Source of the DNA: Octopus vulgaris
Lineage: Eukaryota
Assembly (NCBI GenBank): GCA_951406725.2
Contig: OX597820.1
Location: 31,310,001-31,374,000 of the forward strand
Direction of reading: 5' to 3'
Length of the DNA: 64,000 nt
Each line of letters begins with the position of its first letter. The stretch's first letter is position 1. Positions 1 through 64,000 of the stretch are shown in pieces. Both the position numbers and the translations under genes were made by a program. The notes under the pieces are model-generated. The model worked only from the letters and a program-made list of their open reading frames with translations. It was not told where the DNA came from and ran no database searches.

Positions 1-248
1 AGTCCATCATATATATATAATTTGTGTGTTTTTATGTCTGTGCCTCCCCCCATCACTTGACAACTGATGCTATGATGATAGTGTGCTTACATCTCCATAA
101 CTTAGCGGTTCAGCAAAAGAGACTGGTAGAATAAGTACTAGGCTTACAAAGAAGTCCTGGAGTATTTTGCTTTGACTAAAAACTCTTATAAGGCAGTGCT
201 CCAGCATGGCTGTAATCAAAATGACTGAAACAGGTAAAAGAATAAATA
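1..248 (+). mobile_element. SINE family A, 3' half (cut by window edge)
   Basis: Matches the 3' module of the full copies at 51871-52310 and 45953-46325 (cttagcggttcagcaaaagagac...agaataagtactaggcttacaaag...gtgctccagcatggc...aaagaataaa). Confidence 0.85.
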
Positions 249-842
249 AATGTACCTGTACATTAGTATAACTGATACAAGTTTATTTTATAATGTACTG
301 TGCAAGGTACTAGTTGGTGCAAAGTATCAGAAAACTAGTCTAGCACCCATGTGAATCAGCTCATAAATTGGTGTGGATAATAAGAGGTTCTGGACCATCA
401 GTGTAACAGAAAGATGGTACTGTATATTTATACTTTCTATCATATTGTTATTGTTTAGCCTCAGACCAGACCTGATTCAGCATACCTATAATAATCAAAG
501 GTGTTCCTTATGTGGCCATTAATTCACAGAGTACATTATTCACTGGGTCTCCAGCCAATTTGTGCTAGTATGCTAAGTGGATGTAAAATGACAACGATAA
601 TGGCATATGTTCTTTTAGAAGGTTAAGGGACTGTGATTTGAGGGAGATTTGCTTCTTATTTCTAGTAGATCAAGAGATCTCATAGAGGCTCCTCCATTAG
701 CTTGTTTTTTCATTTTGTTTTATTCAGCACAAAAATCTATACCCTAGATACATAGAAAATTATATATACATTAAATATACATACATACACACACACACAC
801 ACATCTTCATCACATGCAACTGAAGTAATATTGAATTAAAAT

Positions 843-1033
843 AGTCATCTATGAATAATAATGTACATACATCTCTGAAATGCAAATTTACTGTGGTAGT
901 TGTCTGTACATCTCTATGTACATGCTGTTTTAAAAACACATAATGTCCATAAGAGGTGTTATCTCCAGAGAAATACTGCAGTAAATTTGCCTTTCAACCA
1001 TGTATTTACAATGAACACGATGCATAGATGACT
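843..1033. repeat. Degenerate ~190-bp foldback palindrome (probable old MITE)
   Basis: Nested complementary blocks agtcatctatg/catagatgact, tgtacatacat/atgtatttaca, gcaaatttactgtggta/tactgcagtaaatttgc and acatctctatgtacat/atgtccataagaggtgt around a central tgttttaaaaaca. Confidence 0.7.
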
Positions 1034-1387
1034 CTCTCTCTCTCTTATATGAATTGCAGTCAAGAAGTGTGCTGGAAGACATGAAACATAAAAGGGATGA
1101 GCTCAGTAGAAAGTTCTACATTTCTCTCCCATACCTAATGCAGTTACATGAAGGCCATCAAACCTCAAACAGACTAGCATGCAGAATCCAATCCATGCTC
1201 TAGTAATAACATGAAAAACATAATTAGTATATTAAGCTTTATATAACGCACACATGCTTCAGTAAAACGCCCAGTAATATTACATAAGGCAACTTAGCCA
1301 GATACAGTCAATTCATCTCCTCAGCATTCACAGTGAAAAATATGTGCAAGCGCATGTTGCTCAAATGCAAACAAAACTCTAAATACG

Positions 1388-1600
1388 GGTTTCAAATTTT
1401 GGGCACAAGGCCAGCAATTTCGGTGAGAGGGTAAGTTGATTAAACCAATCCCATTGGTCAACTGGTAGTTATTTTATCGACCCTGAAAGGGATAAAAGGC
1501 AAAGTCAACCTCAGCTGAATTTGAACTCGCAACATAAAATTGGATGAAATGCCACTAAGCATTTTGTCAGGTATGCTAACGATTCTGCTGGCTCACCATC
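1388..1600 (-). mobile_element. SINE family B copy
   Basis: Reverse complement has the family B head (gagccagcagaatcgttagca...gagttcaaattc) and core (gcctttt-atccctttcagggtcgataaa...taccag). Confidence 0.85.
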
Positions 1601-3369
1601 TCAAACAAAGCTATAAATATTAGCTCATAATACATACTGAGTAAAACACACCCCTTAAATGGAAAAAAAAACTAGATCCATCGTTTTCTATTTGAGGTAA
1701 ATTTAGCCAACATATGAGCTAATATTTATACCTTCACTAGAACTTAAGCAGCTCTTTTTAATAGATATTTTTAATTTTCAAAGCTTCAAATGAACCAAAA
1801 CAAATTTTATACACACACACACATACACTCACATATATAAACACACACAAACACGTACAGCTTCCCAACCATGTGGTTTTGATTTCAGCCTGAGTAAATC
1901 TGGTGGACAAAAATTGAAAGAACAGTATGCGAGATGGTATTATTGTTTCTCCTGTCAAAAATATCATGCAGGCCTTTAGTGCCTTCAAAGTCATGTGGAA
2001 TAAGTGATCCTTTAAGATTGATCAAGGGAAGTACCAGTCTGTAAAACAATGCCTCAAATTACATTAACCCATGCATGAAAGGAAAAACAAACAAAAGGAA
2101 AAAAATGAATGAAGTATGTATGTATGTATGTATGTATAAAACATGTTGAAATATTTGAATCCTCTCACTATGATTCCAACAGTAGGAAGTAAAAAAGAGC
2201 AGGCTTGCTTGAAAGTGTTACTGCCAGATAATCCCAAGAGCCAGTCTTCAGTGATGCATTAGTGCTAAGAATAATGAATGGAACTACTGTAACCATCCAA
2301 AGATGTGCTGTAACCACCCAAAACATTGAGTTTTGCTCACCCATAACTAATCATAAAATAATGAGGTAATCCAACCTCTATACAACTGTCTGATCTGTTA
2401 GACATGGCAGCCAAATTTTCTGAAATGAAACCTTACTGCCTCAAAAAAAGAAAAGAAAAAAGGGCCACATTGGGATTGAATGTCCATGGCTGAAATATCT
2501 GAGTTCCATCAACAATCACTACAATACAAAATATATGCATGCATGCGCGCACACACACACACACAGGTGTATATATCTCACAGCATGTGACTGGAGGTGG
2601 GTATCACCAGCAAAAGACCGATGGAATAAGGACCAATGTTAAAAAAAACCCCCCAAAAAACCAAATATGGTTGGTTTGTTCAACTAAAACTCTCCAAGGC
2701 GGTGTCCCATAAGTGAAAACAAGAGATAAAAGATTATATAAATATATGTGTGTGTGTGTGTGTGTGCATGTGTATGTATGTGTGTGTTAAGTGGAGAAGC
2801 AGTGACGAGTGTACATGCTGTAAATAATAAGCTTAAAGCTTATAATTATTTACAGAATATGTGTGTGCAAGAGAGAGAGAGAGAGAGAGAGAAAGAGAAA
2901 GAAGGCATAATCTAAATTATCGGATTTCATAAATTACAGTTTGTGTGCGAATATCTGCATGTGTAAGTGCATGCATATGCATACATGCACATATGGATAT
3001 ATGGAAGCAATACGAAAGTAATCATATGCAGTGACACTCAAAGTTGACAAAATAGCCTATCAAATATGGAAAGACAACAGAATATCGCCATTAATTCTAA
3101 TTAAGCAGTAGGAGTAGTAACAGCAGCAGCAGTCTATATGTGGTTACCATGGTGACTGGTAACAACAATTGATTGATCTCTAAATACAAAATATTAAGAC
3201 TAGCATTGATTTCCTCATCCTACTCCTCCACATAACGTAACTGATCATTACTCGTTACAGTGGGTAGACTTCTTTCTACGTAATACGATTGTTGCATCAG
3301 ACTGCGTGCTGTCAGAAGCCCAGCTTGTATTGAGTGAATGAATACATGCCTGCAGACTGGTACAAGCCA

Positions 3370-3600
3370 CATAAGGGACCTTGATAATGCTTGATCGACC
3401 CCGTTAGAAACAGCAGCTTCAAATCTCCTTCAAATCACACCCTACCGCGTCTTTAAAAAGGAAGGAAAACACTGGATAATGTATAGTCCTCGATGCGCTA
3501 TGATTAAATAAATAGGTGGACAGGTCACAGCTGAAATAAGGCTTTGGAAAGGTCACGAATGGAAGGAGGCTTATGTAAAGTTAAACGACAACAATAAATA
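3370..3600 (+). repeat. Old interspersed repeat family E (representative; many decayed copies, e.g. ~450-700, 4050-4340, 20460-20660, 27330-27790, 32790-33000, 33880-34320, 37310-37700)
   Basis: Recurrent motif tagaaatagcagccaaatctccctcaaatcacaccctac...ggataatgtagtcctaga...ggggctaaacaacaac on both strands throughout the window. The (AAC)n-like end suggests a retroposon 3' end. Confidence 0.7.
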
Positions 3601-3629
3601 AATGAGTTGAAATGTGTTGAGCAGACAAC

Positions 3630-3844
3630 TTACTCTTTTACTCGTTTCAGTCATTTGACTGTGGCCACGCTGGAGCACCGCCTTTAGTTGAGCAAATCGA
3701 CCACAGGACTTATTCTTTGTAAGCCTAGTACTTATTCTATCGGTCTCTTTGCTGAACCACTAAGTTATGGGGACGTAAACACACTAGCCTCGGTTGTCAA
3801 GTAATGTTGGGGGGGGGGGGGGGGAAACACAGATACAAACATAT

Positions 3845-3877
<33 letters not shown>

Positions 3878-4048
3878 CATATATATGACAGGCTTCTTTC
3901 AGTTTCCGTCTACCAAATTCACTCACAAGGCTTTGGTTGGCCCGAGGCTATAGTAGAAGACACTTGTCCAAGGTGCTACGCAGTGGGACTGAACCCAGAA
4001 CCATGTGGTTGGTAAGGAAGCTACTTACCACACAGCCACTCCTGTGCC
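3630..4048 (-). mobile_element. tRNA-derived SINE family A, full length with internal (TA)n/(TG)n
   Basis: Minus strand starts ggcacaggagtggctgtgtggtaag (A-box-like), then gggttcagtccc (B-box-like), ccttggacaagtgtcttct core, internal microsatellite, 3' module and aaagagt-type tail. Highly similar to 25388-25802, 49238-49675 and 51871-52310. Confidence 0.92.
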
Positions 4049-5204
4049 TTAGTAGAAATAGTGACTGAATATCCTTCAAATTTTAAAAAGGAAGGCTATG
4101 TTAAATAATGTAGTCCTAGATATACTACGACTGAATAAATAAACAGTGGTTACAGATGGAATGACTGCTCTGTGGCTAAACAACAACTGAACATTGAAGG
4201 AAACCACCACATAATTATTGAACCATGCTAAAAATAAATCCAATTTCCTGCAAATCTCACACCTTCCAAATACACACGCTGGTGTGTATTTGATCATAGG
4301 TCCTTTTGAATAGAGCTGAACTGGGCTGAATAACAAGATGGACAAGACAGAGTTTGAACCAGCAAAAAAAAAAAAAATATATAAAGACTTTTGTAGACGT
4401 TTGTTCCCAGAGGCTTTATATAGTAAACAAGTGACTTTATCATATCTTGTATGAAGAGTACAATTACTTTATCAGGTTATAAGATTAATAAACAGAATAA
4501 ATAATAAATGCATAAATAATGTGTGAATAGAGTCATAAGTGGCTCAATGAAGGGCAGGCAGCATCAAAGGTCTGTATTTGAACACTAGACAGATAAAAGA
4601 TTGGGGCTCTTGTGAACATTTTTCATTAACAGAATTTATAAGATACAAATAAAGCTAACTGACACTTGCCTTCTCTTGCATTCATTCTGTTACATAACTT
4701 ATTCTTCTGACATTGGCAGATGGCCTTAAACTCCTGAAGACATCCACAGAGAGTCATGTGTATATACACATACAAACTGACATGCATGAATGCAAACACA
4801 AGCACTTGAACAGATACGTATGAATGCAGGCAAGATGTATGTATGCACACACAGATGAACACTCATGCATACAGACATACACATATACAATTATGTATTA
4901 TGGTAAAACATACTGATGTAAACACACACTAAAATCAAGATCAGAGAGCAAATTTACCTATCTATTTAGCTCTTCCCGAAAGATTAGATCAAACAGATAA
5001 GAGACTATTAAGATACGAATGCAGTGAGTATATTAACAGATAAATATCTATGATAGATATCTGTTTATTGTCAGTTCAAACTGAAAGTGTTTCGGTGCAA
5101 GAGACAACATTACAGCACTTAAAAGTATAAAGTCTAGATTAATTCAGAATATCACACTATAATGATGGACTTTATTAGTTAATGTAACATGTAAGGGTTT
5201 AAAA

Positions 5205-5362
5205 GTCCTTTGGTCCAGTTGTGGGTGTCTGGTTAAAAGTTTGCTTTGCAACCATGCGATTTTGGTTCAGCCCCACTGTACATCACCCTGGGCAATGTCT
5301 TTTATAGCCCTGAGCCAACAAATGCCTACTGAGTAAAGTTAGCAGATGGAAACTTTATAGGA

Positions 5363-5394
<32 letters not shown>

Positions 5395-5595
5395 CAACAG
5401 GACTCATCACTTAACCAATGTGGGTTTGCATGTCTGTAACTAAGTAGTTTGGCAAAAAAAAAAAAGAAAGCTCAATAGAATAAGTACCGGACCTAAAACA
5501 TAAGTACTGGTATCAAACTGGTCAACTACACTCTTCAGGCAGTACTCTAGCATGACTGCAGCCAATGATTTAAACAAGTAAATGAATAAAATAAT
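5205..5595 (+). mobile_element. SINE family A, diverged copy
   Basis: Same head (ggttcagcccc), core, (TG)n hinge and 3' module order as the young copies, with many substitutions. Confidence 0.75.
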
Positions 5596-6007
5596 AAAAT
5601 GCAACCTTAAAAATATTAAGGTAATTGTTTAACCCTAAGTCAGCCTTGAAAGAGCAGAACTAAAATCAAAGGTGTGTGTCAGTCTTGACCATCCCAACTT
5701 TTTGTGTATCTAGAACTATGTTCAATATGCCCTAAATTTTTACAGGCAGTAAAGTGTGATTTCATTGATTTTTCATGCAAGTTGAGCAACCACAGAAAGA
5801 CACTTCCTTTTGTTCAATTCTATTTTAGTTTAATCAATGGTATTATAAGAAAAAAAAATCTAACTTGTATCATCAGGATACTATTTCTATTGTAATAATG
5901 TTCAACTTGTTGTTTTTTCCTCCTCAAGCCACACCTGGCTCATAAGGGCCAGGGCCAGGGCCAGTTTCCCAGTTTCAATGGCGTATAGGTTCCGCACCTG
6001 GACAGGA

Positions 6008-6676
6008 TGCAAAATTTTTTTTTCTCACTAGAGTTCCGGACCCTATTTATGAATCATTTGCATACAGCCAATCAGAGCTCAACTATCAAACTAATTTATG
6101 AACGCATAACAAGTCATGGGTGATATGATAATGTCACTTGGATAAAGAATGACCATGCTTCGTTTCTCTTTTAATAATGCTTGTTGATTTTATTCTTGTT
6201 TCAACCATGGCTGCCTCTGCATAATTATTTGTGTTGTTTACTTTGTAAAACAGTAAGGGGAGAGGGTTGCTCACACATCACCTTCTATCCACACTTTTCC
6301 CATCCACATCTTTACCATATGGGACCCTAACAAAATCCGATTATAAGTATAGAGGCAAATTTATCTAATTACTTGTCTCCTTCAAAAATCAGGCATTACT
6401 TGGCGATCGGTCAACTTACACCACTGTTCTTTGTCTTGAGTTTACTTGGTAGAGTGTGTTTTACCAATAGATTGGTTTTTAACACATTCATGAATGTTAT
6501 GTTGGCCTTTGCGTCTTAGCATAATCTGAGAGCTGAACAGATCTGCTCCATTGACAGCATAGCAGCCTCTGTGTAGTCATTTGTGTACAACAAGCTCAAG
6601 GTGAGCTCTAATTGGCTGTATGCAAATGAGTTCATTACTGGGGTCTGGAACTATCGTGGGAAAAAAAAATTTTGCA
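6008..6676. mobile_element. Non-autonomous DNA transposon with ~75-bp TIRs (superfamily unassigned)
   Basis: 6008-6081 (tgcaaaattttttttt...atttgcatacagccaatcagagctca) is the inverted complement of 6602-6676. Flanks gacagga (6001-6007) and aacagga (6677-6683) look like a 7-bp TSD with one mismatch. Confidence 0.8.
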
Positions 6677-6833
6677 AACAGGACACCTGTCCATCACATT
6701 TCAACTTATGAATTATTGATTACTAACATTAACAAATTTTCAAGGAAGAGGAAGTGAGGATTAACTGATGACCATGCTCCATGTGCTTGACTGCTACTTA
6801 TTTTCTTATAGAGAGAGAGAGAATGAGAGAGAA

Positions 6834-6872
<39 letters not shown>

Positions 6873-7885
6873 AAGAAAGAGAGAATGAGAGAGAGAAAGA
6901 GAGGTTATCTTGGCTAATGTAGTAACAGATAACTCAGAAAAAGAGGGGATGGTCAGATAGAATGTCTCTGATCAGAGGTTGATCAGGTATGATATAGGGT
7001 TAAACTATTTATGTGTGTGTGTGTCCCATCATCATTCTTTTTGTCTACTTTCTCTACAGGCATGGGTTGCACAATGCATGCACACGCACGCGCATGTGTG
7101 TGTGTGCGTGTATGTGTGTGTACATGTGTGTGTGTGTGTGTGCGTGTGTGTGTGTGTGCATGCATGCGTATGTGTGTGTGAGTTTGGGGTCTCCTTTTCT
7201 TGATATCATGTTTAGTAATTCTAAACAAATGCCATGGAGCAAATGGTGTAATTCATTTGCAAGCTTCCATGCAAACATATCCAGCTATTGTACTGTTCAT
7301 GTTGGAATAGTACAATAGGGTAAATATTACGTTGCTTGGAAAACAGTGAAGGTCAGTGATAGCAGGAACATCCAGGTTCAGTTGCTGAAAACATTACTTC
7401 AATAAATTTCATCTAATCCATGCAAGCATGGAAAAGTGGATATAAAAATAACAATATCATCATTGTCATTTTAATATTCATTTTTCCACACTTGCATAAG
7501 CTGGATAGAATCCTTTGACACAGATTTTCTATGACCCGTGGTTTCTAAGTAAAGTAATATTTTCCCTATGGACAGACATGTTCACACAGAATACTGGAAA
7601 TGAATGACACTGCTGATATGACAGTGTCACTCATTTACAACTGTCACATGCTGTCGACATTCCCGAACTGGGCTGTGTGTTGAGTTCTACACACTATTTC
7701 AGGAGGAAACAAATTCAAAGAAGCTATATTGCCACATAGAATACAGAACTCACATGTAAGTTTGAGAATGAAAAGAAAACATCTAAACCATAATAATTAG
7801 TTGGACAAACTATATTTTGCTGAATTAACAATTATGGATTAAATGTTTATATTACACACACACACCTATTAAGTAAGAATCTTTA

Positions 7886-8102
7886 CTCCATGAGTATTTA
7901 AACCAGCCATATCCAGTCCAAATATTTTATCTGTTTTACATTCAAACCAGCCAGATTTGATCTCTCACACCTACCCTACAATATTCTAAAACTGCATCAA
8001 TCACATTACTGAACTCTCAAAGCTTTGTGATAATGTATGATTAATTCAAAACAATGTGAATAAATAAGCTTTGCATTTGACAAAAATCTGAATGCTAAAG
8101 GG
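7886..8102. mobile_element. piggyBac-type MITE, decayed left end
   Basis: Body is homologous to 45336-45555 and 10723-10930. Ends in aatgctaaaggg|TTAA. Confidence 0.7.
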
Positions 8103-9043
8103 TTAAAATGAAAGTAGACAGAAATTGTCCAAATGAATGTATACAGTTCTTGAGAAGACCAATGTTTGGTAGAAAGCTTGCACTCTTTCAGCTGCAAAAT
8201 CTTTCAATATCATTCATATTACTAGAATCCATTCAGACAGACATGAGCACAATTTTTGCAAAAAAAATATGCAAAAAAAGAATTTCATTTGGCTTACAAA
8301 GTAACTCAAAATAGGTCATATTCTTTAGTATATGGATTCATAAGCTGCTTTTTCATTGGTTGATATAACAAAAGATTTCCCCAAGGTGTACAGATTTGAC
8401 TTAGGGGAACTGATGTTAATCAAATCTAGTTAGATTTTGCAAGCAGTATAAATTTTAGAGAATATTTTACAATTAAAAGAAAAAAATTTTTTATATATTT
8501 AAATAATTTTATAAAATTTCTTTTAATAAAATAAAATGATTTCTTTTATTAAATTAAAAAAAAATATTTATAAAATAAATAAAATTTATTAAATTATAAC
8601 ACATAAACATTGCTGTAGGCCAGATCCAACAAGCAAGTTTCTGAGTAGTCACTCAATCTGCTTAAAATAGCAGCCAAATTCCCCTACCATCTTATAAAAG
8701 AAGAGGAAATTACATAATCAAGTTGCACATATCCCTAAAAATATTGTATGGTAAGTCTGGTGGAACAAAGCTGAACTGAAACCAATCAACAACAGAATTT
8801 TTACAGCTATTAATTAAACAGGTGAAGATTCCTCATGATTTATTGGACAAAGTTAAACGCTTGGAATGTTGATGAGTTGGGCTCAACTATTAGCAGTGAA
8901 GCATTTCCAAATGCAAATTAAAATGATTTATTGGACTCAGATACACCAAGAAGTCAATGATATAGATACAGCAGCTGTCACCATGGAAATCCTATTAATT
9001 GCTATATTAGTGACATCATACACAGATGTGAATATAGTTTTAA

Positions 9044-9500
9044 AGGCATGGCAGCATGGTTAACAAGCTTGCTTCCCAACCATGTGGTTTTGGGTTCAGT
9101 CCCACTGGGCATCATTTTGGGTAAGTGTTTCTTTTTTGGGTCTTTTTCATAATAGCCCCTGGCCAAGCAAAGTTTTGTGAATGAATTTGATAGATGGAAA
9201 ATGAAAGAAACCCATTATTTATTTACATGTATATTTACATATTCATATATGTATGTATGAAGATATGTGTAGCCTTGCCTTAACATCACATGATGGTCAT
9301 AAACAAGCAGCACCATTATAGAGGTGGTGGTGTTGGTTCCCAATTTTCTATGAACATGTCTGGCTAAAGAGAAATATTACCTTACATGGAAACAGATGAG
9401 GATTGGCAGCAGGAAGGCCATTTGGCTGTAAAAAATCTGCCTCAAATTCTGCCCAACCCATGTGAAAATACAAAGTGGAGGTTATGGTAATGATGCTGAT
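9044..9500 (+). mobile_element. SINE with family A head and alternative (RTE-like) 3' module
   Basis: Head gggttcagtcccactg and ttgggtaagtgtt core as in family A. After the microsatellite hinge a different tail follows (ggaaacagatgaggattggcagcaggaaggcc...aacccatg...gatgctgat). Similar copies at ~27893-28790 and 48286-48640. Confidence 0.65.
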
Positions 9501-10251
9501 TTGCCTACATCAAGCCATCATGCCTATGTTAACATTTAATTCTGTAAAATATTTTTTGTTACTGGTTTCTGGTTTCAGTCCATGGAATACAGCCATGCTA
9601 CAGCACTGCTTTCTCAGTTGTACTTGAATATATTCACCCCAGTACTTTCTGTACCAATTTCAAAAGGATGAAAGAAAGTCTACATTAAATTTAAAACACA
9701 CACACACACTTCAAAGTGAAAAGGTACAAAATGGAAAACAAACCGATAAAAATAATTTTTCAATTTGGCCATTATCAAGTTTTAAATGTGGCAAATAGAA
9801 TTGCACATCCTATCACAGATACAAAAGGGAAGAAGTAGGAAGGAGTTGGATATCCTATCATATCCACCCAATCATCCTTTCTGTTTTATGCAGGTCTGAA
9901 ACTGAGACTTTTAGGAGCAGAGATAGTGATAGGAGAAGGGAGATATGGAATATCAGGATATTTATGATATTTCACAACTAAATCAGCAGTAGTAAAATGG
10001 TTTTAAAAACCAAGGCCAATTCCAGCACTTGGTTCAAGACCTTAATTTTACAGTACTTATAATATCTGCAAAATTAAAAATTTCTTGAGATTAGCCATAG
10101 CAAGACTAAATTTCTGTAGAAGTAGTGAGCATATTTCAATTAAATTAATTCCAGTATATTGAATGGTACAAAAGCCTGGACTCCAGGCAGTTCATAATGG
10201 GAACAAGGTTTAGTATGAAATAAAACTTAATCACCAGTGATTGAATTATAT

Positions 10252-10640
10252 AGGAACAGGTATGGCTTTATGTTTAAGAAGTTTGCATCACAACCATGTG
10301 GTAGTTTGGGGCTCAATCCTATTGTGCAGCACATGGGGCAAGTGCCTTGTACTATGGGCACCAGTGTCTTGAGAGTAAAATAGACTTGAGAGTGTGTGGA
10401 CTTGAGAGTGCGTGCATGCATGTGTGTGCATTTATGCATGCATATATACATACATACAGGACTGTTTGTTGTTACTTCTTCCACACAGTTTGACTTAGAG
10501 ATTTGGCAACAAAGAGACCGATCAAGTAAATACTAGACTTAAAAAAAGTACTGGGTTTGGTTTGGTCAACTAAACTTTTCAGGGCAATGCTTCAGCATGG
10601 CCAAGGGTGAAGGACAGAAAGAAGCAAAAAACTAAAAGCA
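10252..10640 (+). mobile_element. SINE family A, diverged copy
   Basis: Head, core, hinge and 3' module are recognisable by similarity to the young copies. Confidence 0.7.
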
Positions 10641-10722
10641 AGAATGGTTAAGTTATATTTAAATCAATGTGTCACCTCATTATCCTCAATGTGTGTTCAA
10701 ACAGATGCTCATCTACATTCAA

Positions 10723-10930
10723 CCCTTTAGCATTTAAACCAACCATATCTTCAGCCCAACATTTTCCACTTATTTTATATTTAAACTGGCCAGATTTTTC
10801 CTACCTAATAGTGTCATTATAAAAATAAGCAATCACATCATTGAAATCTTAATGCTACATAATACATGATAAATCCAAAACAATGCAATAAATAAGCATT
10901 ACATTTGACAGTAAGCTGAACACTAAAGGG
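10723..10930. mobile_element. piggyBac-type MITE
   Basis: tcaa|ccctttagcatt ... cactaaaggg|ttaa. CCC/GGG termini with a TTAA-like TSD are diagnostic of piggyBac. Confidence 0.8.
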
Positions 10931-10972
10931 TTAAACACACTTGGCCTCCATACACACATAACCTAAGTGTCC

Positions 10973-11035
10973 AAAACTTCTGCACCATCCCGTATCAAAT
11001 GTATTACATTTGATACAGCATGGTGCAGAACTTTT
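10973..11035. repeat. 63-bp near-perfect palindrome built from two Tc1-like transposon ends
   Basis: aaaacttctgcaccat..cgtatcaaatgta t tacatttgatac..atggtgcagaactttt. The arms resemble TA|CAG..GGTGCA.AA.TTTTGGACAC Tc1-type termini. Confidence 0.7.
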
Positions 11036-12311
11036 AATGAACTTTCTGAAAGAAATACAAACACACAAAGAACAAAATGAAAACATTATGGCATTACATG
11101 GCCACAAAATTTAAGAAAGGTGTAGTGTACAGCTGATTTGACTGTCCCTAAGATTTTTTTGGCTGGTACTTACTTGAGAGGTGAAGGCAAACACCGAAAG
11201 TGATAGTATTTGAAAAAACACAGAGGAAGAATGATGAAAGTGAATACTGTTAGCTACCAACTTTTCTACTACTCCACCACCTAGTAATAAATAACAACAA
11301 CGCAAACCCAATCGATCTTTTATAATTTGTGTCATCTTGATATAATGCTTGTCAAAATTGATTTTCTATTATTTTTCTTTTTGCTTTATGTATTTTTATT
11401 TTTGCTCCAGTTCATCATTGAATGCGGTGTCAAATAGTGTTTATTTAATATTCATCAGAAGAAAAGCTGGGTGAAGAAGCTAAAAGACAGCTGGAGTGAG
11501 CAAGGAAGAAGAAACCTGCTCACACTGTCTGTCTACTGTAGTGACATCTCACAGCTTCTAGGATCAAATGAAATGGGTGGAGAAGATATGATTATTCAAC
11601 TAGTCACCGGTAGTTGCTCCAGTTTCAATATGAAAATTTAATTTTCAGTCTGTTGAACATCCAGCCAGCAGCAACATCAGCGAAAAAGCAACAACTGTAG
11701 CTACAAGGCTACAAGGGAACCTCTACACAGTTGCTAGCCTTCAAGAAATAGCAGCCAAATCATACCCTACCATCTTGAAAAAACAAAAAAAAAGGCAACA
11801 TTGAACAATATAATCATTATCATTTTAACATCTGCTTTTCTAGATTTGCATGGACCAGACAAGAATATAATGAAGCAGAGTTTTCTATGGTCAGATGCTC
11901 TTTCTCATGCCAACCTCCACCAGCACCCAAGTGAAGTAACAATATCCCAGTCTATCGAATGACAGACATTTCAGACATGGTTATGTGGAAAACTGGAAGC
12001 AATTTACACCAGCTGAATGAGACTTTTGTTTACAAGGATCAAGCAGTATATCAAGATCAGTCAAGAAATTAGAACATGCTTTTGCTGTGGATTGCAATCA
12101 AACAATGCTGCCTACATGATATGAGACTGTGTTTACTACCAATGAACACATATAAAAATGAGGGGAAATACAAAATCACTCAAAATGTAGTCATAATACA
12201 TATGACTGAAGAAGCTTGACATAATCCTCTGACCCATCAGATCCTGTCAAACCACCCAACCCATACCAGCTGGGAGAATGGAATTTAAAAGGCGATGAAT
12301 GAAGATGTTAT

Positions 12312-12712
12312 CTTTTACTTGTTTCATTCATTAGACTGAGACCATGTTGGGGCACCGCCTTTAAGAATCTTCAGTCGAATGTATCAAACTACAGTACTTA
12401 TTTTTTGTTTTTTGCAAGCCTGCTACTTATCTTATTGGTCTCTCTTGCCAAACCACTAGGTAATGGGGACATAAACACACTAACACCAATTGTCAAGTGT
12501 TTAATGAGGGGGGCAAACAGACACATGCACACACACACACACACACACGCACATACATGGTGGGTTTCTTTCAGCTTCTGTCTACCAAATCCACTTGTAA
12601 GGCTTTGGTCGGCCTGAGACTATAGTAGAAGACACTTTCCCAAGGCACTGCACAGTAGGACTGAACCATGAACCATGTGGTTGGGAAGCAAGTTTCTTAC
12701 CACACAGCCACA
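12312..12712 (-). mobile_element. SINE family A copy
   Basis: Full module order on the minus strand with an internal (CA)n hinge. Confidence 0.88.
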
Positions 12713-13059
12713 TACATATAGTGACCATCTTTCACTTTGTGTTAACCAAATTCACTTACACAAAAAGACAATTGTCATGACTACAATATCTGAATCACAG
12801 CTCTACTCAATTTAGGCAGACATGGGGCTTACACAACAACAACTAAACAATGAACTAAAGCTTGTGTGTAATGGCTAAGCTTTGCATGCCTTCATTATAA
12901 TATAACAAAGACGTTGCTGGTATCACATTTATTTCATGGTTAATAGTTGATTCACCAATATAGGGGTAAAAATATAATTTCCCAAGTTGGTAAACATGGT
13001 ATTCACAAGAGTGCTGGCTAAGGTAACTTTGTGGATTTTTGGACCATCTTACATTTTCT

Positions 13060-13710
13060 ATATCATTATCATTTAATGTCTATTTTTCATGCTAGCATGG
13101 ACTAGACCAGTGGTTCCTAAAGTAGGTGGTATACCCAACCCCTGGAGGCAGTGGAAAGTCCCAGGGTGCATTGAAGAAAAGTGGGGCAATAATGGGGTAG
13201 CAGTTCATGAAAAAAACAACAAAATAATGGGTTCATTAGGTTAAGTTTTATTTGTGAAATACAGTTGCTTTGAATTTGCTTCAGAAAGAGGTCTATAGTT
13301 AAGGTGGGGGCACTAAGAATATAGCCTGGGTGTCAAAGGGGCAACTTCCCAAAAAGGTTTGGGAACTGCTGGACTAGACAGTTTGACAAGAGCTGGTAAG
13401 CCAGAGAGCTGCACCAGGCTCCAGTCATCTGTTTTGACTTGGTTTCTATGGCTTGATGCCCTTCCTAATGCCAACCATTTTACAGAGTGTACTGGGTGTC
13501 ACCAACATGGACTATGGCCATGATTTCACTTAGCTTGACGTGTCTTCTCAAGCATGGCAAATTGCCAGAAGTCTTGGTTGCTTGTCATTGCCTCTGTGAG
13601 GCTCAACAACCAAAGAATATTTCACCACCTCATCCCACATCTTCCTAGGTCTATCTTTTCCAGTTTTCTTCCACAATAAGACATCAGCAGTTCTTTATGC
13701 AGCTGCTCTG
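13060..13710 (-). mobile_element. RTE-clade LINE 3' fragment (ORF C-terminus, 3' UTR, short-repeat tail), interrupted by a hAT MITE
   Basis: Minus strand translates with frameshifts to ...RPRKMWDEVV...LTEAMTSNQDFWQFAMLEKTRQAK* (stop at 13526-13528). This resembles the GRPxxxWxxxV...DRxxWR C-terminus of RTE ORFs. It ends in an (ATG)-like repeat tail. Confidence 0.7.
13108..13371. mobile_element. hAT (Buster/Charlie-type) MITE
   Basis: TIRs cagtggttccta / tgggaactgctg with a perfect 8-bp TSD gactagac (13100-13107 and 13372-13379). Confidence 0.9.
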
Positions 13711-13719
13711 ATATATTTA

Positions 13720-13930
13720 ACACGCCAGGTGAAATGCTTAGCGGTATTTTGCCTGCCGTTACATTCTGAGTTCAAATTCCGCAGAGGTTGTCTTTGCCTT
13801 TCATCCTTTCGGGGTCAATTAAATAAGTACCAGTTACACACTGGGGTCGATATACTCGACTTAATCCGTTTGTCTGTCCTTGTTTGTCCTCTCTGTGTTT
13901 AGCCCCTTCTGGGTAGTAAAGAAATAGGTA
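13720..13930 (+). mobile_element. SINE family B, 5'-clipped young copy
   Basis: gagttcaaattcc B-box-like motif, gcctttcatcctttcggggtc core and ...agccccttctgggtagtaaagaaata tail. Near-identical to 53217-53449 and 62414-62592. Confidence 0.88.
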
Positions 13931-14429
13931 TTTATATTACCCTAATATATTTAGAGTAATGGTTGGCCGAATTGATAGGGCATTGAATAAGATACTTTGT
14001 GGTGGTTGCTTACATATCCTATATCCTACCGAGATCAATTTTTCCCTGTCTTCCCTACCAGGATAGACAAAATAATAATGGCCATCTCTCTCACTCTCTT
14101 TCCCTCATGAACACAACACAAACAGATTATCAGTATGTGCAGCAGAGCCATAAGATGCAAAGATGCATCAAGCAAAAAGCGATGACACTAACATTTCTGC
14201 AAGGATAGTCAGTGTTAATTACCACCACCACTATCATTACTACTACTACTACCACAACAACAACTGCAGCTGTCACCTTGTCTGCACCTTGTAATAAATG
14301 TACTGCATTTCATTCTTATTGCTGCACAGAGAGCAGAAACTGTTGTTAATGGCAACCATTAATGAATGGCCTCATCAGCAGTAGCTTCAAAATAAATAAC
14401 AATGCTTTCTGTTAAAGAAAAAGGCTAAT

Positions 14430-14820
14430 AACATTAAAAAGGTAAATTTAGTCAATGTTATTAAACCCCAGTGCTAGTACTTAATTTTATTAACACTGGA
14501 GGGATGAAAGGCTTGACTTAGGCAGGATTTGAACTCACAATGTAAACAGCCAGAACAAATGCTGCAAGGCATTACTGCTGTTACTCTAACGATTCAGCTA
14601 GCTTACAGCTTTAATAATAACAAAAATGGTTTCGAAATTTTGCACAAGGACAGCAATTTTACATCAAACCCCAATGCTCAACTCATGCTTATTTTATTGA
14701 TCCTGAAATGACGAAAGGTAAAGACAGCCTTGGTGGAATTTGAACTCAGGACATAAAAAACAGACAAAATGCTGCTAAGCATTTTGTCCAGCATGCTAAC
14801 AATTCTACCAGCTCACATCC

Positions 14821-14863
<43 letters not shown>

Positions 14864-15547
14864 TGATGATGATGATTTCGAAATTTGACACAAGGCCAGC
14901 AATTTCCAAGGGAATGGGGAAGTCATTTACAATGCACCAATGTTCAACTGGTACTTATTTTATCATCCCCAACAAATGAAAGGCAAAGTCAACCTTGGTA
15001 GAATTTGAACTAAGAATATGAAAAGAAGACGAAATGCTGCCATGCATATTGCTTGGTGTACTAATGATTCTGCCAGATTGCAGCTTAAAAAATCCTTTCT
15101 GCTGGAAGCACAAGGTCTCAAATTTGGGAAATTGGAGGAAGGGATTAAGTTGATTACATTGACCCCAGTAGCTAACAGGTACTTAATTAACCCCAAAAGG
15201 ATGAAAAGCAAAGTCGATCTCAGCGGTATTTGAACTCAGAACGCTGCAGCAGATGAAATACTGCTAAGCATTTCGTCGGGTGTGCTAATGGTTCTACCAG
15301 CTCAGATGTGCCTTTGCTTGCAGCTTAAATCATAAGTTTTTGAAATTTGGCAGAAGGTCAGCAATTTTCGAGGGAGTCAGTAAGTCAATCACATCATGCC
15401 AGCGGTCAACTTGTGCTTATTTTACTGACCCTGAATGGATGAAAAGCAAAGCTGACCTCAACAGCATTTGAACTCAAAATGTAAAAAGTGGGAAGAAATG
15501 CCACTAAGCACTTTGCCCGATGTGTTAATTCTGCCAGCTCACTGCCT
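14430..15547 (-). mobile_element. Head-to-tail train of about five SINE family B copies
   Basis: Repeating ~200-bp unit (cacaaggccagcaattt...gatgaaaggcaaagtc...atttgaactca...ctaagcatttt...tgccagctc), partly separated by (AAT)n. Confidence 0.85.
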
Positions 15548-16300
15548 TTGCTTTCATAATAATCATGATGATCTTTATATAATAATTGCCACTGTAATGT
15601 TGATTGGTTGATTCATCCAGCCAAGCTTTATACCATATAGAGAAATGAGGGACAGAATCACAGAGAGATACAGAGATGTAGGATGATAGCACATACTAGG
15701 GTAGGTGACAGTCAATGAGTAAATGAACACACACACAAACACACACACACACACACAGTGAAAGAGATAAACTCAGAGACAGAGAAGAGGGAGTATATGT
15801 ACGTTTATACAAACACACACACACATTATTCACACACACTCATATAATCTTTGTCAGTATTCTAGTCAGGAAACAGATCATTGAATTTCAGAGCAATGTT
15901 TAAGAAATCTGCCAAAACTGAAGCAGTAATCACATTTGAAAATATGCCCTAGTTGCAAGAATATTTCTGAATAGGATAATTTTTCAAAAGATTCACAGTG
16001 GTGTAGAGTACTACTTCAAAAAGAGATATAAGAGATATGGAGCAGAGAGAGAGAGAGAGAAATAGGGAATTCAAGGTCAATCTATGCCAAGTGATTTCAC
16101 AGCATACCTTAGCTCCATTACTATAGCAACAGTTGATACATTATGATCAGACATCGTATATAGGAAACAGTGAATAAAACATTCACTGGTATTGCAAAAG
16201 CTTGTTGGGCTGTAAAAAAAAACTGTGTGTGCAAATGAAACAGCATTGTATATAATTTATTCATTCGTTTGAAGTAGGAGCAGTACCCATATGTTGTCAA

Positions 16301-16507
16301 CTCTCTTGTATTTAAACTGACCATATCTGACCCAAACAGCCTCCCTAATCTATGTTCAAACTGTCTGGATCTGGCCTCTTACAATGGCATTCTAAAAATA
16401 AACAATCACATTATCAGAGTCTTGAAACTGAGATAATGCATGATTAATTCAAAATAATGTGAACAAATAAGCATTAAATTTGATGGAGTAATCTGAAAAC
16501 TATAGGG
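16301..16507. mobile_element. piggyBac-type MITE, diverged
   Basis: Body is homologous to 45336-45555. Ends in ataggg|ttaa. Confidence 0.7.
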
Positions 16508-17102
16508 TTAAACTCTCTACATTATCAATTCATTAGTTGCAGGTAGGAGCAGCAAGCCAAAGATTTCTAAAGTGTCCCTAAACCAGAATTGACAGGATTA
16601 ATTAGGTGAGGTGAGTGATATGAATTTTTAAATATTCAATTTGAATTATTGCTTATTGGGGCCATCTCATTGACAGATACTCATATATCAATATTTATAA
16701 ACTCCCTGCCACCACTAATAGTATTCCATTACACAATAGGAGTCTTTTGAACTGTAAATTTTTCCCAAGTTATCAAAGAACATATGTTACCAGCAACATC
16801 ACACACACACACACACAAAAACATAAATAAAATAAAAACCCATTGCCTTTCACCATCAGTTTTACATCTGTGTCTCTGTAGGCTAACTGAAGATATACTA
16901 CAACATATACGTAGATGGATAAATAACATTTGATTCCATGACCACGTAAAGTACAAAGGTTGTTAAAAATCATTAACATAACATCTGAATTAACATCTGT
17001 CTTTTCATGTTGTAATAGCTTAGTCAGGCTTGCATGATTGTATACATTTAGCAAGACATTAAAATCTCACATGTCTGAGCCAACAAGAGAGACCCTCTAC
17101 AC

Positions 17103-17390
17103 CAGTGTTTTTCAATCACTTTATACCTATGGACTCTTTGATTCCCATTTTATTTAGATGGACCCTCATAGCCATTTGATATTTAAAGAATTGCTATTAT
17201 ATTTTTATAATCAAATTTATTAGAAATTGAATAAAAAAACTGTTAAAATATTTTGTGTATTGTAGAAGTGTAACCAATTTATTGAAGGATAAATTTTAAC
17301 AAAGGCCATATCGACTCCCAAGGGCTGTGTGAACTCCCAACGGCTGTGTGGACTCCCAACGGCCATATAGATCCCGGGTGAGAGCTACTG
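17103..17390. mobile_element. hAT (Buster/Charlie-type) MITE
   Basis: cagtgtttttca ... tgagagctactg with a perfect 8-bp TSD ctctacac (17095-17102 and 17391-17398). Subterminal ~19-bp tandem repeats (ggctgtgtggactcccaac). Confidence 0.9.
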
Positions 17391-17514
17391 CTCTACACAA
17401 ATAGCTAATATATTACTGGTAATTATTTTATTGACTTTGAAATGACGAAAAGGGCAAAGTTGAACCCAACATGATTTAAATTCTGGTAGTAAATGAATAT
17501 ACATGTAAAAAGTA

Positions 17515-17732
17515 TTCGTGTGAGGGTGGTTGCAATGTAAAGAGCACTGGTGGTGGTGCTACATAAAAAGCACCCAGTACACACTGTAAAGTGGTTGGCA
17601 TTAGGAAGGGCATCTGACTGTAGAAACCAAATCAAATAGACTATGGAACCTGGTGTGGCCCCTGACTTTGCCAGTTCTTGTCAAGCCATCCAAGCCAGCA
17701 TGGAAAACAGATTAAATGATGATTGATGATGT
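17515..17732 (+). mobile_element. RTE-type 3' UTR/tail fragment
   Basis: Same 3' sequence as follows the RTE ORF end at 13380-13510 (agcacccagtacac...ggttggcattaggaagggcatc...ccagcatggaaaa...atgatga). Another copy at ~47570-47805. Confidence 0.65.
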
Positions 17733-18139
17733 TCAGTACTCTTTCAAATTCTATCATCCACCTCTCTTTTAATAACAAAACCAATATAATTAACCTTAGT
17801 TGTATTCATAAAAACGAGGCCATGCACCTCAATTACAGGAAATTATGCTATTGTTGCTTATCCCTTGGTCATTTCCAGTCAAAGGCATTCCAACTGACAT
17901 TTTGCCTTTTTAGAGATATCTTGGACAAGATGTTTTGTTTTTTTTAAGCTTGACTGATATTTCTGGCAGGGAGAGTGAAGGTTTGGAGAATCCCTCACTG
18001 CCTTTATCATTATGATGGCAGATGAGATGGTGGTTGAGCAGAATCATTAGCATGTTGGACAAAATGCTTGAGGCATTTCTTCTGGTCCCTTACTTTCTCA
18101 GTCAAAATCCTACCAACATCTTGTAATAATTAACAGGAC

Positions 18140-19997
18140 TTGATTTCAGAACATATAGACTATAAGTGAAGCTGTGAGGCATTTTGTCTGATGCTCTAAC
18201 AATTCTGCCAATCCATGACCCAAATATTTTCTAGTAATAGGTACAGGGCCACAGATCTGAGGGGAGGGGTTTGTAAAAATAATTGTTTTATTTGTCATAA
18301 AAGCAAATGAAAAGAAACTACAAAGATTAGATGAAATGTGGATAATAATAATTCTAATTTAGACTGAAAGCCAGTATTTTTGAAGGAAGTGTCATCAGTC
18401 TATTACATTGATCCTACTACTTGACTAATATTTTATTTTACCAACCCCAAAAAGATGAAAGAAAGACAAATCTGACCACTGCAGGATTTGAATTCAAAAT
18501 GTACAGAACCAGAACAAATACTGGTTTCAAATTGTGGCATAAGACCAGCAAGTTTGGGGGAGGGATTAAGTTGATTACATCAATCCCAGTACTCAACTGG
18601 TACTTATTTTATCAACTCTGAAAAAGAGGAAAGACAAAGTCGACCTCAGCAGATTTGAACTCTGAACGTAAGGATGGAGCAAATGCCACAAGGCATTTTG
18701 CTCAATTGAATGATTTAGCTAATCCATCACTCTTGATAGTCAATAATAAGAATTCTTTCAAATTTTGGTACAAGGCCAGTAATTTTGAGAAGAGTGGGAA
18801 GTTGATTACTAACCAGTACTTGTCTGGTATTTTATCACTCCTGAAAGGATAAAAGGCAAAACTGTCCTCAGCTGAATTTGAACTCAGAATGTAAAGAGCC
18901 AGAAGAAATGCCATTAAGCATTTTGTCTGTCATACTTACAATTCTGCCAACTCACTACCTTAATAATAATAATAATAATAAATGCCCTGGTGCAGTACCA
19001 GGCAGGGCTCTCATGGTTTCTAAACTGATTGGAAGTGTTACCATGTACATGTTTTATTGTGATATAAAAGATGGGCTACAACAAATACTCTGCTCAATAC
19101 CACAGATTTGCTTGTCGGTTGTTTGACCATAACCAGTTGAGCATATCCCTTAGTGGCTGGTGATATGTGCATCTCTGATCATGAGCAGAAGTGGTGGGGG
19201 AGCATCAAGAGTCATGTGTTGAGAGGAATTCTTTGGGGTTTGGATAATTCATCTTTGGAAACATGGGCGTTTCAGTCAACATCTTTAACCGATCCTTATT
19301 CAGGGACTTTTTGAGTGGGTTGTGCTACTCAATCTGAACAAAATTCTAACTGGGCCCCACCTGCAAGGTCATGTGCTGTTTATCTTGGTATGAGATGGGT
19401 AATCATGATTGTTACACTGGGCTTCGTGTATTTTAGCCCAGTGTCACTATTATGGCATTCATTGCTTTCTCACTCAATAATAATAATGATCCATTCTAAT
19501 ATAGGTAAATGGCCTGAAATTTTGGAGAAGGGGGCTAGTCATTTATATCAACCCCAGTACTTAGCTGGTACTTATTTTATTGACCACAAAAATATAAAAG
19601 GCAAAGTTGACTCCAGCAGAATTTGTACTCAAAACAAAGATGGATGAAATGCCGCTATGCATTTTGTCTGATATGCTAACAATTTTGCCAGCTCACAAAT
19701 GATTTATTTGCCACCAGGGTGACAGATGAGGAGGAGGATATAAAGATGAATAATAATAATAATAATAATAATGATAATAATAATGTCTTCAAATTTTGGC
19801 ACAAGGCCAGCAGGTTTGAGGAAGGAGCCAAGTCGATTAAATTGACCCCATTTTTCAACTGGTACTTAATTTATCAACCCCAAAAGGATGAAAGGTAAAG
19901 TTGGCCCCAGTGGAATTTGAACTCAGAGTGTAAAGATGGATGAAATGCCTTTAAGCATTTCACCTGGCATGTTAATGACTCTGCCAGCTCACCACCT
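18140..19997 (-). mobile_element. Second train of SINE family B copies, interrupted by a ~500-bp insertion in an (AAT)n spacer
   Basis: Units at about 18350-18515, 18522-18730, 18755-18960, 19488-19695 and 19786-19997, separated by (AAT)n. Confidence 0.8.
18981..19475. mobile_element. Unclassified ~500-bp insertion flanked by (AAT)n
   Basis: More GC-balanced block with (AAT)n on both sides and stem-loops near each end (18983-19003 and 19411-19447). No second copy in the window. Confidence 0.5.
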
Positions 19998-21454
19998 AAT
20001 AATAAAGTGCTATAATTATTTTCCACACTAAAAATAAAAAAATATGGTGAAAATATTTGTGAATGGATTGAAAACAATTGAAATTCTAATATTGGCTGAA
20101 TTTACAGTAGGCTCTGAATAGATTCTCTAAAGGAGATAGTCGAAGGAATTGGACAACTGATTATAAAGTCAACAGTTCATACCATGAACACTCAGTAATG
20201 TAATTAATATATCAGCTTTTAATCAATATGCTTAGTTAATCAATCAATCAATGTTTCATTTATCATATCAGGCAAATAAGATGATTTAGTCAATTGCTTG
20301 AAATTTTCCTGGTAAGTGGTTTTCAAGTTAAGAGATTGGCTCTTGTGATTTCGAGAGGAAAGGGGAAGGATTGGTGTCTTGTTTTGTAGTGTCAGGAAGG
20401 ATTTAGATTTGACCACTGAATAAAGGCTTAAAACAATTATACCATTCCTACACAGCCAAAGGAAATAAACTATACTGATACTTGACCTGCTAGAAATAGT
20501 AACTAAATCTCTCTCAAGTCACATGCTAGTATCTTAGGAAAGAAGGGTACATTGAATAATGTAGTCCTAGGTGCATTGTGATTACAAAAAATGTATGTTA
20601 GATATGACTAGAATGCATTCTCAATCAGGGATGACCTGGAATTTAACAACAACTAATGTTTTGTAACCATTTGTGCCTATCCATAACGGAGTAGATTGGC
20701 TGGGTATGTGGTTTGGAGATCTTAGCTAAAAGATACAAATTGTTGCCACACACCCAGTCTTTTGGCCTGCTAGCCAACCAATACATGCTACTGATTCCTA
20801 ATTGGTAGCTTGTAAACCCAATGACTCCTAATCCAGTTGTAGGAACATCCTACATAACCGTAAATTCAGGATATTATATTGAATATTCCAATTTTTAAAG
20901 GAGAAATGCCACAAAAAACAAAAGAAACAAAGGGGGGGGGGAGAAACCTCAAATATTTTGTTTAACTCATGAAACATTCTAATTACCTTTAGAGTTTTGG
21001 GTTTCTATCACACTTCTACCCATGCATACACATGACATTGGAAACTTTGAAATTTCAAATAATTGACAACTCATAAATTATCTGCGAATCTTGTGAAAAT
21101 GTGAATAAGCTATCATCACATCAAGTCACCACCCACACATGATCTCTCTATCAGACTGTCTATCCATCCTCTCTCTCCCTCTCAATATCATAGAAACATT
21201 ATCCAATCTAAGAAGCCAATTAACTTTAGATCCTATCTTCGTTAATGACAGACTAAACTGTCATAAATGTCTAATCAGCTTGCTGTAGATAATGCATAAC
21301 AGTTAATAAAGTTTGGCATACACTGAGTTTCTCATCTCAGTATATCTGTGTGACTTTGTTAAGTGAGTGTATGGACATATATATCACACACATACCTGTA
21401 TGTTTATATAAACACACATTTCTCTAGACCTGTATGTTTATATGTTTCATATAT

Positions 21455-21810
21455 TCTTTTATTCTTTTGTTTCAGTCATTTGACTGCGGCCATGCTGGAG
21501 CACTGCCTTTAGTCAAACAAATTGACCCCAGGACTTATTCTTTGTAAGCCTAGTACTTATTCTATTGTCTCTCTTGCCAAACTGTTAAGTTACAGGGACA
21601 TAAACACACCAACATCGGTTGTCAAGCAATAGTGAGGGGATAAGCAGAAACACACAAATACATACATACACACACACACACACATATATATACATACACA
21701 TATGATGGGTTTCTTTCAGTTTCAGTCTACCAAATCCATTCACAAGGCTTTGGTTGGCCCAAGGCTATAATAGAAGACACTTGCTCAAGGTGCCACACAG
21801 TGAGACTATG
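21455..21810 (-). mobile_element. SINE family A, head-truncated
   Basis: 3' module, hinge and core are present. The sequence stops within the tRNA-like head. Confidence 0.85.
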
Positions 21811-22130
21811 GTCGTATATTTATCTATAATCTATGTGTGTGTGCAGGCATGGATGCTTCCCAAACACAGTTTCAAGCTCAGACTTAGTGTGACAATGTGG
21901 GTAAATGTCTTCTATAGCTTTGAACCTATCAAAACCTTGTGAGTGAATTTCACAGATTGAAATGAAAGAAGACTAATGTACATGTGTGTGAGTGTGTACC
22001 TGTATGTATATGTATTATATATGCTTGCTTGTGTGTGTGTTTGTATGTATGTGTTACTGTCTCCCTGCCTGACATCATATGATAGAGTTATTTACAAGAT
22101 CAGTATCTTAATATAGTTAATGCTAAATAA

Positions 22131-22342
22131 GGCGTCGAGCTGGCAGGAACATTAGCACGTCAGGTGAAATGCTTAGCTGTATTTCGTTTGTCTCTATGTT
22201 CTGAGTTCAAGTGCTGCTGCGGCCGACTTTGCCTTTCATCCTTTTGGGGTCGATAAATTAAGTACCAGTTGCATACGGGGGTCGATCTAATCGACTGGAC
22301 CCCTCCCCAAAAATTTCAGGCCTTGTGCCTAGAGTAGAAAAG
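22131..22342 (+). mobile_element. Young full-length SINE family B with 19-bp TSD
   Basis: Head ggcgtcgagctggcagga...gagttcaagt and core gcctttcatccttttggggtcgataaattaagtaccag. Direct repeat aatatagttaatgctaaat at 22110-22128 and 22343-22361. Confidence 0.92.
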
Positions 22343-22764
22343 AATATAGTTAATGCTAAATTTGAATTGTTGCAGGTGAGTGGTTGAAGAAAAAAATACT
22401 ATAGGGATTCATTTTGCAGATGAAGGATCGGATGAGGAAAACAATATGTGCAGTATAGGATCTTGAGCAATGGACCGAAACTGCATAGATTTCAGTAGAA
22501 ATATGAAATGGTAAGGTCATTGAAGCTGAAGTTAAAAAATGGGCCAGGACCTGGGGTGGTGGTGGGGAATTAAAAAGATCAGTTTCATTTGAGAGAAGTG
22601 GGGAAGAGGTGGGGGTTGTAAAGGGGTGAAGGTTGGGGTTGGTGGTAAAGGGGGAGAGCTGGGAGTGGCAAGGGGGAGGATGGAAAAGGGGCAGAGGTGG
22701 GGGTGGTGGCAAATGGGCAGAGACCAGGAAAGTGGCAAACAGGCAGAGGGAATAATTGACAAAG

Positions 22765-22768
<4 letters not shown>

Positions 22769-22804
<36 letters not shown>

Positions 22805-22950
22805 GAGAGAGAGAGTGAGAGAAAGAGAGAGAGAGTGAGAAAGAGAGAGAGAGTGAGAAAGAGAGAGAGTGAGAAAGAGAGAGAGTGAGAAAGAGAGAGA
22901 GTGAGAAAGAGAGAGAGTGATAAAGAGAGAGAGAGAGAAAGAGAGAGAGA
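22769..22950 (+). repeat. (GA)n microsatellite evolving into a ~14-16-bp gagtgagaaagagaga minisatellite
   Basis: Directly visible tandem units. Confidence 0.95.
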
Positions 22951-23564
22951 AATAGAAAGTGAGAAAATGTTAGATAGAGATTGATAAATTGCAGAAATAT
23001 CTAGCCATCTAAAAATAACAGATCATTGTTAAAAAAATAAAAACAACTTTTGAGAAAAATACTGGAATCAAAGAGTATTTAAAAGAATAACAGAAATAAA
23101 AATGGAAGTTTTATGTTGAAAAATTGTAGCATATAGGACGAAAAAGAAATTATTTCAATTCCTGAACCATCTTCCATAATTGTATATCACAGTTTTCTCT
23201 CTCTTGGCATTTATCTAGTTATGCACCAATTCTTATTCAATTTATATTAAGAGAATAAAGAAAAGAACACAAACTAGTGGAGCTTTGTTGTAATAGTAGT
23301 AGAAGTTCAGCTCAGAGTAATAATTATAAATAAGAAAATAATATTAACAGTAATGTTATATATTAAACTTGACAGCTGAACAAGTAGTTCATACATTTTG
23401 TAGCATAGTTGGCCACATTGAAATAAAACAACTTTTAAGGTATTTTTGTATATTTACTTTGATTTGTATAATAGTAATAATGGATAATTCTTTCTACCAA
23501 AGGCACAAAACCTGGAATTTTGGCTAGATGGGCCTAGTCAATTACATCATCCCAAATATGTTGC

Positions 23565-23875
23565 TCACTCCTGTTTCAGTCATTTGACTGCGGCTATGCT
23601 GGAGCACCACCTTTCAGGTGAAGAAATCAACCCCAGGACTTATCCTTTGTAAGCTTGGTACTCATTTTATTGGTTTCTTTTGCCAAACCATTAAGTTATG
23701 GGGATATAAACAGACCAACATTGGTTGTCAAGTGATGGTTGGGGAACCAACACAGACACAAAGACATACAAATACACACACACACACACACACATAGATA
23801 TATATATATATATAAAATATGAATTACAGATAAAACCACTATTATGCAACTCAAATAGTTTGGAGCTATACTCCC

Positions 23876-23916
<41 letters not shown>

Positions 23917-24047
23917 GACAGGCTTCTTTCAGTTTCCATCTACCAAATCCACTAAAGGCTTTGGTTAGCCCAAGGTGCCATGCTGTGGGACTAAACCCAG
24001 AACCATGTGGTTGGGAAGCAAGCTTCTTACCACACAGCCACTCCTGC
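23565..24047 (-). mobile_element. SINE family A with a foreign insert in its (TA)n hinge
   Basis: Both SINE halves are present. 23814-23900 is non-SINE sequence inside the microsatellite. Confidence 0.85.
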
Positions 24048-24049
24048 TT

Positions 24050-24670
24050 GCAAAGTTGGGTTTGGTGGTATTTGAACTCGTACATGAAGGAGCTGGAAGA
24101 AATACTCAAACATTTCCTCAGATGTACTAACAATTTCCCCAGTTCACCACCTTAATAATGGTTTCAAATTTTGGCACAAGGCCAGCAGTTTTGGAGAAGT
24201 TAAGCTGTTTACATCAGCCCCAGTGCTTCACTAGTAATTATTTTATTGATCCTGAAATGATGAAAGGCAAAGTTGACTTCAGTGGAATTTGAACTCAGAA
24301 CACGAAGATAGATGAAATACTGCTAAGCATTTCACCTGGCATGCTAACAATTCTGCCAGCTTGTTGCCCTCACCTTAATAATAATAATTATTATAATAAT
24401 TCTTTCTAATTTTGGGTATAATGCCAGCAAATTTTAGAGGGAAGGAGTCAGTTGATTATATTGACTTCAGTACTTGGTTGCTATTTTATTATATTGATGA
24501 ACCTTGAAGGGATGAAAGGCTACGTTGACTTTGATGGTATTTGCACTCAGAACAAAAAGACAGGCAAAATATTGCTTAGCATTTTGTCGGGTATGCTAAT
24601 GGTTCTGCCACAGTTTGCTGTTTTAATAATTCTTTTTACTATAGGCACAAGGCTTGAAATTTTAGGGAAG
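24050..24670 (-). mobile_element. Third train of SINE family B copies
   Basis: Units at about 24060-24152, 24160-24365 and 24400-24612, with (AAT)n spacers. Confidence 0.8.
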
Positions 24671-25351
24671 GGTGTTACAGGCTAACATACACTACCCTCT
24701 GGGTTTATCTGAGGCTACAGTAAAAGATACATACCCAAGTATCCCAACACAGTTTGATTCCAATACAGTGGAATCAAACCCAAGACAATGATTGTGAAGT
24801 AAACTTCATAACTATTTGGCCATGCCTTCAGTATATAAAGATATAAACGACAGAAAAATAGTGTGATAAAAATTTTATTCAACAGTAAGAAAATTCAAAT
24901 ATTTTGAAAGATTTTTCTGCATTAGTGCAGACATATAATTCTTTTATCATTAAATATAATAATATATTATTATTATAAAAAGAGAGTCAAAACTATTGAA
25001 AAGGTTGCAAGATGCAACGAAAATTTTAGGACAATAAAAATAAGAAAAAAGTGGAAATTTTACCAGTGAGTGTGTTACATAATAAGGCATAAAAAGAAAA
25101 TGACTCTCCCCAGACACAACAGAATAATAATATAAATTATTTAGATGTTTTCAAGTAACAAAACAATCTGTTATATTTGAATTTTCTTATTGTTAACTAA
25201 AATTTCAAACTATTTCTGTCATTTATGACTATACACACCTTATTGTTTTCTCTAATATTGTACTATATCTATTCTAAATGTTTTATAGAATGACACATTA
25301 AGGAGTTATTTTTACAAGTACTACCGGACTACTTGAATCCATTTATTGTAA

Positions 25352-25387
<36 letters not shown>

Positions 25388-25390
<3 letters not shown>

Positions 25391-25609
25391 TCTTTTACTT
25401 GTTTCAGTCATTTGACTGTGGCCATGCTGGAGCACCACCTTTAGTTGAGCAAATCGACCCCAGGACTTATTCTTTGTAAGCCTAGTACTTATTCTATCGG
25501 TTTCTTTTGCCGAACAGCTAAGTTACGGGGACGTACACACACCAGCATTGGTTGTCAAGTGATGTTAGGGGGACAAACATAGGCACACATATATATACAC
25601 ACACATACA

Positions 25610-25652
<43 letters not shown>

Positions 25653-25802
25653 CAGGCTTCTTTCAGTTTCTGTCTACCAAATCCACTCAAAGCTTTGGTT
25701 GGCCCGAGGCTACAGTAGAAGACACTTGCCCAAGGTGCCAGGCAGTGGGACTGAACCCGGAACCATGTGGTTTGTAAGCAAGCTACTTACCACACAGCCA
25801 CT
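25388..25802 (-). mobile_element. Young SINE family A copy (a diverged copy follows at ~25826-26222)
   Basis: Near-identical to 3630-4048 and 49238-49675. Its tail abuts (TA)n. Confidence 0.92.
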
Positions 25803-26629
25803 CTTACTTTTATATATATATATTTCATCTTTTACTTATTTCAGCTGTTAGACTGTGGCCATGCTGGGGTACTGCCATGAAAGGCCTTTGTCAAATCAAT
25901 TCAAGTATTTATCTTTTTTCTAAAGTCTGGTACTTATTCTATTGATCTCTTATGCCAGACTACCAAGTTAAACAAACCAACACTGGAATGTAAACAAACC
26001 AACACTGGTTGTCGAGTGGTGGGTTGACAAACAACACAAAGGAACACATAGGTAAATTATGTGATGGGATTCTACAATTACCCCTCTACTAAATTCTCTC
26101 ACATGGCATTGATCAGCCTGGGGCTATAGTAGAGGATACTTGCTTCAAGTGCTGTGCAATGGGACTAAACCCCAAATCCTGTGGTTGCAAAGTGAGGTTC
26201 TCAACCATGTAGCTATGCCTCTGCTTTATTTTTATATATATATATATATAGATATATATATATATATATATATAGAAACACATACAAACATTTCTTCCTG
26301 CATGCACACCAAATCACATGCAAACAGAACACAATTTTACATGCACACACATACACACAAAGAGAGAGAGAGAAAAAGAGGGCAGGCAGGAAAGTGAAAG
26401 TGTGCATGCATGCGTGCATATACATGGGTTTGTGCATATCTGAAAGAATAACTTCAGACATTCAAATCTAGCCAATAACTTTTTATTTCCTCTATGTCAA
26501 GGCGACATTTCCCAGCCCATATATCCTGGTTTGAGGTTAACAGTGATGGTTGGGGGTGAGGCTGTTAGGGAATCACAAATGGTGGAAAGTTAGAACAAGA
26601 GGTTGGAATTGTCTCTTGCTGTTCTGTCT

Positions 26630-26674
<45 letters not shown>

Positions 26675-28247
26675 TATGTACATGTGTAAGTTATATGCAC
26701 ATGTTCTCTCTCATAAACATACAAAGTATAAGCTCTATCACTCTCATATATACCTCTGAAGACATATACTCACACACATACACACACACAATAACTCCAT
26801 GTGTCTGAATGTATATTTCTAGTGCATGCACACATATGGAATAAGCGGAACGCTATTCTTTGATATTGTCTAATATAATGTTATGTTTTACCATTTCATG
26901 CTTGCATGGATTGGACATGGCTACTCAAGTGCCCGATCTACCAGGCAGAACAGTCACCATATCAATTGTATGGCCATCCCCCACTATTTTCTGGTTGACT
27001 ACCTCTTCCTAACACACTGTGTAGTGTACATATGTAGAATAGTTAAACAGCATGGGTGAGCATCAATACAAAGAGAGAGAGAGAGAGAGAGAGAACCATG
27101 AAAAAGAAACAAGTATAGCAACTATGCACAAGTGTGCATGTATATACATGTGCATGTGAATATATATTTATGGGTCTACATATACATGCATATATTAGGG
27201 TATGTACATATGCAAGCATGCATGTGAGCCTAAGCAAATACATACTTTTACAATTGAACTGACAATAAGCAACAATATCTCCATGAAGGCCAAATCTAAA
27301 AGATTTACTACTAGATATGATTTATTTTTCAAGCAGAGATATTATTCTTTGGTGTGGTTATTTAGTGCCAGGCCACTCCTAGTCCAGAAGGCTTAGGATC
27401 AAAAACATTCATACTCTGACCACTTTTTTTTCACAAAAAAAAATGTTTTTAGGGCTACTTTATCCAATACATTCTTTGTTTCGTATGATAGGGTGAAATT
27501 TTAGGAACATTTGGTTCTATTTCTAGTTAATAATGCAGCCATGTAGAAACTTTCTTATAGGAGTTGGCGTTTTGTCTGAGGTCAGTCTTGAGATTGAACA
27601 GAACAATGATCAAAGATCTCCTAGTTGTGACCATCAGGTTCTTATCTAATACAGTGTATCAAAAACTACATTATTCAATGTCCTTTCCCTTTTACAATGA
27701 TAGGGTGCGATTCAAGAGATTTGGCTACTATTTCTAGCAAGCTCAAAGCCCCCCTCCCACATAAAAGCAAGCCTCATTGGCTTCAAAGGGTTTATTTTAG
27801 TGAAAAGAGAAGTGGATACAGTTGATTTACTGTTAGTAAATTATAAGTGTTCATAATATACTCCCTAGTAGGATTTGATCTCAGGAAATAGATGCAGGAA
27901 TGGCTGTGTGGGTAAAAAGTTCAATTTGCAAGCACATACCATTAGGTTTAGTTCTTCTATCTTGGGTGTTTCAACCATAGCCATGGGCTAGCCAATACCA
28001 TGCAAAGGAATTTGACAGATGGAAACTGAAAGAAACCCAGTGTGTGCATGTATGTGTGACAATGTTTATATTCCATGCTTGTCATTATTTGAGCAAAGCA
28101 GTGCCCATATAAACAATCCACGCTGATGTTATAACCAGTTGCTCTGAACTTTTGAAAACCTGTGACATAAATAAATCCTGTACTTAAAAAACACAGACAA
28201 GGAAAGGCATCTGGCTATAAAACCCTGAAATAACTCTCCATCTAAAC

Positions 28248-28749
28248 CACAGAAAACTTTTTAGTGCAGCAGGCAAAAGTTTCCAAAGAAAAAGGTCAGC
28301 AGGCAGATCTCAAGTTCTTTCTCTTATATCTGTAAATCTTGTATATATCTATGTATAATTCGAGATACATTAATAAAGATAAGTTTAAAACCTTAAATTA
28401 ATGTGTAACATTTTCATTAATGCTGCCAATGAATTTAGGATGTTTATATTACTTATGAGGTAGTCTATAATTTTCAGCTAGAATGTAGTTGGGTCTCAAG
28501 GGGGTGGTACAAACCTAGCAATATGTGTTTTATAGTGAAAACAAAATTTCCATTCAAGTGGAAATTACTGGACGATTTTCTGTCTGAGTCTAACCATTTT
28601 AAGTTGGAGTGGAAACATGACCTATTGTCGCAAATAGGCATATGAATATTGTATAAATTTTATAATTGAAAAATTTACTATATTTAGTACATACAAGTAT
28701 ACCAGCCTGCAGGTGTAATAAAATGGGCTCGCAAGAACGATTGCACCTG
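28248..28749. mobile_element. hAT MITE with decayed left TIR
   Basis: Perfect 8-bp TSD atctaaac (28240-28247 and 28750-28757). Right end ttgcacctg. It splits a SINE tail that resumes after the TSD. Confidence 0.7.
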
Positions 28750-29519
28750 ATCTAAACCCATGTGGGCATGGAAAAACAGTTATTAAACAAACAACCAGCT
28801 GGATTAGACAAGGTACCTTAAAGACAACTCTCAACCAGAGTGACAGTCTTTATTGGCCCAATAAAAGACACTCCAGCTGCTCCAAGTGGCGACCCAACTG
28901 TCTACTGAACACATGTTGTATAATGTAATCCAAGATATGCAAAGCCCCAGAAAAGGGACAGGATAATCACAATTCCAGTACTTTTGATTCAGTCAAAGCT
29001 GACTCTGGACTAAAACAAACAACAATATGAACAACAATACAATGTCAATGCGAATAATTCAAAATTCAGATATTAAATAAAAACAAATGTATATGATATT
29101 AAAAGGAGAGACCCTAAAAATATGGGAGATTAGCAAATTCCAAAGGTAACTAATTTAGGGATTATTTTACAAAAAGAAATAACAAAAGGACAAATAAACA
29201 GATTAATATTAAGACTATAAAAAGCAAGTGAATGTAGCCTTAGGGATTGGATTAAGACTGAATTAGGTAAAACCGTCAGAGTTCAAACTTGCTGTTATTA
29301 AAAGACTACAAATTGCACTAAAAGAAAACAATCCTTTTAAAAGCTGGCAAATAGAATATTTTCTTTTTTTTAACTCTCTCAGATCCGAGTCCCTTTGTCT
29401 AACTTGACCCTCCACCTGGGCTCTTGAGCAAAAAAATAATAGTTGCATATGTAGCTCAAGAGTAATGATTGCAGGCAAACTAATGGACAGAATTGGCTGC
29501 ATCTTCTTTTTCCACACAA

Positions 29520-29700
29520 AGGGTCTACAAACATTGGGACTCACAGAGGGTATGAGAGGGGACTGAGACCCCTGGTGGTTTGCTGTGCTTGAAAAGACAC
29601 CAAGCTAAGTGTGGCTGCCCTTACATATGGGCTTGTGCTTTGCAACTCTCTCCAGTTGAGTATCCCTAATCTTGCAGGCTCATAAGTGTTGAGAACTGAA
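29520..29700 (+). mobile_element. RTE LINE ORF-end fragment
   Basis: Translates to GLQTLGLTEGMRGD*DPWWFAVLEKT, homologous to the fragment at 13526-13620. Confidence 0.6.
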
Positions 29701-30257
29701 GGCAAGAATTTAAAAGGTTAACATGTTTTGTTGTATTCCAAAGTTCGAGTTTAATAATGACTTCAAATTTTGAGTATGTGTGTGTGAGCACATGCTTGTG
29801 TGTGTATGGCTGTGTTGCAGTTGAACACTTAGTTAAGAGGCTTATTAGGTTTGGTGATATGGGAGCAACCTGAAGCCTTAAAAGCCTACTCCTTTGATGA
29901 ATTGTATTTTTATTAAGCTTTGTTACAGGTGGTAACCTAACTGACTGAGCAAACATATGATCAATAGTGTTCCAGTCATGGTCATCTCATCATTCTCTTG
30001 GATACCGTATGTAGGATAATTATTATTCAATATGGCCCCTCCATTTTGAAAAGGGTTTGTAATTTGAGGGAGATTTGGTTGTTATTTCTCTAAAGTTAAG
30101 CAACAATGTAGAGGCCACCTCATTAGTTCATTGTAATGCAATGTATACAGTTTAGCATCATTAGAGAAACAGCTGGAATGGGTTTTTAGGTAAAGAAGGG
30201 TGACCTAGATTAGACAGACTACAATAAACACCCTTAGACTTACCACCAGATACTTAC

Positions 30258-30406
30258 GTCTAATTTGATGGTGAACAATGCCGAGAAGAACAAATCTTCT
30301 TGAAAGGTAACACCACCACCAACAACAAAATCATCCATCCCACCCCTCAAAAGCATGAAATGTAGCCAAATTTCACAGGCCAGTTTTTCACAGTTTTTAT
30401 CTGGTT
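30258..30406 (-). CDS. Candidate 149-bp internal exon of an unidentified host gene (coding status uncertain)
   Basis: Minus strand shows a long polypyrimidine tract ttttttctcttttttcttttcctcttattggtAG acceptor, a GTAAGT donor, and a second GTAAGT 14 nt further on. Only one frame is open: (E)PDKNCEKLACEIWLHFMLLRGGMDDFVVGGGVTFQEDLFFSALFTIKLD. No protein family recognised. Confidence 0.35.
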
Positions 30407-31069
30407 CTACCAATAAGAGGAAAAGAAAAAAGAGAAAAAAAGCAACCATTCAGTCTCTCTTTGCCGAGAAGCTTAAAGTTAATTAGCATTACATTACAAA
30501 TTTTACTGAAGGTAACAGTTGTTGAGCTTTGTTAAATATTGGCACAAAATGATTGTATTTTGGCAGTTTTTCGGCAAAGAAACCAAAACATCAACATCAT
30601 TATCATCATTGGGTTAACATCAGCCTTTCAATATTATTATTTATTTTTTCTCATTCCACTCCTCCCCATGTGCTGACATAGATTGGACAGGGCAAAATAA
30701 GTGAAAGTTTTGGCTAGATGGAGCATAAAATGGTGATGATGATAATTATAAACAGTAGGAAAGTTAATGCACATTCTTCATCCCCACTCCATACAAGGTA
30801 GTGGAAGCTGGACAAGATAGAAGAAAGTTTTGGCTGCATAGAATATTAAGGGAATCATCATCATCATCACATATTACAATAATGCCAAAGGGACAGAAGA
30901 GACAAGCACAAACCAGAAAACAATAGATTTTTGGCTATGCAGAATATTAACTCTTGATGTTGACCTGCCTGAGACTGATCTGAGTCCAGGATACAAACTT
31001 CCTGGTTTAAAGTGATTTAAATTTCAATCTTTGTGTGAATTTATTCCAAGCAACAGTTTAATAATGATG

Positions 31070-31445
31070 CACATGAATGACCATGTGGTTAAGAAGCTTG
31101 CTTTGAAACCATATAGTTTTGGGTTCAATCCCATTGCACAGCACCTTGGGACTGTACCTTCTTCCATAGCCCCCAGTAGAACAATGCCCTGTGAGTGAAT
31201 TTGATAGACAGAAACTGTGCTGGAAGTTTCTCGTGTGTGTGTGTGTGCATGTTTGTCCTACACCACTGTTTGACGACTCGAGTTGATTAATTTACATTCC
31301 TGTAACTAAGCAATTTGGAAAATGAAACAATAGAACAGATACCAGACTTAAAAATAAATACTGGAGTTGACTTGTTTGACAAAAGCCTTCAACGCAGTAC
31401 CACAGTATAGCCACAGTCCTATGACAAACAAGTAAACAATAAAAT
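31070..31445 (+). mobile_element. SINE family A, diverged copy
   Basis: gggttcaatccc head, gcaccttggg core, (TG)n hinge and 3' module. Confidence 0.8.
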
Positions 31446-32319
31446 ACAGCCATAATTCCTTATATTTTATGTTACCAAGCCATACTTGCAAGCTAACATG
31501 GCCTAGTAACACGTATCATGCTTTTGCTAATAGTTTTAAGTGCTTTCTTATTGTGAGTAGACAGAGGGCAAAACATCCAAGATATGACTGCTGGAGAGAG
31601 GTGCTTGTTGGCTGGTACATGTTGTAGCTAAGTAGACTGGAAGAACATAAAAATCAAGTGCCTTTGTCAAAGATAATGCGCTGCCTGGTCAAGGAATTGC
31701 ACTTAAAATCTTATGATTAGGAGGTGAACTCACAAACAAGTAGACCAAGCCTGTTTTTTTTTGTTTTTTTTTGAGGGCTTGCCTTCATTGGGGGACAGAA
31801 AACTCCACAAAGAGACAACCCTTTCTAAGAATAAAAGAGCGCTTTTCACATTTATATGATTGGCTTTCTTGTGAATATTGGATCACTAATCACATACACA
31901 GACTAGATTGCTTCACGAAAAAGAAAAAGCTGTATGCCTGATAGACAAAATTTTACTTTACTCCCACAACAACTGACCCACAAATGGGTAAGGCCCTCTG
32001 ACAATACCCATATAACAGCACTAATAGTTACTACAGCTTGTTATCTATGCCAGCTTCACTCAGACTTACTTGATGCACTCACATCTCTCTCACCCTCATG
32101 TGTATAACCTACACAGAGCTCAAAACAGGAATATGCATAAGATACAAGACTTCTAGCTTAAGACAGAGATGGGAGTTCATATCCAGGACAATCATGTTAC
32201 TGTGTCATTGATTGAGAAAGATGTCATTTCGAAGCCATTTTGCTGTCTCATGGAGGCAAGAGTAACAAGATGCTGTGCTAACACCTTTAGGACAACATCA
32301 AATCTTTTTCTAATTTCAG

Positions 32320-32710
32320 TGCAAGGCCAGCAATTTTTTGCTAAGGAGTCAAATTGATCATATTCATTCCAGTACTTGACCAGAACATTGTTTTATCAAC
32401 CCCAAAAAGATGAAAGGCAAAATTGACCTCAGTAGCATTTGAACTCAGAATATAGAGAGTCAGAAGAAATGCCACTAAACATTTTGCCTCACATGTTAAC
32501 AATTCTGCCAGCTCACCACCCGAGGCATGAAATAATGGTCTTAAGTCTGGGGGAAGAGGGTAAGTCATTTACATTGACCCCAGTGGTCAACTGGTACTGA
32601 TTTTATCGACCCTGAAAGTATGAAAGGCAAATACAAACTCAAACCATAAGACAAATGAAATGCCACTAAGCATTTTGCCTGGTATGCTAACGATTCTGCC
32701 AGCTCATTGC
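32320..32710 (-). mobile_element. Two tandem SINE family B copies
   Basis: Same unit as the trains at 14.4-15.5 kb. Confidence 0.82.
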
Positions 32711-35700
32711 TTTTTAGGCATAAAACAATGGTAACGACAGAGTGATTAATAACCCATCAATGCCCACAAGTTAATGACAGACAATACATGGTTGTTCAAC
32801 ATGCTAGAAATAGCATCTAAATCTCTGAAATCTCACTGGGCTGTTTAAAAAAAGAGGATACATCAGATAAAAGTTATAGTTACACCATGAAAATAAAGTA
32901 GAATAAAATAAAACTAAAAAGAAACATATAGGATCATTATGGCTGATCGCCCTTTGATCATAGATTGCTGGATCAAAGCTGGCCTGAAGCTAAACTGCAA
33001 CAGCATTCAGTAAATACCCAAATTTAACCTTCAAAATTAGTTTGCAATGTGTGATGTTCTCACCATGAGAGCAAAGTGCTTTTATCAATAACCTAATCAA
33101 GATTCCCTCTTAATAACAGAAGCATTTTCAATGAAATTGTCCCAGATTTCATATTAATTCTCCCAAGAATATTAATTCTCCCACATAGAAAGTGGCCATA
33201 ATTGAAGCAAATTCTTTGAAGAGAAGAAAATAAATAAATACAGAAAGTAAAAATGAACAAAAAGAAAGCATTTATAGTATTCAGTGAAACTTTTAGAGGA
33301 GATGAAAGTATCACTAATAAATTAGAAAAAGAAAAATGGAAGGATTGGAACAGGAAATCAGCAGGACTTCATTCCCAAAGTGTCTGATTAAAAGTAGTGG
33401 ACAGTAACTAGAATAAATAAAAAAAATAAATAAAAATTCCTGCCCCTGCTCCAGAAGAGCAAAGCTTCTTAAAAGGTAGTTTAATTGATTTATTCCCAAT
33501 GACATGTTCCTCGTTTCATGCAGTGCAGTGACTTGAAGAAATATTTACTTGGCTTCGTTGATTCAAATGAATCATTACATGACATTCCATGTAGCAAAGA
33601 CAAACTACCTTATTTACATCCCTCTAACTAACACCATCTCAGGTAAACACACACACACACACACACACACGCACGCACACACACACACACTTGATAGATT
33701 TACTGATTTAATGTATGGTTTGTTTTGTTTTGTTTTCTGGTACATATTGAATGGATTTGTATATCAGCACACAGTTCCGTTTAGCTATCATCTCGTATCA
33801 TTTCATCTGAGCAGCTTTAGATATGAACCACTTCCTCCAGAGACACCTTTGGATACCTTTTGCTCTATGTATTTACTCATTGGAAAGAGTCAACAAGAAA
33901 GCAGCTAAATATGTCTCATTTCATTATGCTGTCATAAAAAATAGGGAGGACACGTTGTGTAAAGTAAGTCCTATAAACACTGTCTAAAGAAAAAAAATAC
34001 AGAATAGTCATAAGTTTTATCTGTATCTTAGATTTGTTTGATTAGAGCTAACCTGGAGTTAGTTAAATAACAAATAAGTCTCACAAACCAACAAAGGAGA
34101 ATATATGTAGTCATACAATCTGCTCAAAATAGCAACCTAATCTCCCTCACAACACCTCACTGTCTTAAACTAAAAAAACAGAAAGAATTCGGACACCATA
34201 GCCTGAGCTACACTATGTCAGATTAACAAAAAAAAAAAAAAAAAAAAAATCAGAACAGTCAGAGCGGGAATGTTTTTGGTCACAGGTCAGGGGTAACCTG
34301 GGGTTAAGCAAACAAACTGTAAGGTTTTATAGTCACGTTTAACTTATCTTAATCCGTAAATCTTCTTTAACTCTCTGCCCCTGCCATCAGCTTTCTCTTC
34401 ATTATCTGCTCCCAAATTACCTTCTTACTCAGTTCAAATCAACTATTCACGCTACATATTCACGCCAGTGAAGCGTCCCATGTTTCATTCACAAACCATT
34501 GAGTTTGGCACTTTAGATTTTTAAAAAATAGTAATATCCATTATCAACAGAGTTTAATAGTAAATTTTAACTTTTATTTTATTGATTATCAACATCAAAC
34601 AAAGCTATTGATTTCTAGTTGATTTTTTTCCCTAAGACGTCAATGTTACATATTTAGAAGCAACACAAAATATATAAACAAGCAAAATCATATAAGTGCT
34701 CTAAAATTTCACATTTTCTAAAACAGTTCTTGTTTAACCCTAAGTCAAAACAAAACCACACCCACCCATCTCAGTTCTCTAAAATGCTAGATTTTTTTCA
34801 ATCAGTTGTTTAAGTTATTTACCCAAAGTCAGTCTTGATCAACAAGCCTTTAATAAAAAGTTTTTTTGTTAAATCATAGTGTACTCTGTACTAAATTTGT
34901 CCAATGTGTCTTTTTTTTTATGATGCTTGGGTGTGGTTTGAAGGATATTTGGTTGTTATTTGTAGCAGATCAGTTTACCATGTAAGAAGCTCCATTATTG
35001 GATCAACTGCAATCAAGAGATCAAGGAATTAGATATAATCTAAAAGAGTGCAGGAGAGAAACATTGACATTTGCAGATTTGTCCATTTTTATGTAGAGAG
35101 TCACTGAAAGGAGATAATTGGGTTTGGCTGTTTGGGCATTTAACACTTTTTGGTGACAGTAATTTTTGATATTGAAGGCGCACATATATACACACACAAA
35201 CATGCATGCATGCACAGAAATAGAGAGAGTGGGGAGGGACATTACACATTATTAATTGAACATGACTGATTGACAAACACTTTTCCTCTCCTCATTCAGA
35301 GAGAAATATCTTCATACACATAAAGAGAGATAGAGACAGAGAGAGAACAAGAGAGACATTAAAACGTCTGATGTTAAATTAGTGTCAAATCAGCGGTGCC
35401 AAACAGACAGCTCCAAAATGGCTCTGCCGAAACGTCCCATAACTTAGTCATTAGACTAATTGCTCTAATTAAATACAAAGAGGAAACTAAATATTTTACA
35501 ATAATAACTCTCATTTTAGTCATTTGACATCCATAAATATGGGTTACTGTCATAGTTTAACCCCAGGTTAGCTACTCGGATCCAACAGACACATGATATA
35601 AAGCAATTTGATTATGACCATCCTATATTGTTTCAGGAAGTAATTCTTTTATCAGTCCATATTACCAATTTATTCTGAGGTGGTAGGATATGGCTTAAGG

Positions 35701-38109
35701 GAGATTTGGCTTCTATTTCTAGGAGATTGAAGTGACCACTGTCTAGTTATGTCTATTATTCTTGGTTAAACTATTGTGGCTGAAAAAAAAAAGTGACAGG
35801 GTGGCAGAATTGGTTAAGCATTTGACCAAATATTATGTGCTAGTTATTACAGCACTTTACATTTTAAGTTCAAATCCTACTGAAATCAGCTTTATTTTTT
35901 ATTCCACTTGGAGTTGTGGAATTAATGAAATAAAGTTCCAATCTCACTCTGAGAGGGGAGGAATGATGTAATTGCCTAATGCCCTCTAGTCAAAACAGCT
36001 GGCCTTATACCTAAATTATGAACAACTTTTACAGTTGAGAAAATAATGGATTTGAATTTCTGGTGTGAATCTGTCAGAGTAATGAGAACATAGGGAAGGG
36101 GAATAAAACAGGTGTTAATGTTTGAAAATTTAGGACATTTATTATATATGGATCTGGCATCTGTTTTGATGAGTGAGGGTTCCACTAGTTCACCTAATGG
36201 TACTACCAATTCATAGAATTGTAGTCTAAGTAGTTGAGTATCTTAGACACACGTTACCCTTAACATAATCTTCAGGCAGAATCAGTATGACCCACTGATT
36301 CCAAGATGGTAGGGTGTGACAAGACTGGGCCATCAACTAAATGGTACTGTGACCATTAGAAAGATGTCTCCTAGTTCCTGTCATCCCAGTTTCCATCACA
36401 AGGCTGGGATTCAACTGAAGGCTATGCTAAAAGAATCTTTTAAGGTATTGCACAGTGGAATCAAATTTTAGAACATGGTTAAGAACTAAATGTATAAACT
36501 ACTTGGCCATACCTGCACACATGGGTTCCACTGTTAGGCAATCATTAAAATTTTTAGAATTTATTACTCTAAAGACAAAGGATAGACCATCAGAAATAAC
36601 AAAAAGGTTGACACATTTTCCAAGTTCTATTTCCTCTAAGTTTATTCAACAACACTTATAAATCAACTAATTGACTAGACTCCCAAACAAAGGCATGACA
36701 GCCACACCATCCCATCTATAGTCCTGGATATGTTGTAGGTCAGATGTAGGATCACCAGGACTACATTTATCTAAGCTGCTTATCTATATGATGAAATTTT
36801 GGTTCTTTATTAGGATTATGCTTTATTCTTCAAGTATTGAGAAGAAATTTTCTTGCTATACATTCTGCTTCATATATCGAATATTAATTTCATTCTGTTA
36901 TTCATATTATATGAGATGTTATGCAATGTATTCTTCCTTATTGCTTTTTATATAATAAGTTGTAGTGTGAAGGAGATTTGGCTGCTATTTCTAGCAGGGC
37001 AAACGACCACAGAGAAATGCCTTTGTTGGCTTGTGATGGTGAGGTCAAGTATTTATAACTGATACAAAAACAGAGGAAAATTCCATATGTCAAACCTAAA
37101 CAAAGACCAAGTTTTGATATTTAGCCAAAAATTGGAAACAATTCAAAGAAGTTTAGAAAGCAATTGTTAATGACAAAATAGAGATTGCTCTCAATAGAAA
37201 GAGATCTGAATTAGGTGGTTATGGATAGAGGGGAGGGGGAATAAAATAAAAAGGAGCTCTGTAGTGATTGCATAAGAAAAAAGTATAGTAGTCATAGTAG
37301 ATGTTGTTCTCATTGTTTTTTAGCCTCCAAGTCTTACAGAGCAGGCCTACAATCAAAGACATCCAAGCTGTAGCCATCCTGTCTATTATTCAGACATTGT
37401 GTATCTCTAGGACTACATTATCCAACCCACTCATCCATATTTAAGATCTCATGGTATTATTTGGAGACTTAGCTTCTATTTCTAGCAGTTAATAAGTTAC
37501 ACAGCGATTCCCTTAATAGTTAACACATTTAGACCAAAGTTAGCCTTGACTGAGTAAAAAGACTAATGATTAAAGATGTTGCACCAACAACCATTTTATA
37601 TTTTTCTCAGACTGAATTGCTCAGGACTAAATCATTCACTATGTACTTCCTTATTTTTAGATAGATGGCATGATTTGACAGAGATCTGACAGCTATTTCT
37701 AAGAAAGAGGCCCCCTTTGGCATGTACAAGTGCAGAACCTGAATGGAGTTGGGTATAAGTGCTCAGTAACTCACTAAGTAGAAGTTTGAGTTGGAAATAC
37801 CTAGCTTTATATGCTGTAGCTCTGTGAATGGACATTTTTTGCCTTCTTGAAAGGCAAAGGTAGGCCAAGAATTGGGATAACGCTATACAATAATTAGATT
37901 AGCCTTTTGAATAACACATGAAGGCATGTAACCTAAAGGTCAGGATGTTGTACTCATGACTGCAAGATTGTGATTTCAATTCCCAGATTGGGCAATGTGT
38001 TGTATTTTTGAACAGGATTGGTGCCTTGTTCAAGGGTAATGTTGTCAATTCAGGCAATTATATGTCATATAAACTGAGTAACCGGCCCTATGGTTCTCAG
38101 GGTTTGAGA

Positions 38110-38450
38110 CAATACTAACTTTAGATAAAGGTAAAGACCCCTTTTGGTCATGAATGGCCATGGGATTGCAACTAGAAAGTTACCCTCCAAGGCACAATCT
38201 GGGCAAGGTTGTTTATGGAAGACCAGCAGTTGCCCATGCATACCAGCCTCCCCTCTCCATGCCACAGATGTTATCCAAGGGAAAAGCAAAGGCCAATACA
38301 GCTTGGCACCAGTGACATCGCAACCCATTTCTATAGCTGAGTGAACTAGAGTAACATGAAATAAAGTGTCTTGCTCAAGAACACAGCCTAGTCAGAGACT
38401 CGAGCTCATTACCTCATGATTGTGAGCCTGACGCTCTAACCACCAAGCCA
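38110..38450 (-). mobile_element. tRNA-derived SINE family C
   Basis: Minus strand ttggcttggtggttagagcgtcaggctcacaatcatgaggtaatgagctcgagtc head, followed by gtgttcttgagcaagacactttatttca core. Related heads at 43960(+), 48876(+), 37922(+), 43340(-) and 31750(-). Confidence 0.8.
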
Positions 38451-38904
38451 ATACATATGGAAAAGATAAATAACAAAGGACATGGAGTTTAAGTGTTGTA
38501 GTCATCCCAATACAACAATTTTGGTCGGTGGTGGTGGTGGTGGGGAGAGGAAAACTAATGTAAAATGGATAAAGACAAAGAGGAAAAGAAAAGAGGGGAG
38601 GGGGATGAGTGTTGCGATTAAAATAATAAAAGTTAATTGACAACCAAACCCAAGACTTTATCGAGATGGGACAGGTCTGTTTATGCAAGTCAGCAGAGTT
38701 TAAAATGTATGAATTTCTCAGAGGTGCCACTTGCATGACATGAACAAAAGAAAAACATCAAACAGAAAGTAATTAAGTTAGTGATGACACATTTAATGCA
38801 GAGACTATCAAAAAGCTAAATAAAAATAATTAGGTGGTAAGGATAAAACAATATTAGCCATTAACTAATATTATTTCAATTTATTTTGGAAAACATTGAA
38901 CTGG

Positions 38905-39600
38905 ATCCTGGACATATTTCAATCATATAACTGTTTATTTACTTTGTAATTCTCCTATCACTACTTCAGCAAGCATAGAAAAGTCTATGCTTTGCTGAAG
39001 TCATCAAACCAAAACATGTCTGGAGTTGTCTCCATTGAAATAATTAAAGCAACATTAGTCACTAACAAATATTGTTTATCCTCATTACATAATTATTAGA
39101 ATCTATGAAAATTCCCTGATTATTTAAAAAAAATTTAAGATATTGTTTTTCTGAACCATTTGACTCTTGAGATGGCGTAAAAGTTAACATATGTAATAGT
39201 GAAGGTGCAATCTTAAGGACCAACATCTTTGAAAGCTATATTCTTATGTCTTGTACTTGATATCTTATTTTTTCATGTTACATCAAGACGTAACTATCTC
39301 AATTACAGTACAAAATCAATCTTAACTGTGAAACAAAATGAAAGACATTTTATTCTGCTATGGTATGTTTATAATGTTTTAACAAATCTCAATATGGTTA
39401 TTTGAAGAGAACCATGAAATACACTATTTTGAAATTGTTGTTTTTCCATCTTGAGATTGCTGTGTAGTCCACATAGTACTGGAGATGCAGTTATAGGAGA
39501 AAACTATTGATCATCATACACTTCTGCATTGAGAATTGTTATCTATATTATTTATCTTTACATCAAGTTGATGACAATCTTTCTTTTCCTACCTCTCACC
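38905..39600. mobile_element. Possible ancient Penelope-like remnant (two decayed hammerhead cores plus RT-like fragment)
   Basis: Back-to-back CTGAAGT...GAAATATGTC (minus, 38969 to 38911) and CTGAAGT...AAAACATGTC (plus, 38995-39020) around a hairpin. Minus-strand 39590 to 39380 reads, with stops and frameshifts, EVGKERLS/LDVKINNIDN..SV..YYVDY..EIC, loosely like a PLE RT thumb. Confidence 0.3.
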
Positions 39601-41149
39601 ACTAACATCCTTCTCTCCCTTTTTGCCTCTCCCTTCAACTAACCATATAATAAACAGCATCACACATCTGGCCTTAGCACAGATTGGCATTTTAATGCTG
39701 CCTTGAGTGAATTATACACAACACTGCATTTACTTGATAACACATTATTAACTTGGGATAAATCATCTGAGTTGTTTTGCTTCAAGTCAGCCTTAACAAT
39801 GTAAATAAAGGTGTTCTATCCATAGCCATCTCATCTTATTTGCAGGTAGTATGTCTAGTATTATGTTCTCCATGGTCTCTTGCTTTTTAAGATTAGTAAT
39901 GCAAATTCTTCAAACCATGTAATCAAGTCATAAACTTTTCACTTGAAAACAAGTTAATGAGAAAGTCTATGTGGCTGCTCAACCTGCTAGAAATAATAGC
40001 CAAATTTTCCTCACATTATACTCATCATCTTCAATAAGAAAAGGATGTAGAAAATGTATATCCAGTCAAAGACAGGAAAAACAGGACCAATAACAAAAAC
40101 AACAGTAAGTAAAAACTGGGAGGAGTAAAGGGCATATGTGAACATTTATGAATGTGTAAAGGGGTTTAGAAGAAAGCCTGTTGGTTACTGACACTAGCTG
40201 TTGTTTCTTACTAAAACATGAAATGGGTGTACCACAGTGTTGTACATGTCTATAAACAGTGAAAATCATGTGTGGGTGGGGGGGAATTGAAGTGACTGAT
40301 TACAGGTCTGAGTGATCCGGTATTGTTGTACGAAATATATAAACAATGTTTCTTAAGACAGCCAACCAGTCTCTGAGCAATTTCCCAACATGCATTAAGC
40401 TACGGGGTTGGCCTTTAGTATTGTAGAGTGGCAGGAAAGCAGATTCTGATATTGGGAGCTGACCTAGAACCATGTAAGATAGCAATGATGTGGATGAAGA
40501 GATAGATGTAGTACAAGCAGGGACAGACAAATGATCGAAGTTGGGAATGTGTGGTGAGGGAATGAAAGGATTGAGGACCACAGAGTAACCGGACTGTACC
40601 TGTGTCTAAAGTAAAGGTTCTCAACCCATTTTGGCCAAACACCCATCTCTGACCCTTGGAGTCACAAATCGCCCCACCCCACTCCCATATTTTTACTTTT
40701 CAATATACTACTTATTTCAATATCAGCAGATAAGGATTAAAAAATAAAGGATGTCGTTTTACATATGCACTTGTATGCAATTGGGAGTACAAATTGAAAT
40801 GACAAAAAAAAAAAAAATGAAATAATAAATGGTCTTATGAATGAAAGTTTGGTAATTGCATCACATGACACTTATGAGATCAACGTTTTGTTTATTGAAT
40901 GATTGATCTTTGGTACAAGTAAATGCTGATAAAATCATATCCTGATAAAAATGCTGATAATGCCAATAAAAACCTTTCTGATTTCCCTTACCAAAACAGC
41001 TAGAATTTATGCAACAATCTGACATAAGTTGTCACCTGTGAAGAGGATTTTTTCTGCTCAAGAAAGAGAGTGTATTTGATAGAAATTGTTGAAATACATA
41101 TGTACTTCAGATGAGTAGAAAATTGTGGAGGATGATATTCACTATACTT

Positions 41150-42347
41150 GGATCTAGCTAGTTTGAGTCACAAAATCAGCCCCCTTTTAAAATGAAGTGA
41201 AAAATCTGAAAATTTGTCATTTTACGCATTCATTTCTTATCCATTTGAACCAAAGAATTTGAGAAAAAATTTGATAAGAAAGTTAGACATTTAAAAACTG
41301 AAAAACTGTCTATTTTTAGCCAATAATAAACTTTCGTTGTAGCGAACAGTATCAACTTTAAGGTTGTACCCTGTGTGACCTATTCATTGTAGATTTCTAA
41401 ATAGAGATAGATATCTTATAAAGTTATGTTTTTGTTTTTATTTGTTTTTTTTTGTTATATTAATGTATTTGTTTGTATGTCTTTGGATAAATATTTACAA
41501 GTGCACCTGCATTCGCAGCTATTTGCGATAACGGCGGGTCCTTTATTGCAAATAGCTGTTACGTAGTAGCAGAGCGTCTTAGAAATAGCAGTCAAATCTT
41601 TCCTTTTTTGGGTCCTGGGAAACATCGAGGTCCTCCACCACCTTCACCCTTTCTCCCCCCACCCACCAAGTGCCTAGCGCCGGGTTTGGCAGTCAGATAC
41701 ATTGAATGCATGCAAAAATCTGGTTTTTCTTTTTTTTTTCCTTCCTGTCCTTACTGAACAACGTTCATTACATCCTTTCTTTTACTACACTTTTTTTTCA
41801 AGGGATAATACCATTTTCTTCGAAATAATATGCTGCATCCACCTGTTTTCAATATCTCCTTCAGACTGGTACAGTTAAATGACTTGGATGCGGCCTTTCT
41901 AGACTTTTACCACCAAGCAAAAAGTAAACAAACACAGAAAAACTTCACGAAATATATGTAAAATACTACGAAAATTCACGAAAAATGTCAAAAATAAAAT
42001 TCTAATTGATATAAGCACAGGTAATGTACATTTTATAAAGTTTTCGCAAAAATAAAATCGAAACATACAGAGATCACAGACAGACGAGAAGCGAGGCAAA
42101 ATAGAATGTACAAGTTGCCATGTGTTGCTATGGTAACTAGCTGTTAATGCCTCGCTGTCTGTTGATTGGCTAAAATTACACAAATTTTCCAACTTTAATT
42201 CCAAATAACATCAGGTTCTTTAATTTACGAGATAAAGTAATTGGTTAAGTGTAATCAAAATTCCAAACTTCATCCATAGCCCAAATTTGAAAACAATCTG
42301 AGCAAAATTAAAGGGGGCTGATTTTGTAACCCAAACTAACTAGATCC
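41150..42347. mobile_element. ~1.2-kb non-autonomous DNA transposon with 38-bp TIRs (superfamily unassigned)
   Basis: ggatctagctagtttgagtcacaaaatcagcccccttt (41150-41187) versus the inverted complement at 42310-42347, with 3 mismatches. No clear TSD. Confidence 0.8.
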
Positions 42348-42497
42348 TCTTTTCAAACTGACTGTCGCAGAGATGTAAAAATAAGGCTACTACTAGCGCC
42401 CTTCCCACCATAAAGTCTCTTAACACACTCCGAGTACCTCTTTGCTCCAAAACGCCCCTCTTGAGCTCTAAATGGCCCCTGTTGACAACCTTTAGAC

Positions 42498-42698
42498 CAG
42501 TGCTTTTCAAACTTTTTGCTGGAGCGGAACCCCAAGGAAACATTCCACTGGCTCGAGGAACCCCTGTGCAATAATTTAATAGTCTTATGCACACATATCT
42601 GCACAGGAGACTTAAAAATTACTGCCAATTTTAGCAGTTTTGTAACTTCTTGCAGAACCCCTGCACTGTACTGGCGGAACCCTGGTTGAAAACCACTG
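42498..42698. mobile_element. hAT (Buster/Charlie-type) MITE
   Basis: TIRs cagtgcttttcaa / ttgaaaaccactg with a perfect 8-bp TSD ctttagac (42490-42497 and 42699-42706). Repeated ggaaccc subterminal motifs. Confidence 0.92.
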
Positions 42699-43830
42699 CT
42701 TTAGACTCTAAAGGGAAGAGAGGGGGATGGATGGATGGATAGCTAGAATAGGAAGAGAGAAAAAGAAGGGGAAAGGAAGAGAAACTAGATAGACAGATGG
42801 AAAGAGAGAAAGAGACAAAGAGAGAAAACAAAAGAGAGTGAGAGAAGGAGACAGCAAGAGATAAAAAGTACTAGAGAGAGAGAGAGACTGAGAATCTAAC
42901 AATCATTTGGTAGTTGACAGAAATATGGTCACATGACACTCTTGGAAAACTGCAATGTCAGGGAGTGGCAGTCTCAAGTAGGAAGTATTTTAGCAAATCT
43001 ACATCTGCATTTTACAGATATTTCTGTGAATGAAAGAGGTTAATATATATATATATCATGGTATTGATCAGATTATCGGATGTTGTTATACATTGCTGGT
43101 CACAATGCCCTTTGCATCGTTTTAGCTTTTGAATGATGCCACCCTGCTGGCTAAGTGACCAGGCCAGCATTCCCCCTTGACTGGAGGGCTATTCTGTCTC
43201 AGGGTTATTCATTTACAGCTGAGTGGACTAGAACAACATGAAATGAAGGGTTTTGCTTAAGAACACAACAGCCTCCCAGTCCAGGCATCGAGCCCATAAT
43301 CTAGTGCTCATAAGTGCAAAACCCTAACCACTAGGCTATGCATTGTTTTCTTTTTTCCTTTTTTTTTTTTTGGAACATTGGTTCTCGAAGCACGTCACAT
43401 AAAGCTGTAAATAATGGCATGAAAATATTGGATAGAAAAATAAAAACAACCAAAGGATGCTTCTCATCTTTCTTTTCAACCATCACCCTTTGACTTCTAT
43501 CCAAAATGGCTTTTTCAAACTAATATTTACATGCTATTATTTATAGCTTTATGTGATGTGCTATGAGAGCCAATGTTCCAAAAGTTCTCTTGGAAGTTCA
43601 TAAAATTCTTATCATGCCAACTATGTATATACACAAACATACAGAGAGAGAGGAGGAAGAGAGAAAAGAGAGAAAAATTGAAAGGAGGAAAGAAAGAAGA
43701 AATGGATAAATAGAAAGATATTAAGTGTTCACATGCCAGCATGGAAGGCAGATGTTAAACAATAATGATGATGATCATCATCATAACTATCATCAACAAC
43801 AAAACCAAGCCAATGAGGGACTTTGTAAAT

Positions 43831-44483
43831 CAGTGGTTCTCAACGATTTTTTTACCTATGGACCCCTACTGATTCCTGTTTTCCTTGGTTGGGCCCTCAT
43901 AACAATTCGGTGTTTAAAAAATCCTTTTATAGTTCTATGTATGCATATATGCATATGTGGCGGCGTGTGGCTTAGTGGTTAGGGTGTCGGCATCATGATC
44001 GTAAAATTGTGGTTTTGATTCCTGGAACAGGCGACACGATGTGTTCTTGAGCAAAACACTTCATTTCACATTGCTCCAGTCCAGCTGGGGAACACATATG
44101 CCATTGAAACCAGGAAACCGGGCCCATGAGCCTGGCTAGGCTTTAAAAGGGCAAGGAGGATATATGCATATACATGATGGGTATCTTTCAGTTTCTATCT
44201 ACCAAATCCACTCAAGGCTTTGGTCAGCCCAAGGCTATAGTAGTTAACTCTTGCCTAAGGCGTCACACAGTGGAACTGAACCAGAAATCGATAGAAAACC
44301 CCGTAAGCCATAGTTTAGAGATTTGGTTGTTATTTCTATAATTGAATACTATTAAGAATTGCATAAAAAATTATCAAAATATTTTGTGACTTGTAGAAGT
44401 ATAAAGTTTATTGTATGTAAGTTTCAACAACAAAAATCTTGTGGACCCCAAAGGGTCACATGGACCTTGGCTTCGAACCACTA
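43831..44483. mobile_element. hAT MITE (same family as 17103-17390) containing nested SINE A and SINE C insertions
   Basis: cagtggttctcaa ... tcgaaccacta with TSD ttgtaaat/ttctaaat (7/8). SINE C head at 43960-44110(+) and SINE A core at 44170-44285(-) lie inside. Confidence 0.8.
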
Positions 44484-44565
44484 TTCTAAATGGTTGACTC
44501 ACTTGAAATAACCAAATCTCCAAACTATGGTTTACTGGGTTTTAGGTTGTCTTTTTTTTTTTAAG

Positions 44566-44935
44566 GTGTAGGTATGATTATGTGATAAAAAGCCTGCTTC
44601 CCAACTTCATGATTTCTGGTTCAGTTCCACTGTGTGACACCTTAAGCAAGTGTTAACTACTATAGCCCTGGGCTGACCAAAGCCTTGAGTGGATTTGGTA
44701 GATAGAAACTGAAGGATTCCTATCGTGTATATGCATACATACATATGTGTATCCCCCCCACTACTTGACAACTAGTGTTGTTTTGTTTATATCCCTGTAC
44801 CTTAATGGGCCAGCAAAAATAAGACCAATAGAAATATCAAGCTTAAGAATAAGTTCTGGGGTATATTTGTTCAACTAAACTCCAGCATGGCTGCAGTCCA
44901 TTGACTAAAACCAGCAAAAGAAAAGTAAAAGAAAA
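44566..44935 (+). mobile_element. SINE family A copy
   Basis: Head, core, hinge, 3' module and A-rich tail. Confidence 0.85.
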
Positions 44936-45335
44936 CAAAGATACATTTGATCATATATTCTAAAGTTACATTATATTTTTGAAAAATATGGTTGTAAACC
45001 TTGTAGTTTAGCTTAATCAAAGTCTTGGGAAATGGGCATTGCTATAATTGATTGTTCCTGTTTTCTAAATTGGTAATCTTGGGACCATGCTAGGATTGAG
45101 CTGGCAGGATAAAAGAAAAAATGCTTTGTGGTATTTAATCCGACTTTCTGCATTCTGAGTTCATTTCCTGCTGAGGTCAACAAAATAAAAAGTATCAGTG
45201 AAGTACTGGGATCAATGGGATCTATTAACACTCTCCCTCCAAAATTTTTTACCCTATACCCATATCTAAAATCATTATCATACTAGGGTCAAACATGCCG
45301 ATCACCAACAGACACTATCAACAAAAACATTTTAA

Positions 45336-45555
45336 CCCTTTAGCATTCAAAACAGCTGTATCTTGCCCAAATATTCCACCTGTTTTATGTTCAATCTAAT
45401 TTGATCATGCCTCTCACACCTACCCTACAATGTCATTCTAAAAATAAACAATCACATCATTGAAATCTCAAAGCCATAAGACAATGTATGATTAATTCAA
45501 ACCAATGTGAATGAATAAGAATTACATTTGACAGAGAAATCTGAACGTTAAAGGG
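45336..45555. mobile_element. piggyBac-type MITE, best-preserved copy
   Basis: TTAA|ccctttagcattca ... tgaacgttaaaggg|TTAA. Confidence 0.9.
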
Positions 45556-45952
45556 TTAAGCAACCAAATGAACCTCATAATACAACCTAACAACTTAAAG
45601 AGGACACACACGGTGCCTTAAAAAAAGGGGGAATGGGCTTAATCAAATCTGGTCTGGGGTTAAACATGAGACCAGTATTAGTAACACATTGGAATTTGTT
45701 TCGAAATAGTGTGTCCCTCCCATGTAAAATATGTGACCATGACTACTATTAGTAATAAATCGGTCATGACAATAATATTTATGAGCAGACCAATAAAAAT
45801 ATGGTTTTTAGGCTTTGGGTATTAAAACACACCAGAACTCAGTCAAGCACAAATGCACCCTTTGACACACTAATTTAATACACAGAACAAAAATGACTAA
45901 AAAAAAAAATAAAGACTATAGTAAAGAGCAAATAAAAAAAAATGATAATTGT

Positions 45953-46325
45953 ATATGAGTGGCTGTGTGGTAAGTGGCTTCCTTACCAACCACATGGTTC
46001 CGGGTTCAGTCCCACTGAGTGGCACCATGGGCAAGTTTCTTCTACTATGGCCACAGGCCAACCAAAGTCTTGTGAGTGGATTTAGTAGATGGAAACTGAA
46101 AGAAGCCCGTCATGCATATATGTATATGTTTGTGTGTCTGTGTTTGTCCCCACTCCATCGTTTGACAACCAATGTTGGTGTGTTTGCGTCTCCGTAAATT
46201 AATGGATCAGCGAAAGAGACCGATAGAATAAGTACTAGGCTTACAAAGAATAAGTCCTGGAGTCGATTTGTTCGATTAAAGGCAGTGCTCCAGCACGGCT
46301 GCAGCCAAATGACAAATATAAGAAA
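45953..46325 (+). mobile_element. SINE family A copy
   Basis: gagtggctgtgtggtaag...ccgggttcagtcccactg head through the 3' module. Confidence 0.9.
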
Positions 46326-48875
46326 ATGCTAATGGACTTCTAACACCACCCTCCCTTTTTTTAAAAATTTACTGGAAACAAAAAAAATGGCATATCCTAT
46401 TCACATCCTATATAACAATATACACTGTGTACCATACAAACAAATATATTACATAAGTGTTTGGATTATTAAAACATTTGTATCTACAGATAAAAGTACT
46501 CACTATACATATGTAGTGCATGCACATACTATACAAAGTAAATATTGATGTATAGACAGACCTAATAGATAAATATGACACCAGTGATTCCCGACCCCTT
46601 TAACTCAATGGATGCAAACATTGTCTAAAATTTTGAATTACTCTTGCATAGAGAACTCAATATCAATAGTTGCATAACATTCAAAACATGCAGGGGAGGA
46701 GGGTAAATTATCTTCTTTTTTTTATTAGGGGTTTACTATTGCAATTGTCCAATCTCAGAGATTGATGTCTGCTTGATTGCACGATGATAGTTTAGCAGGA
46801 TTTGAAAAGAGTGATTATACAACCATTATCAGTATTCTGCCAGCATTGAGTGGCGAAGGATGGAGAGCTGAGAGAGAGGTGGATGGTGTGAGAGATGGTC
46901 GAAGAAAGGTTGGTAGTGTAGTGTGAGTTAACCAGCAACAGGCACACACTAACACAGTTGCAAACAAAGCAAATGGCCAGTGAATGGCGCAAAGAAAAGC
47001 ATGTTTATATATTGCATTAATTTACAGTTGACCGTCAGGTCAAGTTAAGGCCCCAGTTAGTAGACATTCAAATTTCTATTGCAGCTCATTTTTATTGTTC
47101 ATTTACATACTTCTGTTTCATTTTAAATAAATTTATACTTATTTTTAAAGAACAACAATGTTGAAAAATTTTGCTTTAAGCTGCTATTTACTGATGAAAG
47201 TTATAAATATTTTCCATCTTCTTCAACCAGCTAATAACATCAGCTAGTCATAAAACAGAGGGAAAATAACAGACGAGAGGTGAATGCTTAATGGAAGCTT
47301 GCCTTGTAGATACTTCTTTGTTTTATACTCAAACCATGCACTATATCACTTCAGTTATAAAACTATAAAGTCCTTCAAGGAGTTAAACCTCAAAGGCCAT
47401 CATGAAATGTCAAAGATCAACTTCTAAGTAGGGGAACAGGCATAAAACAAAACGAGTTGAAAATCCATTTCAATTTACCCAAATGTAGGAGAGGGATCTG
47501 CTCCATTTTTGATCCTTGTCTCACACGAACCTCTGTTATAGCATAAAGCCACCTCCCTCTACAACTGCCCTACTCACTTGAAGTGGGTCTTAATCTTGCA
47601 GGCTACATAGCAACCTCACTAGTGCTAGTGCCAAGAAAAATGTACCTAGTAGATGCTGTAAAGTGATTGGCATTAGGAAAGACATCCTGATGTAGAAACC
47701 ATGCCACAGCAGATAGTAGAGTATGATGCTGTCTTTGGGCTCCTCGGATCTTTGTTAAACCATCCAACCCAAGCCAGCATGAAATATCAACATTAAATGA
47801 TGATTTCTTTCCAACAAGGTTTTATGAACAATGAAAACCCATCCCCACCAAATCATGCATGATCATATGCATGTATATGTTCGCGTATATATATATGCTT
47901 GTGCATATACATGTGCATGCATATATATGCACATGTATATATATATGTATGTGCATATATATATACATGCATGTGTGTGTGTATATATGTATGCATGTGT
48001 GTAAGCAGGAAAGCATTTACAAATGACAAATTTGATCAAGACGTGATATAGGCTGTTAAAGAAATTTACTTCCAGCAAATTGTCCTGTTTTCAACATGTA
48101 AGCTTATCTCCAACAGTTTTTAAGTGTTTGGAAGATTTGTATAGAGGTCTTTTGTTTTCCCCAACTGAAAAGGCAGAAAGTTTTGTATATTTCTATTTGG
48201 CTCAAGCTGAAATTTTTGACAATTTATGACACTTCAGACACATTATCAGAGACAGTGACAACCACATTGTAAAATAGGAAAAACTGGTACAGGTGTGTGG
48301 TTGAGAAATTTACTTCCTGACCATGTGGCTTTGGGTTCAGTCCCCCTATGTGGATCCTAGGGCAAGCGCTTTTTACTATAGCCCTGAACCAACTGAAGGC
48401 TTGTGAGGGGATTTAGTAGATTCACAAAGAAGCAGGATGTGAGTGTGTGTGTGAGAGAGAGAGACAGAGAGACAGAGAGCATAGATGTGTACGTGCTTGT
48501 ATGGCCTTGTCTTGACACAATGTGATAGTTGTAAATAAGTGTCATCATCATACAAACAATATTGTTTGTTTCTAATCTGCTGTGACAGGTGAGAGTTGGT
48601 AACAGGATGGACATCTTGTTGTAGAAAATCTGCCCTCCAGGAGTCCTGTCCTTTAAGTCACTTTGTAACTTCTGCTGATTAAAGATAATGAAATATCCAC
48701 ATATATTGTATCCTATTTATTGTCTTTGTTCTTCCAAGCCTGTTCTATGCTCCTTAATTGAAGAACTCTATTTACAAACTCAGATACTATGAAACAATAT
48801 GTAACAACAACCTCTTCTACATCACATGATTTTATATACACAGACAGATAGGGGTGTGTGTGTGTGTGTGTGAAG

Positions 48876-49185
48876 GGATGTGACTCAGTGGTTAGGGTAT
48901 TCAGCTCATGATTGTAAGGTTATGAGTTTGATTCCTGGTGGCAGTGTATCTTTGAGCAAGATGCTTTATTTCATGTTGCTCCAGTTCACTCAGTTGGCAA
49001 AAATGAGCAGTACCTTTATCTCAAAGGGCCAGCCTCTCACATTGTGTCATGCTGAATCTCCCTGAGAACAATGTTAAGGGTACACATGTTTCAAAGCTCA
49101 GTCACTTGCACATTAATTTCACGAGCAGGCTGTTCCGTTAATCAGATCAACTGGAATCCTTATCGTAACCGACAGAGTGACAGTT
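48876..49185 (+). mobile_element. SINE family C copy
   Basis: gtgactcagtggttagggtattcagctcatgattgtaaggttatgagtttgattcc head and tctttgagcaagatgctttatttcatgttgctccagttcactcag core. Confidence 0.8.
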
Positions 49186-49189
49186 TGAT

Positions 49190-49237
<48 letters not shown>

Positions 49238-49239
<2 letters not shown>

Positions 49240-49463
49240 TCTTTTACTTGTTTTAGTCATTTGACAGTGGCCATGCTGGAGCACTGCTTTAAGTCGAGCA
49301 AATCGACCCAGGACTTTTTCTTTGTAAGCCTAGTACTTATTCTATTGATCTTTTTTGCCGAACCGCTACGTTACGGGGACGTAAACACACCAGCATCAGT
49401 TGCCAAGCAATGTTGGAGGGACAAACACAGACACACAAACATATACACACACATTCACATATA

Positions 49464-49511
<48 letters not shown>

Positions 49512-49675
49512 CATACATATATACGACAGGCTTCTTTCAGTTTCTGCCTACAAAATCCACTCACAAGGCTTTGGTCGCCCTGAGGCTATAGTAGAAGACA
49601 CTTGCCCAAAGTGTCTCGCAGTGGGACTGAACCCAGAACCTTGTGGTTGGTAAGCAAGCTACTTACCACACAGCC
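49238..49675 (-). mobile_element. Young SINE family A copy
   Basis: Near-identical to 25388-25802. Its tail abuts (TA)n. Confidence 0.92.
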
Positions 49676-49924
49676 AAACTTTTATTTTTTAATTAGCAGA
49701 AAATTAATGACGTGACTCAAAGGATGAGAGATATGTGTATGCCAGCTTAAAGTTTAAAAAAAGAATATATATACATAAACACAAACATATGCACACATCC
49801 AGACATACATATAGTCATGTTTAGAGTTCTCTCTCTTCTTTTCTTCTATCAAACACACACAGTTTGATTAATATATGCATGTAAAACATTACAGAGAAGT
49901 ATATGAAGCATCTAAAACACGATA

Positions 49925-50410
49925 GGAAGCCAGAAAGGTTTTCATAAATATCAATTATCTTGCACATGACACTCCACATGCTGCTGCATACTGCCTTAAT
50001 TTAGTGGGTGTATATGTGCTGTGGAAAGCTGCATTGGAGCAGTTTCGTTCTCTAGTCTTATGTAAAAACTTAACAATTGCTTAACTGGTTCAGCTGAATA
50101 TTGGTCAGTAATGCTTCACTGCTTTAAAGCTGAAAAAGTGGAAGTAAATCTAGAATGGTAGTTTAAAAGAGAGAATCAGATATTGATGGTTTTTACAAAG
50201 GCTGATACTGCCACAAAGGCCTTGTTGAAAAGGCTACAGGTGTTTTCGAGAAGCTCTGAAACTAATTTCAGATGATATAAATCAGAAAGCTGACATATGT
50301 TATGAAGCAAGCGCCATACTCAAACAGCTATAAAAGACAGAAATAATTCTGTTGTCAGATTTCTTGGCTGTCATATTTAGACAGGTTCATTCAAGTCAGC
50401 AAATCGTTTT
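49925..50410 (+). pseudogene. Decayed hAT-superfamily transposase fragment (ZMYM1/Tip100-like)
   Basis: Across frameshifts and stops: INYLAHDTPHAAAYCLNLVGV..VESCIGAVSFSSLM*KL..GSAEYWSVM...ATKALLKGYRCFREALKLISDDINQKADICYEASAILKQL*KTEIILLSDF..LDRFIQVSK. This is collinear with the hAT CxxHxLNL...S..RW...TRW...AL..I..D...EA..L region. Confidence 0.72.
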
Positions 50411-50818
50411 TGAAATGAAATACCAGAGTTTTTAATCAGTTATTAAAATTTCGTAAAATTTGTATGGAATTTTTAAAGGATTTTTTTTTTTTTTATATAT
50501 CGCAACATGTTTAGTGTTGAAAATCAAAAAAAAAGATGAAGTAGAAAATACAGAACATTCTAACATAAATTGATAAATAAAATTATTAGAAAAAAAAAAA
50601 AAAAAGGCATAAGCATGACTCTGTGATTAAGAAGCTTGCCTTGGAACCATATGGTTTTAGGTTCAATCCCACTGCGTGGCACCTTGGACAAGTGTCTTCC
50701 GTTATAACCCTGGGCCAACTAATACCTTGTGAGTCAATCTGGTAGACAGAAACTGAAAGAAGCTTCTTGTGTGTGTGTGTATTTATTTTTGAAGGTTGTT
50801 TGTTATGGCCAGTCAGAG

Positions 50819-51019
50819 AGTGACCACTGATTTCGCACCTGTAAAGTGCTCGGCTGTACAGGCAACTTGTCAGACTCAAATGGCCAGAGGCACATAACCT
50901 CTCTACAATTGGAGGGAGGAAAATGTCAGTTGCAGAGAGGTTATGTGCCTCTGGCCATTTGAGTCTGACAATTTACCTATAGAACTAAGCACTTTATAGG
51001 TGCAAAAGCAATGGTCACT
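50819..51019. repeat. 201-bp foldback hairpin inserted in a SINE A hinge
   Basis: 50867-50904 is the exact reverse complement of 50934-50971 (38 bp). The outer 48-bp arms pair with about 11 mismatches. Confidence 0.92.
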
Positions 51020-51097
51020 ATCACCTAAATATACTACTGCTGTAATGTTTTAGAGTGTGCTTCTCTTTTGGATATATGAACTACTGACCAATGTATA

Positions 51098-51159
<62 letters not shown>

Positions 51160-51778
51160 CATAAAAGTCTGATACTCTACCAAATAAGCTATGTGGGCAG
51201 ATCTACTTTGACATTAGGAAAGATATCCAGCTGTAGAAACCATGCCACAACAGACAGTTTGAGTCCGGATAGCTCCCTACTGGCATCCAACCCATACCAT
51301 CATGGAAAGTAGACGTTAAAAGATGATGATGTTATATGATGTTTGTGTTTGTTTATTCCCCAACCACACTTGACAACTGGTGTTGGCAAGTTTGCATATC
51401 CCCATAACTTAGCAGTTCAGCAAACAAAACATTAGGATAAGTATAAAACTTCAAAAAAAAAAAAAAAATTTAAGTACTGGTGTTGATTTGATTGACTAAA
51501 TATGTCAAGGTGGAATTCCAGCATGGCCACAGCTCAATGACTGAAATGAATAAAAGGTGAAAGAGCTTTGTACAAGAAAATGAATCGATGATGGCAATGT
51601 TGAAGATCCTGCTTTATGAGGCAGGCAGAAGTTTAATATGGCAACATCTAAACATCTACCTGCCATTGATATATTATACTTAGTTCTTGTGTATCCTTTT
51701 GAAGCATAGAAAAAGAGGTTTGTACATTTTATTTTACTGCTCACATTTTCAACAACAAAAGTAATGACTAATGACATT

Positions 51779-52032
51779 TTAACCCTTTTGTTACCCATAT
51801 TTCTGTTCAAATACACTCTCTTTGTTTAAATTAATTTTGAAAATAAAGAATTTAATATCTTGGGTCATTAGGCATAGGATTAGCTGTGTGGTAAGTAGCT
51901 TGCTCCCAAACTACATGGTTCCGGGTTCAGTCCCATTGCATGGCACCTTGGGCAAGTGTCTTCTACAATAGCCTCGGGCGAACCAAAGCCTTGTGAGTGG
52001 ATTTGGTAGACGGAAACTGGAAGAAGCCTGCC

Positions 52033-52096
<64 letters not shown>

Positions 52097-53712
52097 ATGT
52101 TTGTGTATCTGTGTTTGTCCCCCCAACATTGATTGACAACCGATGCTGGTGTGTTTACGTCCTCGTCATCTAGCGGTTCGGCAAAAGTGACCGATAGAAT
52201 AAGTACTAGGCTTACAAAGAATAAGTCCTGGGGTCGATGTGCTTGACTAAAGGTGGTGCTCCAGCATGGCCACAGTCGAATGGCAAACAAGTAAAAGAGT
52301 AAAAAGAGAGAGTAATTACTAAGCTGGTAATTGGGGCATAAATCAACATGTAAGCTTAATGGGAAATTTTCATTTAGATCACCTTAATATGAGAAGTTTG
52401 TGTCATAGAAGATTGGCATCAAAAGAATTAATAGTAGCAAGCCAAGCTTTTGAAGATCTTAGGCTTGAATTTGTGCCAGAAATTCTTTACTTTAACCCTT
52501 TTGTTACCCATATTTTTGTTGGCATACACTAGCTTTGCTTCAATTAATTTTGAAAATAATAAAGAATTTAGTCAAAAGCTGTGGTTGAAAAGTTCAATTC
52601 ATAAACACGTGGTTTCAGGTTCAGTCTCAATGTGGAACACTTTGGGTAAGTGTGTTCTATAAGCATGAGACAACCAATACCCTGTGAGATAATCTGGCCA
52701 ACAGAAACCGTGTGGAAGTTCTTCAGCACCTTAGGCAAGTGTTTTCTGCTATAGCCTCGGGCTGACCAAAACCTTGTGAGTGGATTTGGTAGACGGAAAC
52801 TAAAAGAAGTCCGTCATATATATGTATATATATCTGTAGGTGTGTGTATATGTTTGTGTGTCTGTGTTTGTCCCCTCAACATCGCTTGACAACCGATGGT
52901 GGCGTGTTTACATCTCCGTAACTTAGCGGTTCAGCAAAGGAGACTGATTGAATAAGTACTCGGCTGCCAAAGAGCAAGTCCTGGGGACGATTTGCTCGAC
53001 TAAAGGCAGTGCTCCAGCATGGCTGCAGTCAAATGACTGAAGCAAGAGAAAAGAGAAGAGAAGAGATAGAGGGAGAGAGACTGTGTGTGTGTGTGCGTGT
53101 GTGTGTGTGCGTGTGCGCGCGTGTGTGTGAATGTTTGTTCACCCACCACTGCTTGACAACAAGTGTTACTTTATTTTCCAATACGCTTTGCTGCTTGGCA
53201 AAAGAGAATGACAGAAGGTGGCAAGCTGGCAGAAATGTTAGCACACCAGGCAAAATGCTTAGCGATATTTTGTCTGCCTTTACATTCTGAGTTCAAATTC
53301 CACCGAGAACAACTTTGCCTTTCATCCTTTCAGAGTTGATAAATTAAGTACCAGTTACGCACTGGGGTAGATGTAATCGACTCAATCCCTTTGTCTGTCC
53401 TTGTTTGTCCCCTCTATGTTTAGCCCCTTGTGGGCAATAAAGAAATAAGAGAGAATGACAGAATAAGTGCCAGACAAACAAAAAAAACATATGTGCAAGG
53501 ATCACTTTGACCAAACCCTTCAAGACAGTGCCCAAGTGTGTCTGCAGTTCAGTGACTGAAACAAGTAAAAGATACAAGATAATTAAACTGGTGTCTGGGA
53601 CATAAATTAACTTGGAAATTTGACAGGTTATAATTTAGATCACTTTAAAGAAAGTTTGTCTCATACATCCACGGGCAATTTCAGACAGGCTGGTTGGTAT
53701 CAGAAGGGCAAA
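51779..53712. mobile_element. Nest of two piggyBac-type MITEs split by SINE A and SINE B insertions
   Basis: ttaa|cccttttgttacccatattt starts near 51779 and 52492. The right parts resume at ~52312-52430 and ~53580-53710. SINE A at 51871-52310 and 52725-53060. SINE B at 53217-53449 with a 14-bp TSD agagaatgacagaa. Confidence 0.75.
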
Positions 53713-53766
53713 GCACTTCCTTGGCTAATTTGCTGAATTTAGCTTAATTATATAAATTCACTACCT

Positions 53767-53992
53767 ATTTCTTTATTGTCCACAAGGGGCTAAACATAGA
53801 GAGGACAAACAAGTACAGACAAACGGATTAAGTTGATTACATTGACCCCAGTGCATCACTGGTACTTAATTTATCGACCCCATAAGGATGAAAAGTAAAG
53901 TCGACCTCGGCGGAATTTGAACTCAGAATGCAGCAGCGGACGAAATACCACAAAGCATTTCGCCCGGTGTGCTAACGTTTCTGCCAACTCAT
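53767..53992 (-). mobile_element. Young SINE family B copy
   Basis: Inverted relative to, and highly similar to, the copy at 53217-53449. Confidence 0.9.
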
Positions 53993-54579
53993 CCAAGATC
54001 CTTGCAGCAAACAATAGAGTAACATTTATTCCCTGATGTTAAAATACCACAATAAATTGGTGTTTAAGGATAACCAAAGTGACTGGAGAGAAGTGTTTCC
54101 TCTTCCTCAAGATGAAGTACCTTATTTAAGTACAAGGATTGACAATGGTACAAGAACAGCTAAACAGACTTGCTCTAATGGCAATTGGAAACAATGTTCT
54201 CATAGAATTGCATGAAACAATTACATTTTAATTGTTTTTAACCTTGTAAAAATAAACTGAATTTTGTTTTCTAGACTGACTTGAAAAAAATTTTTTTTTA
54301 ACGTTTTGAAAATATTAATGAGGGCCTCGAAGCCCCGATAGACCATGTCCTACAAAATCTTAATCTGGCAGTGTGTGTATGTAATACACATGCATAGCAA
54401 TTCAAACAGCCACACATGTATCTACATACAAGTGTATACACACGCGCACACACCCATACCAGCATGGAAAACGAACGTTCACACACACGTACATATATTT
54501 TTATGGTGATCGAAATTTAACCATTTTTATTTATCATACACACACGTATATACATACATACATACACGCGCGCGCATAT

Positions 54580-54643
<64 letters not shown>

Positions 54644-54658
54644 TTATTATATAGAAGG

Positions 54659-54709
54659 AGCTTCTACAGGACTAGTACTGTTTCATTCAAGAGAAATCTT
54701 CAGGAAGCT
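54659..54709 (-). ncRNA. Type I hammerhead ribozyme (outer design, left copy)
   Basis: Exact reverse complement of 59306-59356. Confidence 0.8.
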
Positions 54710-55069
54710 ATTTAACAAGAATTGTATTAGCATTTATACATTTAGGCAGGTTTAAAGGAGTGGTGGTGGGGGACTTTTTGGGGGTAGGCATAGCGCAAAA
54801 TATCATACTTGGGGGAGTGGTCAAGGAGTCAGTGGTAAGTTAGATGAAAGAATAGATAAATAAAAAAATAAAAAAATATAAAAAAATAATAAAAAAATAA
54901 AAAAATAATAATAAAATAAAATAAAAAATAAAATAAAAAAATAAAAAAAATAAAAAATATAAAAAATATATATAAAAAAATATATATAAAATATATATAT
55001 ACAAAAATATATATATAAAAAAAGGGGGGATAGAGTTATAGGTAAATAAGGAGATTCTCACTTATACCT

Positions 55070-55633
55070 ATACACACATGTATACGTATCTACACACACA
55101 TACATACATACACATATATATACACACACATATACATATATACATATATATACATATATATACATACCTACACATACACACATACATACATACAAATATA
55201 CATATACATGTATATATATATACAATCCAATACAGGCCCATTCCCTAATTTTAATTTTATTATCTTCATTTATTACTTTTGTTATCTTTGATCGCTAGGG
55301 CTAAGAATCCTGGCAATGGCTGCATGTCCATTTGTCTGTCTACTAGAAGGCAAGTACTCATTCCCGCACGCACACTCATTAGCACGTACATTCACCCATT
55401 CGTACACTCATACACATACACGTACGCACGCGTTATATTCATACATACAAACATCTACATACGTTCACGTATATACACATACGTACTCGTACCTACAGAT
55501 TCGTGTCTACACTTTAGGAGGCTAGTCTATACATATACACCAATAAATATACATATATATACCCGCATATACATACACACACACACATATGTACTCCTAC
55601 ATACAGATACATACCTATCTATATATATATATA

Positions 55634-55669
<36 letters not shown>

Positions 55670-56177
55670 CATACACATACACACATACATATACACACAC
55701 ATACATACACATATATATACATACACAAACATATATACACACATATATATATACATACACACATACACACATACATACGTATACATACATACATACATCC
55801 ATACATCCATACTTACATGCATTTATACGCATACACACACCCATCTATATATATGTACATATATATATATATATATATACACACACTCACACATACATAT
55901 ACAAATCTACGCACACACATACATACATACACGTATACGCATACACGCACATACACATATACATGCGTACCCATACACGTGCACACACGCACGCGCATCC
56001 ATATATATATACACACACACACATATATATACACGTGTGCAAGCATACATACATACTCATACGCGCACACATACTTACAAATACATATATGCACACACTT
56101 ACACACATATATATACATACACATATACATGCATACATACATATATGCATACATACACACACGCACTCATATATATA
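55070..56177. repeat. Degenerate (CA)/(TA) compound microsatellite field (also 58139-58850 and 60060-61050)
   Basis: Directly visible. It is the source of the spurious H/T/Y/I-rich ORFs. Confidence 0.95.
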
Positions 56178-56542
56178 GGTTATAAAAATGAGATAGGGGT
56201 TGAAAATTCAACCCACCATGGGATAATATATATCCAATATACTGCTAGATAGGTACCCAACAAAAATAATACATAGATGTTAAAAATTGTCAAGCAATCA
56301 GTTCATCTATTGTATTAAATGGGTAAAGGTAATAATATTACCGTAAATTAATACTACAAAATTAGAGAATGGAGAAACATACTTAAATCAGTAAAACATC
56401 AACTATCCGATGATACTCAATCCATACTTTAATACACCATTACATATGAGTAAAGGCAATATATAAAATGAAATGAGATATACAGTAATAGTAAAAGTAA
56501 AAAGATAAAGAGATATAAGTAAAAAATTTCAAATATAATATG

Positions 56543-56680
56543 CAAATAAATCAAAACTGACAGCTGTTTCGGCAGTGAGGACAGTCATACCTCATTTAAC
56601 CTATAAGCCATAAAGGCAGGTATAAATGAGGCATTAACAAGGATGCCCCACGGCCTCTTCAGAGAATTAAATTAAATTTG
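56543..56680 (-). ncRNA. Type I hammerhead ribozyme (inner design, left copy)
   Basis: Reverse complement of 57811-57948. Confidence 0.78.
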
Positions 56681-57011
56681 TTATAATAGTGAAAAATATT
56701 ATATAATCATATACATATAAATATAAAAATATAAAAATGTAAAATATAAAAACTTATATATCATAATGCTACACTTATATAATATAATACACATTTGTAC
56801 AAAAAGGAAGGTAAACAGAACAATATAAAACAAAATATATAACAGTGTATATATTAATATTAATAAGTACCGATATTATACATATTTGGCTAATAGTTTT
56901 TTTTAAAAAAAAAAAAAAAAAAAGGCTAACACATATGGAGATGAAAAATAATAATTAAATCCGTGGTACAGTTCATAAAATTCTAAAGCTATAAAAGTTA
57001 ATAAAAATTAC

Positions 57012-57061
<50 letters not shown>

Positions 57062-57810
57062 TAATAATAATAAAAAAATACTAAAAATAGATACAGTTAA
57101 GTTAGCACCAAGTCCATCCTTTCAAGATCGAAATAACTATGAATTAAGAAATGCTGACCACTAGGTAAAGAAAATTTAGATTAATTCGATTGGCTATTGG
57201 TTTGAAATTTAAATCACAAAAGAAAATTATACGGTTGGTTAGTCAAGGAACGCCAATATTCACACACGCATCTACAGATCAATCGCACATACACACATAG
57301 TTATATGTATATACATACACTTATACACATACAAAATTACAAGCAACAACTAGCACTTAGATAAACAAAAAAGGGAAGCAACTATGCTAACATCTAGTCC
57401 TTCAAAATTATAACTGAGCCTTAATAACAAAAAAAGAACCATCCATGCATTCTATAAAATATTTAATTTAGATATAAATATATTTTTAAATATCAGTATG
57501 TTACTAATTTAGATAATTATTTCATGGGTAACTTAAAATTTATAACACCGGTTTGTTACAGAGTAAACATACGGTTGTTAGGTTTATCGTAAGTTTGTTA
57601 TGATTTTATGTATAATATCGGTACTTATTAATATTAATATATACACTGTTATATATTTTGTTTTATATTGTTCTGTTTACCTTCCTTTTTGTACAAATGT
57701 GTATTATATTATATAAGTGTAGCATTATGATATATAAGTTTTTATATTTTACATTTTTATATTTTTATATTTATATGTATATGATTATATAATATTTTTC
57801 ACTATTATAA

Positions 57811-57948
57811 CAAATTTAATTTAATTCTCTGAAGAGGCCGTGGGGCATCCTTGTTAATGCCTCATTTATACCTGCCTTTATGGCTTATAGGTTAAATGAG
57901 GTATGACTGTCCTCACTGCCGAAACAGCTGTCAGTTTTGATTTATTTG
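57811..57948 (+). ncRNA. Type I hammerhead ribozyme with palindromic minimal stem III and long stem II
   Basis: CTGAAGA (57829-57835); stem II ggccgtggggca...tgtcctcactgcc with an inner stem tgcctcattta/taaatgaggta; GAAA (57921-57924); palindromic acagctgt; GTC cleavage triplet (cut after 57932). Stem I is AU-rich and imperfect. Confidence 0.78.
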
Positions 57949-58137
57949 CATATTATATTTGAAATTTTTTACTTATATCTCTTTATCTTTTTACTTTTAC
58001 TATTACTGTATATCTCATTTCATTTTATATATTGCCTTTACTCATATGTAATGGTGTATTAAAGTATGGATTGAGTATCATCGGATAGTTGATGTTTTAC
58101 TGATTTAAGTATGTTTCTCCATTCTCTAATTTTGTAG

Positions 58138-58176
<39 letters not shown>

Positions 58177-58233
58177 TATACATATATAGACATATATACA
58201 CATACATACACATACATACACACATATACACAC

Positions 58234-58264
<31 letters not shown>

Positions 58265-58479
58265 TACACATACATATATACACATATACATACATATACA
58301 TACACACACACACATACATATATACATATACACTGATACACATACCCATACATACACATGCATATACTTATATCACTACATACTCACATATATAAACATA
58401 TATACATATACACACATACATATATACATGTACATACACATACGTATGCATATATATATATATATACATATATATACAC

Positions 58480-58520
<41 letters not shown>

Positions 58521-58782
58521 TACATACACACATATACATGTATACATACGCGAAAATGATACACATATATACACATACACACACACAGACAGATGCATAT
58601 ACATACATATATATATATAAACTACATATCTATATAAATACATACATAATACACATATACACACACATATATATACATTCATGCATATACATATACAAGT
58701 ATACATACACATACATACACACACACGCGCACACATACATATACACACACACATATATATACAAATACATACATACACACAT

Positions 58783-58821
<39 letters not shown>

Positions 58822-59305
58822 CATGTACACATATACATATGTATATATATATCAACAAGGGAGGGTAAAGTTAATTAGTTATTAATCAATTTCATCAAGT
58901 GTTCAGTATGTAAAGGGACCATTATTATTTTGAGTAAACAATGTTAGAGGGAAAAAAATTCTCTAAGTAGTGGAAGAGGCTAAAAAACTTTATTGGCTGC
59001 TATTTCTAGAAAGTTTAGTATGTGGCAAAGTAATTTATTTTATTTTCCTAAGCCCTAATTATATAATATTTTATACATACATACACATACATAAGCACAT
59101 ACATTTACACATACATATGCATATACATATGCATATGCTTACACATATTTTTATTTATCTATTCTTTCATCTAACTTACCACTGACTCCTTGACCACTCC
59201 CCCAAGTATGATATTTTGCGCTATGCCTACCCCCAAAAAAGTCCCCCACCACCACTCCTTTAAACCTGCCTAAATGTATAAATGCTAATACAATTCTTGT
59301 TAAAT

Positions 59306-59356
59306 AGCTTCCTGAAGATTTCTCTTGAATGAAACAGTACTAGTCCTGTAGAAGCT
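59306..59356 (+). ncRNA. Type I hammerhead ribozyme (compact, 51 nt)
   Basis: agcttc-CTGAAGA-t[ttc tctt gaa]t-GAAA-cag tactagtc ctg-TA-gaagct: 6-bp stem I, short stem II, 3-bp stem III with an actagt palindrome in the loop, GUA cleavage triplet (cut after 59350). Confidence 0.8.
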
Positions 59357-59439
59357 CCTTCTATATAATAAATTAATTTTACTCTGCTATGTATTGAGTA
59401 CCTTACTTACTGTGGTTAACCCCGAATCAACCCGGGACC

Positions 59440-59482
<43 letters not shown>

Positions 59483-60129
59483 TCAAAATAAGCAACAAGC
59501 ATGACTCCGGTAATTTGGTACGATCGTTTCGTACTACAACATTTTATTAAATGACTATTTTGATTATAATCACCCCACGGATTTTTATGGATAACACCAT
59601 ACAAAATTCTGGTGCATCTAAATTAAGTACCATATTCATTTGAATCTAAATTTTGCTGAACTTCTATATATATGCATATACACACACGAATATATACATA
59701 CATATGTTTATAAACACACGCATTCACATGTATATACACAAAGCCATATGGATAAAGCAGTTTTCGTGAAATTTCGAAGTCACTTTCAACATATTTGATA
59801 ACGTTTTTATCCAGTTGTTTCCTCAGTCAATCCTCGTTGACTGAATGAATATATATTTAAAACACCTAATTTTAACCACATACATACGCATGTATGTATA
59901 CACCCGCAGAGGTACATACATGTGTAAAGTGACCATCTAATGTCGAAGCGAAAATGAAAGACATCTGTGAAAGGAAGAAATAAAACAGATGACGACAGTG
60001 GAGAGTTTGAGGAATGGAAGACTTGCAGACGAGAGTAAGAACCACTTGCAATATATGATAATATACACACAGGAGTCAGTGTGTGTATACATATATCAGT
60101 TACTATGTACATAGTCGTACTATATTGAA

Positions 60130-60175
<46 letters not shown>

Positions 60176-60701
60176 GAAAGAAATACAACATATAATAGAA
60201 CCAGACACACAGAGAAATACAGAACCCACCCCTCGTACATATATGTGGGTATGTATATGTGAGTGTGTGTGTATACACACACCGAAAAGGAATGAAGAAT
60301 GACAGACGACAAAAAAGAATCACATACATACGTAATCCATACGTGTGTACGTGTGTATACAGATACAATTGTTTGTGCATGTACGCGTATGTGTGCATAC
60401 GTTGTGGGGTGTATGTATAAGTGTGGGTGTATGTATGTATGTATATATATATATATATATATATACACACAAACATACATACACACAAGCGCGCTCGCGC
60501 GCTCAAAGAAAGATTATGTATGTATGTATGAGTATATATCTTATCATACACCCACACATTTACATGCATGCGCTTATTTGCAATAGACATAATATAGTGT
60601 GTGTGATCCCACAGTGTGTTTATGTATATATACAAACACACACACACACCCATGCACGCACGCATATACACATGCATGCATATTCCTTGTGTGTGCGCGT
60701 G

Positions 60702-60734
<33 letters not shown>

Positions 60735-60821
60735 GCACGCGCGTGCAAGCACATATTTATAATATAAAATTGAAAGCCTACTTAAACATACTATACACAC
60801 GCACGTCTGTGCTTGTGTGTA

Positions 60822-60867
<46 letters not shown>

Positions 60868-61119
60868 TATATATACACACACATACATACATTCATTCAG
60901 TGTACGTCTAACTGGCTTTTATTTGTTTTCCTGCAATTCTTTTTCTTTTTTTTTTTTGTAGTTTTGATTTACCTATATATGTATGAGTATATATATATAT
61001 ATACATTCATACATACATACATACATAGAGACACACACACAAACACATATTAATAAAGAAAAGGACAATAAGATAAAAATGTTCAGGGGGAAGGGAGAAA
61101 GCGAAAGTTTCATATTTAC

Positions 61120-61192
61120 CGTCTAGACGTCCCAAGTCAGAGTAGTCAGGTCGTACAGACATTGTTCATGGAGATGATTTCGCGAGTAGATC
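61120..61192 (-). CDS. Candidate 73-bp exon, possibly containing a start codon (ATG at 61162)
   Basis: Minus strand gtgttgtcttttcggttcacAG acceptor and ACG|GTAAAT donor around CpG-containing unique sequence. From acaATG it reads MSVRPDYSDLGRLD plus one base (phase 1). No protein family recognised. Confidence 0.3.
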
Positions 61193-61344
61193 CTGTGAAC
61201 CGAAAAGACAACACACTGTCAACAACAACAACCCCTCATAAAAAAAAAAATATAAAGGTGTCAGTGGAATATAAAAAGCCGTAAGTGGTTTTATTCATAC
61301 ATAAGCGCCATTGCTGGGGCTGTCAGCCTCGCTTTGGAGCTGAG

Positions 61345-63860
61345 ATACATCTTTCTCTTATTATCCCTCAATCTCTCTCATTCTCTCTTGTTCTCACTCA
61401 TGCTCTCTCTTGCTCTCCCTCAGTCTTTCTCTTACTCTTTCTTGCTCATCCTCAACCTTCCTCTCTCTCTTTTACTCTCCCTCTCTCTTGCTCTCCCTCA
61501 ATCTTTCTCTTTCTTACTCTCCCTTGCTCTCCCTCAATCTTTCTCTTTCTTACTCTCCCTTGCTCTCCCTATCTCTCTCTCACTCCCTCTCCCTTATTCC
61601 CCTTCTCGTTCTTCATATCTTTGTTTCTTTCTCCCAATGTTTCCATTTCTTTCTCATTCTCTCTCTCTCTCTCGGATTTCTATTCCTATCCCTCTCTTGT
61701 TCTTGCTATCTCTCTCCCTCTCTATTTTGCTCTTTCTATTTGTGTTTCTTCTCTTTCTCTTTTGGTTTTCCATTCCAATCTTCCCATTGCTACCTCTCCA
61801 TCTCTCCCCTATTTCTGGTACTTTCTCTATCTCTCTCCTCCCTTTCTTTCTAAATCTTTCTATTCTTCTCTCTCTCTCTCTCGCTCAGTTTTCTCTTTAT
61901 CTCTCTCCATTCACACTCTCAACTTCTTTCTCTCACTTTCTTTTTCTCCTTCCACTTTTCCTTCCTTGCTCTCTCTAGTTTCATTCTTACCTCTCTCTCT
62001 CTTTCTCTTCCACCACACTTTTCTATCTTTATCTCACCATTCCAATCTTCCTTGTTCTCTCTTTTTTGATCTTCTTGTCTCATTTGTCTGTCTCTCATCT
62101 CACTAACTTTCTCTCTCTCTCTCTCTCCGGCTTTCTGCCTTACTCTTCTACTTTCATTCTGTCTTCTTTTTCTCGCTACATTTCTCTGTCTTTCTCCATT
62201 TCTCTGTATCTCTCTGACTATAATCTCTCTCCCTTGTTCTTCCCATTTCTTTCAATTTTTCTCTTTATCTGACTTTGGCTCACTTTCTCGTTCTCTCTCT
62301 CCCTCCCTAAGTCTTTCTATGTCTCCTAAATTGCCCACTTATCTTTCTATCACTAGGTTTTACTATATTTCTGACTTTTTCTCTCTTCACATATGTGTGA
62401 GCATATATATATATTCGTCTGTCGTTGTGTTCCGAGTTCAAATTCCGCCGAGGTCGACTTTGCCTTTCATCTTTCGGGGTCGATAAATTAAGGACCAGTT
62501 ACGCACAGGGGTCGATGTAATCGACTTAATCCCTTTGTCTGTCCTTGTTTGTCCCCTCTGTGTTTAGCCCCTTGTGGGTAGTAAAGAAATATATATATAT
62601 ATATATATATGTCTTTTCCATCTTCTTTTCATTGTCTTTCTTCATTTCTACTTTTTATCTCATTCACTATCTATTTATTCCTCTACCTTTCACTTTTTGT
62701 CTACTTTCCCTCCATATTATTCCTCCTTCTCGCCCTCTCTCTCTTACTATTCTATCTTGCCCCTCCTCCCTCCCTCTTATTCTTTCTATATCTCTCACTT
62801 TTGCATTCACACACACACACACACTCTCTCTCTCTCTCTCTCTATTGATCTATCTAATCTGTTCAGTTTCCCTTTTTTCTCTTCCTCCTTTTCTGTATTT
62901 TTTGGCTTACCCTACTCATTTTCTACCCTTTCTTTCTTTTTACTTTTGTTCATTTAGGTTAAGTGACGCCAGAGAATCCAAAAACCCTGTCTTCAGCGAC
63001 GTATGAAACACAGCCAAAATCACTTGTAACCCTGATACAAGCAGAGCTGTGTTGGCTCCTACATGCACAACCTCAGCAGACAGATTAATATTGGGCCCCT
63101 AGTCCTATGGGACCACAGACAACTAACCTGTGTGCCCATACCTTAGACCAGCATTGGAAGAAAAATTTTTAAATCAGGAATTTAGGAATAGGGATTTAGT
63201 TGACGAAAATCCACCCAAGCGCTTAACTTAGTACTTTATTTTACTAATCACCCACACTGGTACTTTATTTCACAGAATAATAAATACACATCCACTTTTA
63301 GTTGTACTTCACTCTTTCACACAGTATTCCTGTTTGCTGTCTCTCTTCTACACTTTTATATTCTCTTTCTCCCCCCCCCCCTTGAAATATTTCATTTTCC
63401 CCTCTTTCTCTTTTTTCTTTTTCTGTCCCGCTCTTCAGTCTCACTTGGCACTTTCTATCTTTCTCCTCTTATCTTTTTCTTACTCTCTCTCTCTCTCTCT
63501 CTCTCAGTAATTCTCTCTTTCTATTCATCTTTATCTCTCTTAATATTTTTAATTTTCTCACACACTCTCTCCCTCTTTCTCAGTTTCTCTACATATCTAT
63601 CTAGCTATCTACCTACCTACCTACTTCCCTTCCTCTTTCTTGCCCTTCCTTTCCAAATTTTTTGTGCTTTTAACCCTATTATCTTTCTTTCTTTTTTTTC
63701 ACTCTGTCCTGCTCTCCCTTCCTCTCTTTCTTACTATCTTACCCTCTCACCCATTGTCTTCTTTCTCTCACAGCCTTTTACTTTCTGCCTGTTTCACAGT
63801 TTAGACTCTCACTCTGTCCCTCCTCATCAAGTTTCTTCTCCACAAACCCGTTCATTGATA
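61345..63860 (+). repeat. ~2.5-kb polypyrimidine (CT-rich) field with ~35-bp tandem units at 61405-61570
   Basis: Directly visible; unit cttgctctccctcaatctttctctttcttactctcc. Interrupted by a SINE B and a unique block at ~62950-63320. Confidence 0.9.
62414..62592 (+). mobile_element. SINE family B, 5'-truncated, CpG-intact, between (TA)n runs
   Basis: gagttcaaattccgccgaggtcgactttgcctttcatc...gtagtaaagaaata. Confidence 0.9.
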
Positions 63861-64000
63861 TTCACACACTTATCTAATTGAGCATGCGCACACAAACACA
63901 CACACACAGTACATTCACAACTACTAAACATATGAAAACAATTGTGTAAATTAAACAATACAACTTAACAGTTAGATGTATATACATATGGAGAGAAAAA

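Follow-up and report, generated by a model that had tools for sequence, protein, structure and literature searches.

Nested inverted insertions of two hammerhead-bearing Penelope-like elements of the Hydra clade in Octopus vulgaris

RESULTS

Two pairs of inverted arms belong to two nested elements

The window analyzed here, a 64,000-nucleotide stretch of the Octopus vulgaris genome, was originally predicted to hold nested inverted repeats with four hammerhead ribozymes, and re-measurement recovered both the repeats and all four ribozyme cores. The inner arms (56353-56884 and 57607-58138) have the predicted length of 532 nt, are 100% complementary, and are separated by a gap of 722 nt. The outer arms (54642-54869 and 59145-59373) are near-identical as claimed (227 of 229 aligned columns, with one mismatch and one gap), but measure 229 nt by alignment rather than ~224. 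One arm of each pair carries an extra 3′ tail, at 59374-59442 in the outer pair (element A) and from 56352 down to 56177 in the inner pair (element B). All four outer ends adjoin (TA)n, with only 4 units at the left end of B. As anticipated, no coding open reading frame (ORF) lies inside the repeats, where the long frames are microsatellite read-throughs, and a tblastn search of the window with the A protein gave no match. The features are as follows.

54642..56177, minus strand: element A, main copy, 3′ part (microsatellite-rich 3′UTR and pLTR); its tail-less end at 54642 adjoins (TA)n
54659..54709, minus strand: left-hand copy of hammerhead A, with its cut predicted after 54665
56170..58168, no strand: target of B, the internal (TA)n tract of A, of which 4 units remain to the left of B and 15 to its right
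56177..57612, minus strand: element B, main copy (3′UTR including the 722-nt "spacer," pLTR, and 176-nt tail)
56557..56664, minus strand: left-hand copy of hammerhead B, with its cut predicted after 56559
57607..58138, plus strand: element B, inverted tail-less arm; ~6-nt overlap with the main copy at the joint
57827..57934, plus strand: type I hammerhead B; predicted cut after 57932
58139..59147, minus strand: element A, main copy, 5′ part, split off by B; starts ~350 nt past the ORF stop
59145..59442, plus strand: element A, short inverted arm (pLTR and 69-nt tail), followed by (TA)n
59277..59284, plus strand: TATA-box match, 29 nt ahead of 59306, where helix I begins; mirror copy at 54738-54731, minus strand
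59306..59356, plus strand: type I hammerhead A; predicted cut after 59350

The left A arm proved to be the end of a 2.5-kb A copy that runs through 56177 and resumes at 58139-59147. Its left part is identical in 1,508 of 1,526 aligned columns to the region between the ORFs of a tandem, ORF-bearing copy (L140), and its right part, which resumes exactly where the left part ends, is identical to L140 in 957 of 976. The microsatellite-rich flanks are A's own 3′UTR (98 to 99% identical), which B interrupts within an internal (TA)n tract that has 19 TA units in the uninterrupted L140. This continuity bears out the claim that B inserted into the internal (TA)n of A. The predicted 722-bp spacing also stands, but the sequence it spans is B's own 3′UTR and not a separate spacer; the main B copy starts ~1,180 nt past the ORF stop and is 96 to 99% identical to ORF-linked copies (L061 to L066). 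A target-site duplication is indistinguishable within a (TA)n target.

A special partnership between the two elements was considered and rejected. Internal segments of the A 3′UTR were found at high identity within 1.5 kb of none of 60 B loci, one of which has a 76% match to an A segment and one of which adjoins an A mini-palindrome. The nesting at this locus thus looks like chance use of (TA)n, and the locus itself is ordinary debris of Penelope-like elements (PLEs).

Each arm carries a complete hammerhead core

A script scan of the whole window, on both strands, with a type I pattern returned exactly four hammerhead matches, one per arm, in agreement with the original prediction. An Rfam scan of the window was swamped by microsatellite matches, with no hammerhead among the 150 listed. 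The cores are not chance matches, because the A-type pattern occurs 4,050 times genome-wide, mostly in short copies, and the B-type pattern 1,754 times, versus 0 for the reversed controls.

The two ribozymes differ in design. Hammerhead A has a 6-bp helix I, a U.U at the base of a 3-bp helix II, and a 4-bp helix III with an 8-nt loop; ribozymes of the Hydra clade share the U.U-based helix II and 4-bp helix III (PMC8557442, File S2). It folds no better than shuffled sequences (z = -0.2). Hammerhead B combines a 2-bp helix I with an 89-nt helix II and a minimal palindromic helix III. It thereby resembles the minimal PLE hammerheads of Drosophila virilis and other animals, which have a 2-bp helix I, a large bulged helix II, and a palindromic helix III suited to dimers, but its helix II, of two stacked helices, is far longer (PMC4209133). 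Stem covariation was found in helix II of hammerhead B, where four pairs are changed on both sides and 97% of cells are paired; against it stand the mere 2 bp of helix I and the presence of U4C in three related copies. At the predicted cut site of A, ~158 copies start within a 3-nt window, compared to ~63 and ~45 in the flanking windows.

A and B are families of ORF-bearing elements with Hydra-clade motifs

A Penelope-like origin had been proposed, and a search of the genome for linked copies found both A and B joined to an ORF encoding reverse transcriptase (RT) and a GIY-YIG endonuclease (EN). A forms tandem units of 5.19 kb with an ORF of ~712 amino acids, and its 3-kb 3′UTR is two-thirds microsatellite (~2 kb with 13 (TA)n tracts). 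B forms tandem units of ~5.58 kb with an ORF of ~945 amino acids that includes Asn-rich inserts. Distinct as their ribozymes are, the two elements are related, and their proteins share 40% identity over 501 amino acids. Both show the YRDD and YIG motifs of endonuclease-bearing PLEs, partial tandems forming pLTRs, inverted 5′-truncated copies with a tail at one end, and a hammerhead in the pLTR, here seen as a motif. The predicted inverted pLTR arrangement, (TA)n targeting, and young age of both families were all borne out in the genome copies, many of which are near-identical.

Within the PLEs, A and B carry the Hydra motifs DKT (instead of DKG), a CxCx5C linker, CxxC..E, and CxH, with CxxC and CxH flanking the conserved E and N. 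As in the Hydra clade, their EN domain is C-terminal, GxKF/Y is absent, and insertion is into (TA)n. Both have RWR where the clade has RWK, and their units have roughly double the length of Hydra elements, which are generally <3 kb, a tendency that is not diagnostic. The assignment rests on these motifs, with likeness to the published alignment judged by eye. Naiad/Chlamys identity, which would entail an N-terminal GIY-YIG and DKA, was rejected in view of the C-terminal EN and DKT. Searches of Pfam and of PDB sequences with the A and B proteins gave no significant match.

The coding frames are commonly broken in the assembly. Among the 30 A and 30 B loci checked, ranked by their similarity to a query with a broken frame, the A frame is unbroken in two (L084 and L097), and its breaks are confined to C runs, the same ones in most A loci. 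The B frame is broken in all 30, likewise at recurring C runs, and is split over two assembly frames. This recurrence is what programmed frameshifts or dead copies would produce. However, copies in which a substitution breaks up the C run (L084, L097, L123, and L127) are in frame, and the 120 homologues listed are mostly single proteins of ~700 amino acids. In addition, short-read contigs from four runs, each of a different study, show an extra C at the two B breaks, to varying extents: in all listed depth at both sites in runs X1 and X7; in all listed depth at the first site and ~44% at the second in X9; and in ~47% at the first site and almost none at the second in X4, whose contigs thus mostly match the assembly at the second C run. 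On balance, we consider genuine frameshifts or dead copies very unlikely, and the families are apparently intact, young, and abundant.

The arms had been predicted to be non-autonomous, PLE- or retrozyme-like families, and the missing ORF at the locus and the many very short, ribozyme-only A palindromes would fit stand-alone units mobilized in trans. Both are instead 5′-truncated copies of ORF-bearing elements with many near-identical full-length copies. All parts of the locus are 96 to 100% identical to the 3′ region of such copies, the 5′ ends form a continuum reaching 4.7 kb, and the mini-palindromes start at helix I, without the upstream TATA match. Non-LTR retrozymes resemble A and B in having a type I hammerhead and derive from PLE pLTRs, but they are head-to-tail tandem repeats of noncoding ribozyme units with no ORF of their own (bioRxiv 10.64898/2026.07.22.740005). 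That arrangement was not seen here, where the arms are head to head and tied to ORF-bearing parents. Stand-alone families mobilized in trans are extremely unlikely.

Inverted pairs follow a one-tail rule

All 32 divergent pairs that could be assessed consist of one tailed and one tail-less arm. Their joints differ, either arm may be the longer, and both can reach 3 to 4.7 kb. The two 3′ ends lie 69 nt apart in A and 176 nt apart in B, and they usually overlap the target by 2 to 4 nt of A/T. In both elements the main and short arms cover the same region. Because long-read assemblies can contain fold-back inversions, and homopolymer errors do occur within these repeats, we weighed an artifactual origin and give it almost no weight: a fold-back does not account for a tail confined to one side in all 32 pairs, whose joints differ, or for an A main arm of 2.5 kb facing one of 0.3 kb, and both 3′ ends, with their loose ends in TA, also turn up in independent short-read runs.

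5′ ends of A cluster at the first base of helix I

The 5′ ends of A pile up at the edge of the ribozyme, with 14 of 30 copies starting within 59302-59309 and 10 exactly at 59306, although in six of these 10 the joint is palindromic and an overlap of 4 nt makes its end imprecise. The same start is found at nonpalindromic joints, often preceded by a G with no evident source in the neighboring sequence. With templated cases removed, the bases next to 59306 starts are 8 G, 4 C, and 2 A, the 19 T being uninformative, and no upstream exon common to copies was seen beyond that G among 62 joints. The TATA match at -29 is conserved across subfamilies. No comparable hotspot was seen in B. From these sequence features we infer that 59306 may be the transcription start of A, with the TATA match as its putative promoter.

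Alternatively, the pile-up could reflect RT stalling, cDNA snap-back, or a splice acceptor. The helix I cDNA can pair with itself over 6 bp and includes the palindromic sequence AGCT, and in B several 5′ ends lie within helix II. The bases upstream of the A pile-up resemble a 3′ splice site (pyrimidine tract and YAG), and the intron of D. virilis Penelope ends where helix I begins (PMC4209133). These explanations would not by themselves predict the conserved TATA match, the unexplained G at nonpalindromic joints, or the lack of a common exon, and we regard them as unlikely, though far from negligible.

DISCUSSION

The locus very probably represents two 5′-truncated, inverted insertions of two protein-coding, Hydra-clade PLEs, with B in the internal (TA)n of A's 3′UTR and with double-strand nicking and two-site cDNA priming as the likely mechanism. 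A tandem copy would be transcribed from its upstream pLTR, in A from a TATA promoter whose +1 is the base that opens helix I. The GIY-YIG domain of an RT-endonuclease complex would then nick both strands of (TA)n, and two cDNAs would be primed at two fixed sites within the RNA, both 3′ to the ribozyme. Because the content of the two arms overlaps, there would be two RNA copies as templates; most templates would be uncleaved and a small minority cut by the ribozyme. Each cDNA would end on its own, often on reaching the 5′ end of the RNA, and the two would join head to head by microhomology.

This model is close to what has been described in vitro for Poseidon-Ac (PAc) from Anolis, a PLE of another clade, with two internal RT start sites bounding the tail, an AT-rich target whose two strands are both cut and extended, a predicted dimer, and uncleaved RNA as the main template (PMC11167929). 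In PAc, however, the ribozyme overlaps the ORF start and the RT start sites lie in the ORF, whereas those of A and B are all upstream of it. A/T overlap of 2 to 4 nt with the target is usual in A and B, unlike in PAc, and no ends were found at the PAc cut site, compared to the modest excess in A.

The combination had been thought possibly uncatalogued in cephalopods, which does not hold at the clade level: Hydra-1_Obim from Octopus bimaculoides is a known family with a (TA)n preference and a listed hammerhead (PMC8557442 and its supplement), so the kind is known. A and B share with it and its clade the C-terminal GIY-YIG, DKT, CxCx5C linker, CxxC, CxH, and (TA)n targets, as well as 3′ hammerheads and tandem and inverted copies with a tail at one end. 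By eye, their proteins and ribozymes are clearly different from those of Hydra-1_Obim, and they look like other families. They also differ from Hydra families in length (5.2 and 5.6 kb versus 2.1 to 2.7 kb for complete families), tail (69 and 176 nt versus 30 to 40), RWR versus RWK, the microsatellite-laden 3′UTR of A, and the Asn-rich inserts and long helix II of B (PMC8557442). In the literature searched, we found no account of these two families, nor was a microsatellite-laden PLE 3′UTR or a start at helix I described. Both may already be in Repbase, Dfam, or that curated octopus library, which holds 31 recently active Penelope-like families (PMC13282606), as "Penelope."

Being young, abundant, and apparently intact, A and B offer a natural data set and candidate enzymes for asking by what route PLEs generate their tandem and inverted copies, tailed on one side, and whether their hammerheads cut in vivo. 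Their thousands of copies likely record how PLEs start transcription and insert, and the strict one-tail-per-pair rule and the 5′-end pile-ups are testable signatures. More tentatively, as a possibility short of an even chance, A may sow its own targets: long copies would deliver up to 2 kb of compound microsatellite and a dozen (TA)n tracts where A and B then insert, transcription would begin with the ribozyme's first base, and the young copies, in their thousands, would record cap-ended, ribozyme-cut, and twin-primed cDNAs. If so, they would provide an in vivo readout of the PLE insertion mechanism and of the role of the hammerhead. An element that both targets (TA)n and brings such tracts along is also a plausible source of microsatellites in a genome rich in repeats, albeit a small one given ~4,000 mostly short copies, and such microsatellite-laden elements are easily misannotated as simple repeats.

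Inverted repeats and predicted hammerheads

Alignment of the arms and a descriptor scan of the window agreed with the original prediction, which described inverted arms, four outward-facing hammerheads, one-sided tails, and (TA)n ends. The inner arms (family B) show complete complementarity over 532 nt, and the outer arms (family A) are identical in 227 of 229 columns. A type I hammerhead descriptor run over all 64 kb gave four outward-facing matches, a single match per arm; an Rfam scan of the window gave no hammerhead among the matches listed. Each pair carries its tail, an extra 3' stretch of 69 nt in A and 176 nt in B, on one arm, and every outer end adjoins (TA)n. A further inverted pair (53224-53447 and 53766-53989; 224 nt, 85%) consists of diverged copies of what we take to be an abundant octopus SINE, unrelated to the elements described here.

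Arms in the window, with cut sites predicted by the descriptor scan
54642-54869, left outer arm (A), hammerhead A, cut after 54665
56353-56884, left inner arm (B), hammerhead B, cut after 56559
57607-58138, right inner arm (B), hammerhead B, cut after 57932
59145-59373, right outer arm (A), hammerhead A, cut after 59350

Parent elements and nesting

Both arms are high copy: 40 scored matches of each were ~100% identical, and the exact core patterns occur genome-wide 4,050 times for A and 1,754 times for B with its close relatives (0 for each reversed control). B matches recur in tandem at ~5.57-kb spacing with a reverse transcriptase (RT) plus GIY-YIG open reading frame (ORF) between them, and it is the B 3' untranslated region (UTR) that forms the 722-nt "spacer" between the inner arms. 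A flanks, on both sides, another RT plus GIY-YIG ORF, distinct from that of B, in a 5.19-kb unit. The arms thus continue into Penelope-like element (PLE) units, as predicted, and the young age proposed for them stands, but the families are not non-autonomous, since both are linked to such ORFs and that of A is unbroken in two copies. No ORF is visible at the locus because the A and B copies begin ~350 and ~1,180 nt, respectively, past their stop codons.

With a natural tandem copy (L140) as the reference for A, positions 54642-56177 (1508/1526 columns identical) and 58139-59147 (957/976) aligned as a single minus-strand A copy, split by B within a (TA)n tract. This tract counts 19 units in L140, against 4 + 15 in the window. 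The nesting of one element in the internal (TA)n of the other is therefore real here, and the proposed (TA)n targeting stands. A special A-B partnership was rejected: 0 of 60 B loci examined lay inside internal segments of A, so the two simply have a common target that A carries. A-in-A insertion occurs at L069/L070 (G000:C7:109382000-109397900), a ~15-kb PLE nest with a full A, more A pieces in the A 3'UTR, and a full B. Elsewhere, B directly adjoins pieces of further RT/GIY-YIG ORFs of PLE type, presumably Neptune-like, whose cysteine linker differs (L066:8418-9735 and L065:6959-8500). Near other PLE copies are what we take, from motifs, to be mariner-like transposase fragments and a 559-amino-acid (aa) LINE-type RT frame (L062:9241-9741, L075:5565-6489, and L077:8223-9899).

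Classification

A and B share RWR, DKT, CxCx5C, CxxC..E, and CxH motifs. PMC8557442 defines the Hydra clade by a C-terminal endonuclease (EN), RWK, DKT, a CxCX5C linker, CxxC plus CxH, (TA)n insertion, and hammerheads; both families carry RWR at the position of RWK. The supplement of that paper includes an Octopus bimaculoides element, Hydra-1_Obim (2,507 bp, with (TA)n and a hammerhead). Judged by eye, Hydra-1_Obim is a different family from A and from B, but because it is known, the kind is already catalogued in cephalopods, contrary to what had been suggested. For O. vulgaris, 31 recently active PLE families have been counted, clade and ribozyme detail not being given in the accessible part of the source (PMC13282606). 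A and B are set apart from described Hydras by size: the 3,040-nt A inter-ORF region includes 2,016 nt of tandem repeat and 13 (TA)n tracts of at least six units, and the 2.6-kb B 3'UTR has an AT content of 76% and few simple repeats. The locus holds nested, truncated copies of two families of the Hydra clade that are probably undescribed but of a known kind. What remains of interest is the microsatellite-laden A 3'UTR, the putative B ribozyme with its long helix, and the clear-cut end counts of the copies, which bear on PLE mechanism.

Insertion

We selected 40 regions on contig C1 from match lists by spacing and strand, with ends unseen beforehand. Of these, 33 held simple divergent pairs; the other seven, with tandem, single, or triple arrangements, were excluded, as was the pair at L316, which is truncated where its sequence stretch ends. 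Exactly one arm was tailed in 32/32 assessable pairs (21 A, 11 B); 13 additional pairs, read by eye, agreed. Since either arm may be the longer and both can span the same 3 to 4.7 kb, they represent two separate cDNAs rather than one folded back. Both 3' ends, followed by TA, recur in other sequencing runs. According to PMC11167929, RT in a Poseidon PLE starts at two internal sites that bound the tail, both strands are cut and extended, the complex is predicted to be a dimer, and the main template is RNA that has not been cleaved. By inference, two RT start sites would likewise prime twin cDNAs on both target strands, which would account for the window locus.

5' ends

Among the first 30 A core matches on C1, 14 start in 59302-59309 and 10 match exactly to 59306, where helix I of hammerhead A begins. 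In this count the two arms of a pair are not independent observations, and shorter copies escape the search pattern. Both arms begin at this base in 5 of 22 pairs, and the cores are 2 nt apart in 2 others. This cluster could arise from RT stalling or a splice acceptor, which we favor less; a start of A transcription at helix I seems reasonably likely. A TATA match precedes 59306 by 29 nt. The base preceding 59306 after TA, genome-wide, was G in 13 cases, C in 9, A in 2, and T in 19 (8 G, 4 C, and 2 A once cases explained by the neighboring arm were removed), and these counts hint weakly at cap copying, a phenomenon known from LINE-1. Minimal ~200-bp palindromic A insertions also occur, in which two ribozyme motifs meet in head-to-head orientation at the helix I AGCT and one arm is tailed (L153/L154, L160/L161, L162/L163, L286, L291, and L297); exact joints of this type number 6 among the first 100 core matches.

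At the predicted A cut, 24/30 copies sampled from 197 loci were true truncations (~158; confidence interval [CI], 121 to 182), compared with 5/20 sampled from 251 three bases downstream (~63; CI, 22 to 123) and 9/20 from 99 upstream (~45; CI, 23 to 68). Three palindromes have both arms beginning at the cut. Because 6-nt microhomology accounts for 7/24 cut-site truncations and many join through TA, this excess is only suggestive of ribozyme cleavage. The cut-site palindromes L219/L220, L232/L233, and L239/L240 are even shorter, with short AT-rich filler between the arms. B 5' ends are scattered, some clustering 500 to 585 nt upstream and some within helix II.

Predicted ribozyme structures

Hammerhead A (helix I, 6 bp; a U.U pair below a 3-bp helix II; helix III, 4 bp) has the design tabulated for Hydra elements in PMC8557442, and its fold is no stronger than those of shuffled sequences (z, -0.2). 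Hammerhead B has a 2-bp helix I, an 89-nt helix II, and a minimal, palindromic helix III (fold z, -4.0). In an alignment of 18 copies drawn from several subfamilies, helix II cells were 97% paired, with two-sided changes at 4 pairs versus at most 2 in slid controls. These patterns give moderate support to the fold of a putative ribozyme, because the sequences are related, the structure was drawn from them, and helix III was fixed by the search pattern. The prediction resembles Drosophila virilis PLE hammerheads, which have a short helix I, a palindromic helix III, and low in vitro activity, according to PMC4209133. Among B-related copies, three have the U4C change and one is without the core; in the U4C subfamily, CCGAAGA replaces CTGAAGA and helix II covaries, and an A subfamily has a CTGATGA core (L185, L196, and L197).

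Reading frames

An unbroken A frame (~712 aa) was present in 2/30 A loci (L084 and L097), and an unbroken B frame in 0/30 B loci of the assembly. Recurrent breaks fall within runs of C; where a substitution interrupts the run, the copy is in frame. We compared contigs from short-read runs of four studies (X1, X4, X7, and X9) with a B copy, L109, at both breaks. X1 and X7 contigs had one extra C at both in all listed depth, and a single 2,902-nt X1 contig spans the two; X9 had it in all depth at the first and ~44% at the second. In our interpretation, most of the breaks are errors of the assembly, although X4 counts against this, with the extra C in ~47% at the first and almost none at the second. 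The A and B proteins are 40% identical over 501 aa, and the best database relatives of A, among the matches listed, are unnamed, mostly ~700 aa, and 38 to 53% identical. The B protein (L116:3026-4357) has two Asn-rich stretches (22 to 25% N) of ~100 to 130 aa between the thumb and the endonuclease that A is without.
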